Of a stretch of 64,000 nt of DNA, positions 1-64,000 are shown in pieces. Numbering within the stretch: the first letter of the stretch is position 1; each line of letters opens with the position of its first letter. A program made the translations under genes and the position numbers. The notes beneath the pieces are model-generated. The model saw nothing but the letters and a program-made list of their open reading frames with translations. It did not search any database and was not told the DNA's origin. Source of the DNA: Deltaproteobacteria bacterium (GTDB taxonomy: Bacteria; Myxococcota; Kuafuiibacteriia; Kuafuiibacteriales; Kuafuiibacteriaceae); NCBI GenBank assembly GCA_040218735.1, contig JAVJQW010000062.1:192001-256000 (forward strand). The letters run 5' to 3'.

Positions 1-2
1 AT

Positions 3-323
3 CAGCCTACGTATTCGAAGCTCGCGTCCATGAGCAGACACGGTGAGATCGGCGCCGCCCTCGCGGGCGCCGGCGCGGTGATGGCAGCGGTGGCGCAGGC
101 ACAGGCCGCGTCCGGCGCGAGCGCGGAGTCGCTCGGCGCGATCAAGGGCAAGATGCAGGCGAACCAGCCGCTGACCGACGTCGAGAAGGCGCAGGTCCGC
201 GCGTTCGGCGAGGCGCTCCGCCCTGCCCTCGCGAAGGTCGGTGGCCTCGACGACGGCGCCAAGAAGATGGCGGACCAGATCGTCGGCCACATCGACGAGA
301 TCCTCACGCGCATCGCCGCCTAG
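3..323 (+). CDS. hypothetical protein (probably 5'-partial)
   Basis: Frame is open from the window edge to TAG at 323, with GC3-rich codons and an Ala-rich helical product. The next gene starts 2 nt later. Confidence 0.6.
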   Translation, partial: QPTYSKLASMSRHGEIGAALAGAGAVMAAVAQAQAASGASAESLGAIKGKMQANQPLTDVEKAQVRAFGEALRPALAKVGGLDDGAKKMADQIVGHIDEILTRIAA

Positions 324-325
324 CC

Positions 326-760
326 GTGGACGCGCTCCTCGCCGAGCTCGGACACATCTTCGTGCGCACGGACGCCGACGGCCGGCGCGTGCACACGGAG
401 GACGCGGTCCGTCACTTCCTCTTCGTCCGCCTCGTGACGTCGCCGGATCTCCCCGGCGCGCTCGCGGAGCTGGGCGACGAGGGGCTCTTCCTGCTCGGCG
501 AGTACATGCTCCGGATCGGCGCCGCGACGGACGACGCGCCGGACACCTTGCAAACCAAGCTCGCCGCCTGGCTCGCGGAGCACCCGGTCGACCCTGCGCT
601 CGCCGCCGAGGTCCGCGCCGCGGAGGCGGCGCACGGCGCGACCGACCGCGGCCACCTGTGGGCGAAGGCGATCGGGCGCTACGACGGCTGGGCCGAGCGC
701 GCCCCGTCGGCGAAGGGCGCCGGCCTCATCGGCGCGCGCCTCGCGCAGAAGAAGAAGTAG
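326..760 (+). CDS. hypothetical protein
   Basis: 144 aa ORF with typical codon bias. Tightly packed after the upstream ORF and abuts a convergent ORF. Confidence 0.6.
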   Translation: MDALLAELGHIFVRTDADGRRVHTEDAVRHFLFVRLVTSPDLPGALAELGDEGLFLLGEYMLRIGAATDDAPDTLQTKLAAWLAEHPVDPALAAEVRAAEAAHGATDRGHLWAKAIGRYDGWAERAPSAKGAGLIGARLAQKKK

Positions 761-1423
761 CTACTTCTCGACCGGAACCAGCTTCGCACCCGGCGGCAGG
801 CCGAACTTGTTCTCCATCAGGTGCTCGAGCGCGGCGCGGCTGAGCCCGTCCTCGAACACCACGCGCACGCCGAGCTTCGCCTCGAGCGCCTCTCCGCGTT
901 TGCTCAGGATCTGCTGCGCGCGCTCGAAGCTGCGCAGCTGCTTCACCGACACCCGGCGCTTCGTCGCGTCGTCGGGCGCGCCGGCGACCGGCTTCACGCC
1001 CGCCTCGGTGAGGCCCTCCGTCATCTGATCCGGTACGACCCGGCGCGCGACCATCCCGGTGATGCCGCGGTCGGTGATGCCGGCGCCGATCGCCTTCACG
1101 TCGTCGTGCGCGAGGCGCCCGTCTGCGCCCCCGAGTTTGTCGGGCGCGAGCATCGCGTGCATGTACTTCGCGGCCTTCATCTCCTCGTCGGACAACGGCG
1201 GGTTGATGCGCTCGACGAACGACTCCACGGCGTCCTTCGCCTTCTCGACTTGCCCCCAGGCGGCGCGCGCGAGTGGCGCGTAGCCGTCGACGAAGGGCGA
1301 GGCGATCGCCCGCGTCGTCGCGGCGATCGCGCGCCAGCCTTCGTCGTCTTCCGCGGCGCGTACGACGGCCGGCGGCTTCGGCGGAGGCGGCGGAGGGGTG
1401 TCAGCGGTCAGGGGTGGGAACAT
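761..1423 (-). CDS. hypothetical protein, Pro-rich N-terminus
   Basis: 220 aa ORF with normal composition, unlike the Arg-rich shadow frames. Confidence 0.6.
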   Translation of the reverse strand: MFPPLTADTPPPPPPKPPAVVRAAEDDEGWRAIAATTRAIASPFVDGYAPLARAAWGQVEKAKDAVESFVERINPPLSDEEMKAAKYMHAMLAPDKLGGADGRLAHDDVKAIGAGITDRGITGMVARRVVPDQMTEGLTEAGVKPVAGAPDDATKRRVSVKQLRSFERAQQILSKRGEALEAKLGVRVVFEDGLSRAALEHLMENKFGLPPGAKLVPVEK

Positions 1424-1460
1424 GTCGTCTTCTTCGGCAGAGACGACGGGTTCGTCGCGT

Positions 1461-2678
1461 TCAACGCGTTTCGCGCGCTTTTGCCTCCCGGACGGTCAGC
1501 GAGGGCACGCCCTCGACGGGCGCGTGCGCAGCGGCGGCGTGATGTTGGTCGATGACCGAGTGTACGAACGACAGCACGAGGATCTGCGTCGAGATCGCGA
1601 TGCCGGTCGTGCCCACCAACGCGAGGCGCGACTCGGTGATGCCTTGCCACCCTTGCGACGCGCTGATCACCACGACCGCGATGTCCGCGGCGAGCCCCAG
1701 CAGGAACACGAAGCCCGCGATGGGGAGCATCGTGTCGAGCGAGAAGTGGCGACCGAGGCGTCGCGAGATGCGCCCCGCCGGAGCGACGGGCGCGCCGGCG
1801 ATCGTCGCGCAGAGGATCCCGGCGCCGATCATCTCGACGCCGACCATCAACAACAGCGCGCCGAGGATCATCAGGTGGATGTCCATCAGGATCGGGCCGA
1901 GCACGAAGCGCCCCTTCAACTGCGGGAAGAACATCAGCGCGCCGAAGACCAGCGCGATCACGCCGGGGCGGAGCAACACGCGGTCGGGCGCGTGCAGGAG
2001 GATGAGCTTCAGGTGCCGCCACCCGTCGCGCAGTCGGCGCAAGTGAGGTTGACGCCCCGGCGGGCCGGCGCGCTGCTGAATCGGCACCTCGACGATCGGG
2101 ACTTCGAGAAGCGCCGCACGCGCGATCATCTCCGAGCAGAACTCGAACCCCGCCGCGCGAACGTCGAGCGCGAGGAAGACCTCGCGCGCCATCGCGCGGA
2201 AGCCGGTGTTGCAGTCGGTGATCTGCGTCGCGAAGTAGTTGTTGAGGAGCCAGGTCAGCGCCGGTGTGCCGAGCAGGCGGTTCGGCAGTGAGCTCGCGCC
2301 CGCGTCGAAGCCCCCGAGGTAGCGGCTCCCCAGGACCATCGCGTCCGGGCGTCCGTCGAGCGCCGCGAGGAGCGTCGGGATCTGCGTCGCGTCGTGCTCG
2401 CCGTCGGCGTCGATCAACACCACCGACATGCCGCGCGCCGCGAGCACCCCTGCGCGCGTCGCGGCGCCGACGCCCCGCACCGCGGACGCGTCGACCACGC
2501 GCGCCCCCGCGGCCTGGGCCGCCGCGCGTGAGCCGTCGGTCGAGCCGTTGTCGGCCACGACGACCTCGAACGTCGCGCCCTCGTTCGAGAGCACCTCGCG
2601 CACGGTCTCGACGACGTGGCCCACGGTCGCGGCCTCGTCGAGGCACGGGATCACGACCGAGACGTCGACAGGGGACAC
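1461..2678 (-). CDS. glycosyltransferase family 2 (DPM1-like) with C-terminal membrane helices
   Basis: Motifs VSVVIPCLDE, VVVADNGSTDGS, IDADGEH (DxD), ITDCNTGFRAM and GFEF, plus four hydrophobic C-terminal segments. Confidence 0.9.
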   Translation of the reverse strand: MSPVDVSVVIPCLDEAATVGHVVETVREVLSNEGATFEVVVADNGSTDGSRAAAQAAGARVVDASAVRGVGAATRAGVLAARGMSVVLIDADGEHDATQIPTLLAALDGRPDAMVLGSRYLGGFDAGASSLPNRLLGTPALTWLLNNYFATQITDCNTGFRAMAREVFLALDVRAAGFEFCSEMIARAALLEVPIVEVPIQQRAGPPGRQPHLRRLRDGWRHLKLILLHAPDRVLLRPGVIALVFGALMFFPQLKGRFVLGPILMDIHLMILGALLLMVGVEMIGAGILCATIAGAPVAPAGRISRRLGRHFSLDTMLPIAGFVFLLGLAADIAVVVISASQGWQGITESRLALVGTTGIAISTQILVLSFVHSVIDQHHAAAAHAPVEGVPSLTVREAKARETR

Positions 2679-2721
2679 CGCCCCGCGATTAGGGGCCGCA
2701 TCGCCTTCAGCGTCAACTTCC

Positions 2722-3294
2722 TCAGCGGATCCGCAGCGTGAAGCGTCCGCCGTTCTTCTTCAGCTCGGCGTTCACGTCGGCGCGGAACCGGCGCTGCGTC
2801 GCCGCGTTGCCGACGATGCCGATGCACCCCTCCGTCCCGGCGCTCCCCCCGTCCGGGTGGATGCGGAGCAGGCGCCGCGTGCCTTTCACCCGCGAATCGT
2901 ACTTGTCGCTCATCGCGAAGCTGTACCCGACGCCGCCGACGTTCATCGAGCGGTTCGTGCGGTGCTGCAGGTGCGGACGAATCGTGTAGTTCCCCTTCGG
3001 GAGGTTCCCGCGTCCGAAACCGCCGCTGCGGAACTGATACGTGCGGCCGTTCACCGTGATGCGTCCGGAGACCATCTGGTTGCGGCGTCCCGCCTTCGAC
3101 ACCCGATCGAAGGTCGCGGTGCGGTTCGGCACGCGCGCGTTGCGACGCGCGGTCGCGATCCCCCGCGCGTTCGCGATGCGTGTCCGCGCCGCCACCACGC
3201 GGCCCCGCGTCCGGCGCGTCGGCTGGCCACGATCGAGCGTCCGCCTCTGCATCGTGCGCGTGTGAATCCGACGTGCTTCGACTCTCTCACCCAT
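2722..3294 (-). CDS. L,D-transpeptidase-superfamily protein (Tlde1/DUF2778-like), basic N-terminal extension
   Basis: GNLPKGNYTI and RIHPDGGSAGTEGCIGI give a His...GC catalytic pattern. ATG at 3294 is preceded by an AAAGGGGAGAG RBS. Confidence 0.6.
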   Translation of the reverse strand: MGERVEARRIHTRTMQRRTLDRGQPTRRTRGRVVAARTRIANARGIATARRNARVPNRTATFDRVSKAGRRNQMVSGRITVNGRTYQFRSGGFGRGNLPKGNYTIRPHLQHRTNRSMNVGGVGYSFAMSDKYDSRVKGTRRLLRIHPDGGSAGTEGCIGIVGNAATQRRFRADVNAELKKNGGRFTLRIR

Positions 3295-3317
3295 GAGCTC
3301 TCCCCTTTTCTGTCTGC

Positions 3318-3689
3318 TCAGCAGCGCGTCGGCCGACGACCGGCCAAGAGCGAACGCAGCACGACGGTGTCGTCCGGCGCGCGCTCGTCCACGAAGGGCG
3401 CCTCCACCGCCGGCGAAGCGCCGAGGCGCGAGGCGTCCTCCATCCACATGCGACGGTCCTCTGCGTCGTCGTCGGCGAGCTCCTCCTCGAGCGTGCCGAT
3501 GAGCGCCTCGACCGCGTCCATGACACCCGAGGCCGCCTCCTCGCGGCCCTGGGCGCTGAGGAGCTCCGCGTCCTGCACGAGCTCCTCGGCGAGATCCGCC
3601 AGCGCTTCCACGTCGAGCGCCTCGAGGTAGGCGCGGTCGATCCTCGACTGCGCGATGTGAACGATCTGTTGGTCTCGGGTCATGACCAT
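3318..3689 (-). CDS. small acidic hypothetical protein
   Basis: ATG at 3689 gives an Asp/Glu-rich helical product. It lies 23 nt upstream of the co-oriented L,D-peptidase-like gene. Confidence 0.55.
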   Translation of the reverse strand: MVMTRDQQIVHIAQSRIDRAYLEALDVEALADLAEELVQDAELLSAQGREEAASGVMDAVEALIGTLEEELADDDAEDRRMWMEDASRLGASPAVEAPFVDERAPDDTVVLRSLLAGRRPTRC

Positions 3690-3707
3690 CGCTTTCGGGG
3701 AGTTGGA

Positions 3708-3743
3708 CACGTGACCCGGTTCACGTCGGCAACGGGTCACGTG
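3708..3743. promoter_or_regulatory. perfect 11-bp inverted repeat in a divergent intergenic region
   Basis: CACGTGACCCG (3708-3718) and CGGGTCACGTG (3733-3743) with a 14-nt spacer. Confidence 0.45.
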
Positions 3744-3780
3744 CGGAACTCGAAAAGACTCGCCGGTGTCGAAGCCGGTG

Positions 3781-5988
3781 ATGTCTACGGTCGCCGCGTC
3801 GGTCCTCCTCCTCGCGCTGGGTGCGCCCGCCGCGGAAGCGCCCCACTTCGTCGTGTCGGGGGCGGACACCCTCCCCCTCCGCGCGACGCAGACGGACGTG
3901 CACGTCGCGGGGGTCATCGCCCACGTCCGCGTTCGCCAGCGCTACGAGAACGACGGCGCGAACGCGATCGAGGCGCAGTACGTGTTCGCCGGCTCCACGC
4001 AGGCCGCGGTGTTCGGCATGACGATGAAGATCGGCGAGCGCACGATCGTCGCGAAGATCGATGAGCGTGCGCGCGCGCGGCGCAAGTACGAGACCGCCAA
4101 GGACGAAGGGCGCGCAGCGGCGCTGCTCGAACAGTCGCGGCCGAACGTCCTGTCGATGAACGTTGCGAACATCATGCCCGGCGACGTGGTGGAGGTGACG
4201 CTCGACTACACGGAGCTGCTCGTCCCCGAGCGCGGCGTCTACGCGCTCGTCGTCCCGGGCGTCGTGGGCACACGCTTCGACGGTGAAGGCGGCCGCGAAG
4301 CGTGGAACGAGAACCCGAACCTTCCCGACCACACACCCGGACCAAAGTTCGGGCTACGCGCGCGCATCGTCGGCGGCGCGCCGGTGCGCGCGGTGAAGTG
4401 CACCACCCATCGGATCGCACCGCAGTTCACGGGGCGCGACGTCGTCGACGTCCGCGTCCTCGACGAGGACGGCAGCGACCGCGACTTCATCCTCCGCTAC
4501 CGCCTCGACGGCGAAGCCATTCAGACCGGCGTGCTCCTGTACGAGGCGAAGGGCGAGAAGTTCTTCGCGGCGACGATCCAGCCGCCCGAGCACGTCGCCC
4601 CCACGATGATCCCGCCGCGCGAGTACGTCTTCGTCGTGGACGTCTCCGGTTCGATGCGCGGCTTCCCGACCCAGACCACCGTCGCTCTTCTCGAGCAGCT
4701 CCTCGCGGATCTTCGGCCGCAGGATCGTTTCAACGTCGTGCTGTTCGCGGGCGGCCAGACGCTGTTCGCGCCGCGCTCCGTCCCCGCGACGCGGGACCAG
4801 GTCGAGCGCGCCGTCGAGGTCGTGCGCCACCTCCGCGGCGGCGGCGGCACCGAGCTGCTCGAGGCACTGAACACCGCGCTCGGCACGCTACGCGAGGCCA
4901 CGATCGCGACCAGCTTCGTCATCATCACCGACGGCTACGTGAACGTGGAGCGCGAAGCCTACGCGCTGGTCCGACGCGAGCGCGGCCGCGCGAACGTCTT
5001 CCCGTTCGGCGTGGGCCGCTCGGTGAACCGACACCTCGTCGAGTCGCTCGCGCGCGCCGGCGCAGGGCGGCCCTTCGTGGTGACCAACGCGTCGGAGGCT
5101 CACGACGCCGCCAAACGCTTCGCGCGGTACGTGTCGGCGCCGGTCATGACCAACGTGCGGGTCGGCTTCGATGGCTTCGATGTGTACGACGTCGAGCCCA
5201 CCGCCCAGCCCGACTTGTTCGGCGAACGACCGCTGGTTGTGTTCGGCAAGTACCGCGGCGCAGCGCGGGGCCGAATCCAGGTCCGCGGCGACACCGGCAT
5301 GGGCGCGTTCGCGCGCGACGTCGACCTCGCCGACGCCCGACCGAGCGACGACCTCGTCGCGCTCCGCTACCTGTGGGCGCGTGAACGCGTCGCGGCGCTC
5401 ACCGAGGGGGACACCACCGAACACGAAGAGGCCGTCACCGCGCTCGGGCTCGCGTACGGCTTGATGACCCCGTTCACCAGCTTCGTGGCGGTCGACGATC
5501 GCGTGCGACGCCACGGCGCGGATCCGGTGGTGACCGTGCGGCAGCCGCTCCCGCGTGCGTCCGGGAGCTTCGGTAAGAGCGGCGGGCTGCTCGGGACATT
5601 GCGGTCTAACGGCAGCGGCGGCGCGTTGAACAACGTCTACGGCGACATCGCCCTCGGAGGCGGCGGTTCGGCGGACGGGTTCTCGGGGGTGGTTCGCGGA
5701 TCGCTGTCGAAAGACCGCATCGCGCGGGTGTTCCGGAGGAAACGCGGCGCCTTCAAACACGTGTTCGAGAGGATGCTGAAGTCGGATCCGAACCTCTCGG
5801 GCAAGGTCGTCCTCGAGCTCACCGTCGGCCCTGACGGCCGCGTCGTCGCGGCGCGGATCCGCGGCGACGCCGCGAAGCAGAAGCGGTGGGCCGGGCTCGT
5901 CGCCGTCGCGAAGAAGATGCGGTTCCCCGCGCCCGCCGGCGGCGGGACGATCCACATCAGCTACCCGTTCATCTTCCGGGCGCCGTGA
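3781..5988 (+). CDS. VIT and vWA domain protein with C-terminal TonB_C/AgmX-PglI-like domain
   Basis: Signal peptide, VIT region (QRYEN...EAQYVF), MIDAS FVVDVSGSM, IITDG, and C-terminal LSGKVVLELTVGPDGRV...RFPAPAGGGTIHISYPFIF. Confidence 0.85.
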   Translation: MSTVAASVLLLALGAPAAEAPHFVVSGADTLPLRATQTDVHVAGVIAHVRVRQRYENDGANAIEAQYVFAGSTQAAVFGMTMKIGERTIVAKIDERARARRKYETAKDEGRAAALLEQSRPNVLSMNVANIMPGDVVEVTLDYTELLVPERGVYALVVPGVVGTRFDGEGGREAWNENPNLPDHTPGPKFGLRARIVGGAPVRAVKCTTHRIAPQFTGRDVVDVRVLDEDGSDRDFILRYRLDGEAIQTGVLLYEAKGEKFFAATIQPPEHVAPTMIPPREYVFVVDVSGSMRGFPTQTTVALLEQLLADLRPQDRFNVVLFAGGQTLFAPRSVPATRDQVERAVEVVRHLRGGGGTELLEALNTALGTLREATIATSFVIITDGYVNVEREAYALVRRERGRANVFPFGVGRSVNRHLVESLARAGAGRPFVVTNASEAHDAAKRFARYVSAPVMTNVRVGFDGFDVYDVEPTAQPDLFGERPLVVFGKYRGAARGRIQVRGDTGMGAFARDVDLADARPSDDLVALRYLWARERVAALTEGDTTEHEEAVTALGLAYGLMTPFTSFVAVDDRVRRHGADPVVTVRQPLPRASGSFGKSGGLLGTLRSNGSGGALNNVYGDIALGGGGSADGFSGVVRGSLSKDRIARVFRRKRGAFKHVFERMLKSDPNLSGKVVLELTVGPDGRVVAARIRGDAAKQKRWAGLVAVAKKMRFPAPAGGGTIHISYPFIFRAP

Positions 5989-6029
5989 GCCAACGGAATG
6001 TCCACTGCACAGCCTGGGGTTCGCCGGTC

Positions 6030-6812
6030 ATGATTCGCCTCGCTCTGTTCGTCACGACGCTGCTCTCGGCGGCGCCCGCCTTCGCGATATCCAAGGGCCA
6101 CTACGCTCGGGGCCGGCAGACCTTGGCGATCGCGATGTCCGAGGACGGCCCGGATCACTACCTCGTGCTCACGCCGGACTGCTACGACCGCGCGCCGCTG
6201 TCGCGGCACTACGAGCGCGAAGAGCGCACCGACAACTTCTACGCCCACGCGTCCGTGGTCGCGGCGATACGCGAAGTCGCGAAACAAGTGCGCACCGACC
6301 ACCCGGAGGCGGGGCGCTTCGCGGTCGGCGAGCTCAGCAATAAACGCGGCGGCAAGATCCCCTTTCACCTGTCGCATCAGAACGGCCTCGACGTGGACAT
6401 CGGCTACCTCGTCCGCACGCGCGCGCCCCACCCCGTCCCGCTGTGCCACGACGGCCCGCGCTACGAGGTGAAGGTGCGCGGCGAATGGCGCGTGCGCGGC
6501 GACCTCCCGCTCGATCTCAACTGGGCGATGGTCTCGGCGTTCGCCGCCCGGGACGACGTCCGCTCCATCTTCGTCGGCGGTGTGATCCGACGCGCACTCG
6601 AAGACTGGGCCAAGGCCGCCCAGGTCCCCGCGCGCGAACGCCGACGCACCATGAAGAAACTCATCGCCACGTTCTGTCGCGCGCCGAAGGGCGTTCAAAT
6701 GGGGACGTATCGGAACAACCGCTGCCCGCACGACGATCACATCCACGTGCGGTTCCATTGCCCGGCCGACAGCCCCGACTGCACCGAGCGGCGCAAGAAA
6801 CGAAGCACCTGA
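6030..6812 (+). CDS. penicillin-insensitive murein endopeptidase (MepA-like, LAS metallopeptidase)
   Basis: Signal peptide, VGELSNKRGG, HLSHQNGLDVD and HDDHIHVR motifs. Confidence 0.85.
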   Translation: MIRLALFVTTLLSAAPAFAISKGHYARGRQTLAIAMSEDGPDHYLVLTPDCYDRAPLSRHYEREERTDNFYAHASVVAAIREVAKQVRTDHPEAGRFAVGELSNKRGGKIPFHLSHQNGLDVDIGYLVRTRAPHPVPLCHDGPRYEVKVRGEWRVRGDLPLDLNWAMVSAFAARDDVRSIFVGGVIRRALEDWAKAAQVPARERRRTMKKLIATFCRAPKGVQMGTYRNNRCPHDDHIHVRFHCPADSPDCTERRKKRST

Positions 6813-6867
6813 AGTTTTTCTCGGTTCGGGTGTTACTTATTCGCGCTTCGCCCATAGTACCTGGCGA

Positions 6868-8139
6868 ATGCACGTCGTCATCCTCGGCAACGGCGTCGCC
6901 GGCATCACCACGGCGCTGGCGATACGAAAACGAAAACCCGACGCCAAGATCACCGTCGTCTCGGGCGAGTCGAAGTATCACTACTCACGGCCCGCGCTCA
7001 TGTACATCTTCATGGGCCACATGCGGTACCAGGAGACGAAGCCCTTCGAGGATCGCTTCTGGTCGGACATGAAGATCGACCTCGTGCGCGGCTGGGCGAC
7101 GAACATCGACGTCGAGAACCGCCGCCTCGAGATGAAGGGCCAGGCGGCGATCCCGTGGGACAAACTCGTCATCGCGACGGGCTCCAAACCGAACAAGTTC
7201 GGCTGGGAAGGACAGGACCTCGACGGCGTCCAGGGGCTCTACGGCCTCTACGACCTGAAGAAGCTCTACGAAAACGCCGAGCACACGAAGCACGCCGTCG
7301 TCGTGGGCGGCGGGCTCATCGGCATCGAGCTCGCCGAGATGCTGCACTCGCGGCACATCCCGGTGACGTTCTTCGTGCGGGAGAAGTCGTACTGGGACAA
7401 CGTCCTCAACGCCGAGGAGTCGCAGATGGTGTCGCGCCTCATTCGGCACCACGGCTTCGGGCTGGAGCTTTCGACCAACCTCGAACGCATCGAGGACGAC
7501 GGCCAGGGGCGCGCCGCCGCCGCGGTCACGAGCGACGGCAAACGCGTCGAGTGCCAGCTCGTCGGCCTCACGGCGGGGGTGTCACCGAACGTCGACGTCG
7601 TGAAGAACGCGGGCATCGACACCGGGCGCGGCGTGCTCGTGAACGATCGACTCGAGACGCACACCCCCGACGTCTACGCGGTCGGCGACTGCGCGGAGAT
7701 CGAACGCGATGGCGACACCCGGAACCTGCTCCAGCAGGTCTGGTACACCGGGAAGATGCAAGGTGAGGTCGCCGCGGAGAACATCTGCGGCGGGCAGCGC
7801 GACTACGACCCGGGCATCTGGTTCAACAGCGCCAAGTTCCTCGACCTCGAGTACCACACCTACGGTGACGTGAACCGGCGCATCGAAGGCGAGCACAACC
7901 TCTACTGGGAGCACGAGAGCGGGCGCCACTCGGCACGGCTCGTCCACAAGGACGACGTGGTCATCGGACTGCAGACGATGGGCCTCAGGTGGCGCCACGT
8001 CGTCGCCGAGAAGTGGCTGAAGGAGAAGCGCTCCGTGAAGGACGCGATCGGTGCGTTGTCCGAGCTCACCTTCGAACCCGAGTTCCACAACGGACACGAG
8101 CAGGCGATCACGACCGCGTTCTCGGAGCAGCTGTCATGA
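6868..8139 (+). CDS. NAD(P)/FAD-dependent oxidoreductase (pyridine nucleotide-disulphide/rubredoxin-reductase family)
   Basis: GNGVAG FAD motif, LVIATGS, VVVGGGLIGIE NAD motif and DVYAVGDCA. Confidence 0.9.
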   Translation: MHVVILGNGVAGITTALAIRKRKPDAKITVVSGESKYHYSRPALMYIFMGHMRYQETKPFEDRFWSDMKIDLVRGWATNIDVENRRLEMKGQAAIPWDKLVIATGSKPNKFGWEGQDLDGVQGLYGLYDLKKLYENAEHTKHAVVVGGGLIGIELAEMLHSRHIPVTFFVREKSYWDNVLNAEESQMVSRLIRHHGFGLELSTNLERIEDDGQGRAAAAVTSDGKRVECQLVGLTAGVSPNVDVVKNAGIDTGRGVLVNDRLETHTPDVYAVGDCAEIERDGDTRNLLQQVWYTGKMQGEVAAENICGGQRDYDPGIWFNSAKFLDLEYHTYGDVNRRIEGEHNLYWEHESGRHSARLVHKDDVVIGLQTMGLRWRHVVAEKWLKEKRSVKDAIGALSELTFEPEFHNGHEQAITTAFSEQLS

Positions 8140-9599
8140 CCGCGCTGAAGGTGCTGCACGACGACTACGCCTTCGACGAGGAGGCGGAGGGCTTCGGCGA
8201 GCCGGTGAAGCTCGAAGCGCCGCCCTCCAGCGCGCCGCAGAAGCTCGCCGCCGCGATCATGGCGGCGGGCGGGCTCGCGTTCGTACTGTACGTCGCGGGC
8301 TTCGACTTCCTCGACGGCTGGCCCGCCTTCGGCGCGACGTTCGGCTTGCTGATGCTCGGCTCCGCGCTGTGGTTCTACCTCGACCTGAAGGACACCGAGC
8401 CCGGCATCAAACACGACGGCATCTGGTTCTCGGGCGCGCAGAGCCGCGGCGTGATCGGGTGGGGCCTCGGCCTGCTCATCACCGGCTTCTACGTGGTGCT
8501 CTATTTCTACGACGACCTGCAGGGGATGGGGATGCCGCCCGTCCTCGAGCGCCCCGTGCGACTGCTCGACCCCCTCGCGATGCTCGTGCAGAACGGCCAG
8601 TCGTCGCGGTGGTTCCTCTACGGTGTGCTCTACACCGGTGCGATCTTCGTGTTCGGCATCCGCATGATCATGAAGTACCGCCACAGCCGGTACCACCAGA
8701 TCCGCACGCTCTCGGTGATGTTCTTCCAGTTCGGCTTCGCGTGGATGCTGCCGAACCTCCTCATCTACTTCCAAGCGCCGTACATGGAGTTCAACGGCGT
8801 GTGGCCGCTCAAGCAGGACTACCTGTGGCCCGAGAAGGTGTTCGGTAGCTTCCTCGGCGGCGGGGGCGGCATCGGCGTGTTCCTCCTCGGCTACGCGATC
8901 GCCGCCGTCATCGCGACGCCCATCCTCACCTACTTCTTCGGCAAGCGCTGGTACTGCTCGTGGGTGTGCGGCTGCGGCGGTCTCGCCGAGACGCTCGGGG
9001 ATCCGTGGCGGCAGCAGTCCGACAAGTCGACGCGCGCGTGGAACATCGAGCGCTTCACCATCCACGCGGTGCTCGTCGCGGTGCTCGCGGTGACCGCTTC
9101 GCTGTGGATCGACCACGCGACGACCGGCTCCGTCTACGGCTCGTGGAGCGCGCCGGTGCGCAAGTGGTACGGCTTCTACATCGGCGCGATCTTCTCCGGG
9201 GTCATCGGCGTCGGGTTCTATCCGCTGATGGGGAGCCGCGTGTGGTGTCGCTTCGGCTGCCCGCAAGCCGCGATCCTCGGGATCTGGCAGCGCGTCTTCT
9301 CGCGCTTTCGCATCACGACCAACGGCGGTCAGTGCATGTCGTGCGGCAACTGCTCGACCTACTGCGAGATGGGTATCGACGTGCGCTCCTACGCGCAGCG
9401 CTCCGAGAACATCGTGCGCGCCTCCTGCGTCGGCTGCGGCGTCTGCGCGGCCGTCTGCCCACGCGGCGTGTTGAAGCTCGAGAACGGACTGCCGAGCGAT
9501 CGTTTCGAAGGCGCCGAGTCGCGGCTGAAGATCATCCGCGACGCCGTCGGCCCGACGCCGACGCCGGACTACACGGCGTGGACCCCGCCGGAGCGCTGA
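8136..9599 (+). CDS. membrane 4Fe-4S dicluster protein (NapH/polyferredoxin-like)
   Basis: ATGA overlap with the upstream gene. Multiple TM helices, WYCSWVCGCG and WCRFGCP motifs, and CMSCGNCSTYC and CVGCGVCAAVCP ferredoxin motifs. Confidence 0.88.
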   Translation: MTALKVLHDDYAFDEEAEGFGEPVKLEAPPSSAPQKLAAAIMAAGGLAFVLYVAGFDFLDGWPAFGATFGLLMLGSALWFYLDLKDTEPGIKHDGIWFSGAQSRGVIGWGLGLLITGFYVVLYFYDDLQGMGMPPVLERPVRLLDPLAMLVQNGQSSRWFLYGVLYTGAIFVFGIRMIMKYRHSRYHQIRTLSVMFFQFGFAWMLPNLLIYFQAPYMEFNGVWPLKQDYLWPEKVFGSFLGGGGGIGVFLLGYAIAAVIATPILTYFFGKRWYCSWVCGCGGLAETLGDPWRQQSDKSTRAWNIERFTIHAVLVAVLAVTASLWIDHATTGSVYGSWSAPVRKWYGFYIGAIFSGVIGVGFYPLMGSRVWCRFGCPQAAILGIWQRVFSRFRITTNGGQCMSCGNCSTYCEMGIDVRSYAQRSENIVRASCVGCGVCAAVCPRGVLKLENGLPSDRFEGAESRLKIIRDAVGPTPTPDYTAWTPPER

Positions 9600-9605
9600 A
9601 GCGGT

Positions 9606-12182
9606 TCAGTTCCTCACCGGCGACAGCTCCGCCAGCGCCTCGCGAACAGGTGCGCTCGACGCGTGGTCTTCGCCGTACTGACGGTCGTAGATCCTGAGCG
9701 CTCGTTCGAACAGCTGTCGCGCCTCGTCGAAGTGGCGGCGTCGGGCTTCGACCCGCGCGAGCGCCTCGAGCCCTTCCAGCTTGGTGTACGTATCGCCCTC
9801 GACGTGCGCCGACTGGATCGCCAAGGCCCTCCGGAGCGTCGCCGCGGCCTGACCGAAGTGCCCTTCTGCGCGCTCCAGATCTCCTAGGACGGCGAGCGCC
9901 TCGCCGTGGTCGAGGTGCTCCGCGCCGCGCTCGATCGAGAACCGCTCGACCGCGGAGACGACGTGTGGCCGGGCGAGCTTTGGGCGTTCCATCGCGACGT
10001 AGGCGCGACCGAGATCGAGATCGATGTACGCCGTGTCGACGTGGTCCGCGCCGAACTCACGGAGGTAATACGAACGCGCACGCTTCATGAGCGGAACCGC
10101 GGCGGCCGCCTCCCCCATCCGGACGTAGACACACGCGCGATCGTGATAGCTCCGCACGACCATGATGTCCTCCGCGGAGAACGCGGCGGTGAAGATCTTC
10201 TCCGAGCGCTCGAGGTCCGCCAACGCCTCCTCGTAGCGCCCGATCGAGAGCAACGCACGCGCCCGGTAGAAGTACGAGTAGCCCGTCTGCGGGTGGTCTG
10301 GACCGAGGTGCCGCTCGCGAATGTCGAGCGCGCGCTCCTGGTCGACAAGCGCGTCCTCGATGCGCCCCATGCGGTGGTGAAGCCACCCGCGTCGCCCGTA
10401 GAACGCAGCCACCGTCGCGTGACGACCCGCCAGCTGCGGCGCCAGCGCCAGCGCGTACCCGGCGTAACGTTCGGCCGCCGGGTAGTCGGAGTGGCGCGCC
10501 GCCGTCACGTACGTCAACATGTCCCAGGCCTCGGCCATCGCGAGCGGGTCCCCCGCTTCGAGACCACGCCGCGCCCCCTCGTGCAGGTGTCGCTCGGCGT
10601 CCGCGAGCCTCCCGAGCCGCCCTTCCGCCCACCCCAGGCGCGTCGCGGCCGCCGCGCGGATGGGCGTGTAGTCCAGCGTGTCGGCCTCCGCATAGACGGC
10701 CTCCGCGACCACGAGCGCTTCGTCATAACGCGCGAGCTCGTGCAGCGTTCGAACGCGTTGCAGCTCACTCTCCAACGCGGCGACCGTCGCACGAACGCGC
10801 GGATCCGCGGGCGGAGGTGTGCGCTGCCGAAGGTGTTCGAGGTCCCCGCAGACCTCCGTCGGCGTGAGCGCCGCGATGGCGTTGGCGACGCGCCCGACCG
10901 AGGCCTCGTCCACTTCCGTCAGCCCAGCGGAGAGGGCGTTGAGCTCGAGCGTCCGCTCCTCCAGACACAGCATACGTGTCGAGAGCAGCGCGCGCGACTG
11001 GACGTTCTTCACATACGTTGCTTCGCAGGCCGAACGCTCCATCGCGTGGATCCGAGAGATCTGTCGGTGAAACGCAGCGTCGATCGCGTCCACCGTCGCG
11101 GCGGCGTACGGGACTCGGGTCGCGTGCACGGCTTCGACGATCTCGGTCCGACGCGTTTGGCCGTAGATGGAATCGAAGTTCCTCGGCGGCCCCGAACAGG
11201 GCTCGGTCGACGTCGGCGCGAGCAACATCGCAGCGGCGACGATGCCCGCGCCCACCCCCACGCCGGCGAGCACGGCCTGTCGCGAACGTCGGTCCCGCGC
11301 CCGCTCGAGCTCGACGAGCAACGCCGCCATCGTCCGGTGACGGTCCGACGACTCCGGAGCCAACCCGGTCGACAGCGCGCTGCGCGCACGACGCGGGACG
11401 GAGGTTCGCAGAGGCGTCGGACGCCGTCGCCCGGCCCTGACTTCGTCCCTGAGCGCCTGCCAAGTCGCGGCCTCGAACGGCCGGGAGCCGAAGAGCACCT
11501 CGTGCGCGACGACGCAGAACGCAAACTGATCCGAGCTCGCATCGACGACGCCGTCGAACTGCTCCGGGGCCATGTACGCCGGAGTCCCCGCGACGCTGCT
11601 GCGCGTCACGGGCGCCTGCGCAGCGACGGAGCCGGCGCGATCGAAGGGTCGCGCGAGCCCGAAATCGAGGACCCGCGGACGGCCTTCCCGATCGATGATG
11701 ACGTTCTCCGGCTTGAAGTCCCCGTGGACGAGGCCCGCCGCGTGTGCGGCCGCGATGCCCTCCCCGGCGGCGACGAGGACCGAGAGGCGCTGCCGCGTCG
11801 TCCTCTGCTCCGCCTCGCACCACGCGCGCAGGGTGACACCGTCGACGAACTCCATCGCGATGAAGACCCGCCCCTCGTACGTGCCGACCTCATACGCGGA
11901 GACGACGTTCGGGTGCGAGAGCTTCGCCATCGCCTTGGCCTCGGCGATCAGACGCGCCTGGTCGGCCTCGCCGTTGGCGCCGTCGGGTCGGAGGAGCTTC
12001 AGCGCCACCTTGCGGTCGAGCTCGGGATCGAACGCGGCGTACACCACCCCCATCGCGCCCTCGCCGACCTTCTCCAGGACGACGAAGCGGCCCACGCGCA
12101 CCGGCTCCATCGGCTCCCCGAAGATCCGCGAGCGCACCCGCGCACGCGCGCGCGCTTCTTCGAGATCCCAACCGTTCTTCAT
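9606..12182 (-). CDS. membrane Ser/Thr protein kinase with extracytoplasmic TPR repeats
   Basis: GEGAMGVVY, VALK, HGDFKPEN, DFG and GTPAYMAPEQ motifs, one TM, and TPR-like repeats (LGPDHP..). Confidence 0.92.
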   Translation of the reverse strand: MKNGWDLEEARARARVRSRIFGEPMEPVRVGRFVVLEKVGEGAMGVVYAAFDPELDRKVALKLLRPDGANGEADQARLIAEAKAMAKLSHPNVVSAYEVGTYEGRVFIAMEFVDGVTLRAWCEAEQRTTRQRLSVLVAAGEGIAAAHAAGLVHGDFKPENVIIDREGRPRVLDFGLARPFDRAGSVAAQAPVTRSSVAGTPAYMAPEQFDGVVDASSDQFAFCVVAHEVLFGSRPFEAATWQALRDEVRAGRRRPTPLRTSVPRRARSALSTGLAPESSDRHRTMAALLVELERARDRRSRQAVLAGVGVGAGIVAAAMLLAPTSTEPCSGPPRNFDSIYGQTRRTEIVEAVHATRVPYAAATVDAIDAAFHRQISRIHAMERSACEATYVKNVQSRALLSTRMLCLEERTLELNALSAGLTEVDEASVGRVANAIAALTPTEVCGDLEHLRQRTPPPADPRVRATVAALESELQRVRTLHELARYDEALVVAEAVYAEADTLDYTPIRAAAATRLGWAEGRLGRLADAERHLHEGARRGLEAGDPLAMAEAWDMLTYVTAARHSDYPAAERYAGYALALAPQLAGRHATVAAFYGRRGWLHHRMGRIEDALVDQERALDIRERHLGPDHPQTGYSYFYRARALLSIGRYEEALADLERSEKIFTAAFSAEDIMVVRSYHDRACVYVRMGEAAAAVPLMKRARSYYLREFGADHVDTAYIDLDLGRAYVAMERPKLARPHVVSAVERFSIERGAEHLDHGEALAVLGDLERAEGHFGQAAATLRRALAIQSAHVEGDTYTKLEGLEALARVEARRRHFDEARQLFERALRIYDRQYGEDHASSAPVREALAELSPVRN

Positions 12183-12805
12183 CGCGCCCCGAGGCCTTCC
12201 GCATCGAGTATCGCGCGCACGTCGCGGCTCCACTTGGGTAGGTCCGCCAGCGTCGACTCGACGAGCGCCTCCCCCTCCAGCTCCAGCGCCGCCGCCTTCA
12301 GTCGCTCCAGACCTCGGCGCACGCGGCTGCGCGCGGTCCCTTCGGGGACGTCGAGGGCCGCAGCGAGCTCGGGTCCGGACATCTGTTCGAAGTAGTAGAG
12401 CTCGAGCGCGACCTGCAGCTCGATCGGAATCCTTCGCAAGGCGCGGACGAGGAGTCGCTGCTCCTGTCGCGCGCCCACGATCTTCGAGGGCGTCGGGCCG
12501 AGGTCCTCCACGCTCGTGATCGAGAAGTCGAGCGGCGCCTCGCGATGCGCACGGTGATGGATGTGGCGGTACAGCACATGTCGGGCGGCGCCGAACAGGT
12601 AGGCGCGGAACCGGTCATCCGCCTCGAGGCGATCTCGCCCGCGCACACAGGCGAGGAAGGTCTCTTGGACGAGGTCCTCGATGCCCCCCTCGGTCTTCGT
12701 CCGAAAGAACCGGTACACGCTGGCGAAGTGCCGGTCGAACAGCGCGCTCCCGGCCTTGGCGTCGCCGCCCCGCCAGGCCCGCAGCAGGTCGGTATCGGAG
12801 GCCAC
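12179..12805 (-). CDS. ECF sigma-70 factor (kinase-associated type)
   Basis: DLVQETFLAC (region 2) and ELAAALDVPEGTARSRVRRG (region 4). Its stop overlaps the kinase start (ATGA). Confidence 0.9.
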   Translation of the reverse strand: MASDTDLLRAWRGGDAKAGSALFDRHFASVYRFFRTKTEGGIEDLVQETFLACVRGRDRLEADDRFRAYLFGAARHVLYRHIHHRAHREAPLDFSITSVEDLGPTPSKIVGARQEQRLLVRALRRIPIELQVALELYYFEQMSGPELAAALDVPEGTARSRVRRGLERLKAAALELEGEALVESTLADLPKWSRDVRAILDAEGLGAR

Positions 12806-12891
12806 AAGGGGATCTAACGCGTCGTGAGAAAAATCTGACAAAAAAAGCCGAAGGCCGTGATCGATTCGCGCTCGGCTCGGACTGAAGGGCC

Positions 12892-13449
12892 ATGAGCAAC
12901 CGCCCCGAGCCACACCTCACCTCCAAGCCGCGCCTGCTGGCGGCCGCCCTGGCCCTCGGCCTGGCGAGCCCCGCGTGCATGATCTCGCCGGAGCACGGCG
13001 ACTGGATCGAGTCGCTCCAGCACCCCGTCACGTTCACCGTCGTGTCGCCGTGGGAGGACGCCAACTATTCCATCGAGACCGCGGTCTTCAACAGCAACGA
13101 CGAGGTCATCGGATGGAACTTCCTCGTCGCCGGCCAAACCGACACGTTCCTCCTCACAGACCCGGACGGCCGTGACCTCTTCATCGACACGAAGGTCACG
13201 CAGATCCTCGTCGGCTGGACCGCCGCGCCCGGACCGGGCTGCGGAGGAATCAACCCCGAGTGCCACAAGAAGGTCCGCATCCGAGGCCACATCCAGGGGC
13301 CCACCGGTGCCACATCCACGATGTTCACCTACGACGACGGCACGGCGAGCTGCCGCAGCAACGCGCTCGTCTCCGGCGGCGCCGACGAGGTCATCACCGA
13401 ATGCGCACGCGACGAGGACTGGATCGAGGTCTTTGCGTACGACGACTGA
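12892..13449 (+). CDS. hypothetical lipoprotein
   Basis: Hydrophobic leader ending LASPAC. Divergent from the ECF gene. Confidence 0.65.
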   Translation: MSNRPEPHLTSKPRLLAAALALGLASPACMISPEHGDWIESLQHPVTFTVVSPWEDANYSIETAVFNSNDEVIGWNFLVAGQTDTFLLTDPDGRDLFIDTKVTQILVGWTAAPGPGCGGINPECHKKVRIRGHIQGPTGATSTMFTYDDGTASCRSNALVSGGADEVITECARDEDWIEVFAYDD

Positions 13450-13476
13450 GAGGAGCGCAGCGCTCGACGACCTAGA

Positions 13477-16092
13477 CTAGTCGATGCGGACGCCCGTGTG
13501 AGCGACGAGGAGCGGCTCGGCGACCGCGGCGCCGAGGATCGTCGTCGACGCGTCGTAGCGTACCTCCGCGACCCACGAGATCCCGACGGTACGTGCCCCC
13601 GGGAGCGCGAGCGCCTCGAACAACGCAAGGGACACGCCGAGCGCCGCGCGCGTGCGTCGATGCCAGCGTCGCCCCAAGACGTCGTAGGACGGACCGGCGG
13701 CGACTCGCGCGAAGAGATCGTGGGCGAGGCGATGTTCGGGCAGGAGCGGCACACGTGCTTCCACGCCCACGGGCACGGTCCACAACCACCGTGACGGCAG
13801 CGACGCGCGGGCGAACTGGTACTCGACGTCGGCGCCCACGGTGAGCAACACGTGAACCGCGAGATCGTCTCTCGAGAACAGTGGAGCAACGCCACCGCCG
13901 CCCGCCAGAATCGACCATTGGGACCCGGCGCCGAGGTCCCGCGTCCGGGTCCCAGCGGAGAACTCGAACCCGATTTCGTCGGTCACGTCCGCACCCACGA
14001 GCGGACGGGAGGGCAGCTTTCGGTATCGAACGAGCTCGAAGCGGCTCCGCGCGACGCGCGGGCGGAGCCCGTCGAGGTACCAGGTGGCGTCCCCCGCGAT
14101 GAACCGAAACGCGGACCGACTCGAGAAGCCATGGCGACGGTGGTCACCGAGCCGCTCGTCGAACACCGCGCCGGCGAGCCGTAGACCGCGGTCCGACACG
14201 CCGACTCCGAACATGTCGACGCCCGCGTGCGGAAACGCCCGCGTGTACCGGTCGTCGCCCGGTGCCGACGCCACCCCGGTACGACGGAGACGTTGTCGAG
14301 CGACCTGCGCCGCCAGCAGCGCGTCGGAGACTTCGAGGACCCGCTCGCGGACGAACAGCGACCGATGCGCTTCGACGTACGGCTGGTCGCGGAGCTTCGG
14401 AGCTCTCGTCGCGACGAGCAGTCGACGGTGGACGTCGGGATCGAGGCGGAGCGTCCTATCGTCGAAGATGACCGAAGCGACGAAGCCCAGCAGGCGCACG
14501 GCGTCGAGGAGGGCGTTCGGCGCATCGCGGGAACGCAGAGCGTCGACGACGTCCGCCAGGGCCGCGTAACCTCGAATGCGGTCGTCCTCGCTTCGGCTCG
14601 TCACCGCCTCCGTGGCTCGGGCCAGTCGCTCCAGAAGCGCGCCGTCGACGTGCCGAGCTGCGAGCCCAGGGAGGCCCCGCACCAAGCGCGCGAGCAGCGC
14701 GTGCTGGCCTCGACGACGTGCTCTCGTGGCCTCGGCTTCGCGCTCGCGGTTGTCCCGCGCCGACAGCGCGACTTCGACCCGGACGCTCGCGTCGATCAGG
14801 ACCGCGACCGCCGGGTGCTCGACGTTCCCGAGGTGATCCACGAGCGCACGGTAGGCCTCGGCCCGAAGGAGCGGTGAGGTGGCGTGCATTCGCTCGAAGG
14901 TCGCCTCGACCCGGGTGCCGAGGAGATCGACGAGCTCCGCCTCGGCGATACGTCGGCGCGCGTCCGCGTCCCGCGCGTCGCGGTCGAAGCTCGCGAACGT
15001 GTCACCGACGCGGACGAGGAGCGGGCCTCCATCGTAGGCGCGCGCAAAGGCGAGACCGTCCAACGCCGTCGTCGGCCCCTTCCCCAGGGCGCCCGGGTGA
15101 TGCACGCGTCGTTCGGCGGGGAGCACCCCGTTGACGAGCTCGATGAGCAGCGAAGCGCAGTTCTGACCGAAGAAGTAGTAGTCCGGTCGAAAGGTCTGCA
15201 GCACGCTGTGAATCCGCTCGAACAGGCGGAGGCGCTCTTCCTCGGAGAGGCGCAGTCGGAACCGAACGATGTCGCGGTCCTCGTCGACCACATAGAGCCG
15301 GTAGGTATCGAGGAACGAAGCCTCCACCATCTTGGCGCGGTAGCCGCCGAAGATCCCCTTGAACACGTAGAGCGGATCGTCGCGCGAGGCGAAGTGGGTT
15401 TCGGCGACGTAGGAGAAGGTTCGGCTCGCGGCGAGGCCGTGCATGCCGCGTTCGCCCTTCGGCACCACCCGAAAGAAGAGGTGACCGAACATCGATCCGA
15501 TCGTCGCCGTCGTCGGAGACGCGAGCGCGACCTCGATCCCCGCGACCGCGTCCGGCTGGGCCCACCGCGCGAAGGCCGGGCACCTTCGAGCGGGTTGGTA
15601 ATCGTCGAGCGCGAGTGTGTCCGCGAAGAAACGCGCTACGGAGAGGTGACGGCAGCGCTCGCCGTCGCGTGGCGCGAAGAACGCCGCGGCGTGCGTCGCG
15701 AGATCCCAACGCGGGCTTCGGCGGCCGACGTCGTCCACATAACCTGCTCCGGCTCGGTTGCTCGCGTGTGGCATCGGCGCGAGGGCCGTCGCAAAGAACC
15801 CACGCCACGCATTGTGAACACGCCACCGACCATCGTCGGACCACCCGTGCTCCGAGTCCAACGCGAAGAACAGCGCGGCGATCGCGGACCGACGAAGGTC
15901 CGACCACGTCCCGTCGGCGGTCGGATGCACGAACAACCGCCGCTCGTCCGCGTCGAAGATCTGCTCGGCGTCGAGGCCGAACGGGCGCGGGCCGGACCGC
16001 ACCTCGACGGTCCAGCCGTCGTGCCACTCGGGAGGGACGCCGTCGAAGAGGCCGGCACCGATCGCAAGCGCACCAACCAGCGGAACCAGCAT
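13477..16092 (-). CDS. DUF4105 (Lnb-type periplasmic domain) protein with probable C-terminal beta-barrel
   Basis: SMFGHLFFRV and YYFFGQNCASLL motifs, a signal peptide, and an amphipathic beta-rich C-terminus. Confidence 0.75.
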   Translation of the reverse strand: MLVPLVGALAIGAGLFDGVPPEWHDGWTVEVRSGPRPFGLDAEQIFDADERRLFVHPTADGTWSDLRRSAIAALFFALDSEHGWSDDGRWRVHNAWRGFFATALAPMPHASNRAGAGYVDDVGRRSPRWDLATHAAAFFAPRDGERCRHLSVARFFADTLALDDYQPARRCPAFARWAQPDAVAGIEVALASPTTATIGSMFGHLFFRVVPKGERGMHGLAASRTFSYVAETHFASRDDPLYVFKGIFGGYRAKMVEASFLDTYRLYVVDEDRDIVRFRLRLSEEERLRLFERIHSVLQTFRPDYYFFGQNCASLLIELVNGVLPAERRVHHPGALGKGPTTALDGLAFARAYDGGPLLVRVGDTFASFDRDARDADARRRIAEAELVDLLGTRVEATFERMHATSPLLRAEAYRALVDHLGNVEHPAVAVLIDASVRVEVALSARDNREREAEATRARRRGQHALLARLVRGLPGLAARHVDGALLERLARATEAVTSRSEDDRIRGYAALADVVDALRSRDAPNALLDAVRLLGFVASVIFDDRTLRLDPDVHRRLLVATRAPKLRDQPYVEAHRSLFVRERVLEVSDALLAAQVARQRLRRTGVASAPGDDRYTRAFPHAGVDMFGVGVSDRGLRLAGAVFDERLGDHRRHGFSSRSAFRFIAGDATWYLDGLRPRVARSRFELVRYRKLPSRPLVGADVTDEIGFEFSAGTRTRDLGAGSQWSILAGGGGVAPLFSRDDLAVHVLLTVGADVEYQFARASLPSRWLWTVPVGVEARVPLLPEHRLAHDLFARVAAGPSYDVLGRRWHRRTRAALGVSLALFEALALPGARTVGISWVAEVRYDASTTILGAAVAEPLLVAHTGVRID

Positions 16093-16833
16093 TCAGCCTC
16101 GCGACCCCAGCAGTCGCTCGACGGACCCCGTCAAACGGGCCGCCCCGATCGTGCGCTCCAACGCGTGGACGAAGTGCGTGGCAAACGCGCGGGGGTCGAG
16201 TGCCCGCCCCGTGCCGCCGAGCGCGTTCAACATCGCGGTCTGCTCCGCCGACCCGTCGAGGGCGTCGAAGAACGCGGCCTCCTCCGTCGGCGAGAGTCCG
16301 AGCTCTCGGGTCCACGCCGCCAGGATCGGTCCTCGCGCAACCACGACGTCACGAACGACGATCGGGTGGTGTCGCTCCAGATAGCTGGCGAGCTCCTCCT
16401 CGCCGGTCGTCGCGTCGGCGATCGTGAGCGCGACCCCCGCCGCGACACCGGCCAGCACGACGATCGCGCCGAGGACCGTCAGCGCTTTGCTCGACTGCCG
16501 ATTGCTGGAGCCGTTCGAAGAGTCGTTGGACGAGTTCTCCGAAGAATCGTTCGAGGAGTCGTCACTGGAGTCCCGTGAGTCCGCCGAGGACTCCGCGGAG
16601 TCCTGCGACGAACCCTCCGAGTTCTGCGACGAGGCGTCGGAGTCCTCCGACGACGCATCGGAGTTGTCGCTCGAGTTCTCGGAAGACTGCGAGTCGGAGG
16701 AGTCCGCAGACGACTGTGAGTCCGACGAGTCTTCCGAGCTGTTCGAGTCTTGCGACGCGCGCGTCGCGGCCGGCGTGAACACGAGCGCCACCACACTCGA
16801 GAAGACCAGCAGGCGAGCGACCGCGAAGCGCAT
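16093..16833 (-). CDS. exported Ser-rich protein, DUF3015/DUF2388-like
   Basis: Signal peptide, Ser/Asp/Glu tract, hydrophobic helix and LASYLERHHPIVVRDVVVARGPIL segment. Lies immediately upstream of the DUF4105 gene. Confidence 0.55.
   Translation of the reverse strand: MRFAVARLLVFSSVVALVFTPAATRASQDSNSSEDSSDSQSSADSSDSQSSENSSDNSDASSEDSDASSQNSEGSSQDSAESSADSRDSSDDSSNDSSENSSNDSSNGSSNRQSSKALTVLGAIVVLAGVAAGVALTIADATTGEEELASYLERHHPIVVRDVVVARGPILAAWTRELGLSPTEEAAFFDALDGSAEQTAMLNALGGTGRALDPRAFATHFVHALERTIGAARLTGSVERLLGSRG
16505..16752 (-). repeat. coding low-complexity Ser/Asp/Glu repeat (SSEDS/SSNDS units)
   Basis: Directly visible in the translation. Confidence 0.8.
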
Positions 16834-16994
16834 GCCCGTGATCGTCGCGGTGCATGCCTCGGCACCGCAAGTTACGGCGCGCCGTGGCGAGCGCGCGCAC
16901 GTGTCTCGATCATCTCGATCTACGACGGTGTGAAATCATTGCGGATGACGCGGTGCGAGGGTGCGACTCGCCGCTGTTCAACTGCCCCGGAGGA

Positions 16995-19900
16995 TCACCA
17001 AGCGTTCATCACGCAGTCGACGCGACCACGCGCGCCGCTCGCGCCGCGACCGCTGATGCAGAAGTCCTGATCGCCGTCGTTGTCGAGGTCGCCGATGGCG
17101 AGGGAGCCACGGTAGTAACACTGCCGGTCAGGCGTTCCGGAACCGTACACACCCGCGAGCGTGAGGTTGGTGTCGATCTGCCCGCTGACGTCGGCCGACG
17201 AGCCCATGAACAGGTGCGTCTCACCCGCGTGGGTGAACGGGTTGCCAAAGCCCTGCGAGAACGTCGCGACGGAGATGATGTCCGCCTTGCCGCCGCGGTT
17301 CACGTTCGAGAACTCCGCGACGTCGAGGCAGTGCCCGAAGCCGTCCGCCGGATCCACGCCCTGGTACCGGATGTCCGGCGTCGCCGCCGCCGACAGGTCG
17401 AACGTGCTACCGCCCGCGATCGGGCCGGCCCACGCGTCGACCGCGCCGTAGCGAACGCCGCCGAAGCGCGTCGCGTCGCCGCCGATGATCAGGTCGTTGT
17501 CCGCGTTGCCCGTGACGTCGCCGATCGCGAGGCCCGTGCCGTACGCGTCGCGCACGCCTTCACCGAACCACCGCGCGCTGAAGTTCGTCGCGAGGTCGTA
17601 GACCGTGACGTTCGAGAGCGGACCGAAGAACGCCCACACGCCGCCCGCGTCCTGACCGCCGCCGGCCGGGTCGTGCGCCGACGCGCTGATGACGAGGTCG
17701 CCCACGCCGTCGCCGGTGATGTCGCCGACCGCCGCCGTCTGGCCGAGCCGATCGAAGGCCGCGAGGCCGTCGAACGAGGCGTAGACCCCCGCCGCGTTGA
17801 GCGTCGCGCTGGTGAGCGTCGGGCCGCCCTGGACCACGACGACGCGCCCGGCCTCGCCGTTCGCGCCAACCATGCCGATCACGATGTCGTTGAACGCGTC
17901 GCCGGTGAGCTCGCCGATCGCGAGGATGCTCATCGTGTCGCCGACGTTCGGCGCGCTGAAGGTCGCGACCACGTCCGCCGTCGGGGCGTTCAGATCGAGG
18001 AGGTTGTTCGGGATCGCGTTCAGGCCCGCGCCGCCGCGGATGACGTAGCCGCGTCCACACGTGTCCATGCCGCTCGCGCACGCGCCGTTCGGAGCCGACG
18101 CGACGATGTCGTCGATGCCGTCACCCGTGACGTCGCCGATCTGGATGCGACCGTAGACGGTGCCGGCGAGGAAGTCGTCGACCCGCGCGCCGTCGATGCG
18201 GAGCCAGGCGGAGGCGGTCGGGTCCGCCTCGGTGCCGTCGAAGAAGCCGGGGCCGGCCTCGACGAGGAGGATGGTGCCCGCGCGGTAACGCGCCGGCGCC
18301 GGCAGGCCGTCCGCGCCGATCGCGAGGTCCGGGACGCCGTTGTTGTTCACGTCGCCGATCGCGACGCGGTCGAGGCTACGCGTCCCCACCGAGCCGAGGA
18401 ACGAGCGGTCCGCCGGCGTCTGGGAGGTGTCGAAGATGCGCTGCTCGATCTGGCAGCCCGCGGAGCAACCGTCGCCGGCGACGGTGTTGCCGTCGTCGCA
18501 CTGCTCGCCCGCGTCGAGGATGTTGTCACCGCAGCCGTCGAGGACCGTGACGTTGCCGGTCGTCTCGGCGCCGAAGTTGCCCACCGAGGCGTTCGGGTGA
18601 CGCATGCGCCAGCGGCTCGGGTACATGCCGTCGTTCTGCGGGCCCTGCACCGCGAAGACGAACTCGTACTGCTGACCCGGGGCGACGTCCTGCGGGAGGT
18701 TCACACTCGTGGTGCCGTACAGGTTCACCGGCGAGTTCGTCGACTGCAGCGTGTACTGGCCCGAAAGCCACGTCTCCGTACCGGTGTTCTGCATCGTGAT
18801 GCGGAACGTCTCCGGCCGCAGCGGCGACATGATCGGGTAGACCTCCTGCACGACGGCGGAGTCGTAGCCGCGCTGCGTCCCCGGCGCGACGGTGATCTGG
18901 TTCGGCGTGACCTCGCCGTAGAACCCGACGCCCGGGATGCCCGACGCGAACATCTGGAAGTTGAAGTCGTAGACCGTCGACATCGCCGGGCTCGGCGCCG
19001 TGATGACGAACGTGTAGTCCTCGGAGTTGCCGCTCGGGATCGGCTGCGACGTCGGCGTGATGGTCTGCGAGCCCCACTGGTTCACGGGGCTGTTCTGGCT
19101 GCGGAGCATCGTGTTGCCGGAGGAGATGGTGCCGTTGCCCGGCCAGGTCTCCGTGCCGATGTTGTTCATCCGCACCGTGACTTCGCGAACCTCGCCCGGC
19201 GCCATGTTCGTGGGGATGTTGCTGTTGGCAACGTCGAGCTCCGCATCCCACGGGTCCGGTCCGCCGGCGCCGACGGTGACGGGGATGTTGAAGCAGTTCG
19301 ACGAGACGCGGAAGTAACCCACGCCGCCCTGCGTCCACGGGATGAGCTGGTACATCTGCCGCGAGATGTCGTAGTTGCCCGGCGCCGACGGCGCGCGGAT
19401 CGTCATGTTGAAGGTATGGGTGTTGCCCGTGCCGAGGGCGGTCCCCTGCGGCGAGCCCGCGACGAGCGCGTTGTTCCGCACGCAGGTCGTGCTCGAGCCC
19501 CACTCCGCGACCGGGTTGTCCCGCGAGCGGAGGCAGTGGCCGTTGTTCGACCAGTCCTGCGTGCCCGTGTTGATGACCGTGATGCTGACGGCGGCCGTCG
19601 AGTCCGGCGTCATCGTCGCGGGCACGGTGTGCGACTGCAGCGCGCAGCCCCAGAACGGGCGGCGGGTCGGGTCCGTGGTGATGTTCGGGACGGAGAACGT
19701 CGGACCGAAGTACCCGGTCTGGCCCCCCACCAGGCTGTACGAGCGCGCCGCGAACGTGTGCGGCCCGACCGTCTGCGGCGCGGTGATCACCAGCCGATAG
19801 TCGTACTGGTTGGTGATCGGCGTCGCCGTGTACACGCGCGGGGCGGTCGCCTGGAACGTCGTGTTCTGCTGGAACAGCGCGTACTGGTTCACACCCCAGT

Positions 19901-20135
19901 CGTTGTCCGGCGAGGTCGCGCCGTCGTTTTGGGCGGTGACCGCGATATTGACGCGCTCACCGGGGGCGAGGATCGTCGGGACCGTATTCGCCGGATAGCT
20001 CACAGCCGATCCGGCGGGAGCCACGTACGAGGCGGTGGTGTCGATGCGGGCAGCGGAACGGGTGGGCTCCTCGGCGGGACCACCACACGCCGCGGCCACT
20101 AGGAGCAATGTCGTCGACCAGCGAAACGTCTTCAT
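16995..20135 (-). CDS. large surface lipoprotein: four NBR1-type Ig-like domains, Myxococcus Cys-rich repeat, FG-GAP beta-propeller
   Basis: Lipobox VAAAC, repeated PxxMxPG...NxGTxTW units, [30 protein letters not shown], and multiple [11 protein letters not shown] repeats. Confidence 0.85.
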   Translation of the reverse strand: [1046 protein letters not shown]

Positions 20136-20546
20136 CACGGTTCTTCTCACTCTCGTGTTCGACTCGTTGTCACCCTTATTGAGGATTCATTCCGAGTCGG
20201 AGCATCGTCCGGGCTTGTCTTACACGGCCTCCGCTCACGCGCGAGACCTACTTCACCCCTACGAACGGTACGCTGCCCCCGAGTGACAGGATCCGAATTG
20301 GGATGCAAGGCCTCGCTTCGGTCAGTGCCGCCCGACCCCTCGAACGTTCAACGCCCGAGCGATTTCGGCCCGGGCTACAGGGTATTTTCGGTCATTGCGC
20401 AGCGAAACGCGGCCGCTGGGCCGAAGGCGCGGGCAGCGCCCCCGGGAGCATGTCGACGATCGTGACGCGCCGCGTCTCGAGGGCCGGCCTCCGTCCTGAC
20501 GTTCGATCGTCGCGAGCGTTTGACGATGGCGCCTTGGCTCCTTAAC

Positions 20547-20668
20547 CTGGCGAAGCTCGACGCACGTCGAGCCAGCCATGACGGTCCGCTGAAGTCCTCC
20601 TCGTCCCCGAGTCGTACGGCGCTCGGCGTTCGCTTCGAACGCATCGAGCCCGAGAAGGGCCCGTCATG
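20547..20668 (+). promoter_or_regulatory. structured 5' leader with uORF (MTVR*, 20578-20592), putative translational attenuator of the ABC-F gene
   Basis: CATGACGG (20577-20584) is complementary to CCGTCATG (20661-20668, containing the ABC-F ATG). Additional hairpins at 20555-20572 and 20621-20649. Confidence 0.5.
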
Positions 20669-22162
20669 TCCGATCTTCACTTGCGCCTCACCGGCGCAGA
20701 ATTCAGCTACGCGGGCGCCGCGCCCGTCCTTCGAGACGTCACCGTCGACCTCCCCGTCGGGTGGACCGGCGTCGTCGGCGCCAACGGCGCGGGCAAGTCC
20801 ACGTTGCTCGCCCTCCTCTGTGGCCAACTCGCACCGACCGCGGGCGAGCGCAGCGCACCGCCCGGCCCGATCGTGTTCGTCCCGCAGCGCTCCGAGCGGA
20901 CCGCACCGCTGCTCGAGCGCTACTTCGAAGACTGGTCGAAGCGCGCCCTCGCCTGGCGCGCGCGTCTGCACCTCGAAGACGATGGGCCGTACCGCTGGGA
21001 GACGTTGAGCTTCGGGGAGCGCAAGCGGTGGCACCTCGCGGCCGCGCTCACGCGCGCGCCCGACGTGTTGTTGATCGACGAGCCGACGAACCACCTCGAC
21101 GACGACGGCATTCAGCTCCTCGTCGAAGCGCTCGGTGCGTTCGAAGGCATCGGGGTCGTCGTCTCCCACGACCGCCGCATCCTGGATCCGCTCACGTCGC
21201 ACACCCTCGAGCTCGACGCGGGGCGGGCGCGCATGCTCGCCCTCCCCTACGGCGAGGCGCGCGCCGTGTGGCGCAACGACGACGCCGAGGCCGAACGTGA
21301 AGCGGAGCGTACGCGCGCCGCCGCGCGGAAGGAGGCGGCGCTGCACGTTCGCCAGCGACAGGACGCCGAGTCGGCTGCGCGACGTATCGGCGCGCGGACT
21401 CGGATGAAGAGCGTGAAGGACACCGACGCACGCAGCGTCGGCGCCAAGGCACGCGTCGCGAAGGCGGCGGCGCGTCACGCGCAGCGCGCGTCCGCTGCGA
21501 GGACCCGCGCCGAGCGCGCCTCAGCGGTGGCGGACGCTCACGTCGTCGACAAGAAGCTCGGACGCAGCATCACGTTCGACGCAGCACGGATTCGTTCGAA
21601 ACGAATCGGCGCATTGGTCACCGACCAGATCCGCGTCGGGGACCGCGAGCTGTTGCGCGACGTCCACCTCACCGTGGACCGCGGTGACCGCATCGCCCTG
21701 TGCGGACCGAACGGCGCGGGGAAGTCGACGCTGCTCGCCGCCCTCGTCGAGGCGTGCGGCCTCGAGGACGAAGACGTGTTCGTGCTGCCGCAGGAGATCG
21801 ACGACGACGCACGCGACCGCATCCGCCGGTCGATCGCCGAGCGCCCCCGCGACGAACGCGGTGCGCTGATCACCGTTTGCGCCGCGCTCGCCGTGACCCC
21901 GGAGGGGCTCCCCGACGACCTCGCGACGCGCTCGCCAGGCGAGGCTCGGAAGATCGCGATCGCCGACGCCCTCACCCGCGAGGTCGCGGTGATGTTCCTC
22001 GACGAGCCGACGAACCACCTCGACCTCCCCTCGCAGGAGCGCCTCGCCGACGCGTTGAGTCGTTTCAGTGGAACGCTGGTGACGGTAACCCACGACCCGT
22101 GGTTCGCGGAGGCGATCGGGGCGCGGCGAATCGCGATCGACGGAGGTCAGCTCGCGATGTGA
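20666..22162 (+). CDS. ABC-F family ATPase (ribosome-associated, possibly ARE-like)
   Basis: Two NBDs (GANGAGKS/LLIDEPTNHL and GPNGAGKS/FLDEPTNHL), a long basic helical linker, and no TM domain. Confidence 0.88.
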   Translation: MSDLHLRLTGAEFSYAGAAPVLRDVTVDLPVGWTGVVGANGAGKSTLLALLCGQLAPTAGERSAPPGPIVFVPQRSERTAPLLERYFEDWSKRALAWRARLHLEDDGPYRWETLSFGERKRWHLAAALTRAPDVLLIDEPTNHLDDDGIQLLVEALGAFEGIGVVVSHDRRILDPLTSHTLELDAGRARMLALPYGEARAVWRNDDAEAEREAERTRAAARKEAALHVRQRQDAESAARRIGARTRMKSVKDTDARSVGAKARVAKAAARHAQRASAARTRAERASAVADAHVVDKKLGRSITFDAARIRSKRIGALVTDQIRVGDRELLRDVHLTVDRGDRIALCGPNGAGKSTLLAALVEACGLEDEDVFVLPQEIDDDARDRIRRSIAERPRDERGALITVCAALAVTPEGLPDDLATRSPGEARKIAIADALTREVAVMFLDEPTNHLDLPSQERLADALSRFSGTLVTVTHDPWFAEAIGARRIAIDGGQLAM

Positions 22163-23013
22163 AGGAGCTTGCGTGCCTCGTCGGGCGACGCGATCTCCCG
22201 GCCGACGTCGCGCGCCATCTTCGCCATCGCTTCGATCAGCTGTCCGTTCCCGGAGGTCTTCGAGCCATCCGGGAGGTAGAACGTGTCCTCCACGCCGGTG
22301 CGCAAGTTGCCGCCGAGCTCCGCGGTGCGTCGGTGCAAAGGCCAGATCTCCTCGCGACCGATCGCGGTGACCTGCCAGGTGACGTCGTCCGCGACGTAGT
22401 CGAGGAGCAGCTCGAGCAGGCGCGGGTCCGCGGGCATGCCGGAGGCGACGCCCATGACGAAGTTGACGTCGGGGCGCGAGGTCATCCCGTTCTCGATGAA
22501 GAGCCCCACGGAGCGGACGATGCCCACGTCGAAGCACTCGAACTCCGGGAGCGCCTTCGCCTCGGCCATCACGTCCAAGAAGCGCTGCACCTTCTCGACC
22601 GGGTTGTCGAAGACCATGGGCGGCCACGCCCAGTCGCCGTTCCGTCGTGTCTTGAGGTAGTTGAGCGTCCCCGCGTTGCACGCCGCCATCTCCGGTTGGA
22701 TGCGGCGCATGACCGCGGTCGGCCCGTCGATGTCATCGCCGATCACGCCGGTCGACTGGTTGATGATCACGCCCGGGCACGCCGCGCGGATCGCGTCGAC
22801 GATCTCGGCGCAGACCTCCGGATCCCAGGACGGCAGGTGCCCGAGCCCCTCCTCCTGCATCCGAAAGTGCACGTGCATGATCGACGCGCCGGCGTCGAAC
22901 GCCTCCTTCGCCGACGACGCCATCTGCTCGGGCGTCACGGGGACGGGGTGCTGCGCGGGGTTCGTCAGCACCCCCGTCAGCGCGCAGGTGATGACGGCCT
23001 TGTCTTGGCTCAT
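22147..23013 (-). CDS. beta-keto acid cleavage enzyme (BKACE/DUF849, 3-keto-5-aminohexanoate cleavage family)
   Basis: VITCALTG, PVTPEQ, AGASIMHVHFR, PEFECFD and GGNLRTGVED motifs. Confidence 0.9.
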   Translation of the reverse strand: MSQDKAVITCALTGVLTNPAQHPVPVTPEQMASSAKEAFDAGASIMHVHFRMQEEGLGHLPSWDPEVCAEIVDAIRAACPGVIINQSTGVIGDDIDGPTAVMRRIQPEMAACNAGTLNYLKTRRNGDWAWPPMVFDNPVEKVQRFLDVMAEAKALPEFECFDVGIVRSVGLFIENGMTSRPDVNFVMGVASGMPADPRLLELLLDYVADDVTWQVTAIGREEIWPLHRRTAELGGNLRTGVEDTFYLPDGSKTSGNGQLIEAMAKMARDVGREIASPDEARKLLHIAS

Positions 23014-24935
23014 GATGCCTCCTCCAGCTCGACCAAGAGCTGCTTGTTGTCGACCTGATCCGAGACCGCGATGGACACCGACGCGACGACGCCGTCGCGC
23101 GGCGCCGTCAACTCGAGTTGCATCTTCATCGCTTCGAGGATCACCAGGATGTCGTTCTTCTTCACCGCGTCACCCGCCGCGACGCGCACCTCGATCACAC
23201 GCCCCGCCATGGGCGCGATCACCGCGTCCTCGGACGCACCACCCGCCGCGGCGTCGGAGTGCGGGCGGACCTCGAACGTGAACGTGTCGCGTTCGTCGCG
23301 GACGTGAATCACCTCGCGCCCGCCGACGCCGAAGCGCCGCACCACGCCGTCGTGCTCCACCGTGACTTCGTCGGCGTCGAAGCGCGCCGTGAGGGGCACC
23401 GCGTCACAACCTTCGATGCGCACCTCGTACCCGTCGCGCCCGACGACCACCACGCCGCGCCGGACGTCATCGCGCCACGCGAGGCGCACCGGCACGTGCT
23501 GGTGCGCGGTGCTGCGCCAGAAGTCGTCGCCGTCTCGGCGGGCCGCCGCGAGCGCCGCGACGCTCCAGGTCAACGCGTCCGGCGCCGGCCGCTCGAGGTC
23601 CGCGAGGTGCTCGCCGATGAACCCGGTCGTGGCGCCGCCCGCCGCGAACACATCGTGGTCGAGGATCGCCGCGAGATAACTCGCGTTGGTCACCACGCCG
23701 TCGACGCGCAGACGCCGCAGCGCGAAAGCCAGCTTGCGCCGCGCTTCGTCGCGGTCACGACCGTGCGCGATCACCTTCGCGAGCATCGCGTCGTAGAACG
23801 CCGTCACCGCCTGGCCCGACGCGAGCCCGTGATCCACACGCACGCCCTCGGGCCACACGACGTGCTCCGCAACGCCGACCTGCGGCAAGAACCCGGCGTA
23901 CGGATCCTCCGCGTACAGGCGCGCCTCGATCGCGTGCCCGTCGAACGCCGGCGCCTCGGCCGGGAGCGCGCGACCCGCCGCGACGTCGAGCTGCCACGCG
24001 ACGAGGTCGAGCCCCGTCACGAGCTCCGTCACCGGGTGTTCGACCTGCAGGCGGGTGTTCATCTCCATGAAGTAGAACGCACCGTCCTCGCCGAGCAGGA
24101 ACTCCACCGTCCCCGCGCCGACGTAGCCGATCGCCTTCGCCGCGGTGACCGCCGCGTCGCCCATCGCCGCCCGAATCTCGGGCGTGACGGCGGGCGACGG
24201 CGCCTCTTCGATCACCTTCTGGTGCCGGCGCTGCACGGAGCAGTCGCGCTCGCCGAGGTGCAGCGCGTGCCCGTGTGCGTCCGCGAACACCTGAATCTCG
24301 ACGTGGCGCGGATTCACGATCGCACGCTCGAGGATCAACTCCCCGTCGCCGAACGAGCTTTCAGCCTCCGAGCGCGCCGCCTGGATCGCGCGTGGCAGAT
24401 CCGCCGGGTCGGTGACGAGGCGAAGACCGCGCCCCCCACCGCCGGCGCTCGCCTTGATCATCAGCGGCGCACCGAGCGCCTCGGCCTTCGCTACGAGCGC
24501 TTCGACCGACTGCTCCTCACCGTCGTACCCCGGCACGACCGGGACGCCCGCGTCCGCCATCCGCCGCTTCGCGAGGCGCTTCGATCCCATCAACCGCATC
24601 GCCTCCGCGGGCGGCCCGATGAAGACGAGCCCCGCGTCCGCGCACGCTTCGGCGAACGCCGGGTTCTCGGAGAGGAAGCCGTAGCCGGGGTGCACGGCGT
24701 CGGCGCCGGTCTTCTTCGCGGCGTCGAGCAGCCGCTCGATCGACAGATACGACTCCGCCGGCACCGAAGGCCCGATGTGCACCGCGACGTCCGCGGCGCG
24801 CACGTGCAGCGCGTCGCGGTCGGCGTCCGAGAACACCGCGACGGTCTCGTAACCCATCGCGCGCGCGGTTCGGCAGACACGCACGGCGATCTCGGCGCGG
24901 TTGGCGATCAGGATGCGCGAGAAGTTCTTCATCAC
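23010..24935 (-). CDS. acyl-CoA carboxylase alpha subunit (biotin carboxylase plus biotin carrier; AtuF/LiuD-like)
   Basis: ILIANRAEIA, HPGYGFLSEN, ERDCSVQRRHQK, EMNTRLQVEHP and EAMKM biotin motif. Confidence 0.93.
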   Translation of the reverse strand: MMKNFSRILIANRAEIAVRVCRTARAMGYETVAVFSDADRDALHVRAADVAVHIGPSVPAESYLSIERLLDAAKKTGADAVHPGYGFLSENPAFAEACADAGLVFIGPPAEAMRLMGSKRLAKRRMADAGVPVVPGYDGEEQSVEALVAKAEALGAPLMIKASAGGGGRGLRLVTDPADLPRAIQAARSEAESSFGDGELILERAIVNPRHVEIQVFADAHGHALHLGERDCSVQRRHQKVIEEAPSPAVTPEIRAAMGDAAVTAAKAIGYVGAGTVEFLLGEDGAFYFMEMNTRLQVEHPVTELVTGLDLVAWQLDVAAGRALPAEAPAFDGHAIEARLYAEDPYAGFLPQVGVAEHVVWPEGVRVDHGLASGQAVTAFYDAMLAKVIAHGRDRDEARRKLAFALRRLRVDGVVTNASYLAAILDHDVFAAGGATTGFIGEHLADLERPAPDALTWSVAALAAARRDGDDFWRSTAHQHVPVRLAWRDDVRRGVVVVGRDGYEVRIEGCDAVPLTARFDADEVTVEHDGVVRRFGVGGREVIHVRDERDTFTFEVRPHSDAAAGGASEDAVIAPMAGRVIEVRVAAGDAVKKNDILVILEAMKMQLELTAPRDGVVASVSIAVSDQVDNKQLLVELEEAS

Positions 24936-26545
24936 AGCCTCGCCACCCCGAACGTGTTGGGCCGCAGCGTGCGGCGCTCGGCTTCTCGGCACGTCGCCAG
25001 ACAGAACGCGACGACCTTGCGGCTGTCGCGCGGGTCGATCACGCCGTCGTCCCAGAGGCGCGCGCTGCCGTAGAAGACGTGGGTCTTCGGCTCCATGTTC
25101 TTGATGAGCTCCTCTTTCAACGAGTCGAGGAAGTCCTGCGGCGGCTCTTGCCCCATCTTCTTCATCATCTTCTCGCGCGTGATGATCTCCATGACCGTCG
25201 CCGCCTGCTGCGGCCCCATCACGCCGACCTTCGCGTTCGGCCACGAGAAGATGAAACGCGGCGACAACCCGCGCCCCGCCATGCCGTAGTTCCCAGCGCC
25301 CCACGAACCGCCGATCACCAGCGTGATCTTCGGGACCGTCGCGTTGGCGACCGCCTGGATCATCTTCGAGCCGTGTTTGACGATGCCGGACGACTCGGCC
25401 TCCTTGCCGACGAGGTACCCGGTCGTGTTCTGCAGGAAGAGCAGCGGCGTCCCCGACTGCGAGCACAGCTGGATGAACTGCGCCGCCTTCGTCGCGCCCT
25501 GCGGATCGATCGGACCGTTGTTGCCGAGGATGCCGATCGGCGTCCCCTCGACCGCCGCGTGGCCGCAGACGGTGTGCACGCCGTAGTCGGCCTTGAAGTC
25601 GAGGAAGTCCGAGCCATCGACGATGCGCGCGATGACCTCGCGGACGTCGTACGGCTTCGCGAAGTCCAGCGGCACGAGGCCACACAGCTCCTCCGCGTCG
25701 TAACGCGGCGCCTCGAACGCACCGGGCGCCTCGGGGGTGTCCCACGTGAGCTTGCCGACCAGCTCCCGCGCCACCGCGATCGCATGCGCGTCGTCCTCGG
25801 CCATGTACTCCGCGGTGCCGGCGACCTCCGCGTGGAGCGTCGCGCCGCCGAGCTCTTCGTCCGTCGCGACCTCCCCCGTCGCGGCCTTGAGCAGCGGCGG
25901 TCCCGCGAGGAAGATCTTCGACTTGTTGCGCACGACCACGACGTAGTCCGAAAGCCCCGGCAGGTACGCGCCGCCCGCCGTGCTGGAGCCGTGCACCACC
26001 GTCACCTGCGGGATGCCGGCGGCGGAGAGCCGCGCCTGGTTCGCGAACGTGCGGCCGCCCTCGATGAACATCTCCTCCTGGTAGAGGAGGTTCGCGCCCG
26101 CGCTCTCGGCGAGGGTGACGAGCGGGAGTTTGTTCTCGAACGCGATCTGCTGAATGCGCAGCGCCTTCTTCAGACCGCTCGGCGAGACGGACCCGCCCTT
26201 GATGCCCGAGTCCGTCGCGGAGACCAGGCACCGCTTGCCCGCGACGAAGCCGATGCCGCTGATCGAGCCGCCGCCCTGTGCGCCGTCGCCGCCGTCGTCG
26301 TCGTGCATCCCGAGGCCGGCGAGCGTGGAGAGCTCCAAGTACGGACGCCCGGCGTCGAGCAGCAGCGCGACGCGATCGCGCGGGAGGAGCTGGCCGCGCT
26401 TTTCGAACTTGGCGCGCGAGCGCTCGGAGTTCTTGCGGACCTTCGCCTCGATGTCGCGGAGCGCCTCGACGCGCTCGAGCATCTCGGCGCGCTGCGTTCG
26501 GAAGCGCTCCGACCGGGTGTCGATGCGGGATTCGAGCCTGGGCAT
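24932..26545 (-). CDS. acyl-CoA carboxylase beta (carboxyltransferase) subunit, AtuC-like
   Basis: RGQLLPRDRVALLLD, ESAGANL, HGSSTAGGAYLPGLSDY and GAGNYGMAGR motifs. Confidence 0.92.
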   Translation of the reverse strand: MPRLESRIDTRSERFRTQRAEMLERVEALRDIEAKVRKNSERSRAKFEKRGQLLPRDRVALLLDAGRPYLELSTLAGLGMHDDDGGDGAQGGGSISGIGFVAGKRCLVSATDSGIKGGSVSPSGLKKALRIQQIAFENKLPLVTLAESAGANLLYQEEMFIEGGRTFANQARLSAAGIPQVTVVHGSSTAGGAYLPGLSDYVVVVRNKSKIFLAGPPLLKAATGEVATDEELGGATLHAEVAGTAEYMAEDDAHAIAVARELVGKLTWDTPEAPGAFEAPRYDAEELCGLVPLDFAKPYDVREVIARIVDGSDFLDFKADYGVHTVCGHAAVEGTPIGILGNNGPIDPQGATKAAQFIQLCSQSGTPLLFLQNTTGYLVGKEAESSGIVKHGSKMIQAVANATVPKITLVIGGSWGAGNYGMAGRGLSPRFIFSWPNAKVGVMGPQQAATVMEIITREKMMKKMGQEPPQDFLDSLKEELIKNMEPKTHVFYGSARLWDDGVIDPRDSRKVVAFCLATCREAERRTLRPNTFGVARL

Positions 26546-26564
26546 GGAACCGACCGAGAACCTA

Positions 26565-26577
26565 TGACTGCCAGTCA
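26565..26577. promoter_or_regulatory. putative TetR operator 1
   Basis: Perfect palindrome TGACTG-C-CAGTCA, about 20 nt upstream of the carboxylase start. Confidence 0.65.
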
Positions 26578-26637
26578 CCCAGATCAAGCCTCGATTTGGT
26601 CTTGATGCCGATAATCGGCTCGTGCATCCTCATCTCG

Positions 26638-27270
26638 GTGACTGCGAGTCAGTCGAAGTCTGACCCGGATCGGCGTTCGGCGTTCCTCGCCGCGGCGCGC
26701 CGCCTCTTCGTGGCGAACGGGTACGCGGGGACGAGTGTGTCGAGCATCGTGCGCGAGGTCGGCGTCGCGCAGGGCACGTTCTACCTGCACTTCGAGACCA
26801 AGGCGCAGCTCCTCGCCCAGCTTCAGCGCGGCGTCGCGCGCGACTACCTGCACGCGTTCCAGCGCGGCACGCAGCCGCCGGGCGACCCCGCCGACGAGCG
26901 CCTCGTGCGCGGGCTCGTCGCGATCAACGAGGCGGTGGAGGCGCACCGCGACCTCGTCGGAGTCTTTCGCGCGGCCGCGAGCGCGGAGGAGTCCCAAGCC
27001 ACGATGCTCCAGGGGCGCGAGACGCTCTCGTGGCCGCTCGCGGGGCTCATCGCGGAGGGCGTCGACCAGGAGCGCTTCGTCGCGCCGGACCCGCGGCTGT
27101 CGGCGCACATCATCCTCTCCGTGTTCGACGACCTGCTCTACGAGTCGATGGTCTACGCCAAGCCGGCCGACAACCCGACGGTGCTCGCGGCCAGCGCGCA
27201 GTTCGTGCTCACCGCGCTCGGCGTCGCGCCTGCACGCGCGACGGATGTGGTCTCGGCGATCGTCACGTGA
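26638..27270 (+). CDS. TetR/AcrR family transcriptional regulator
   Basis: FLAAARRLFVANGYAGTSVSSIVREVGVAQGTFYLHFETK HTH. Start uncertain (26605 or 26638). Confidence 0.92.
   Translation: MTASQSKSDPDRRSAFLAAARRLFVANGYAGTSVSSIVREVGVAQGTFYLHFETKAQLLAQLQRGVARDYLHAFQRGTQPPGDPADERLVRGLVAINEAVEAHRDLVGVFRAAASAEESQATMLQGRETLSWPLAGLIAEGVDQERFVAPDPRLSAHIILSVFDDLLYESMVYAKPADNPTVLAASAQFVLTALGVAPARATDVVSAIVT
26639..26651. promoter_or_regulatory. putative TetR operator 2
   Basis: TGACTGCGAGTCA is 12/13 identical to operator 1 and overlaps the probable TetR GTG start. Confidence 0.6.
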
Positions 27271-27312
27271 GGATCGTGCCGACGGTGCGCCGACTCTGGT
27301 ACATCGAGTGAA

Positions 27313-28696
27313 GTGAGACGCGTCGGCGCCCTCCCCGGTCTGCTGTTCGCGTGCGCCGGCGAAGACGCGACGACGACGCGCGACGCAGGCCCGTCGAGCT
27401 CACGCGACGGAGGGACACGCGACGCCGGCGCAACGCACGATGGAGGTGCCGTGGACGGCGGAACCCGAGACGGCGGTCCGCGCGACGCCGGGACCGCGCG
27501 CGACGGAGGCCAAGTTGTGGACGGCGGCTTCCCCGCGACCGGCTGGTGCCCCGACGTCACCCTCGCCCGGGCCTCGGGGGCCAACGTCGCCGCGGAGCTG
27601 TCCCGCGCGCACGCCGACTTCCTCTACTTCTCGGACATCGTCGACAACATCGACGTCGGCGACGCGTTGAGCGCGGCGCTCGCGCCCGCGGACGCGCTCG
27701 ACCCGTCCGGCATCCCCGCGACGGTCGCGCGCTACGCGAGCGTCTTCGACGAAGCCTGTGACGGCCCCGTCGGCCCCGCCACGCTGGGGCCCGCGACGGT
27801 CACGCTGGAGGGCAACGTCGCGGTCGTCCACCCCGGCACCGGCCCCGTACAGATCCCCGCAGGCGCCGTCGCGATCGGGATCGACTTCACGAACCTCCCC
27901 GACGCCCCGGAGCTGGAGGACGCCCTCACGACCGCCCTCTCGGCGGCGCTCGACAGCGACCTCATGCGACCGCGGCGACACGTCCGGCACTTCGAGGGGC
28001 TGATCGACTACGCGGACATCGAAGCCGACGCCGACGAGGTCGTCATCCCGACCCCGATCATGATCGACGGTCTCGCCGCCGCCGCGCGCCCGCTGGGGAT
28101 CATCACCGGCAACCCCATGCCGCCGATCGCGGCGGAGCTCGCCGGCGCGCTCAGGATGGAGCAGCGCGCGTGGTTGTTCGGCGCGGACGTCCACGCGCGC
28201 GTCGCGGAGAGCTACGGGCGCCGCGTCGGCGACCGGGTGTTGGTGTTCCGCGGGCACATGCTGCTCATCAACACGAGTGTGCCGTGGCCCGACGTGATCC
28301 GCGCCGACTACGACGCCGACGACTACGACAACCTCACCACGCTCCGGCGACGACCGCCCGGCCCTCGGCCAAGGCGTCACGAACACGTACGTGGTGATCG
28401 TGGACGCGTACATGTCTTCGGCCGCGGAGCGCCTGGCGAGCATCCTGCGCGCGAGCGCGGACGTGGACGTCTTCATCGGCCGACCGACGTCCGCATCCGC
28501 GGGTGACATCTGTCGTGTCTCTCTGCCCGGCGGCCCCCAGCTCACCCTCTCGTGCACCGGCGTACGGCGCACGGACGGGACGCCGTACTTCGGCGTGGGG
28601 ATCACGCCGGACATCGTGACGTACCCGAGCCCCGCGTCACTCCAGGCGGAGCGGCTGCTGTCGATCGAAGCTGCGCTGGACTACGTCGGGCGCTAG
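27313..28696 (+). pseudogene. S41-family peptidase lipoprotein, frameshifted and probably internally deleted
   Basis: Frame 1 gives a lipobox (LFAC), RDGG repeats and an N-terminal domain. After ~28343, frame 2 gives VVIVDAYMSSAAE..FIGRPT..GVGITPDI, an S41 C-terminus. Confidence 0.6.
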
Positions 28697-28711
28697 TGGC
28701 ACACCGCGCTC

Positions 28712-29734
28712 GTGCGCACGCCCTTCGAGGACGGCTTTACCTTCCCCGCGGAGTGGACCCCGCACGCGACCACGCTCCTCGCGTGGCCCTACGCGGCGGA
28801 CCTGTGGGAGGAGCGCCTCGCCGCCGCACAGACGGAGTGGGTCGCGCTGTGCCGAAGCATCAACCGCGGCGAGCCGCTCACGGTGCTGGTCCCCGACGCC
28901 GAAGAAGAAACGGCGGCGCGCGCGGCGCTCGGTGACGTCGACGTCACGTTCTGGCGGATCGGGTTCGGCGACATCTGGATGCGCGACATCGCACCGCTCG
29001 TGCTCACGAAGGGAGCTTCGCGCGCGAGCGCGGTGTTTCGTTTCAATGGATGGGGCGGAAAGTACGAGCTGCCGGGGGACGACGCCGTCTCCGCGAAGGC
29101 CGCCGACGCGCTCGGCTTCGATCGTTACGAAGCACCGTTCGTGATGGAGGGCGGAAGCGTCGACGTCGACGGTGAAGGCACCGTCCTCACCACCGAGCAG
29201 TGCCTCCTCAACGACAACCGCAACCCCGGGCGCTCGCGTATGCAGATCGAGGCGGACCTCCGTGACTACCTCGGCGCCAAGAAAACCGTGTGGATCACCG
29301 AAGGGCTCGCCAACGACCACACCGACGGGCACGTCGACACCATCGCGCGGTTCGTTCGGCCGGGCGTGGTAATGGTGATGGCGCCGAGCGGCGACGACCC
29401 GAACCGCGACGTGCTCGAAAAGATCGCGCGCGAGGTCGAAGCCGCGACCGACGCCGCCGGGCGCAAGCTCGAAGTCGTCCGCATCCCCTCCCCCGGGCGC
29501 CTGATCGGCGACGACGGCGAAGTGATGCCCGCGAGCTACGTGAACTTCTACATCGGCAACCGCACGGTGACGGTGCCGCAGTACGGCACGGACTACGACC
29601 GCCCCGCGCTCGACGCGATCGCGAAGGTCTTCCCGGACCGCGAAGTCGTCGGTGCTTCGGCGCGCGCGATCCTCGAAGGCGGCGGTGCGTTCCACTGCAT
29701 CACGCAGCAGGTGCCGAAGGGAGCCTCGACATGA
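28712..29734 (+). CDS. aguA: agmatine deiminase
   Basis: PAEW, DIWMRD, FNGWGGKY, EGGSVDVDGEG, DHTDGHVD, ASYVNFY and GGGAFHCITQQ motifs. Confidence 0.93.
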   Translation: MRTPFEDGFTFPAEWTPHATTLLAWPYAADLWEERLAAAQTEWVALCRSINRGEPLTVLVPDAEEETAARAALGDVDVTFWRIGFGDIWMRDIAPLVLTKGASRASAVFRFNGWGGKYELPGDDAVSAKAADALGFDRYEAPFVMEGGSVDVDGEGTVLTTEQCLLNDNRNPGRSRMQIEADLRDYLGAKKTVWITEGLANDHTDGHVDTIARFVRPGVVMVMAPSGDDPNRDVLEKIAREVEAATDAAGRKLEVVRIPSPGRLIGDDGEVMPASYVNFYIGNRTVTVPQYGTDYDRPALDAIAKVFPDREVVGASARAILEGGGAFHCITQQVPKGAST

Positions 29735-30594
29735 CGAACCACATCCACGTCGCAGCCATCCAGTGCCCACTCGGTGACGAGCGCGAGGCCAACGTGCAGC
29801 GCGTTCTCGGCCACATCCGCGCGGCGGCGGAGCGCGGCGCGCAGATCATCCTGCCGCCCGAGCTGTTCGAGGGACCGTACTTCTGCCGGCACGAGCGCGA
29901 CGAGTTCTTCGCGTGGGCGCGTCCGTTCGAGGGCAACGCGACCATCGAGCGCGTCGCCGCGCTGGCGAAGGAGCTCGGCGTGGTCGTGCCGGTGTCGTTC
30001 TTCGAGCGCGCGGGCCAGGCGTACTACAACAGCCTAGCGGTGGTGGACGCCGACGGCGCCGTGCTCGGCCTGTACCGAAAGAGCCACATCCCGGACGGCC
30101 CCGGCTACGAAGAGAAGTTCTACTTCCGCCCCGGCGACACCGGCTTTCGGGTGTTCGAGACGAAACACGCCACGATCGGCGTCGGCATCTGCTGGGACCA
30201 GTGGTTCCCGGAGTGCGCGCGCGCGATGATGCTCCTCGGCGCGCAGCTTCTGCTCTACCCGACCGCGATCGGATCGGAGCCGCAGGACCCGGACCTCGAC
30301 ACCAAGGCACCGTGGCAGCGCGCGATGATCGGCCACGCGGTGAGCAACGTGGTCCCGGTGATCGCGGCGAACCGCATCGGCACGGAAGAGGGGCAGACGT
30401 TCTACGGCGGCTCGTTCATCGCGAACCAACGCGGCGACAAGATCGCCGAGCTCGACGCCGAGGAAGGCATCATCGACGCGAAGCTCGACCTCGACGCGAT
30501 CGCCGCGACGCGCGCGTCCTGGGGGTTCTTTCGCGACCGACGCCCGGAGCTGTACGGCGTGTTGAAGACCGCCGACGGGCGCACGACGCACTGA
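29731..30594 (+). CDS. aguB: N-carbamoylputrescine amidase
   Basis: Nitrilase triad in PELF, YRKSHIPDGPGYEEKFYF and GICWDQWFPE, plus YPTAIGSEP. ATGA overlap with aguA. Confidence 0.93.
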   Translation: MTNHIHVAAIQCPLGDEREANVQRVLGHIRAAAERGAQIILPPELFEGPYFCRHERDEFFAWARPFEGNATIERVAALAKELGVVVPVSFFERAGQAYYNSLAVVDADGAVLGLYRKSHIPDGPGYEEKFYFRPGDTGFRVFETKHATIGVGICWDQWFPECARAMMLLGAQLLLYPTAIGSEPQDPDLDTKAPWQRAMIGHAVSNVVPVIAANRIGTEEGQTFYGGSFIANQRGDKIAELDAEEGIIDAKLDLDAIAATRASWGFFRDRRPELYGVLKTADGRTTH

Positions 30595-30619
30595 GCCGGG
30601 CGCTCACGACGCGTTGCGT

Positions 30620-30982
30620 TCAGCGGGATGTCGATGCTCGAGCCGACCGCGGTCCCGCCGCGACGACGCGATCGATCACGTGTCGAATCCGCTCGGCGTC
30701 GACCGCCTCCCCGTACGGGAGGTTGATCGTCACCCGCGCGGCCGGGCACGTACCGCCGAGCATCCGGTACAGCTCCGTCGCTTCCCCGGTCTGGAAGTGA
30801 ATCGACGCGTACTTCTGACGCGGCGCGAAGCCAATCCGGACGCCCTCGACCCACCGCGCCATGAACGAGCCCGTGCGCTCCCAGGCCTCGATCGGCACGT
30901 CGAAGAACACGGCCTCGTAGTGCTTCGCCGCCGCAATCAGGACCGGCGGCGGCACGTCGGGGAAGTGATCGCCGAGATCCAT
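30620..30982 (-). CDS. hypothetical protein (weakly DUF1801/YdhG-like)
   Basis: 120 aa ORF with normal composition and an IGFAPRQKYASIHF segment. Confidence 0.5.
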   Translation of the reverse strand: MDLGDHFPDVPPPVLIAAAKHYEAVFFDVPIEAWERTGSFMARWVEGVRIGFAPRQKYASIHFQTGEATELYRMLGGTCPAARVTINLPYGEAVDAERIRHVIDRVVAAGPRSARASTSR

Positions 30983-31053
30983 TCTGGCCGGAGCCTAGAT
31001 TTTTTCGACGCCCGCTGTCGATCCGAGGGCGCCCCGTTCGTCCCCTGTGCATC

Positions 31054-31737
31054 ATGCCCAACATGACGTTCACGGGGTTCGACCCCGCCGCGGTGGCGCT
31101 GCTGCCGCAGCTGCCCCAGCTCGACGCCTCGGACTACGAAGGTGTCAAAGACCAGCTCGCGAGCGGCTTGCGCGCGCCCGGCGCCGCGCTGATGGAGGCC
31201 ATCGCCCACCGGCTCGGTCCGAAGCTCACCGTCGGCCGCGCCTCGGTGTCGCCGCTGCACCGCGACCTGCGGTTCGCCAAGGCCGGGACGCCTCGGTACA
31301 AGGACCACCTGCTCCTGACCACCTGGGAGGGGAAGGACCGCAAGACGTCGCCGATGCTCTGGCTGCGGATCGACGCCGAGTCGGTCGGCTTCGCGAGCGG
31401 CGTAATGTTCACCCCGACGACGCGCGAGCGTTGGCGCAACGCGGTCGGCGCCGACTCCGGCACCACACTCGCGAAGCACCTCGCGGCGCTCGAGAAGAAA
31501 CACCGGCGGCACGGCTTCGACATCGCGGGCGACCAGCTCGCGCGCGTTCCGAAGCCGTGGCCCGCGGATCACGAACGCGCCGACCTGCTCCGCCGCACCG
31601 GGTTCCAGGTGCGGTTCATGGAGCCCCACCCCAAACGCATCGACACCCCCGCGTTCGCGGCGTGGTGCACCCAACGTCTCGGCGAGCTGTGGCCGGTTCA
31701 CCGCTGGCTCGTCGACCATGTCGCGGAGGCTGAATGA
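31054..31737 (+). CDS. DUF2461 family protein
   Basis: FTGF N-terminus, HRDLRFAK..TPRYK, and LARVPKPWPADHERADLLR. Confidence 0.85.
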   Translation: MPNMTFTGFDPAAVALLPQLPQLDASDYEGVKDQLASGLRAPGAALMEAIAHRLGPKLTVGRASVSPLHRDLRFAKAGTPRYKDHLLLTTWEGKDRKTSPMLWLRIDAESVGFASGVMFTPTTRERWRNAVGADSGTTLAKHLAALEKKHRRHGFDIAGDQLARVPKPWPADHERADLLRRTGFQVRFMEPHPKRIDTPAFAAWCTQRLGELWPVHRWLVDHVAEAE

Positions 31738-32051
31738 ACAAGGAAGAAGCGCTGTTCTGGTCGCTCGCCGACGAGCTCGCGGGCGAGGACCCGCGGGTCG
31801 TGGAGGGCACGATCATGGGCGGGCGGTGCCTGCGCGTCGGCAAGGAGTTCCTCGCCCTCGTCGACTTCAAGGGCTCGGGCCTCGTCGTGAAGCTCCCGCG
31901 TGCGCGCGTGGAGGCGCTCATCGAAGCCGGCCACGGCGAGGCGTTCGCGCCGGCCGGGCGGGTGTTCAAGGAGTGGGTCGCGATCCCGAAGCCCGACCGG
32001 CGTCGCTGGCGTTCCCTCCTCCGTGAGGGGATCGCGTTCGTAGGGAAGTAG
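31734..32051 (+). CDS. small TfoX/YjbR-like protein
   Basis: GTIMGGRCLRVGKEF, LVVKLP..RV..LI, and GRVFKEWV pattern. ATGA overlap with the upstream gene. Confidence 0.6.
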   Translation: MNKEEALFWSLADELAGEDPRVVEGTIMGGRCLRVGKEFLALVDFKGSGLVVKLPRARVEALIEAGHGEAFAPAGRVFKEWVAIPKPDRRRWRSLLREGIAFVGK

Positions 32052-32829
32052 CCGCCACCGCGCGGACGCTCCGGCCGACGTCGGTCTCCATGAGCTCATC
32101 CGAGAGCGTACGCAGGGTGATGCTCGTGCGCCGCGCCGTGATGTCGCCGGGGAGGATGCCGTGCAGCCAGCGGTACCGAGCCGCGCCGAACAGCACGAGC
32201 AGGGAACGCGCGGGGAGCGGGACGCGGATGCGTCGTTTGGCGCGCTCGAGATCGTCGATCGATGTCCCCGGTACGAACGTGAGCGCCGCGTCGGACTCGA
32301 GCGAAAGATCGAGGATGACCTCGCCGTAGGCGAAGGTGTCGTCGGCGTGCAGGTCCAGGTTCGACTGGCGTTCGGGTTCGTAGCGGAGCACGAACGCGTC
32401 CGTGGTCTCGAAACCAGCTGCGACGGCGAAGGACTCGCGCGCGAGGGATTCGATCCCTCGAATATAATCCGGCAATCCTTCGAAACCCGCGAGGCGCAGC
32501 CGGCGGTGCTTGAAGCTCACCTTCGGACCGAAGTGCTGCTTCCGCTTGCCGCTCTGCGCGGGGCGCCACGGCGTTTGCTCGATGCGCGCGAGGAGCGCGG
32601 CGGCCGACGCTTCGTCTACGGCGTCACGAAGGACACAAACCCCCGTGAAGTCCGGCGCCGTCGGCACGCGCTGCGATTCGAGGTCGAAGTCGTGCACCTC
32701 GCAGGCAGGCAACTCACGCGGCGGGAACATCCCGGTTGCTCGACGCAGCGCCGGGTCGCGACAAACGGCGCACCAGCGAATGCCGGTGCAGACACAGGTC
32801 TTGTCGGGGACCACGGCGTCGGCGAGCAC
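31966..32829 (-). CDS. 2OG-Fe(II) dioxygenase, AlkB family, ALKBH4-like
   Basis: HxD (LHADD), His (WLHGI), RxSxTxR (RRTSITLR), an N-terminal CxCxGIRxCxxC cluster, and QSGKRKQHFGPKVSFK. Confidence 0.88.
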   Translation of the reverse strand: MLADAVVPDKTCVCTGIRWCAVCRDPALRRATGMFPPRELPACEVHDFDLESQRVPTAPDFTGVCVLRDAVDEASAAALLARIEQTPWRPAQSGKRKQHFGPKVSFKHRRLRLAGFEGLPDYIRGIESLARESFAVAAGFETTDAFVLRYEPERQSNLDLHADDTFAYGEVILDLSLESDAALTFVPGTSIDDLERAKRRIRVPLPARSLLVLFGAARYRWLHGILPGDITARRTSITLRTLSDELMETDVGRSVRAVAATSLRTRSPHGGGNASDAGRASGSRPTP

Positions 32830-32855
32830 ACCTCACCGACGCCGTCGGTGGCAAC

Positions 32856-34850
32856 CTACGCGTCCTCGACGATGACGAAGAACGCGAGGTCCAGGACGCA
32901 GGTCGGCATCTCCTGCTTCACGGCGATCATCTCCCCGCGGACGAGATCGCGCGTGAGCTGGATGATCGTGCCGGAGCCGTTGCCGATCTCCGTCGCCGTC
33001 TTGTCGAAGATGCGCACGGTGGCGCCGGGGATGAGGCCCTCCGTGACGAGCACCGTGTCGTCGCCGTGGTGCGGCGTCGCGATCTTCACCACGACGTTCT
33101 GCGGACTGCACGCGACCGGCGGCGGCAGGTCCAGCGGCTCGGACGTCTCTTCACAGAGCTCCTGCGTCCCGACCAGCAGATCCGTCGCGACGAGCGGTGC
33201 GCCGAGGTCGTAGTCGACCACCCGGCGGAACGGCCACGAGGCGTCGTCGAAGTACGTCGTCATCGCGCCCGGAGCGACGTTCTGCAGCTTGATGTGTGCG
33301 CCCTGCACGATGGACTCGATCGTGACGAGCTCCTGCCCGATGATCGGCGGCGCCATCTGCATCGTCGGCAACGTGTCCGGCGCGTCGACCGCGGCTTCGC
33401 GGTTCGACCAATCGCTCGTGTCGGCGCAGAGCGTCTGCTGCGCCTCGAAGCGATCGCCCACGACAAACGGTCCGTCGGCGTACAGCCGCATCGCCGTGAG
33501 GCGGTAGCCGCTCTCCTTGGACTGCAGGTGGGTGCCGCCCGCGGCGCGCGTCTTTCGCACGGTGACCGTCGCGCCCGGGACGTGCTGAACGCCGACGGAC
33601 TTCGCGCACTCGTACACGGGCGTCGCGACGATCTCGGGCGCCGGGAGGCCCATCGGGTAGTCGTCGGTGTGGTCGCGCACGAACGTCAGCACGGTGATCG
33701 AAGAGACGCCACCGACCGTCTGCTTCACGCCGATCACCTGCCCCGTCACGAGCGGAGCCGCCAACTCGAACACGTGTTGGCCCGGGGAGCGCGTGACGGC
33801 CGCGGCGGTGGGCACGCCGCCGATCGACAGCTCGAGCAGAGCGCCCAAGCGCGCGCTGCGAACGGTCACGAAACGCGAACAAGCGTACGGCGGCTCGACG
33901 AGCGGAGGCAGCACCGGGACGTCGTCGGGCGCCTGGAAGGGGCCGACCCATCCGCCGTCACCCGACGTGTTGCACGCGGCCTGGAGCCACCCCTTGTGGT
34001 CCGCGTAGTCGGCGATGTTGCCCGCGGGCGGCATGGTCGGCGTGGCGGCGCCGTCGCCGACCGCGTTGTCGAGCACGATGCTGCAGTAACCCGGGTACTT
34101 GTCGGAGATCAGCGGGAAGCGGCCGGCGTTCGCGGGGGTGTGGCAGCTGTCGCAGCGCTGGCCGGTGGCCGGTCCGAGCTGGTCGAGCGGCGCGGGGTTC
34201 GGGACCCAGTCGGGGTGGTCGGGGATGATCGGCGTCGGCCACACCTGCGGCATGAACGATCCGACCACACCCTCCGCGGCGATGAACTGCGGGTCGAAGG
34301 GGTGAACGACGAACGGGTTCTCGCCGGCGTGGCAGTCGGAGCAGATCCCCTCTGGGTTGCCGACCAGGTCGAACCCGCCGATGAGTTTGTCGATGCCAAT
34401 GGCGCCGATCGACGGGAAGTCGCTGTCCTTCGCGTCCTCGGGTCGCGCGAAGAAACACACGTTGCCGGTCTCACGTCCCATGCAGATCATCCCGAGGATG
34501 TCGGGCTCATGGCCGATGCCGCGACGCGGGAGCGCCAGGCAGAGCCCCTCGGGGTTCGTAACGTCGTCGTAGGCGCCGAAGTCGTGAATCGACCACAGGT
34601 CGGCGTCCCTCGTCGGCTCGACGAAGGTCTCGGCGAGGTCGCCGTAGAGCGTCCAGCCCCGGTCGAGATCGAGCACGGTCTCGGGGACCGGGACGCCCGC
34701 GTTGCGGCACTCTTGGACGTAAGCGGCGCCGGTGTTCATCGTCGCGATCTTGGCGGCCGCGATCGTGGTGCGCTGTTCGGGGGGCTCGGCGGTACAAGCG
34801 GCGAGCGCGAGGAGGAGGGTCGAGAAGCGGAGTTGTTTCGCGGTGAGCAT
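32856..34850 (-). CDS. di-heme c-type cytochrome lipoprotein with C-terminal beta-sandwich repeats
   Basis: Lipobox LAAC, CSDCH and CDSCH, repeated GA.V....L..G..I...Q units, and a GGGGAG RBS. Confidence 0.7.
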   Translation of the reverse strand: MLTAKQLRFSTLLLALAACTAEPPEQRTTIAAAKIATMNTGAAYVQECRNAGVPVPETVLDLDRGWTLYGDLAETFVEPTRDADLWSIHDFGAYDDVTNPEGLCLALPRRGIGHEPDILGMICMGRETGNVCFFARPEDAKDSDFPSIGAIGIDKLIGGFDLVGNPEGICSDCHAGENPFVVHPFDPQFIAAEGVVGSFMPQVWPTPIIPDHPDWVPNPAPLDQLGPATGQRCDSCHTPANAGRFPLISDKYPGYCSIVLDNAVGDGAATPTMPPAGNIADYADHKGWLQAACNTSGDGGWVGPFQAPDDVPVLPPLVEPPYACSRFVTVRSARLGALLELSIGGVPTAAAVTRSPGQHVFELAAPLVTGQVIGVKQTVGGVSSITVLTFVRDHTDDYPMGLPAPEIVATPVYECAKSVGVQHVPGATVTVRKTRAAGGTHLQSKESGYRLTAMRLYADGPFVVGDRFEAQQTLCADTSDWSNREAAVDAPDTLPTMQMAPPIIGQELVTIESIVQGAHIKLQNVAPGAMTTYFDDASWPFRRVVDYDLGAPLVATDLLVGTQELCEETSEPLDLPPPVACSPQNVVVKIATPHHGDDTVLVTEGLIPGATVRIFDKTATEIGNGSGTIIQLTRDLVRGEMIAVKQEMPTCVLDLAFFVIVEDA

Positions 34851-34937
34851 TTCGTCTCCCCACGTGCGCCGGTGCGCCGCGATTTATCCGACGAACTGAC
34901 CGCGGACGTCGCGGCCTTTCGTGGGAGGATGCCAACG

Positions 34938-35588
34938 ATGGAGCTTCGGCAGGTCGAGTACGCGACGTTCGTCGAGTGGCCGAGCGTCGCGGTCGCCGAG
35001 CTCGACGCGGACGTCCGGGCGAAGCTCGATCGATTCGGCGAGCTTCAGCGCAGCGGCGCGGACTACGTCGGCAACTCCGTCGACTTCACGCGGCGCTACG
35101 TCCTCGACGACGGGCGAACGCTCTACTTCCCGGAGCTGCTCCGGCCCATGACCGCAGCGACGGCCGTGCCGCTGGCGCTGGGGATCGCCGGCCTGTGCGC
35201 GCTGATCGCCGGGCTCTCGATCGACACCAAGGACTTCGCGTACGCGCCCTACCTCGCGGCGGGCGGCGTGGCGGCGATGGTCGCCGCGTTCTTCGCGTTC
35301 GGTCGGGCCGGCGCCGACGACGCCGCGCGACGCGCGACCGTGGAGGACATCGGGCTGTACCTCTTCGACGATGTCATCGTGCTTCGCCACCCCGAGCGCG
35401 TGAGTGTCGTCCCCCGCGCGCGGGTGACGCGCGCCGTATGCGCGAAGGAACGCAACGACACCCGCAACGCCCTCGACCCGTGCCTCGAAGTGCTCGACGG
35501 CGAACGACGCGTGCACGTGCGCATCGGCGGCACGCAGGAGCTCGTCGACGTGATCAACGCGTGGCTGGGTGTCGACGGCCGCCCGTAG
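34938..35588 (+). CDS. hypothetical membrane protein (2 TM)
   Basis: GGGAGG RBS, ATG at 34938, and two hydrophobic helices. It is the 3' part of the long track ORF 32736..35588. Confidence 0.6.
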   Translation: MELRQVEYATFVEWPSVAVAELDADVRAKLDRFGELQRSGADYVGNSVDFTRRYVLDDGRTLYFPELLRPMTAATAVPLALGIAGLCALIAGLSIDTKDFAYAPYLAAGGVAAMVAAFFAFGRAGADDAARRATVEDIGLYLFDDVIVLRHPERVSVVPRARVTRAVCAKERNDTRNALDPCLEVLDGERRVHVRIGGTQELVDVINAWLGVDGRP

Positions 35589-36377
35589 CTACGGAACGGA
35601 GCGAATGACGAGCGTGTAGAAGCCGATGTCGCTGGTCTGCGCGGTGACGAGGAGCGTCGTCTGGCCGGGGGGCACGTAGAGGGCGCAGCTCGGGACGTTC
35701 GAGCAGTACACGCCGGACGACGTGCCGTTCGAGACCGTGACACCCCAAGTGCCGCTGCCGCCGCCGGTGATCGACGCGCAGAACGGATCGCCGGGACTCA
35801 CGCTGATGAAGTAGGTGTCGGGCGTCCCGACCGACGCGCTATCGGAGATCGTCTGCGTCACGAGGCCGGGCTCGTTGCAGGTCACCGGCGGTGGGCCGCC
35901 GGCGTCGCGGGGGCCGCCATCGCGGGGGCCGCCGTCTCTTGAGCCACCGTCGCGGGGGCCACCGTCTCTCGGGCCGCCGTCGCGGGGACCGGCATCCCGC
36001 GCGCTCCCACCATCGACCGCGACGCCACCGTCGCGCGCATCGCCGCCGTCGAGCGGGTCGCCGCCATCGCGCCCGCCGCCGTCGGCCGGGTCACCGCCAT
36101 CGCGAACGCCACCGTCGAGCGCGTCGCCACCATCGCGCCCGCCGCCATCGTGCGCGTCGCCGCCATCGATGGCACCGCCGTCACGTGAAGCGCCGCCGTC
36201 GATCTCGCCGCCATCGCGGGCGACCTCCGCTCCGCCGTCGCGCAGGCCACCGTCGCGCGCGCCCGTGTCGTCGCCCCCCGGCACCGCGTCGCCGGAGCAC
36301 GAGGAAGCGCCGAGCCCGAGTAGGACCGAGAAGCACAGAAACGAAGTGCAAAGCCGCGGGCTCCGGGCGTCGACCAC
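35589..36377 (-). CDS. exported protein/lipoprotein with long RDGG repeat linker and small Cys-containing beta domain
   Basis: Signal sequence ending GASSC, about 20 DGG/DAG units, and a C-terminal domain. Confidence 0.7.
   Translation of the reverse strand: MVDARSPRLCTSFLCFSVLLGLGASSCSGDAVPGGDDTGARDGGLRDGGAEVARDGGEIDGGASRDGGAIDGGDAHDGGGRDGGDALDGGVRDGGDPADGGGRDGGDPLDGGDARDGGVAVDGGSARDAGPRDGGPRDGGPRDGGSRDGGPRDGGPRDAGGPPPVTCNEPGLVTQTISDSASVGTPDTYFISVSPGDPFCASITGGGSGTWGVTVSNGTSSGVYCSNVPSCALYVPPGQTTLLVTAQTSDIGFYTLVIRSVP
35900..36265 (-). repeat. coding (R)DGG tandem repeat
   Basis: RDGG, PRDGG and DGGD units, seen at DNA level as recurring CCGCCGTCGCG/CCGCCATCGCG. Confidence 0.8.
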
Positions 36378-36460
36378 GGCGCGATCTTAAAGCCTCCCGC
36401 CATCTGCGGCCCCGGACGATCGTCCAACCGCCGAACGCTCACGACCGCCCACGTCGGCGC

Positions 36461-38629
36461 TCACGGATCGATCGGGGTGTTCCAAGGCGGCGGGAGCCCC
36501 GGGATCGGGAGCGGGAACGGCGGCAGCGGATCGAACACCGGCCGCGCCCCGGTGTCGTAGGCACCCGCATCGCACCGCTCGAGCCGCGACGCGCGCCGCG
36601 TGAAGCCGCGCTGGTCGGGGCCCGGGCAACGGAACGCCGACGTCGCGACCATGTTGTCCACGGCCGGGCTCGTCGCGGCGATCGCATGCGTCATCGTCGC
36701 GCCCGCGTTCCACGCGAGCGGTCCGAGCTCCGCGTCGAGGGGCGCCGACGCGCTCCCGACGTCGTCCCGTGGGGTGCCTACGTAGCTGATGTCGTCGATG
36801 TCGCAGTCGCTCGTCACCACGCCGATGACGTTGCCGCCGTACGAGTCGATGCGTGCCGTCGCCGCGCAGTCCGGCGAGTAGTCGATGTCGAGAGGCTGCC
36901 GGTGATCGTCGTTGTCAGCGACGATCGAGTTGGCGATCGCCATGTTCCCGACGTTGTGGATCCCGCCGCCGGTCTGCGCCTCGTTGCCGAACGATGCGGC
37001 GGCCGTGTTGGCTTCGTTGTTCGCGACGGTGCTGTAGCTCATCCAAAGGCCCCCGGGATTCGTGCTCCCGGCGATGTTCAAGATTCCGCCCCCGCGCGTG
37101 ATCGCCCGGTTGCCGCTGATCGTGCTGTTCACGATCGTCGCGTCGCCCCCGATGTTCGCGAGGCCCGCGCCGCGCGTCGCTTGGTTGCCGTGGATCGTAC
37201 AGCGATCGAGCAGGAGCGTCCCGCCGTTCATGATGCCGCCGCCGCTCGCGGTGATGCCGCCGCCGGTCTGGGTTTGCGTGATGCGGCTGTGACTCACCGT
37301 CGACCGAACCAGCGAGAGGGTGCCGTGGTTGCGGATCGCCGCCCCGAAGGTGCGTGCTTCGTGGTCGGTGACGACGGTGTCCGTGATGTCCACGACGACG
37401 CCCGGGTCGATGTAGATCCCGCCTGCGGTTCCGTAGTCCACGTTCTGTCGGCCGCCGCGCACCGTGACGCGGTCGATGCGCACCGTCTGGCCGTCGCCGA
37501 GCCCGGGCACCGAGGTGACACATCGAATCCGCGGGATGCCGGCGGTGACGCCGTCGAGGAACACGCCGAGGAAGGCGCCGGTGTCGGCGTCGTAGCGGAG
37601 GATTCGATTGTTGTGCCAGCTCAACACGAGGAGCTCGTCGTTCGGCGTGATGAACATGCCGGCGGGGCCGTCGAGGCCGCCGCTGCCCGCCGACACGAAC
37701 GCGCCGAGGGGCGCGCCTTGGTAGTCGTAGGCGAGGATCTCGTTCGAGTAGTAGCTCGCCACGAGGAGACCTTGGTGCCCGCGGATGACGTCGGTCGGCC
37801 CCGAGAGCCCGCCGCCCGCGGCCGCGACGCGCTCGTACTGGCCGTCCTCGTCGAACCCCAACACGGCGTCCGTTTCGAAGCTCGCGACGGCGAAGCCGCT
37901 GTAGGCGAGGAGCGCCGACGCCTCCGAAAGCCCGCCGCCCTGGCTGCTCCCGAGGAGCGCGCCCGTCTCGAAGTCGTACCGGTAGAGGCCGCCGAGGGAG
38001 CCGCCCTGGGCGACGTAGAGGATCTCGTTCTGGCCGTCGAACCCGGAGCTCGCGTCCACGAACGATCCGCTGTTCGACGCGACGATGGTGCCGAGCAAGG
38101 CGCCGGTTCGGGCGTCGTAGCGGTGCACGCCGCTCGCGACACCGGACACGAGCAGCTCGTTGCGGGTCGGAGTCCGGGTGACGTTCGTCGCTTGCGAGAC
38201 GCCGTGTGACGCGGGAACGAGCTGGCCGCGCAGGTTTCCGAAGAGGTCGTAGCGGTCGACCTCGTCGGTGCCGCACACGAGCACTTCGTCGTAGTCGATG
38301 CTGAGCACGCGCGAGTCCGTCCCGGCTTCGATGAACGTGACGCCGGACCCCGACCCGACGATGTCGACGTCGGAGCGAACGGGGAGCGCGCCGAGGCCGA
38401 GCCGGTAGGTGCCGCGCCCGAGGACGATGCGGTCGTGGCCGGGGCGCGCGTCGGCTTCCTGCACGGCGGCGCGTAGGGCGCAGCGGCCAAAGCTGGTGAG
38501 GCAGACGCCGTCGCCGGGGTCGGCGTCGGAGGCGTCGGTGAAGGTGTCGACGGTGAAGGTCGCGGCCTGGCTCGACGCGGCAAAGCCGACGACGAGGGAG
38601 GCGGCGGTCGAAGCGATCAATCTCTGCAT
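36461..38629 (-). CDS. secreted CSLREA-type protein with inserted beta-propeller and choice-of-anchor-Q beta-helix
   Basis: AATFTVDTFTD..GDGVC...CALRAAVQEA, NHL-like repeats (GLDGPAG..RYDADTG), GGGIxN repeats, LGPLAWNAG.T.TH, and DQRG..R...CDAGAY. Confidence 0.82.
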   Translation of the reverse strand: MQRLIASTAASLVVGFAASSQAATFTVDTFTDASDADPGDGVCLTSFGRCALRAAVQEADARPGHDRIVLGRGTYRLGLGALPVRSDVDIVGSGSGVTFIEAGTDSRVLSIDYDEVLVCGTDEVDRYDLFGNLRGQLVPASHGVSQATNVTRTPTRNELLVSGVASGVHRYDARTGALLGTIVASNSGSFVDASSGFDGQNEILYVAQGGSLGGLYRYDFETGALLGSSQGGGLSEASALLAYSGFAVASFETDAVLGFDEDGQYERVAAAGGGLSGPTDVIRGHQGLLVASYYSNEILAYDYQGAPLGAFVSAGSGGLDGPAGMFITPNDELLVLSWHNNRILRYDADTGAFLGVFLDGVTAGIPRIRCVTSVPGLGDGQTVRIDRVTVRGGRQNVDYGTAGGIYIDPGVVVDITDTVVTDHEARTFGAAIRNHGTLSLVRSTVSHSRITQTQTGGGITASGGGIMNGGTLLLDRCTIHGNQATRGAGLANIGGDATIVNSTISGNRAITRGGGILNIAGSTNPGGLWMSYSTVANNEANTAAASFGNEAQTGGGIHNVGNMAIANSIVADNDDHRQPLDIDYSPDCAATARIDSYGGNVIGVVTSDCDIDDISYVGTPRDDVGSASAPLDAELGPLAWNAGATMTHAIAATSPAVDNMVATSAFRCPGPDQRGFTRRASRLERCDAGAYDTGARPVFDPLPPFPLPIPGLPPPWNTPIDP

Positions 38630-38641
38630 GGGGCCCGACTT

Positions 38642-38657
38642 CGCAAACGCGATGCCA
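38642..38657 (-). promoter_or_regulatory. putative sigma-54 promoter (-24/-12)
   Basis: Minus strand TGGCATCGCGTTTGCG has GG-N10-GC spacing and lies directly upstream of the CSLREA gene ATG. Confidence 0.55.
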
Positions 38658-38795
38658 CGCCGACGGGGCTCATCGCCCGTGCTTGGCGGCGTGCGAGGGC
38701 GGCGAATCGCTCGGTCGCGCACGTGCGCGCACCGGGGGGAGCGCAAGAATTGGAGCGTTGTCGGCGCCGTCGTGCTACGCGGAGCGACGACGTCC

Positions 38796-40382
38796 ATGCC
38801 CGTCCAGACCCCCGAAGCGCTCCTGCCGCTGTACGAAGAAGGCCTCCTCGACGAGGTCATCCGTCCGCTGATGAGCGGTAAGGAGGCGTCGGTGTTCCTC
38901 GTGCGGTCGCGCGGGATGGAGTGTGTCGCGAAGGTCTACAAGGACGCGCAGCACCGGACGTTCCGTCAGCGCGCCGCGTACGCGGAGGGCCGCCAGGTGC
39001 GGCGCTCGCGGCAAAGACGCGCGCTGCAGAAGGGGAGCGCGTACGGCAAGTCGCTGCTCGAGGCGACGTGGCAGAACGCGGAGGTCGACGCCCTGCTGCG
39101 GCTGCACGAGGCCGGCGTGCGGGTGCCGACGCCGTACCATCACGCCGAGAACGTGCTGTTGATGGAGCTGGTGACGGACGCCAACGGTGATCCGGCGCCG
39201 CGCCTGGACGACGTGGACCTCGACGTCGAGACGGCGACGCTGCTGCACGAGATCCTGATCCGCGACATCGTGGCGATGCTCTGCGCGGGCCTCGTGCACG
39301 GGGACCTGTCGCAGTACAACATCCTCGTCGCGGCCGACGGCCCGGTGATCATCGACGTCCCGCAGGCGACGGACGCCGCGACGAACCGCAACAGCGAAGC
39401 GATCTTCTTGCGCGACGTGAAGAACGTGACGCGCTTCCTCGGCCGCGCCGCACCCGCGCTGCTGAAGACGCAGTACGGCCCGGAGATCTGGGACCTGTAC
39501 GCGCGCGCGGAGCTGCGACCCGACAGCGAGCTGACGGGGCGCTTCCGCGCGAAGAAGAAGCGCGTCGACGCCGCGGACGTGATCGCGGAGCTGCGGGACG
39601 TGGAGGCGGAGCAGCGACCGCCGAGCGCGTACCAGCTGAAGAAGCAGCGCCAGGCCGAGGCGCGGGCGGCCGAGGCGCGCGCGGCGCCGGGTCGCGGAGA
39701 GCGTGGCCGCGACGACCGCGAGGAACGCGGCGGCGGACGAGAACGCCAGGAGCGAGACGGCGGACGCTCGGGCAACAGACGCGACGGCGGACGTGAACGC
39801 CAGGAGCGCGACGGCGGACGTGCACGCCAGGAGCGCGGCGGCGGACGTGGACGCCAGGAGCGCGGCGGCAGACGTGAACGACAAGAGCGCGGCGGCGGAC
39901 GTGAACGCCAGGAGCGCGGCGGCGGACGCAAGCGCCAGGAGCGCGGCGGCGGACGTGAACGACAAGAGCGCGGCGGCGGGCCCGCGCGCGATCAACGCGA
40001 CGGCGGGCGAGCGCGCGCTCAACGCGACGGCGGGCCCACGCGGGATCAACGCGACGGCGGGCCCACGCATGATCAACGCGGCGGCGAGCGAGCGCGCGAT
40101 CGACGCGACGGCCGGCGAGCGCGTGATCAACGCGACGGCGGGCGCGCACGCGATCAACGCGACGGCGGGCGCCCGGGCAACAACCCCGACGGCGGGCGCC
40201 GTGGCGACGAACGCGACGGCGGGCGTCATGCCGTGAAGGCGCCTCGCGCGGCGTCCTCGGGCGCTCCGAGCGCCGACGACGCGCGGGACGCATCGACGCC
40301 GGCCGCGAAGAAGCGCCGACGGCGCCGCTCACGCCGCGGGCGCGCAGCGGGCGCCGCGAAACCCCGAGAATCGTCGCCCTGA
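38796..40382 (+). CDS. RIO1-family atypical kinase (PA4780-like) with Arg/Gly-rich repeat tail
   Basis: LMSGKEASVF, VAKVYK, WQNAEV, VHGDLSQYNIL and VIIDVPQA motifs. Confidence 0.9.
   Translation: MPVQTPEALLPLYEEGLLDEVIRPLMSGKEASVFLVRSRGMECVAKVYKDAQHRTFRQRAAYAEGRQVRRSRQRRALQKGSAYGKSLLEATWQNAEVDALLRLHEAGVRVPTPYHHAENVLLMELVTDANGDPAPRLDDVDLDVETATLLHEILIRDIVAMLCAGLVHGDLSQYNILVAADGPVIIDVPQATDAATNRNSEAIFLRDVKNVTRFLGRAAPALLKTQYGPEIWDLYARAELRPDSELTGRFRAKKKRVDAADVIAELRDVEAEQRPPSAYQLKKQRQAEARAAEARAAPGRGERGRDDREERGGGRERQERDGGRSGNRRDGGRERQERDGGRARQERGGGRGRQERGGRRERQERGGGRERQERGGGRKRQERGGGRERQERGGGPARDQRDGGRARAQRDGGPTRDQRDGGPTHDQRGGERARDRRDGRRARDQRDGGRARDQRDGGRPGNNPDGGRRGDERDGGRHAVKAPRAASSGAPSADDARDASTPAAKKRRRRRSRRGRAAGAAKPRESSP
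39705..40225 (+). repeat. coding 27-bp tandem repeats (RERQERGGG then RARDQRDGG)
   Basis: Two blocks of degenerate 9-aa units in frame with the kinase. Confidence 0.85.
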
Positions 40383-40495
40383 CGGCGCTGCAAGATCGGT
40401 TGACGAGGGTTTCGAGCCGGATCGTCACGTGGTCTTTGCTTGCGTGGTCGGGTCACGAACGATACGTGCGGCCCGCGTTCGCGCAGGGCTTCATC

Positions 40496-42112
40496 ATGAT
40501 ATCGACCGACAACCTCTCCCTCCTCTTCGGCAACCGCGTCCTCTTCCAGGACGTGAACATCAAGTTCACCCCCGGCAACTGCTACGGGCTGATCGGCGCC
40601 AACGGCGCCGGGAAGTCGACGTTCCTGCGGGTGCTATCGGGGGAGCAGGAGCCCACGTCGGGGAGCGTGAGCGTCCCGAACGGGTTCCGGATCAGCGTCC
40701 TGAAGCAGGACCACTTCGCGTACGAGTCGGTGCGCGCGTTGGACGCGGTCATCATGGGCTTCGAGCGGCTGCACGCGGTGCAGGTCGAGAAGGACGCGCT
40801 GTACGCGAAGCCGGACTTCGGCGAGGACGACGGCATCCGCGCGGGTGAGCTCGAGGCGGAGTTCGCGGACCTCGGCGGTTGGGACGCGGAGGCCAACGCG
40901 GGCCAGCTCCTCGAGCACCTCGGCATCCCGACGGAGCGGCACACGCTGACGGTCGGTGAGCTGTCGGACAACGAGAAGGTGCGCGTGCTCCTCGCGCAGG
41001 CGTTGTTCGGTTCGCCCGACATCCTGCTCCTCGACGAGCCGACGAACCACCTCGACGTGGACACGATCCTCTGGCTCGAGGAGTTCCTGCTCGACTACCC
41101 GCACACGGTGATCGTGGTGAGCCACGACCGGCACTTCCTGGATCGCATCTGCACGCACATCGCGGACGTCGACTTCTCGAAGGTCACGCTGTTCACCGGC
41201 AACTACACGTTCTGGTACGAGACGAGTCAGATGGCGCTGCGGCAGCGTCAGGAGGCGAACCGCAAGAAGACGGATCGCATCAAGGAGCTGCAGCAGTTCA
41301 TTCGTCGCTTCAGCGCAAACGCGTCGAAGTCGCGGCAGGCGACGTCGCGGAAGTCGCAGCTCGACAAGATCACGCTCGACGACATCAAGCCGTCGTCGCG
41401 CAAGTACCCGTACATCGTGTTCGGGAAGGACAATCAGCTCGGCAAGGACGTGCTGACGGTCGAGAACCTCTCGAAGTCGATCGACGGCGTGAAGCTGTTC
41501 GAAGATCTCAGCTTCACCATCGGCGTCGGCGAGCGCGTCGCCTTCGTGGGCGACGATCGCGCGGTGTCGGCGTTGTTGTCGATCGTCGCGGGCGTCGAGT
41601 CACCGGACAGCGGCTCGGCGCGCGTCGGCAGCAGCGTGAACCTCGGCTACTTCCCGAAGGACAACGCGCACTTCTTTGAGACGGAGCTGAGCCTCCTCGA
41701 CTGGCTCAAGCAGTACACGACCGACGAGGAGGAGAGCTTCGTGCGCAGCTTCCTCGGCCGGATGCTCTTCTCGGGCGACGAGGTGCACAAGCAGGCCAAC
41801 GTCCTCTCCGGTGGTGAGAAGGTGCGCTGCATGCTCGCGCGCATGATGCTGCAGGCGCCGAACCTGTTGGTGCTCGACGGCCCGACGAACCACCTCGACC
41901 TCGAGTCGATCACGGCGCTCAACAACGGCCTGCTGAAGTTCCACGGCACGATGCTGTTCGCGTCGCGCGACGTCCAGTTCGCGGAGTCGCTGGCGGACCG
42001 CATCATCGAGATCGATCGCGGCGCGTGGATGGATCTGAACATGTCGTTCGGCGAGTACCTCGCGGACGAGGCGCGCCTGGAGCGCCGGCACCAGGGCGCG
42101 GCCCACCCGTAG
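40496..42112 (+). CDS. ABC-F ATPase, YbiT/YkpA-like
   Basis: GNCYGLIGANGAGKSTF, LLDEPTNHL and RFSANASKSRQATSRK linker. The second NBD is degenerate (GDDRAVSAL, LDGPTNHL). Confidence 0.9.
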   Translation: MISTDNLSLLFGNRVLFQDVNIKFTPGNCYGLIGANGAGKSTFLRVLSGEQEPTSGSVSVPNGFRISVLKQDHFAYESVRALDAVIMGFERLHAVQVEKDALYAKPDFGEDDGIRAGELEAEFADLGGWDAEANAGQLLEHLGIPTERHTLTVGELSDNEKVRVLLAQALFGSPDILLLDEPTNHLDVDTILWLEEFLLDYPHTVIVVSHDRHFLDRICTHIADVDFSKVTLFTGNYTFWYETSQMALRQRQEANRKKTDRIKELQQFIRRFSANASKSRQATSRKSQLDKITLDDIKPSSRKYPYIVFGKDNQLGKDVLTVENLSKSIDGVKLFEDLSFTIGVGERVAFVGDDRAVSALLSIVAGVESPDSGSARVGSSVNLGYFPKDNAHFFETELSLLDWLKQYTTDEEESFVRSFLGRMLFSGDEVHKQANVLSGGEKVRCMLARMMLQAPNLLVLDGPTNHLDLESITALNNGLLKFHGTMLFASRDVQFAESLADRIIEIDRGAWMDLNMSFGEYLADEARLERRHQGAAHP

Positions 42113-42121
42113 CCGCGAGCC

Positions 42122-42488
42122 TCAGCGCTCGTGCGGGCAGAGGATGACCTCCTCGGAGACGCTCTCGACGGCATCACTCGCGCAGAGCGCTCGGATGCCG
42201 GACAAGTCTGTCGACACCCGGTAGAGAACCGAGGCTCGGCAGTCGATCCAAGATGGTGTGCGTCTCGCCTTCGAGCACCGCCTCGACGCTGTCGAGTTGC
42301 GCGTCCACCTCCGCTTCGGTCTCGCCGTCCACTGAGACGACGACCTCGACGAGCTCGCCCGCGCCAAGCTCGGCCTCTAAGGCCGTGCACCCCCGAGCCT
42401 CGATGTCACCGCGGCATCGCGCGCCGTCACGGTCGTCGCTGCAGGCCGCGAGGAGGAGGAGCGTGACGATCGTGGTCGCGACTCGCAT
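42122..42488 (-). pseudogene. small lipoprotein with apparent frameshift near 42228
   Basis: The lipobox LAAC frame reads normally to ..RLPSLG. A plausible continuation LYRVSTDLSGIRALCASDAVESVSEE lies in another frame. Confidence 0.4.
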
Positions 42489-42534
42489 CGCCTGAATCCT
42501 CACTCGAATAACGTCGTCACCACATCCGTAGTCT

Positions 42535-43698
42535 TCAGGGCGCGAACCAGCCGTAGAGCGTGACGGTCAGCGCGCCCGCGGCGAGCTCGGCGGTCGCCGT
42601 GAGCGGGCCGTCGACGGGGAGCCACAGCCACCGGGGTTGCGGGTCGTTGGTGGCGGAGAGCGTCAGCGTCGGGCCGCCGGCGGGGCTCGAGAGCATCGCG
42701 CGGCCGACGCCCTGCCCCGTCGCTTCGTCGATATGGACCTGCAGGTAGACGGACGTCGCGTCGGCGGGGAGCCCGGCGCGTCCGCGGACGTCAATGAGCC
42801 CGACGTCGCCTTCGGCGTGCAGCGATCGCGGGTCGGCGGTGACCGGGATCTCGACGCCGTCCGGCGTCCCCCAGCCGAGGACTTCGAGGCCGACGGTTTC
42901 AACGTGCGACGTCGTCATCGCGACCTGCCCCGAGGCGTCGAGCGGCAGCCACACGTGTTGCGCCTTGAAGGTGCCCGCGGCGAGTGCGAGTCGTGGCGCC
43001 GACCCGGCGGCGCCCGTCACGTCGAGCGAGCCGTAGCCGGTGCCGCCGCTGACCTCGTCGAGTGTGACCTGCACGTAGGCGGCGGGGGCCGTCGCGGGGA
43101 GGCCCGCGCGTCCGCGCAGCGCCACGGTGTCGCCGCCGACGTGCACAGTTGCGGCGTCGGCCTGGGTCGCCATCACGATCTTCGCGTCGTCGATCCATCC
43201 GAGCACTTCGAGCTCGACGGATTCGATTCGTCCGCCCTCGAGCGTGACGGTTCCGGCGGCGTCGAGCGGCACCCAAAACGCAACGGTCTCGTTCGTGCCG
43301 AACGTCTCCATGCGCCGCGCTGCGCCGCCCGCCGCGGCGGTGATCGTCGCGCGCGTCCCGTAGCGCCCGGTCTCTTCTAGGTTCAGCTCGACGAGCGCCG
43401 CGGTCGCGTCCGCGGGGACGTCGGCGACGGAGAACGTCCCCGACGCGGTGACCGCTTGGGGCGCCCCGGCGAAGCCGACGCTCACCGTCGGTGTTGGCGG
43501 AGGCGGGCCCGCGTCGCGCGGTGTGCCCGCGTCGTCCGTCCCGGCGTCATCGTGGGTGCGCGTGCCGGCGTCGGCCGGGTGCCCGGCGTCGCGCGTGGCG
43601 ACGAAGGGCCCGCCGTCGCGCACGGAGACGGGCCCGAGATCGCGCGCACCGCCGCAAGCAGCGACACAGATCAGGAGCCCTGCGAGGTAGCGCACCAC
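42535..43698 (-). CDS. lipoprotein with DAG-repeat linker and three repeated beta domains
   Basis: Lipobox VAAC, RDAG/DDAG units, and three (G)LPADATxxYLQV...WLPLDAxG...LEVLGW repeats. Confidence 0.7.
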   Translation of the reverse strand: MVRYLAGLLICVAACGGARDLGPVSVRDGGPFVATRDAGHPADAGTRTHDDAGTDDAGTPRDAGPPPPTPTVSVGFAGAPQAVTASGTFSVADVPADATAALVELNLEETGRYGTRATITAAAGGAARRMETFGTNETVAFWVPLDAAGTVTLEGGRIESVELEVLGWIDDAKIVMATQADAATVHVGGDTVALRGRAGLPATAPAAYVQVTLDEVSGGTGYGSLDVTGAAGSAPRLALAAGTFKAQHVWLPLDASGQVAMTTSHVETVGLEVLGWGTPDGVEIPVTADPRSLHAEGDVGLIDVRGRAGLPADATSVYLQVHIDEATGQGVGRAMLSSPAGGPTLTLSATNDPQPRWLWLPVDGPLTATAELAAGALTVTLYGWFAP

Positions 43699-43768
43699 CG
43701 CCCAGCCTACGTCGCCCACGCCGAAATCTGCCTGTCCGGCGTGAGAATTCAGGTGACGTCAGCGCCGC

Positions 43769-44542
43769 TCACCGCAGGAGCGTCGCGAGCCGTTCGCCGA
43801 CCAGGAAGGTCCACCCCTCGACGTCCGCTTTGCGCTGAAACGCGGGTTCGTCCTGCGGGAAGGTGTGCCCGCCTTCGTGGGTGACCTTCAGCGTCGTGCC
43901 TCCGTCGTTCGGGGCGAGCGTCCAGGTGACGACGGAGGCGCCGCGGATGCCTTCGTAGCGCCAGTCGAGGACGATGCGTTCGTTGACGACGACGTCTTCG
44001 ACGCGCCATCGGTGAACGAAGTCGCGACCGTCGGCGTTCACGGTGAAGCGGGTCTCGAACCCCACGCGCGCCTCGAAGTCCGCCATGGTCTCGAACAACC
44101 ACTGGCGCATGAGGTTCGGCTCGGTGATCGCGCTCCACACGCGTTCGACGGGGGCGTCGAAGGTCTGCTCGACGACGATCGGATGCACGCGGTGGAGCAG
44201 GATGCCGTTCCCGTCCGGATCGGCGCAGACGACCATGTGGCAGTTCGGGCCGTTGATGACGTCGGTCATGAACGGGACGTCCTTCGCCTTCAGCTCGGCG
44301 ATCGTCTGCTCGAGATCATCGACCTCGAACGCGATCGTCCCGCCGGCCGACGCGCTCGGTTTGTTGGGCGTCGCGTTGGTGATCGCGAGGCACCCGCCCC
44401 CGGGGAGGTCGTACTCGATCCACCGGTGCTCGCCCTGCCCGCCCGCCTGACCGCGCGTTAGTCCGAGCGCGCCTTCGTAGAACGCGCACGCGCGGTCGAC
44501 GTCGGTGACGGGGTACATCGTGAAGGCGACGCGTTGGAGCAC
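43769..44542 (-). CDS. VOC/glyoxalase - SRPBCC (AHSA1) fusion protein
   Basis: PVTDVDRACAFYEGALG..IAFEVDD..DPDGN, followed by FDAPVERVWSAITEPNLMRQW..GTTLKVTH. Confidence 0.85.
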   Translation of the reverse strand: MLQRVAFTMYPVTDVDRACAFYEGALGLTRGQAGGQGEHRWIEYDLPGGGCLAITNATPNKPSASAGGTIAFEVDDLEQTIAELKAKDVPFMTDVINGPNCHMVVCADPDGNGILLHRVHPIVVEQTFDAPVERVWSAITEPNLMRQWLFETMADFEARVGFETRFTVNADGRDFVHRWRVEDVVVNERIVLDWRYEGIRGASVVTWTLAPNDGGTTLKVTHEGGHTFPQDEPAFQRKADVEGWTFLVGERLATLLR

Positions 44543-44618
44543 GGTCGCGTCATCGCACGAGACGCCGTCCGAGCAAACTCGTGACGCCGACGTATCGAAA
44601 CGTCGTCGTCAGACTTCG

Positions 44619-45278
44619 ATGGGTCGCCTTCTCATCGGCGTTGCTCCGCCGCTCTTCGCGCTCCTCTGCGGTGCGGGCTGCCGTCCGGCCATGGCCGTTC
44701 AAACGCCGGACTATGCGAACCGAAGATTCGAGCCGACGCACACGGACATCCTGTTCCGCTCGACGTCGGTCGAGCTCGACGCCGACGTCCCCACCTCGGG
44801 CATGACGACGCGGCGGGTCCAAGCGCTCTATCAGAAGAATGCGGCCAAGTTCTTCGTCGACGGCGCCAACCGGGCCGGGCCCCTCGGCGAAACGCGCCGG
44901 TTTCGCTCGCGAGGTGGCGTACCGTCCCTCCTCCCGCGCGAGCTCCCCATCCGCGAAGCGCGCGACACCTGGCACGTCCCCGCGGACGGCGAGACCCTCG
45001 ACAGCGAAGCGGGCGTCGCACCGCTCGTCCTCATCATCGACCGCTTCGAGCTGGGCTACGCCGAAGCCAAGATCAACTTCAGCCCCGGCGGCGGCTCCGT
45101 AGAGCCACCGATCCTCTTCCACCGCGCGCACTTCGCGCTCTGGGACAATGAAGCCGGCGCCCTCGTGACCTACGGCCGCGCCATCGTAAACGGACCCGCC
45201 GCCCTGGACGCCAAGACCTTCCGCGCCGTCATCAACGAGATGGTGGACAAGATCCTCCGCGCGCTTCCGCTGGAGTGA
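44619..45278 (+). CDS. hypothetical lipoprotein
   Basis: Hydrophobic leader ending GAGC, with typical codon use in the 3' part. Confidence 0.55.
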   Translation: MGRLLIGVAPPLFALLCGAGCRPAMAVQTPDYANRRFEPTHTDILFRSTSVELDADVPTSGMTTRRVQALYQKNAAKFFVDGANRAGPLGETRRFRSRGGVPSLLPRELPIREARDTWHVPADGETLDSEAGVAPLVLIIDRFELGYAEAKINFSPGGGSVEPPILFHRAHFALWDNEAGALVTYGRAIVNGPAALDAKTFRAVINEMVDKILRALPLE

Positions 45279-45351
45279 CCCGAGACGCCAAAGGCGGCGA
45301 GGCTACACGAACGAGCCCCAGGGATCACAAGCTACGGGGATTTGCATCCAT

Positions 45352-45391
45352 GGCCTGAGCCTTCGGCCGCGGAGCGGCCGAAGTTCAGGCC
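45352..45391. terminator. strong GC-rich hairpin between a convergent gene and the tRNA (terminator or REP-like)
   Basis: GGCCTGA-GC-CTTCGGCCGC-GGA-GCGGCCGAAG-T-TCAGGCC. There is no clear U-tract. Confidence 0.45.
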
Positions 45392-45443
45392 GCCGACCGC
45401 AATCCCGTCTCACGCGAACGGAGCCCGCGCCAGCGGGCGAAGA

Positions 45444-45517
<74 letters not shown>

Positions 45518-45529
45518 CTGAGGTCCGGG

Positions 45530-45558
45530 AGAAAACTCCACCCCAGCCCCCCTGTCAA
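45530..45558 (-). promoter_or_regulatory. putative sigma-70 promoter of tRNA-Gly
   Basis: Perfect TTGACA overlapping the pgsA stop, a 17-nt spacer, and a weak -10 (TTTTCT). Confidence 0.45.
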
Positions 45559-46175
45559 GCAGATTTCTCGCGCTTGGCCACGGTTCGGTAGAACGCGATG
45601 AAGTACTCCGCGGCGCTCAACACGGAGAACGCGACCGACAGATAGAGGAAGTACGTGCCGACGCGGTGGAAGCTCACGGGCTCCTCGAGGAAGTCGAAGA
45701 GCGGGTAGCTGTAGTGCACCAGCAAACACCAGATGCCGACCATCTGCAGCGCCGTCTTCTGCTTGCCGAGGTTGCGCGCCGCGATCACAAGGCCCTCGCT
45801 CGCCGCGATCGTGCGCAGGCCGTTGATGACCGTCTCGCGCGACAGGATCACGAACACCACCCACGGCGACACGCGCCCCAGGTGCACGAGCATCACCAGC
45901 GTGCCCATCACGATCAGCTTGTCCGCGAGCGGGTCGAGGAACTTGCCGATCAACGAGATCAGGTTGAAGCGACGCGCAAGGTAACCGTCGAGCGCGTCGG
46001 TGGCGGACGCCGCCGCGAACGTCATCGCCGCGATGAACGCGTTGCGCGGGGAGTCGTACAGCATCAACAGCAGCACGAACGGAATCGAGCCGATCCGCGC
46101 GTACGTGATCAGGTTCGGGATCTGAACCGCCTGCGCCTTCAGCGTGACGCGCTTGGGCTTCACGGCCGCCGTCAT
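45555..46175 (-). CDS. pgsA: CDP-diacylglycerol--glycerol-3-phosphate 3-phosphatidyltransferase
   Basis: PNLITYARI, TDALDGYLARR, GKFLDPLADK and GKQKTALQM motifs. Confidence 0.95.
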   Translation of the reverse strand: MTAAVKPKRVTLKAQAVQIPNLITYARIGSIPFVLLLMLYDSPRNAFIAAMTFAAASATDALDGYLARRFNLISLIGKFLDPLADKLIVMGTLVMLVHLGRVSPWVVFVILSRETVINGLRTIAASEGLVIAARNLGKQKTALQMVGIWCLLVHYSYPLFDFLEEPVSFHRVGTYFLYLSVAFSVLSAAEYFIAFYRTVAKREKSA

Positions 46176-46855
46176 CCGTTCTTCCGGTAGTGCCGGTACA
46201 TCTGCAGGACACGCCGCACGTAGCGCTGCGTCTCGCGGATGTTCGGGATGCGGCCGAGGCGCTTCACCCGCTCCGGGCCCGAGTTGTACGCCGCCGCGAC
46301 CAACGCCATGTTGCCTTCGAACTGGTTCGCCAGGATGCGCAGGTACCGCGCCCCACCGAAGATGCTCTGACGCGGGTCGAACGGGTCCTCGACGTTCATC
46401 AAGTCCGCCGTCGCGTCGATCATCTGCATCAACCCCTTCGCGTCCGCGTGCGAGACCGCGTCGGGATCGAAGTTCGACTCCACCTTCGCCACCGCCTTCA
46501 GGAACGCAAACGGCAGCCGGTAGTGCTCCGCCGCCTCGCGGAAGATGTCGTCGTAGCGCGTGACCTGAACCGGGTAGACCACCCGCTCCTCACCCGAGGG
46601 CACGATGATCACCAGCGGCTTCTCACCGCCGAAACCCTCCGCCTCGGACGCACCGCGCGACGCGTAGGGCTTGTAGTTCGCGTTGGGCGTCACGTTCGTC
46701 AGGTGAATCACGCCTTCGTCGTCGACCCAGCTGTACAGCTCAGCCCGCGCCGTCGTCGCCGTGAACGCACCGAGCGCCACGAGCCCCGTGATGATCCCCA
46801 GACGCACCAGCCTCCAGCTTACCAGCAGTCGTGCGGACGGCACAGGAATCGTCAC
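46172..46855 (-). CDS. lytic transglycosylase (SLT) with N-terminal DUF4124-like domain
   Basis: YSWVDDEGVIHLTN, VAKVESNF, AKGLMQM, AAYNSG and ETQRYV motifs. Start uncertain. Confidence 0.88.
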   Translation of the reverse strand: MTIPVPSARLLVSWRLVRLGIITGLVALGAFTATTARAELYSWVDDEGVIHLTNVTPNANYKPYASRGASEAEGFGGEKPLVIIVPSGEERVVYPVQVTRYDDIFREAAEHYRLPFAFLKAVAKVESNFDPDAVSHADAKGLMQMIDATADLMNVEDPFDPRQSIFGGARYLRILANQFEGNMALVAAAYNSGPERVKRLGRIPNIRETQRYVRRVLQMYRHYRKNG

Positions 46856-46876
46856 GGCGTGGTAGGTTGACCGCCG

Positions 46877-48517
46877 ATGTCGACGCAGTGCGACGCCCTC
46901 GTCATCGGCAGCGGGATCGCCGCCCTCACCTACGCGCTCGAAGCCTCGAAACGCGGCCGCAAGGTCGTCATCGTCACCAAACGCGAAGCCAACGAAGCCA
47001 ACACCGCCTACGCGCAAGGCGGCATCGCGTCCGTCCTCGAACCCGAGGACTCCTTCGACGCCCACGTCGAGGACACCCTGCGCGCCGGCGCCGGGCTCTG
47101 CCGCCGCTCCGTCGTCGAGCTCGTCGTGAAGGAGGGCCCCGCCGCCATCCAGCGCCTGATCGACCTCGGCGTCGAGTTCGACCGCGCCGACGGCGCCGAA
47201 GACGCCGGCGTCGAGTACGACCTCACCCGCGAAGGCGGACACTCGTTCCGCCGCGTCTACCACGCCGGCGACATCACCGGCGCCGAGGTCATGCGCGGCC
47301 TCCTCGCCGCGCTCGACGCCGCCGAAAACGTCGAGATCCTCGAGCACCACACCGCGGTCGACCTCCTCACCGTGCGCAAGGTCGAAGGCCTGAAGGCGCA
47401 CGCCACCGCCACGCGCGCCGCCGAGAACCGCTGCCTCGGCGCCTACGTCCTCGACGACGAGACCGGCACCGTCCACACCTTCCGCGCCCCCGTCACGGTG
47501 CTCGCGACCGGCGGCGCGTCGAAGGTCTACTTGTACACCTCGAACCCCGACATCGCGTCCGGCGACGGCGTCGCCATGGCGTGGCGCGTGGGCGCCGAGG
47601 TCGCGAACATGGAGTTCATCCAGTTCCACCCGACGTGCCTGTTCCACCCGCAGGCCAAGTCGTTCCTGATCTCCGAAGCGCTCCGCGGCGAAGGCGGCCT
47701 CCTCCGCCGCCGCGACGGCACACGCTTCATGGAGTCCTACCACCCCATGAAGGAGCTCGCCCCGCGTGACATCGTCGCCCGCGCGATCGACACCGAGCTC
47801 AAACGCACCGGTGACGACTTCGTCGTCCTCGACATGACCCACCTGGACGGCGACTTCCTCGCGAAGCGCTTCCCGAACATCCACGAGACCTGCCTGCAGT
47901 ACGGCATCGACATGCGCACGATGCCCATCCCGGTCGTCCCGGCGGCGCACTACGTCTGCGGCGGCGTCGTCACCGACGACGTGGGCGAGTCGACCATCCC
48001 CGGCCTCTTCGCCGTCGGCGAAGTCGCGTGCACCGGCCTGCACGGCGCCAACCGCCTCGCGTCCAACAGCCTCCTCGAAGGCGCCGTCTTCGGCCACCGC
48101 GCCGCCGACGCCGCCGAGCGCTACTACGCCATGACCCTCCCCTCCCACGAGGTCCCCGAGTGGGACCCCGGCAACGCCGTCCCCTCCGACGAGCTCGTCG
48201 TCATCAGCCAGTGCTGGGACGAGATCCGAAGGTTCATGTGGAACTACGTCGGCATCGTGCGGAGCGACCGGCGATTGCAGCGCGCGCAGCGCCGCATCGC
48301 GACGCTCGAAGAAGAGATCCGCGAGTTCTACTGGCGCGCGACCGTCACGCGCGACCTGATCGAGCTGCGAAACCTCTGCACCGTCGCGGACCTCATCGTG
48401 CGATGCGCGAGGCAACGCCGCGAGTCGCGCGGCCTGCACTACTCGATCGACTACCCGACGCTCGACAAAACCGAGCCCCCCCGCGACACCGTGCTCGCGC
48501 GGCGAGAGCTCGTTTAG
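46877..48517 (+). CDS. nadB: L-aspartate oxidase
   Basis: YAQGGIA, REGGHS, EFIQFHPT, ELAPRDIVARAI, GLHGANRLASNSLLE and ESRGLH motifs. Confidence 0.96.
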   Translation: MSTQCDALVIGSGIAALTYALEASKRGRKVVIVTKREANEANTAYAQGGIASVLEPEDSFDAHVEDTLRAGAGLCRRSVVELVVKEGPAAIQRLIDLGVEFDRADGAEDAGVEYDLTREGGHSFRRVYHAGDITGAEVMRGLLAALDAAENVEILEHHTAVDLLTVRKVEGLKAHATATRAAENRCLGAYVLDDETGTVHTFRAPVTVLATGGASKVYLYTSNPDIASGDGVAMAWRVGAEVANMEFIQFHPTCLFHPQAKSFLISEALRGEGGLLRRRDGTRFMESYHPMKELAPRDIVARAIDTELKRTGDDFVVLDMTHLDGDFLAKRFPNIHETCLQYGIDMRTMPIPVVPAAHYVCGGVVTDDVGESTIPGLFAVGEVACTGLHGANRLASNSLLEGAVFGHRAADAAERYYAMTLPSHEVPEWDPGNAVPSDELVVISQCWDEIRRFMWNYVGIVRSDRRLQRAQRRIATLEEEIREFYWRATVTRDLIELRNLCTVADLIVRCARQRRESRGLHYSIDYPTLDKTEPPRDTVLARRELV

Positions 48518-48520
48518 CGC

Positions 48521-50851
48521 CTACAGCGACTCCAGGAACGCCAACAGGTCCGCGCGCTCCTGGGCGCTCAGCATCTCCACGTTCATCCGCACCGCGTCCG
48601 CCTCCGCCTCGTGCGCCGCGATCGCTTGCTCGATCGTCGTCGCCGAGCCGTCGTGCAGGTACGGCGCCGTGTCGCGCAGGCCCCACAGGGGCGACGTCCG
48701 GAAGTGCCGGATGGACGCCATCCCGTCCGCGATGCCCACCGCGTTCGGCGGGGCCACGTCGTGCAGCAGCAGGTCCGAGTACAACGGGACGTCGTTGCCG
48801 TCCTCGTCCTGAAGCGTCGGGATGTGGCACCCCGTGCAGCCGACCGAGTCGAACAGCATCTCGCCGCGCACCACGGCTGCGTCCGTAGCGTTCACGCGCG
48901 GAGGCGGCGCGAGGTTCTCCATGAAGAACGTCAGATCGTCGAGCTCGGGCTGCGTGATCTCCGGGTCCGCGACGTCGTCTTCGTCGGTCAGGAAACCGAA
49001 GGGGCTCGTCGCGTCCTCGGGGACCGTCAGACCGATCTCGTTCGACGTCGCGTCGCGCGAAAACTCCGCGAGGGAGGGGACGTTCGCCTTCCAACCCAGG
49101 CGCCCGATGCGACCGTCGGGCAGCACGTGCGCGATGCCCCGGATGCCGTCGCCGTCCACGTCCATCGGGTCCTCGTTCCCGATGATGTTCACCTCCGAGA
49201 TCCGATCGATCATCCCGAGCCCGAACAGCGGCGGCGTCTGACGCATCTCGAACACCGACGCCTGCTCCTCCGCCGGCGGACGCTGCTCGGGGTCCGACGC
49301 GATCTTGTGCGCCATCGTCCCGTTCGCCGGCGGCGTGAAGACACCGTTGTCGACGTAGCCGTGGCGCATCACGTTCAACCCGAGCGGCCCCGAACCACCG
49401 ATCACCGGATCGAAGTGGCAAGCTCGACACGAGTCACCGTTGAACGTCGGGCCGAGGCCGGCACCCAGCTTCGTGTCGTCGTCGAAGATCTTCCGGCCAC
49501 GCACGAACTGCTCCGCGTCCGCGCCCGTCAACGCCGCCGCCGGCCCCCCGTACTCACCGGGCGCCGGCACCGGCGCGTTCGGCGGGAGCAACCCGTCCGT
49601 CTTCTTGCTCTTCCCGCCGAGCGCCTCCAGGAACGTGACCACCTCCCCGCGCGTGCCCTCCGTCGCCGCAAGGTACGCGTCGCGCGCGGCCGTCGCCTCG
49701 CCGCCGTGCATGCGAATCGCGTCGTCGATCGTGTCGGCGCGACCGTCGTGCAGGAACGGCCCGGTCGGCGCGAGGCCCCACAGCGGCTGCGTGCGGAACT
49801 CGCTCCCCGTCGCTTCCTTCATGCGAATCCCGTCCGCGAGCTCGGGCCCCATGTCGTGCAGCAACAGATCCGAATAGACCGGAATCGAGCCGCGCGGGCT
49901 CACGAGCGTCGGCACGTGGCAGCCGTCGCAACCCATGTCCATGAACGCACGCTCGCCGCGCTCACCCGCGTCGTCCAACGCGTCCGGCGCGGGCGCCGCG
50001 AGCAACATCGCGAAGGCGATCAGATCGAAGAGGTCCTGCTCCGACATCTCCGGATCAATCACGCCGTCCTCGTCGACGGTGGGCTCGTCCGGCGCCGCCG
50101 CCTGACCGTGCCCGGTGGTCCCGTACTCCGCCGTCAGCGCGCGCACGTTGCTGTCCGCCGCGCTCGGCACCGGCAGCGCCGCCTTGCGCTCCTCGGAGAG
50201 CGGGACCGTCGTGACGCCGAGGTGGTTGAACAGCGGGCCGCGGATGAAGCCCTCGATCGACACCGTCTGCGACTTGCGCCCGAAGCGCCCCACGAAGCCG
50301 CGGTCATAGTTGGGCCGGCCGCTGATGCCGTCGCCGTCCGCATCGTCCGGGTCGGCGTTCACGAGGATGGCCTCGTTCGTCAGCTCCGCGAGGAGCCCGA
50401 CGCCGAAGAACGGGATACCGTTGCGCGTCGCGATGACGTTGGTGCCCTCCGCCGTCGGCACGCGGGAGGGCCCCTCCAGCTCGAACTGCGTCTGCACACC
50501 GTTCTTGCCCGTCGCGGTGAAGGAGCCGTCCGACAGCTCCTGTCCCACCAACAGGAAGTTGCGGTACCGCGGCGCCGAGCCGCCGGTGACCGGCTTTTCG
50601 TGGCACGACGCGCAGAAGGTGACGTTGAAGTCCGGACCGAGCCCCATCTCGGGGGTGATGCGACGCTCCGCGACCTCTTTGCCGCGCTCGAAGATCTCTC
50701 GCTGCTCGGCGGTGGCGAACGGGACGATCTCGCCCATCGGCGCGAAGATGTTCGACGGAATCGGGGGCGGCACGTACGTGTCGTCACCGTCGTCGTCCCC
50801 CGTGCAGGCGAACGCCGCCGTCAGCATCAACACCCCGACCGTCTTCTTCAT
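48521..50851 (-). CDS. lipoprotein with two tandem di-heme oxidoreductase (DHOR) domains
   Basis: Lipobox AFAC and two copies of GLGPxFN..CxxCH / GRFGxK / CxxCH..YSDLLLHD..FRTxPLWG..LHDG, giving 4 CxxCH. Confidence 0.88.
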   Translation of the reverse strand: MKKTVGVLMLTAAFACTGDDDGDDTYVPPPIPSNIFAPMGEIVPFATAEQREIFERGKEVAERRITPEMGLGPDFNVTFCASCHEKPVTGGSAPRYRNFLLVGQELSDGSFTATGKNGVQTQFELEGPSRVPTAEGTNVIATRNGIPFFGVGLLAELTNEAILVNADPDDADGDGISGRPNYDRGFVGRFGRKSQTVSIEGFIRGPLFNHLGVTTVPLSEERKAALPVPSAADSNVRALTAEYGTTGHGQAAAPDEPTVDEDGVIDPEMSEQDLFDLIAFAMLLAAPAPDALDDAGERGERAFMDMGCDGCHVPTLVSPRGSIPVYSDLLLHDMGPELADGIRMKEATGSEFRTQPLWGLAPTGPFLHDGRADTIDDAIRMHGGEATAARDAYLAATEGTRGEVVTFLEALGGKSKKTDGLLPPNAPVPAPGEYGGPAAALTGADAEQFVRGRKIFDDDTKLGAGLGPTFNGDSCRACHFDPVIGGSGPLGLNVMRHGYVDNGVFTPPANGTMAHKIASDPEQRPPAEEQASVFEMRQTPPLFGLGMIDRISEVNIIGNEDPMDVDGDGIRGIAHVLPDGRIGRLGWKANVPSLAEFSRDATSNEIGLTVPEDATSPFGFLTDEDDVADPEITQPELDDLTFFMENLAPPPRVNATDAAVVRGEMLFDSVGCTGCHIPTLQDEDGNDVPLYSDLLLHDVAPPNAVGIADGMASIRHFRTSPLWGLRDTAPYLHDGSATTIEQAIAAHEAEADAVRMNVEMLSAQERADLLAFLESL

Positions 50852-50858
50852 CTCGTCC

Positions 50859-51863
50859 TCACTCGTCGGCTGCGAGCCCTCGCTCGTAAGCAATTCCGCG
50901 GTAGGGCCCCTGCACCTGCAGGAAGTTGCCGCCCACGGTCGTCAGCCCTTCGCTGTGACCATAGACCGCGTGAAAGTCCCTGGCTTCTCCGGACAGCCCG
51001 TCCTCGGTGGTCTCGAGCGACGTGAAGTCGACCTTCGCGAGCGTCCCGGACACCCCCACGACGTGAATCACGTCCGGATCGCGCATCCACACGCCGTTCA
51101 GCCCCGGCAGCGGCGCCAGCGACTGATAGTTCCAGTTCGAGCCATCCCAGGTCACGATCTGCCCGTTGTTCCTACCGCCGACGATCGCGATTCGGTCCGC
51201 CGAGGTGCCCCACAACGCGATGAGATCCTCGCTCGTCCCGACCAGCGCCTCCGTCCATTCCGTCCCGTCGAAGTGGACGACCGTCCCGCGCTGCCCGACC
51301 GCGTAGACGTTGTTGGCCGACGTCCCCCAAACCTTGAACAACGCGTTCACGCGCGGCCGCTCCAGCTCGGGCAACGCGACGTGCGACCACACGCCGTTCT
51401 GCCGACGCAGCAGCGTGAGGTCCCCCTCCTGTCGGCCGTTCCCGCCGACCGCCCAGACGTCGTCGGACGAAGCGCCCCACACCCCCCACAGGTTCTGCGT
51501 GGTGCTGGAGCTCTCGACCGTGAACGCGCTGCCGTCCCAGTGCAGGATCGTCCCCTCGTTGCCGACGACGAAGACGTCGTCCGCCGCGAACCCGTACGAC
51601 CAGTTCAACAGCGGGGTCTCGGCGGGGAGGTCCGCGGGCGTCGCTGCGGTGCCGTCGTACCGGAGCAGTCGCCCGGCGTCGGGCTGGCCACCCGCGATCC
51701 ACAGGTCGTTCGGTGCGACGCCCCAGACCGAGAGGAGCCAGCCGTCGTTCTCCGCGTCGAACGCTTCGGTCCAGGCGGGTGGCGTGTCGTCGTCCCCGCC
51801 GTCGTCGCCCGAGCCGTTGCAGGCGACGAGGAGCGCGGCGGCGAGGAGCGTCGTTCGTTTCAC
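50859..51863 (-). CDS. beta-propeller lipoprotein (WGxxxxDVWAVG repeats)
   Basis: Lipobox LVAC and repeated VWG..DVWAVG..GTI.H.DG units. Confidence 0.8.
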   Translation of the reverse strand: MKRTTLLAAALLVACNGSGDDGGDDDTPPAWTEAFDAENDGWLLSVWGVAPNDLWIAGGQPDAGRLLRYDGTAATPADLPAETPLLNWSYGFAADDVFVVGNEGTILHWDGSAFTVESSSTTQNLWGVWGASSDDVWAVGGNGRQEGDLTLLRRQNGVWSHVALPELERPRVNALFKVWGTSANNVYAVGQRGTVVHFDGTEWTEALVGTSEDLIALWGTSADRIAIVGGRNNGQIVTWDGSNWNYQSLAPLPGLNGVWMRDPDVIHVVGVSGTLAKVDFTSLETTEDGLSGEARDFHAVYGHSEGLTTVGGNFLQVQGPYRGIAYERGLAADE

Positions 51864-52492
51864 GGCGTCTTGATCCTCCAGGTCATGTTCGCGGCGCCGA
51901 GCGCCGACGTCACGCGGAGCTCCAGCTTCTTGGTCTTCGGCGTGAGCACGGGCTCGCCGGTGAACGTGTTGCGCGGGAACCGCACCGCGTACGTGTTCGC
52001 GTACGGCGTGATGTACGGGTAGATGGCGCGCAGGTTCGCGGTCGTCTTCACGCGCTCCACCTTGCCGTCCACCGGCTCACCGTCGTCGCTCCGCAGGGTG
52101 ATACGCCAGATGGAGTCGGCGCGGTTGAAGTCGTTCCAGCGCTGGTTCGCGGTCGACGCCGCGACGAAGAACTCCAGGTAGTCCTCCGACTCCTGGTTCG
52201 TGAGCATCAGGCGCGACGCCTCTTCGCTGCCGGGCCCGTACACATCGGGGTGGCGGATCAGGAACGCGCGCCGAAACGCGGGGGAGTGGTAGGTCACGTG
52301 GAAGAACGCGATGCGATAGAGGACGTCGTAGACCTCGTCGTGCCGCGTCCAGTCGCCGAGGACGTCGTCGTAGTCGTCCGGGGCGATCTTCTGCGTCGCG
52401 GCGAGCGCGTGGGCGCGGTCCGCCGGGGTCGTGCAGCCCGCGACCGCGAGGGACGCGATCAGGGCGGTGCCAAGGAGCGCTCGAGCCAACAT
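51860..52492 (-). CDS. hypothetical lipoprotein
   Basis: Lipobox VAGC, with overlapping stop/start on both sides. Confidence 0.7.
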   Translation of the reverse strand: MLARALLGTALIASLAVAGCTTPADRAHALAATQKIAPDDYDDVLGDWTRHDEVYDVLYRIAFFHVTYHSPAFRRAFLIRHPDVYGPGSEEASRLMLTNQESEDYLEFFVAASTANQRWNDFNRADSIWRITLRSDDGEPVDGKVERVKTTANLRAIYPYITPYANTYAVRFPRNTFTGEPVLTPKTKKLELRVTSALGAANMTWRIKTP

Positions 52493-53088
52493 CAGACCGT
52501 CGTAGTCTGGAGGAAGTCGCTGCGATCGAACAGCGTGACGAGCTCCACGTCGGCGGCCTCCAGGTTCGCCCGACCGCCTTCGAGGCGATCCACGAGCCCG
52601 ATGACCAGGCGCACCACGTAGCCGGCCTCACGCACGCGCTCGACCGCCTTCAGCGACGACGCGCCGGTGGTGACGACGTCCTCGAGGATCGCGACCTCGA
52701 TGCCGTCCGCCACGTGTTTCATCCCCTCGATGTAACGCCCGGTGCCGTGGCCCTTCGCCTCCTTGCGGACGATGAACGCCGGGCGCGGGTCGTCGAGGAG
52801 CGCCGAGGTCATCGACGCCGCGCTCGCGATCGGGTCCGCCCCGAGCGTGAGGCCACCGACCGCGCCGATCGTGTGGCCGCTGCGCTCCTCGTACGCGACG
52901 ACGGCGTCGTGAATGAGGCGCCCGACGTAGACGTGCCCGACGGCGTCGAGCGTCACCTGCTTCGAGTCGAAGTAGAAGTTCGACTTCAGCCCGGAGGAGA
53001 GCGTGACCTCGCGCTCCTCGAAGGCGCGCTCCTTCATCATGGTGTGCAGCGCCGCGCGCGCGGCTTCGGGGGTGGGTAGCTCTTTCAT
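52492..53088 (-). CDS. pyrE: orotate phosphoribosyltransferase
   Basis: LSSGLKSNFYFD, GGLTLGADPIA, VRKEAKGHG and ILEDVVTTG (PRPP motif). Confidence 0.95.
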   Translation of the reverse strand: MKELPTPEAARAALHTMMKERAFEEREVTLSSGLKSNFYFDSKQVTLDAVGHVYVGRLIHDAVVAYEERSGHTIGAVGGLTLGADPIASAASMTSALLDDPRPAFIVRKEAKGHGTGRYIEGMKHVADGIEVAILEDVVTTGASSLKAVERVREAGYVVRLVIGLVDRLEGGRANLEAADVELVTLFDRSDFLQTTTV

Positions 53089-53606
53089 CGTCGTTTCTTG
53101 ATCACGACGCGGCGCTTCTTGCGCTCGTCGTGCGGGGACTTGGGTGCGGAGAAGGTCGTGACGGCGGTACGCGGACGCTCGGGCTCGCGCGGGGTCGGAT
53201 CGATGTGGGTCACCTCCGGCTGCGAACGCTCCTCGATGCGCGGCGCCTCGAAGCGGGGCTTCGTGGGGGTGCGCTCGTCGCCGATCGTCAGGCGCCCGCT
53301 CAAGCGCGCGCCCGGCGCGAGCTTCACGCTCGGCGCGGTGAGGTCACCGAGAACCCGCCCGTCGGCGCCGACCTCGATCGCGCCCTCGGCGGTCACGTCG
53401 CCGACCAGCGCGCCCGCGATCACCACGCGCCGCGCGTTGACGTCGGCCTTCACGACGCCGCCCGGCTCGACGTAGAGCACGCCGTCCAGCGCGATCGCTC
53501 CTTCGACGCGTCCGCGCACGACGAGGTCCTCCGCGCCGCGCAGCGTGCCGCGCACGGCGGCGTTCGCCGAGATCTCGGTCTTCAGCTCCGTGAACTGCTT
53601 TGCCAT
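53085..53606 (-). CDS. bactofilin with disordered C-terminal tail (BacP-like)
   Basis: Bactofilin beta-solenoid (EDLVVRGRVEGAI..GDLTAP) and a Pro-rich tail ending KKRRVVIKKRR. Confidence 0.88.
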   Translation of the reverse strand: MAKQFTELKTEISANAAVRGTLRGAEDLVVRGRVEGAIALDGVLYVEPGGVVKADVNARRVVIAGALVGDVTAEGAIEVGADGRVLGDLTAPSVKLAPGARLSGRLTIGDERTPTKPRFEAPRIEERSQPEVTHIDPTPREPERPRTAVTTFSAPKSPHDERKKRRVVIKKRR

Positions 53607-53917
53607 CCGTCCATCTCGATGTGGCCGCGGTACTTGGCGCCGTCCGCGATCTGTACGCGCGGCGAAGCGAGGTCCCCGGCCACGCGGCCCTCGGCGGTGA
53701 TCTCGATGCGCGTCGTCGCCTCGACGCGCCCCTCGACGGTGCCCGACACGTGCACCGTCTCGGCCTGCACGGTGCCGTCGACGGTCGCGCTCGACTCCAC
53801 GACGACGTCCTCGGCGGCGTCGATCGTCCCGCGTAGCTGCCCGTGGATCACCACGGGGTCCTCGCTCGCGAGGTCGCCCTCGATCTCGATGGTTCGGCCT
53901 ATCGTCGTGCGGTCCAC
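53582..53917 (-). CDS. bactofilin (BacO-like position)
   Basis: TTIGRTIEIEGDL..VSGTVEG..GDLASPRVQIADGAKYRGHIEM. Confidence 0.9.
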   Translation of the reverse strand: MDRTTIGRTIEIEGDLASEDPVVIHGQLRGTIDAAEDVVVESSATVDGTVQAETVHVSGTVEGRVEATTRIEITAEGRVAGDLASPRVQIADGAKYRGHIEMDGWQSSSRS

Positions 53918-53926
53918 GGCGCCTCC

Positions 53927-54265
53927 CTACAGGTCCTCGGGGAGGTCGACGTCCATGTGCACGTTGCCGCGGAACACGGCGCCCTCCTCGATCGTCACGG
54001 ACGGCGCGCGGACGTCGCCGAGCACCGTCGCGCTCGCCTTCACCTCGATCGAATCCGTCGCGGCGATGTTCCCCGACGCGCGTCCGAAGATGACGGCGGT
54101 CTTCACCTCGACCTCGGCCTCGATGACGCCGCCCTCTTTGACGGTGAGTCGGTCGAGCTGGATCTTGCCGTCGACCTTCCCCTCCACGAGCAACGCGCCG
54201 TCGCCCGTCACCTCGCCCCGAATCTCGAGGCCCTTGCCGATCGTGGAGGTCGACGGGTCCGCCAT
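53927..54265 (-). CDS. bactofilin (BacN-like position)
   Basis: STIGKGLEIRGEV..VEGKVDG..GDVRAPSVTIEEGAVFRGNVHM. Confidence 0.9.
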   Translation of the reverse strand: MADPSTSTIGKGLEIRGEVTGDGALLVEGKVDGKIQLDRLTVKEGGVIEAEVEVKTAVIFGRASGNIAATDSIEVKASATVLGDVRAPSVTIEEGAVFRGNVHMDVDLPEDL

Positions 54266-54281
54266 CGCCCTGTGGATAGCC

Positions 54282-55775
54282 TCAGACGCCGAACAGATCC
54301 AGCACCGTGGAGTCGAGCGTGGCCGGACGCGCCCGTTTCTTGGCCCAGTCGCGGAGCCATTTGATGCGCTCCTCGTAGGTCCGGTACAGCGGGACGGTCT
54401 GTTTCATCGCCAGCTCGAGGTCCTCGTCGGTCATCTCGCGGTCCTCGGCGAAGGCCCGGTAGAGCGCGCTGATGACGACCTGCTCCAGCTCGGCGCCCGA
54501 GTAGTGCTCCGCCTGCTTCGCGATGGAGGAGAGGATCGGGAACCGGTCGGGGTCGCGCTGGCGCTTCTTGGTGTGGATCCTCAGGATCTCCAGGCGCTCG
54601 TGCTGGTTCGGGAGGTCGACGAAGAAGATCTCGTCGAAGCGACCGCGCCGCAGCAGCTCGGGCGGCAGCCCGGAGACGTCGTTCGCCGTCGCGACGACGA
54701 ACACCTCAGCCTGCTTCTCCGACAGCCAGGTGATGAACGAGCCGAAGACTCGCGACGTCGACTCGTCGCCGCCGCCCTCCACCGCGCGGAAGCCCTTCTC
54801 GATCTCGTCGACCCAAAGCACGACGGGCGACAGGCTCTCGGAGATCTTGATCGCCTCGCGGATCGCCGCCTCCGGCGCGCCGCCCGCGCTGGAGAACAGC
54901 GCGCCCACGTCGAGGCGCAGCAGCGGGAACTTCCACAGCTCCGCCACGGCCTTCGCCGACAACGACTTGCCGCAGCCCTGCACCCCGAGGAGCAAGAGCC
55001 CCTTCGGCGGCGGCAGGCCGAACGCCCTCGCCTCCGCCCCGAACGCGCGCGAGCGCGCCTGGAGCCAGCGCTTCATCTCCCCGAGCCCGCCGACGTCACC
55101 GAGGCTCTCGCCGAGCTCGTGAAACTCCAGGACGTCGGTCTTGCGGAGGATGTTCTTCTTCTCCTCCACGACGAGCTTGAGGTCCTCGTCGGCGAGGCCC
55201 TTCTTCAGGACCATCACCTTCCGGAACACCCGCGCCGCCTCGTTGAGGCCGAGCCCCAACGCGGAGCGCACGGCGCGCTCGGCGACGTCCGGGTTGAGGC
55301 GAATCTTCTCGGAGCGCGCGACCTTCTCGAGCTCCGCCATCAGGTCGTCGGGGCGCGGGAGCGGCAGGTCGATCACCGCAGCGTCCTTCTCGAGGTCCGG
55401 CGGCAACGCGAGCGTCGGCGCGATGATCACGAACGACTGTCGCCGCCGCATCGCCGGCCCGAGGCGGTCCCGCAGGCGGCGCACCACCGCGGGGTCCTTC
55501 AGGTACGGGTGCAGGTCGAGGAGCACGAACAGCGCCGGGGCGTCACTCTCGGCGAGCTGCTCGAACGCCTCGGCGGGGTGGTCGACGGTCGGGTCGTCCT
55601 CACCTCCGAACCCGACGGACGCCGACCACTGCGCAAACGCCTTCTTCGCGGCGGCCGCGGCGGTCTTCACGAGCTCGAGCGCCCGGTCCTCTTCCTGGGT
55701 GACGACGTAGATCAGCGGGTAGCCCGCGCGGGACAGAACGGCGATCTGTTTTGCGAGCGGATCGAGCGAGGCCAA
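54282..55775 (-). CDS. AAA+ ATPase, Ycf46-like
   Basis: Degenerate N-terminal AAA domain, GVQGCGKS Walker [10 protein letters not shown] Walker B, and [20 protein letters not shown]. Confidence 0.9.
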
Positions 55776-55781
55776 AGGACG

Positions 55782-56096
55782 TCAGCCCTTCACGATGACC
55801 TTGCCGGCGCGTTTTCCGCTGGGCCGGTTCGCGATCGCGGAGTCCTGGTTCGGGTCGAGCCCGAGCAGCGGATCCTTCGCCCCGCGAGGCAGCGGCGTCT
55901 CCTCCGCCTCCTCGTCCTCCTCGGGGCGCGCGCGCGCCATGCGGTCCTTCAGGACGTCCCCGAACCCCTTGCGCGGCCTCCCGCGCGTCAGCCGCTCGTG
56001 TTTCTCCTGCCGCTTCTGCAGCTCGTCGATCTCGTCGACCTGGTCGCCATCCCAATCGCCGACGCGACGGCGACGCATCTCGATTCGACGAGTCAC
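55782..56096 (-). CDS. small charged hypothetical protein
   Basis: 104 aa ORF in the co-directional gene run, 6 nt upstream of the AAA gene. Confidence 0.55.
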   Translation of the reverse strand: MTRRIEMRRRRVGDWDGDQVDEIDELQKRQEKHERLTRGRPRKGFGDVLKDRMARARPEEDEEAEETPLPRGAKDPLLGLDPNQDSAIANRPSGKRAGKVIVKG

Positions 56097-56141
56097 GGCC
56101 CCATTGTCCGCCGCCTACCCCAGGGAAGGCAACTTCCTGAG

Positions 56142-56711
56142 CTACTGAACCCGAAGGCCCCGTTCGACCTCGAGCTGGAACGTCTTGTGGGCCTCGCGGC
56201 CGACCTCCAGGAACTCCTGCAGGCTCTTCGTGTAGTCGTCCCGTTCGAAGATGTCCGGGTCGATCTTCTTCATGATCGCCTCGAGCCGCTCCCCCATCGA
56301 GAGGATCTGCTCGCCGAAGTCGGCGATCGACATCTGCGTCGGGTCCTGGATGAACCCGTCCGGTTCGTAGGCGTCACCGGCGAAGTACGAGACGTGGACG
56401 TCGTCCCCGCTCGGTTCGAAGATCAGCCCGTTCTCGCTCTCGGAGAGGAGCGTGGTCTCGGCCTCCCCCTCGATGATGTAGGGGACGGTCTTCACCATGT
56501 TGGTGACGAGCTGAAAGATGGGATCCGGCTTGCGCGCGCACATCTCCTTGCCGCTCTCGTCGAAGAAGACGATCGCGCCATAGACGTCCGGGAATTGCAG
56601 GGCCTCCTTGTGGTCGGCGACGACGTCGAGCGCAGCACCGGACCGCACGGCCTCGGCGCCCTCATCCGGGTCTCCGAGATACAGTACGAAGTCCAAGACG
56701 ATCTTGCTCAT
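56142..56711 (-). CDS. acidic hypothetical protein
   Basis: ATG at 56711 with a GAGGGGG RBS and typical codon use. Confidence 0.7.
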   Translation of the reverse strand: MSKIVLDFVLYLGDPDEGAEAVRSGAALDVVADHKEALQFPDVYGAIVFFDESGKEMCARKPDPIFQLVTNMVKTVPYIIEGEAETTLLSESENGLIFEPSGDDVHVSYFAGDAYEPDGFIQDPTQMSIADFGEQILSMGERLEAIMKKIDPDIFERDDYTKSLQEFLEVGREAHKTFQLEVERGLRVQ

Positions 56712-56788
56712 CGTCCCCCTCGATCGGAAGAACTCATGGTCTGGCCAGGGGTAACACACCCAGCTCGATCCATGAAGTGCTGTCCGAG

Positions 56789-57943
56789 TCACCAGCCCGT
56801 CACGGCGGACACCGTCGTGGTCGACACGTGCGTGACGAGCGCCTCGCGGTCCCTCTGCGCCGCGAGCGCGAGCGGGTGACGCGGCTCGTAACGATACAGC
56901 TCCAGCGTCACGCGGTAGGTCGACCCCGCCCCCGCGAACGGGATGAAGACCCGACGTGTCTCGAGCGGGAGGAGCGAATCGTCGTAGCGCTCCACGAGGT
57001 GCTCCGGGTCGAAGTCCCGGCGGAACCGCACCGTCCGTGAGGGCCCCGCCTGACCGTCGCTGACACGCGTCACGGTGGCCGCGAGGACCCGCCCCGGGTC
57101 CGCCGTGGGCACGTGGTGTCCGGCGCGGTTCGTCACCACGAGGTCCACTCCGCCCGGCACCGCCTCGACCGTCGCCGCAACGTGCTCCGCGACGAACGCC
57201 CCGTCCCGCACGCCGAGGAAGCGGTGGCTGCGGCGCAGACGCGGCGGGCTCGCGTTCGCGACGCGGCCCTCGACCTTCGGCATGTGGCAGCCGAGGCACG
57301 ACGCGGTGCCGCCCGCCGCACGGTAGCGATCGTATTCGGCGTGAGTGTCCGCGGGTGGACGCGGCAGCCCGACGAACGGCGGGTCGTACTGGTGACACCG
57401 CTGGCACATCCCGCCGTGCTCACCGAGCGCCGCCGCGACCGCGACCGGGTGCGGCGCCTCGGGCGCATCGGCGGCGCGCTCGCCGGTGAACAGCGTCGCG
57501 GCCGGCGCCTCCCCGAGCGCCTCGGCGCTCGCGTGACAGACGACGCAGGTCACCCCTTCGGCTTCGAGCGCCGGGTCGTAGCGCGGGTTCGGGTGGCCCT
57601 TCCCCACCAGCGGGTCGAGGCTCGCGAGCCCATCGACGACGTCGCGCATCTGGTTCTCGAGCGGGTTGTGGCAGCGCTCGCAGAGGAAGAGCTCGTGCTG
57701 GTGCGCGTGGTCCGCGCGGTAGAACGGGTTGGTCGTCGACGCCGCCATCAGCGACGTCCGCCACTCGGCCGCGATCTCGGCGTGGCACGCCGCGCAGTTG
57801 TCAGCGGACAGCCCGCCGATCATCGGGAGCGGATCGAGCGCCGGGAGCATCTCGGGCTTGCCGATCGAATCGTAGAAACACCCCGCGAACGCGTCGCAGC
57901 CCGCGAGGAGGAGGAGCGCCAAGACCGTGGCGAGCCGCCTCAC
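56789..57943 (-). CDS. penta-heme cytochrome c lipoprotein (c554-like)
   Basis: Lipobox LAGC, CAACH, CERCH, CVVCH, CQRCH, CLGCH, and AGHHVPT. Confidence 0.88.
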   Translation of the reverse strand: MRRLATVLALLLLAGCDAFAGCFYDSIGKPEMLPALDPLPMIGGLSADNCAACHAEIAAEWRTSLMAASTTNPFYRADHAHQHELFLCERCHNPLENQMRDVVDGLASLDPLVGKGHPNPRYDPALEAEGVTCVVCHASAEALGEAPAATLFTGERAADAPEAPHPVAVAAALGEHGGMCQRCHQYDPPFVGLPRPPADTHAEYDRYRAAGGTASCLGCHMPKVEGRVANASPPRLRRSHRFLGVRDGAFVAEHVAATVEAVPGGVDLVVTNRAGHHVPTADPGRVLAATVTRVSDGQAGPSRTVRFRRDFDPEHLVERYDDSLLPLETRRVFIPFAGAGSTYRVTLELYRYEPRHPLALAAQRDREALVTHVSTTTVSAVTGW

Positions 57944-58374
57944 TCCACGTGGCTCCGCAGCGCGTCGGACGCGACGAGGACGTGTCGACGCGCGCGGCCC
58001 AGGACCGTCGGGCGGCGGAGGAGCGCGACGAGGTAGAAGTCGTTGGGCAGCCGGTCGACGATCATGTCGACGTCGCCGAAGCGCAGCTCCAGCATCGAGA
58101 CCGCGCCCGAGCCGTGGGTGTCGTTCGTCGCCTGGAACATCCTCAGGAGCGCGCAGGGCTCGGCGCCGGCGAGGCGGACGAGGAACTCCTGCACCGGCAT
58201 CGTCACCGCCATCGATCGCGGCAGGTGCTCCTTCGCGTACGCCTCCGCGATCGCGGGCGCGCGCGAGGGGCCGAGCGCCGCGACGACGGTCTCCCCTTCG
58301 AAGTCACACAGCACCGCGCCGATCGATCGCGGCAGCGAAGCCACGAGCCGGTCGAGGATCGCCTGCAGCTCCAC
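57940..58374 (-). CDS. roadblock/LC7-like protein
   Basis: IGAVLCDFEGETV N-terminus and FYLVALL...LGRAR C-terminus. Confidence 0.6.
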   Translation of the reverse strand: MELQAILDRLVASLPRSIGAVLCDFEGETVVAALGPSRAPAIAEAYAKEHLPRSMAVTMPVQEFLVRLAGAEPCALLRMFQATNDTHGSGAVSMLELRFGDVDMIVDRLPNDFYLVALLRRPTVLGRARRHVLVASDALRSHVE

Positions 58375-58377
58375 CGG

Positions 58378-58911
58378 TCAGCTCTCCGAGAGCTGCAGGC
58401 CGGCCTTCTTCGCCGCGGCGGTCAGCTCCGCGCGGCCGGCTTCGAGCGCGCCGTCGGAGTCGAGGAGGAGGACCCGCTCGAATTTGTGACCGCTCTTGCC
58501 GATCGCTTCGATCCACCACGTCGCCGCGGTGACGTCGCCGCTCGTCGCCGGCGTGGGCGGCGCGACGGCGAGCTCCTTGGCGCCCGCCTCGAACAACACA
58601 GAGGTGATGTTCGTGAGGCGCCCGACGATGGTCGGTCCGGTGACGTCCGTCGGATCGCCGAGCCCGAGGAGGAACAGGCGGGCCGCACCGAAGCGACCCA
58701 TCGACGGCATCAACGTGTGCTCGCCGAGCGCGCCGAGGAAGACACCGTCGCGCAACATGCGCGCGAGGCGCCCACACAGCCGCCAGTCCGCCGCGCCCGC
58801 GACGCCGCGCGGCTGCGCGCGGACCTGGAAGAACGGTAGCGCGATCGCGTCGACGCTCAGGCGGTCGAGGCCCGTCGGATTCGCACGGGCGATGCGCGCT
58901 GCGATCGCCAC
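58378..58911 (-). CDS. stand-alone peptidase M17 N-terminal-domain protein
   Basis: PRGVAGAADWRLCGRLAR..GEHTL..LFLLGLG, with no catalytic domain. Confidence 0.7.
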   Translation of the reverse strand: MAIAARIARANPTGLDRLSVDAIALPFFQVRAQPRGVAGAADWRLCGRLARMLRDGVFLGALGEHTLMPSMGRFGAARLFLLGLGDPTDVTGPTIVGRLTNITSVLFEAGAKELAVAPPTPATSGDVTAATWWIEAIGKSGHKFERVLLLDSDGALEAGRAELTAAAKKAGLQLSES

Positions 58912-58915
58912 GGAC

Positions 58916-59389
58916 TCAGCGCCCGATGCGGTCCACGATGCCGTTCACGAACGCGCTCGACTCCTTCGTCCCGAAGGTCTTCGCGAGCTCTACGGCTTCG
59001 TTGATCGCGACCTTCCGCGGGACGCCGTCCTGTTCGTAGGTCAGCTCGTACGCGGCGAGGCGCAGGAGGTTTCGGTCCACGCTGGCCATCCGGTCGATGC
59101 GCCAGTGCAACGAGATGCGCGAGATCAGCTGGTCGATCTGCTCGAGGTTGTTGTTCACGCCGCGGACGATCTGCTCCGCGTACGCGCGGGCCTCGCTGTC
59201 GTCCGGGTCGACCTTGTAGCGGTCCGCGGGCCGCGGCGCGTCGACGTACGACGGCGGCGGGTCCAGCGGCTCCCCCGACGCGAAGGCGTCGTAGAACCGC
59301 TCGATCGCCGCGTCGGGCCACACCCCCGCCATGTCCATGGCGTAGAGCATCATCAGCGCTTGCTCGCGCGCTCTGCGACGAACGCCCAC
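58916..59389 (-). CDS. nusB: transcription antitermination factor NusB
   Basis: RRRAREQAL, VDRNLLRLA, VAINEAVELAK and FVNG motifs. Confidence 0.96.
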   Translation of the reverse strand: MGVRRRAREQALMMLYAMDMAGVWPDAAIERFYDAFASGEPLDPPPSYVDAPRPADRYKVDPDDSEARAYAEQIVRGVNNNLEQIDQLISRISLHWRIDRMASVDRNLLRLAAYELTYEQDGVPRKVAINEAVELAKTFGTKESSAFVNGIVDRIGR

Positions 59390-59399
59390 GGAGGTCTCC

Positions 59400-59867
59400 T
59401 CAGCCGAGGCTCTTCTTCAGGGCGACCATCTCGACGGCCGCGATCGCCGCCTCCCAGCCCTTGTTGCCGTGTTTGGTTCCGGCCCGCTCGACGGCCTGCT
59501 CGATGGTGTCCGTCGTGAGCACGCCGAGCGCGACCGGGATGCCCGCGTCCATCTGCACGTGCGCGGCGCCCTTCGTGACCTCGGCGGCCACGTAGTCGAA
59601 GTGCGGCGTGCCGCCGCGGATGACGCAGCCGAGCGCGATGATGGCGTCGTAGCCGCCCTTCTCGGCGAGCCACTTGAACGCCAGCGGCATCTCCCAGCTC
59701 CCGGGGACGCGCATGACCTCGAGGTCCGACTCCCCCGCGCCGTGGCGCAGCAGGCAGTCGGTCGCACCTTCGAGGAGGCGCTCGGTGATCAGGCTATTGA
59801 ATCGGCTCACGACGATTCCGTAGCGGGCGCCGCTCGCGTCGAGCTTGCCTTCGTAGGTCTTCGTCAC
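59400..59867 (-). CDS. ribH: 6,7-dimethyl-8-ribityllumazine synthase
   Basis: [31 protein letters not shown] and NKG motifs, with an AGAAGGA RBS. Confidence 0.96.
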
Positions 59868-59884
59868 GGTGGTTCCTTCTCTCG

Positions 59885-61069
59885 TCATTCGGGGCTGCGC
59901 ACCGGCAGCGGGACACGCTCGACCATCTCGAGGTCGAAGCCCTCCAGACCGACGATACGGATCTCGTTGTTGCTCAGCATCCTAAACTTTCGGACGCCGA
60001 CCTGCTTGAGGATCTGCGCCCCGACGCCGAACTCACGCAGGTCCAGGCGAGTCCCGACGCGGTGGTAGATCGGCGGAGCGGACTGCTGGTCCATGCGCTC
60101 CAGGCGCTTCGACAGCGTCGACCCGGCGACGCTGCGCACGAGGTAGACGAACACCCCGGCGCCCTCCTCGGCGATGACGTCGAGCGTCGCGCGCATCTCG
60201 GCGCCGCCACCGGAGAGCACGAGGCCCACGAGGTCCGCGGGCATGTCGATCGACTGAACGCGCACGAGCGTCGGCGTCTCGGGGTCGATATCGCCCTTCA
60301 CGACGGCGAGGTGCTCGTGGCCGTCGACCTTCGAGCGCAGGACCATCACCCGCACTTCGCCCCACTCCGGGGTGGTTACGGTGCGCTCGATGACGGTCTC
60401 GACGAGGTGGTCGTGCGCGAAGCGGTACTCGACCAGCTCGGCGATGGAGACGATCAGCAGCCCGTGCTCCTTGGCGAACACCTCGAGCTGCGGACGGCGC
60501 GCCATGGTGCCGTCCTCGTTCATGATCTCGCAGATGACCCCCGACGGATCGAGCCCGGCGAGCTTCGCGAGGTCCACGCTGCCCTCGGTCTGACCGGTCC
60601 GGACCAGGACGCCGCCGCGCCGCGCGCGGATCGGGAAGACGTGCCCGGGCGTCGACAGGTCGGTCGGCTTCGCGTCGGGGTCCACCGCGACCTTCACCGT
60701 GTGGGCGCGGTCCGCGGCGCTGATGCCGGTGGTGACGCCCTCGGCGGCCTCGATGGAGACCGTGAAGCCGGTCTGGAAGGTCGACGTGTTGCGCTCGACC
60801 ATCATCGGGAGCTCGAGCTCGTCGATGCGCTCCTCGGTGAGGGTGAGGCAGATCAGGCCGCGCGCGTGCGTAGCCATGAAGTTGATCGCCTCCGGCGTGA
60901 CCTTCTCGGCCGCCATGCACAGATCACCCTCGTTCTCGCGGTCCTCGTCGTCGACGAGGATGATCATCTCACCGCGACGAATGGCCTCGATCGCCGCTTT
61001 GACGTTCGCGATGCCCACCGGCCGGCTGTGTAGCGACGAAAGGGAACGCGTGGCAACCGCTGACTTCAA
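59885..61069 (-). CDS. ribB: DHBP synthase fused to degenerate GTP cyclohydrolase II domain (RibBX-type)
   Basis: [24 protein letters not shown] and GVICEI motifs. The C-terminal domain lacks the Zn-binding Cys ([14 protein letters not shown]). Confidence 0.92.
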
Positions 61070-61713
61070 AAGCCGTGCTTGCGGAAGAAATCCTCGGTCA
61101 GGGGGGCCTTCTGCTCGGCGACGTACCCCTCCAACAGACCGGCCACGTAGCGCGCGATGACGTCCGCCTCCAGGTTCACGGCCGACCCGGCGGCCTTGGC
61201 CCCCAGGGTCGTCACCGACCAGGTGTGCGGGATGATCATCACCGAGAAGGCCTTGGCGTCCTTCCCGGTGATCGTCAGCGAGATGCCGTCGATCGCGATC
61301 GAGCCGCGCGGGATGCAGAGCTCGAGGACCTCGGGCGGGGTCTCGATGCGGACGTCGTAGGCGTTTTCGTTCTTCGTGACGCTCGCGATCGTCCCGACCG
61401 CGTCCACGTGCCCCGCGACCATGTGGCCTCCGAGCCGCGAGGTCGGCGTGACGGAGCGCTCCAGGTTCACCCGACTCCCCGCGGTGAGGCGCCCGAGCGT
61501 GGTGCGCGCGAGCGTCTCGTGCCCGGCGTCGGCGGTGAAGGTCTTGCCGACGATCGAGGTCGCCGTCAGGCAGACCCCCTCGGTGCAGATCGAGTCGCCG
61601 ACCGCGATGGAGGCCGGGTCGAGGTTCGTCTCGACCACGAGGCGCTTACCGCCCCCCGGCCCCCCCTCGATCCTTCGAACCACGCCCACGTCTTCGACGA
61701 TCCCCGTGAACAT
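61066..61713 (-). CDS. ribE: riboflavin synthase (alpha chain)
   Basis: [31 protein letters not shown] and IIPHT motifs. Confidence 0.96.
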
Positions 61714-62761
61714 CGGCGCGAGCATCACGCACCGCGTACGCCGTGAGCAAGAGATCCTCGCCGACCGCCTCGACGTGCATCGCGGTAAGGTGCAGCGCCT
61801 CGGTGATCCGCGCCGCGCCCTGCCCCCCGATGGCCGACTTCGCCGCGCCCCCGAACACCTTCGGCGCGAGGAAAAACCGCACCTGGTCCACGCGGCCGGC
61901 GTCGACGAACGCCCCCGCGACCTCGGCGCCGCCCTCCACGAGGAGCTGGTTGATACCGCGCTCGAAGAGCGCCTCGAGGAGCGGGTCGATCGCGACGCGA
62001 CCGCGATCCGTCGGCAGGCGGAGCACCTCGACGCCGGTGCCTTCGAGGGCTTCGACCTTCTTCTTCGGAGCGCGCCGCGACGTCACGACGAGCGTGGGCG
62101 TGGTGAGCGCGGTGCGGACCAGCTGGCTGGTCAGATCGATCGTGAGGCGTGCGTCGAGCACGACGCGCAGCGGATCGCGCGCGCCGTCGAAGCGCGCCGT
62201 GAGCGCCGGGTCGTCGGCGCGCACCGTGCCCATGCCCACGACGATCGCGTCGGATCGATCGCGCAGCCGGTGACCGAACGCCCGCGCCTCGGGGCCGGTG
62301 ATCCACTGGCTGTCGCCGGTGCGCGTCGCGATGCGGCCGTCGAGGGTCATCGCCGACTTGAGGACCACGAAGGGGCGGCCGTGGCGGACCGCGAAGACGT
62401 AGCCCTCGTCGAGCGCGGCGCACTCGGGGGCGAGGACGCCGGCGACCACCTCGCAGCGCTTGGCGAGCGCGCGGCGGGCGCGGCCGCGCCAGCGGGGATC
62501 GTCGCTGCCGATGACGACTCGTCTCGCGGTGAGCTGCTTGGCGACCTGCGGCGAGGGCTCGAGCGTGAGGTAGAGGGTGTCAGCGTCCGTGAAAGCGAGC
62601 GCGGGGTGCGGGGCGTGCGGGGCGTCGCGGTAGGCGGTGCGGGTGCGGCCGTTCTTCAGGACGGCGAGGACGCCGACCGCGGGCTCGGGGGCGCAGTGGC
62701 CTTGGCCTTTTTGGCCCGCTTTCAGGGCCCGGCGCATTCGGCGTTCGTCTTCGGAGGCCAT
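61646..62761 (-). CDS. ribD: RibD pyrimidine reductase with degenerate deaminase domain
   Basis: Reductase motifs are intact (KSAMTLDG, SQWIT, GTVRADDP.LTAR, LLVEGG). The deaminase HAE and PC..C motifs are missing. Confidence 0.9.
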   Translation of the reverse strand: MASEDERRMRRALKAGQKGQGHCAPEPAVGVLAVLKNGRTRTAYRDAPHAPHPALAFTDADTLYLTLEPSPQVAKQLTARRVVIGSDDPRWRGRARRALAKRCEVVAGVLAPECAALDEGYVFAVRHGRPFVVLKSAMTLDGRIATRTGDSQWITGPEARAFGHRLRDRSDAIVVGMGTVRADDPALTARFDGARDPLRVVLDARLTIDLTSQLVRTALTTPTLVVTSRRAPKKKVEALEGTGVEVLRLPTDRGRVAIDPLLEALFERGINQLLVEGGAEVAGAFVDAGRVDQVRFFLAPKVFGGAAKSAIGGQGAARITEALHLTAMHVEAVGEDLLLTAYAVRDARADVHGDRRRRGRGSKDRGGAGGR

Positions 62762-62767
62762 GAGCTC

Positions 62768-62812
62768 GGGACCCGGACCGGAACCGGGACCCGGACCGGG
62801 GTTGGGGCGGGG
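62768..62812. repeat. short G-rich hexamer-type repeat between nrdR and ribD
   Basis: GGGACCCGGACCGG occurs twice, followed by GGGGTTGGGGCGGGG. Confidence 0.6.
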
Positions 62813-63292
62813 CTAGGAGCCCGCCGCTTTCATCTTCGCGCGCTCCGCGAGCATCGCGTTCAGCTCCTCGGCGAACTCGGCGAGGTCGGCGAAGTTGCGG
62901 AAGATGGAGGCGTAGCGGATGTACGCGACGTCGTCGATGTCGGCGAGGCGGATCAGGACCTCCTCGCCGATCGTCTGCGAGTCGACCTCTTTTTCGCCGG
63001 TCTCCTGCAGCTGCTTTTCGATGTCGTCGACGAGGTCTTCGATCTCGGTGAGCGGGACGGTGCGCTTCTCACAAGCCGCACGTATGCCCGCGACGACCTT
63101 GTTGTGGTCGAACGGCTCGCGGCGCCCGTCGCTCTTCACGACCATCGGGAGGACCTCCTCGATGCGCTCGTAGGTGGTGAAACGCTTCGCGCACGCGTTG
63201 CACTCGCGACGCCGCCGGATCACCTGCCCGTCCTTCGACAAGCGAGAGTCGATGACCTTGTTCTCGCTGTTCGTACAGAAGGGGCACTTCAT
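62813..63292 (-). CDS. nrdR: transcriptional repressor NrdR
   Basis: MKCPFC, VIDSR, IRRRRECNAC, RFTTYE, ATP cone and VAYIRYASI. Confidence 0.97.
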   Translation of the reverse strand: MKCPFCTNSENKVIDSRLSKDGQVIRRRRECNACAKRFTTYERIEEVLPMVVKSDGRREPFDHNKVVAGIRAACEKRTVPLTEIEDLVDDIEKQLQETGEKEVDSQTIGEEVLIRLADIDDVAYIRYASIFRNFADLAEFAEELNAMLAERAKMKAAGS

Positions 63293-63393
63293 CGCCGAAC
63301 CCGCCTCTGGTGGTACCCCGTGAAACGGGTGCAACGCAAGGAATGGGGGGTGTACGGGCCGTTTACGAGGTGCTCGCGTCCAAGGGACGTGCG

Positions 63394-64000
63394 ATGCTGA
63401 CGGCCGTGTCGACCGATCCATCGCGCACGGATTCGGATCCGATCGGGCGCACGCGCGCTCGGCGGGGGCTCCTGGCCGGCGTCCTGATCCTCGGCCTCGT
63501 CGCCTGTAAATCCGCGGACCGATCCGCGGAGGACGCAGCGGTCGAAACGACGACGAAAAAAATCACGCCGAAACGCCAAGTCGTGGACGTCCACGTGCAC
63601 GTCACCCCCGACGAGCTCGACCGACTCCACGGCATCCTCGACGAAGCCGGGATCGACTGGGTCGTGAACCTCTCCGGCATGTGGCCCGGCGGGCCCTTGG
63701 AAAAACAGCTCGCCGCCGCGCGCCAGTCCGGGCGGATCCGCGTCGCTACCACCCCGCCCTGGGGCCTCGCGTTCCGCCGCGACGACTTCCCGACCATCAG
63801 CGCCTCCATGATCCGCGACGCCAAACGCCAGGGCGCCGTCGCGCTGAAGATCTCCAAGGCGCTCGGCCTGCAGATCAAGAACCCCAAGGGGGAGCTCGTC
63901 GCGGTCGACGATCCGTGGCTCGATCCCATCTGGGCCGCCGCGGGCGAGGTCGGCTTCCCGGTGTTCATCCACACCGCCGACCCCAAGGCGTTCTGGCTCC
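63394..64000 (+). CDS. amidohydrolase-superfamily lipoprotein (3'-partial; not in ORF track)
   Basis: I translated this from ATG 63394: lipobox LVAC, VVDVHVH metal motif, LKISKALGL, DDPWLDPIW and PVFIHTADP. It runs off the window. Confidence 0.85.
   Translation, partial: MLTAVSTDPSRTDSDPIGRTRARRGLLAGVLILGLVACKSADRSAEDAAVETTTKKITPKRQVVDVHVHVTPDELDRLHGILDEAGIDWVVNLSGMWPGGPLEKQLAAARQSGRIRVATTPPWGLAFRRDDFPTISASMIRDAKRQGAVALKISKALGLQIKNPKGELVAVDDPWLDPIWAAAGEVGFPVFIHTADPKAFWL

Follow-up and report, generated by a model that had tools for sequence, protein, structure and literature searches.

A bacterial gene of the ALKBH4/NMAD-1 clade in a Myxococcota genome, with its possible origin and substrate

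We analysed a 64,000-nucleotide stretch of a Myxococcota contig (the window) and focused on one gene that an earlier note had described as a bacterial copy of eukaryotic ALKBH4 (Table 1). The gene is an open, GTG-initiated reading frame on the minus strand that encodes 287 amino acids, with the stop codon included in its span. It starts 26 nt past the stop codon of an upstream gene for a 664-aa protein. Because an in-frame TGA (32835-32833) lies just upstream of the GTG at 32829, the only starts that retain the N-terminal Cys cluster are this GTG and the GTG at codon 6. A scan of 31000-35600 found no sigma-70-like promoter and no terminator-like site. At its 3′ end the gene overlaps a convergent reading frame (31734-32051, GC3 0.92) by 86 nt. 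Of the relatives, only the closest two, P0003 and P0004, share the disordered tail encoded at this end.

Table 1. Features of the dioxygenase gene and of the protein it encodes (positions in the window).
Feature	Coordinates	Strand	Basis
ALKBH4/NMAD-1-type Fe(II)/2-oxoglutarate dioxygenase gene	31966..32829	-	ORF, Pfam PF13532 E 1.7e-8, NMAD-1 top PDB sequence match
Start region: purine-rich GGTGAGG + 1 base + GTG	32827..32837	-	Read from sequence
N-terminal Cys4 knuckle C12-x-C14-x5-C20-x2-C23, putative Zn site	32761..32796	-	Motif, alignment to NMAD-1 N-terminus
Nucleotide-recognition lid, residues 92-120: Flip1 QSGKRKQHFGPKV, Flip2 SFKHRRLRLAGFEGLP	32470..32556	-	Aligned to NMAD-1A
Double-stranded beta-helix core, residues 144-242	32104..32400	-	Fe ligands H161, D163, H223; 2OG ligands Y150, R234, R240
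C-terminal helices, residues 243-263, counterpart of NMAD-1A CTD	32041..32103	-	AF2 helices + profile alignment
Disordered Gly/Ser/Pro/Arg-rich tail, residues 264-287 + stop	31966..32040	-	AF2 pLDDT <50 for residues 269-287

The earlier note had quoted five motifs from this reading frame, and we found all five in the 287-aa protein: CVCTGIRWCAVC (residues 12-23), WRPAQSGKRKQHFGPKVSFKHRRL (residues 88-111), YEPERQSNLDLHADD (residues 150-164), VPLPARSLLVLFGAARYRWLHGI (residues 203-225) and RRTSITLR (residues 233-240). Its statement that the Fe/2OG ligands are intact also held, as H161, D163, H223, Y150, R234 and R240 were present and invariant across 115 aligned members of the family. The AF2 model of the whole protein was confident (pLDDT 92.4, pTM 0.88).

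We assessed whether the gene belongs to the bacterium that the contig represents. It is present in a single copy in an 11.6-Mb genome, on a contig at least 405 kb long. Its GC3 is 0.80, and the background in the window is 0.85 +/- 0.06. A foreign gene could enter a metagenome-assembled contig by eukaryotic contamination or through a chimeric join, and the assembly does consist of 70 contigs with an estimated contamination of 4.65%. Contigs from two other studies, however, contained the gene flanked by the same neighbours at either end. In run X3, independent contigs cover 30500-32463 and 32434-34500, and in run X2 one covers 31968-33026, so that both gene borders are crossed and the contig is not chimeric here. 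The 21 runs listed included no RNA data set. GC is even along the window (0.66-0.72), the gene has no introns, and 25 relatives are found within bacterial contigs as long as 6.2 Mb. An artefact of this kind is thus so improbable as to be negligible.

Sequence searches placed the protein closest to the nematode ALKBH4 orthologue. The best PDB sequence match was Caenorhabditis elegans NMAD-1 (phmmer, E 1.5e-25), followed at a distance by ALKBH8 (1.2e-5), ALKBH3 (0.011) and ALKBH5 (0.015). A profile of 25 bacterial relatives matched NMAD-1 at 1.6e-52 in one continuous alignment that begins with the Cys knuckle and extends into the C-terminal domain (CTD), ALKBH8 at 5.9e-15 and ALKBH5 at 4e-9; E. 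coli AlkB was not among its matches at E<=0.01. The gap between NMAD-1 and the next AlkB subfamily was 20 orders of magnitude in E-value for the single sequence and 37 for the profile. Lemur ALKBH4 (P0366) matched the window protein over the Cys cluster and onwards until the catalytic domain ends (33% identity, E 2e-42), and carries CGCKGIRTCLIC, WKLSQSGRRKQDYGPKVNFRKQKL, YCPERGSAIDSHLDD and IPLPRRSLLVLTGAARHQWKHAI, which are nearly the same as the human ALKBH4 motifs given in the earlier note. NCBIfam, including its AlkB models, and PADLOC gave no match for the window protein.

Structure and phylogeny agreed with the sequence searches. In a Foldseek search with the AF2 model, NMAD-1 was the top match (5e-22, TM 0.70/0.79), with ALKBH3 and ALKBH5 at ~1e-12 and E. 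coli AlkB at rank 47 (E 1.5e-9). The nearest large clusters in the ESM Atlas were all eukaryotic ALKBH4 (TM 0.79-0.80), and ALKBH8 reached 0.55-0.60. The ALKBH4 ingroup was separated from the outgroup in the tree (SH-aLRT 99); this outgroup was ALKBH8-like, and ALKBH1-3, ALKBH5-7 and FTO were compared solely through the PDB searches. The bacterial clade fell within ALKBH4, and the earlier note's view of the protein as ALKBH4-like and not E. coli-AlkB-like was borne out concordantly by sequence, profile, fold and tree; the alternative it had named, a place in a broad bacterial AlkB clade, does not fit with a profile that leaves E. coli AlkB outside its matches at E<=0.01. These data support assignment of the window protein to the ALKBH4/NMAD-1 clade, with the full family architecture. 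Classification as an E. coli-type AlkB repair dioxygenase was tried and rejected; the AlkB-type lid, knuckle-free N-terminus and best similarity to AlkB or ALKBH2/3 that define that type were not found.

The N-terminal part carries the knuckle that distinguishes the family. The AlkBH4 clade is described as defined by an N-terminal Zn-binding domain (PMC4738411), and the zinc finger of NMAD-1A is itself termed hypothetical (PMC10815869). We found CxCxGxRxCxxC encoded in frame in all 25 related GTDB loci and in L002. The strict Cys motif was present in 125 of the 179 tree rows, and many of the others are truncated gene calls. Residues 11-30, which include the knuckle, were modelled at pLDDT 95-96 (AF2). 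From its sequence pattern, the Cys4 knuckle of the window protein is a putative Zn site.

The lid of the window protein (QSGKRKQHFGPKVSFKHRRLR, residues 92-112) matches the ALKBH4-type pattern (Flip1 QSGRRKQxxGPKV, Flip2 NFKxKK...). Mutation of the NMAD-1A lid residues R117/R118, F128-K129-H130 and K131/K132 reduced 6mA demethylation (PMC10815869). In our alignment these pair with K95/R96, F106-K107-H108 and R109/R110, so that seven of seven mutation-sensitive residues are kept with K/R swaps as the only changes. Across 115 family members, Q92, S93, G94, K97, Q98 and G101 were invariant or nearly so. The ligands of the core (Table 1) correspond in order to NMAD-1A H184, D186, H239, Y173, R250 and R256; NMAD-1A S197 is not kept, its position being occupied by D174.

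NMAD-1A activity requires the CTD, which packs on Flip2 (PMC10815869). In the window protein the helices at 244-247 and 250-259 were modelled at pLDDT ~98 (AF2), the profile match to 8hb2 extends to chain residue 277, and G252 is nearly invariant. The Flip2 partners P102, L111 and F116 are hydrophobic, like NMAD-1A P124, V133 and F138. A C-terminal domain that would pack on Flip2 is predicted for the window protein as well.

Comparison with NMAD-1A (PDB 8HB2/8HBB/8HAZ) showed that the protein is arranged in the same way: Cys knuckle, NTE, Flip1/Flip2 lid, DSBH and CTD. Fe and 2OG ligands are kept at six of seven positions, and identity in the structural alignment is ~22%. The window protein differs from NMAD-1A in its K-x-K-Q-H and F-x-Y-G motif states, in D174 and in its 24-residue disordered tail, and it resides in a bacterial host that has no nucleosomes to bind. 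Mammalian ALKBH4 (lemur P0366, mouse P0341) shares CxCxGIRxCxxC and the QSG[KR][KR]KQ..GPKV lid with the window protein over residues 10-246, but has an insertion of ~25 residues ahead of the second His strand that the window protein lacks. The ALKBH8-type AlkB domains, including the bacterial L003 and L047-L049, are the next-closest family; they have the same DSBH core but no Cys knuckle, a different lid and an outgroup position. E. coli AlkB and the three AlkB-family genes of the window genome (L029-L031) belong to the same superfamily, with the same chemistry and PF13532, but are very distant and have no knuckle, ALKBH4 lid or CTD.

The bacterial clade also has motif states of its own. Its lid reads QSGKxKQH[FY]G (K95 and H99) compared to SQSGRRKQD[FY]G elsewhere in the family, DDxFxYG takes the place of DDxWxWG, and V replaces the eukaryotic N three residues before Y150. 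These substitutions, together with D174 for S197, suggest that a different substrate is possible.

The bacterial ALKBH4 clade is rare and patchy. We found 25 related bacterial loci in 185,579 species genomes (GTDB). Carriers numbered 2 of 401 and 10 of 401 in two phylum samples, and the richest family had the gene in 9 of its 41 genomes. Nearly all bacterial relatives were in MAGs labelled Myxococcota or Deltaproteobacteria. Another genome of the same family contains a second copy of the eukaryote-motif type, located between ClpX and other bacterial genes. The two genes that flank the window gene occur in 2 of 19 and 1 of 19 other family genomes, so that no 'empty site' could be demonstrated.

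We also examined gene neighbourhoods for functional clues. In related loci its immediate neighbours are a DUF7065/DUF7064 gene on one side (12 loci) and a wax-ester synthase/DGAT (WS/DGAT) gene on the other, all on the same strand, and WS/DGAT was within 6 kb of the gene in 16 of the 27 loci examined. Such neighbours raise the alternative that the bacterial protein was recruited to a metabolic pathway as a small-molecule or lipid oxygenase. The DUF7064/DUF7065 and WS/DGAT neighbours are, however, missing from the window, where none of the ORFs in 20-45 kb matched neighbours of the 25 related loci (E<=1e-8). Neighbours also vary among subclades, with BtrH_N/DUF4872 upstream in six loci, and the nucleic-acid-type basic lid and putative Zn knuckle are strictly conserved. 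We therefore regard a metabolic role as very improbable. No methyltransferase or other informative partner was linked to the gene in the loci examined; MT-A70 was present in one carrier (G000) and in none of four other carriers tested.

Phylogenetic analysis was used to assess the origin of the clade. The bacterial clade is monophyletic inside ALKBH4 (support 97-98) and old-looking. Three ML trees nested it among protist groups (SH-aLRT 94, FastTree 97), where in all three it adjoined the group that holds Amoebophrya and a group with metagenome relatives of 6-7 exons. Because a homologue search with the protist alignment A3 returned six proteins only and no new labelled protists, the eukaryote labels in these trees rest on cluster look-ups and database names. 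Monophyly of the eukaryotes was not rejected (p-AU 0.447, 0.415 and 0.415; delta lnL 2.3-2.4), nor was a tree that unites the bacterial sequences and the second copy in one clade (AU P = 0.42).

Two readings of these trees, both already raised in the earlier note, were weighed. One or more old transfers from eukaryotes to bacteria would account for the position of the clade among protist groups in all three ML trees, for its few and scattered carriers, and for the lack of knuckle-less or lid-less intermediates among the bacterial sequences seen; the second copy of the eukaryote-motif type among bacterial genes also speaks for it. The other reading is an old bacterial lineage from which eukaryotic ALKBH4 arose or to which it is sister. 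The AU tests leave this standing, and the members of the bacterial clade are 43-55% identical to one another, a diversity comparable to that of distant eukaryotes (33-48%). The WS/DGAT synteny kept in 16 of 27 loci suggests long residence of the gene in that lineage, its GC3 is near the host background, and the eukaryotic AlkB family overall is held to be derived from bacteria (PMC4738411, PMC8868631). On balance we lean slightly towards eukaryote-to-bacterium transfer, and consider the old bacterial lineage a serious possibility of lower probability.

The conserved residues are consistent with the usual chemistry of this superfamily. Fe(II) held by H161, D163 and H223 would activate O2, and 2-oxoglutarate bound by Y150, R234 and R240 would then be decarboxylated. 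The resulting ferryl would hydroxylate an N-methyl group of the macromolecule that the basic lid grips, and the hydroxymethyl group would depart as formaldehyde.

NMAD-1A demethylates 6mA in unpaired or single-stranded nucleic acid in vitro (PMC10815869). By analogy with it, the likeliest substrate class of the bacterial enzyme may be methylated adenine (6mA) in nucleic acid that is likewise unpaired or single-stranded, an assignment that we make tentatively and at somewhat less than even confidence. The in vitro activity of NMAD-1A on 6mA is described as weak (PMC10815869), so that a different substrate is conceivable.

The substrate of eukaryotic ALKBH4 is disputed, as both DNA 6mA and actin methyl-lysine have been claimed. 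Demethylation of actin K84me1 has been reported for ALKBH4 (cf. Li et al. 2013). One paper states that 'NMAD-1 functions as a demethylase for actin' (PMC10278977). In parallel, the bacterial enzyme could demethylate a lysine residue in one of the host's own proteins, and ALKBH4 is named a lysine demethylase in database entries. A counterpart context for the mammalian substrates (actin K84me1, DNA 6mA) is not evident in the bacterium. Eukaryote-type actin was missing from all five carrier genomes that we tested; their PF00022 matches were at the MreB level (~25-35 bits), as were those of E. coli and B. subtilis, used as controls. The gene was linked neither to a lysine methyltransferase nor to a candidate protein substrate, and the strongly basic lid and the residues that NMAD-1A needs on DNA are conserved. 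Protein demethylation is thus unlikely.

Repair of alkylation damage, in which 1-methyladenine and 3-methylcytosine would be removed from DNA or RNA as by E. coli AlkB and ALKBH2/3 and no deliberate mark would be erased, is a little less so. This is the ancestral and commonest role in the AlkB family (PMC4738411, PMC8868631), the catalytic core is the same, and the fold also resembles ALKBH3 and AlkB, more weakly. The genome, however, already contains three further PF13532 genes, one of them at 124 bits, and the lid is ALKBH4-type, not AlkB-type, in keeping with the profile search. The scattered distribution is also unlike that of a core repair gene.

A stronger proposal is that, in bacteria, Myxococcota-type ALKBH4 erases N6-methyladenine on unpaired DNA (or RNA) and, in its boldest form, that the ALKBH4 architecture arose in this bacterial lineage and not in a eukaryote. 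We regard this proposal as doubtful. Overall, our data are probably best explained jointly by a genuine, intact bacterial gene of the ALKBH4/NMAD-1 clade, whose product would act by the Fe/2OG mechanism and whose origin would be as proposed above.

In the literature searched, the ALKBH4 family is handled as eukaryotic. AlkBH4 is counted among the clades that radiated in eukaryotes (PMC4738411), ALKBH4 is described as derived by duplication within eukaryotes (PMC8868631), and Table 3 of PMC3265494 lists it in Apicomplexa, Stramenopiles, Plantae and Metazoa and does not list Bacteria. No bacterial ALKBH4 was described in the titles or abstracts of the papers listed on ALKBH4 with Myxococcota, horizontal transfer or prokaryotic orthologues; bacterial members might yet be present in the ALKBH4 FASTA set of PMC3265494 or the supporting phylogeny of PMC4738411. 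Automatic annotation already marks these genes (IMG names, for example 'alkB family protein 4'), so that what is new is the recognition and analysis of the clade and not the kind of enzyme.

The bacterial clade keeps every family-defining part of ALKBH4. It offers a small, intron-free and readily expressed protein with which to settle what the ALKBH4 lid recognises, and its hosts suit the substrate question, as they have no nucleosomes and the searched genomes contained no eukaryote-type actin. It would also be a clear-cut example of a gene passed between eukaryotes and Myxococcota-like bacteria, and a related genome holds a second, more eukaryote-like copy. Bacterial ALKBH4 is a candidate enzyme for making adenine methylation reversible in bacteria. 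If it is a 6mA eraser, adenine methylation, which is deemed irreversible in prokaryotes, would be actively removable in these organisms.

Every sequence string that the earlier note quoted for its ALKBH4-like gene was found in the minus-strand ORF, which is open for 287 codons from a GTG. Because an in-frame TGA lies two codons upstream of this GTG (32829), the starts that keep the Cys cluster are limited to it and a GTG at codon 6. We observed a GGTGAGG stretch just upstream of the start, which follows the stop of the co-directional 664-aa gene by 26 nt. GC content was even throughout the window (66-72%). The GC3 of the gene was 0.80 versus 0.91-0.93 in the adjoining genes, within the spread of 42 long window ORFs (0.85 ± 0.06).

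The window genome (11.6 Mb, 70 contigs, 96.5% complete, 4.65% estimated contamination) contained one copy of the ALKBH4-type gene, and an identical protein is recorded from a 405,837-nt contig. The gene arrangement was assessed on Logan contigs of other studies, rather than raw reads. In run X3, an 8,436-nt contig spans 30500-32463 and a 7,414-nt contig spans 32434-34500; in run X2, a 1,059-nt contig (31968-33026) spans the whole gene and its junction with the upstream gene. The entire stretch was present in run X1, which may be the source. Since these contigs keep the same arrangement, a chimeric join or contamination at the gene is very unlikely, and its place on the contig is borne out.

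Coordinates of the gene, its neighbours, related loci and residues mapped on NMAD-1A
Feature	Location	Strand	Remarks or NMAD-1A counterpart
ALKBH4-type gene	window 31966-32829	-	
664-aa gene	window 32856-34850	-	upstream; lipoprotein-like signal (..LLLALAAC), two CxxCH motifs
Convergent 105-aa ORF	window 31734-32051	+	overlaps the gene's last 86 nt (disordered tail)
657-aa ORF	window 38409-40382	+	RIO1 kinase domain
MT-A70-family adenine methyltransferase gene	window genome (G000), contig C45:88608-89198 (L044/L045)		301-aa frame, two adjacent Pfam stretches
Second bacterial copy (L002, genome G003)	L050:9039-10118	-	
Split relatives of the P0132/P0135 group	L056:720-2558, L057:3549-7565		contig GC 42-47%
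520-aa ALKBH4-like ORF	L053:4806-6368	+	
Cys knuckle	C12, C14, C20, C23		hypothetical ZFD, 8-20
Flip1	K95/R96		R117/R118
Flip2	F106-K107-H108, R109/R110		F128-K129-H130, K131/K132
Fe ligands	H161, D163, H223		H184, D186, H239
2OG ligands	Y150, R234, R240		Y173, R250, R256
2OG ligand, not kept	D174		S197
C-terminal domain	confident helices 244-259		264-291

The generic AlkB-type domain PF13532 was the sole Pfam match (E = 1.7e-8), and an NCBIfam search with the window protein gave no match. The best matches among PDB sequences were four constructs of C. elegans NMAD-1, the ALKBH4 of nematodes (E = 1.5e-25 to 3e-23), with a weak second stretch aligning the N-terminal CxC...CxxC; ALKBH8 (1.2e-5), ALKBH3 (0.011) and ALKBH5 (0.015) followed. 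With a profile from 25 bacterial relatives, the lead of NMAD-1 over other AlkB families was wider than with the single sequence: NMAD-1 matched at 1.6e-52 in one stretch (profile positions 7-264), followed by ALKBH8 (5.9e-15), ALKBH5 (4e-9), ALKBH7 (4e-7) and ALKBH3/2/6 (about 1e-6), and E. coli AlkB was not among the matches at E ≤ 0.01. Lemur ALKBH4 was 33% identical over residues 10-246 (E = 2e-42). Disorder in the AlphaFold2 model (115-sequence alignment; pLDDT 92.4, pTM 0.88) was confined to residues 269-287. Foldseek ranked NMAD-1 top (E = 5e-22, TM 0.70/0.79), with ALKBH3, ALKBH5 and ALKBH8 (about 1e-12) and E. coli AlkB (1.5e-9) lower. The closest large ESM Atlas clusters were all eukaryotic ALKBH4 (feature scores 0.94-0.96, TM 0.79-0.80), and ALKBH8 clusters ranked after them (TM 0.55-0.60). 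The PDB-sequence, profile and Foldseek rankings uphold the earlier view of a protein like ALKBH4 rather than E. coli AlkB. The window protein carries all testable ALKBH4 family-defining features; metal binding and activity are predicted.

We mapped residues onto NMAD-1A through the PDB-sequence-search alignment. Passages of PMC10815869 place a hypothetical zinc finger (residues 8-20) in the N-terminal extension of NMAD-1A. The nucleotide-recognition lid (Flip1/Flip2, 107-143) comes next, then the jelly-roll core; the C-terminal domain (264-291), needed for activity, keeps Flip2 stable. H161, D163, H223, Y150, R234 and R240 were invariant across 115 aligned family members. The main bacterial clade has QSGKxKQH[FY]G and DDxFxYG, whereas eukaryotic ALKBH4 has SQSGRRKQD[FY]G and DDxWxWG. 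These clade-specific substitutions are a warning that the specificity of the bacterial clade may have shifted.

A search of 5.8 billion proteins scored 8,000 candidates, of which 217 were matches. Those listed (120) all exceeded 208 bits, at 42-56% identity except for three near-identical entries; every name supplied by a source was either 'alkB family protein 4' or 'DNA N6-methyl adenine demethylase' (IMG), or 'AlkB [Myxococcota bacterium]' or 'AlkB [bacterium]' (NCBI MAGs). An exhaustive search of representatives returned 990 proteins at E ≤ 1e-3, a number that fell to 293 at ≤ 1e-10 and to 54 at ≤ 1e-30. About 16 exceeded 190 bits and, after a gap, the remainder scored 90-165 bits. Thirty weaker matches looked up by cluster included sturgeon, lamprey and hemichordate ALKBH4, together with Colponema, Amoebophrya, Perkinsus, Diacronema, Macrostomum and a EukProt transcript.

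The 25 loci (L004-L028; contigs up to 6.2 Mb) came from a pattern scan of 185,579 species, one genome per species, which undercounts because an exact QSG[KR]xKQH[FY]G was demanded. Twenty are labelled Myxococcota, Myxococcales or Deltaproteobacteria, and five (L018, L019, L022, L023, L025) are MAG contigs labelled 'uncultured Spirochaetaceae'. On trees, the genes of these five are placed within the Myxococcota-labelled clade, and two of them (L019, L022) have a WS/DGAT neighbour too; the Spirochaetaceae labels look doubtful. The Cys motif was in frame in 25/25 loci, including those where gene callers begin at a later Met. Annotated starts often fall at such a Met (MxPP...), losing the Cys knuckle, as in the database relatives P0003, P0004, P0098, P0122 and others. 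Carriers (profile at E ≤ 1e-30) numbered 2/401 in the sample of the window genome's phylum, 9/41 in a family holding several of the 25 loci, and 10/401 in that family's phylum sample. The last of these samples listed new handles throughout, so it and the window genome probably belong to different GTDB phyla.

We built a FastTree of 179 rows: 28 locus translations, the query, 13 named ALKBH4 and 137 of 150 listed representatives, the other 13 falling outside 180-520 aa. The bacterial clade (46 rows, support 97) lay within a 55-row clade (97) with the database relative P0131, the group P0132/P0135/P0246 and a five-row group including Amoebophrya. A quick IQ-TREE (LG+C20 PMSF) of 78 hand-picked rows, with three same-genome AlkB paralogues and an ALKBH8-like protein as outgroup, gave the same topology (bacteria 23 rows, SH-aLRT 98; enclosing clade 94), but had flagged long branches and an outgroup that did not form a single clade. 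A 61-row IQ-TREE left out 20 rows of that set, the three long paralogues among them, and used four closer, bacterial ALKBH8-like proteins as outgroup (99). Here the bacteria (16 rows, 97) shared a 25-row clade (94) with the protist groups seen in the other trees, and the ingroup support of 99 against ALKBH8-like proteins answers the tree check in favour of a place inside ALKBH4.

The closest metagenome relatives of the P0132/P0135 group (L056, L057), 50-69% identical, are broken into 6-7 collinear pieces that lie in different frames; the breaks look like introns of eukaryotic ALKBH4 genes. The 520-aa ORF of L053 (50-kb contig, 33% GC), likewise related to this group, adjoins genes for the mitochondrial ribosomal protein mS39 (PPR) and AnmK, and appears to come from a eukaryote that has few introns and an extended ALKBH4. 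In AU tests, eukaryotes as one clade gave delta lnL 2.41 (p = 0.447) in a first run and 2.26 (p = 0.415) in a second, and likewise 2.26 (p = 0.415) with the P0132 group forced in. Bacteria including the second bacterial copy, L002, as one clade gave 2.48 (p = 0.42). The trees and AU tests support a place within ALKBH4 and a monophyletic main bacterial clade, but not a direction of transfer.

L002, from a genome (G003) of the window genome's family, is 37% identical to the window's protein and pairs with Perkinsus (support 89, 61-row tree). About 100 residues of low complexity are inserted after its Cys knuckle, and its motif states are eukaryotic (SQSGRKKQDFG and DDTWVWG). The contig (338 kb, 59% GC) carries ClpX, a PEP-synthase regulatory kinase and sulfite reductase as neighbours. 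With two ALKBH4 types in 2/20 genomes of one family, repeated acquisition may fit better than vertical descent, although the AU test did not reject one bacterial clade (p = 0.42).

The upstream 664-aa gene had no Pfam or PADLOC match, and homologues in 2/19 other genomes of the family. The convergent ORF showed strong coding bias (GC3 0.92) and no Pfam family. A DUF2461 gene and a CN-hydrolase gene lie further away, and none of these four neighbours recurs near the 25 relatives. The 657-aa ORF matched RIO1 at E = 9.5e-41, a kinase family that is found more typically in archaea and eukaryotes. Neighbour clustering over 27 loci, with Pfam applied to representatives of three loci (L012, L007 and L010), placed a DUF7065/DUF7064 gene directly upstream at 12 loci, a WS/DGAT gene downstream (≤ 6 kb) at 16 and a BtrH_N/DUF4872 gene upstream at 6. 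This pattern looks like lineage synteny, not a functional operon common to all carriers. Among five carriers tested, the window genome alone had MT-A70; it also holds three other AlkB-family genes.

The window protein has an AlkB-type fold, an intact Fe/2OG site and a conserved basic lid, kept across a diverse clade. It would catalyse oxidative N-demethylation of a macromolecule gripped by the lid. According to passages of PMC10815869, certain lid residues of NMAD-1A are needed for 6mA demethylation in bubble or bulge DNA. In our view all of these are kept in the window protein. Eukaryote-type actin was not found, PF00022 matches being MreB-level in 5/5 carriers and in control bacteria, and bacteria lack nucleosomes; our best, still tentative, guess is therefore that a methylated base in unpaired nucleic acid may be the substrate. 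Lesion repair ranks after a methylated base and seems unlikely, and a protein substrate, ranked after repair, somewhat more so.

ALKBH4 is treated as eukaryotic in the parts seen of PMC4738411, PMC3265494 (Table 3) and PMC8868631 (section 15). The ALKBH4 literature on myxobacteria, horizontal gene transfer and prokaryotic orthologues, supplements aside, held no description of a bacterial ALKBH4; some bacterial genes of this type are already so named by automatic annotation. The window gene's clade is the first bacterial clade of ALKBH4 analysed, of an enzyme kind already known. The clade, whose function is predicted, is of real use both as a model and as a candidate case of inter-domain transfer.
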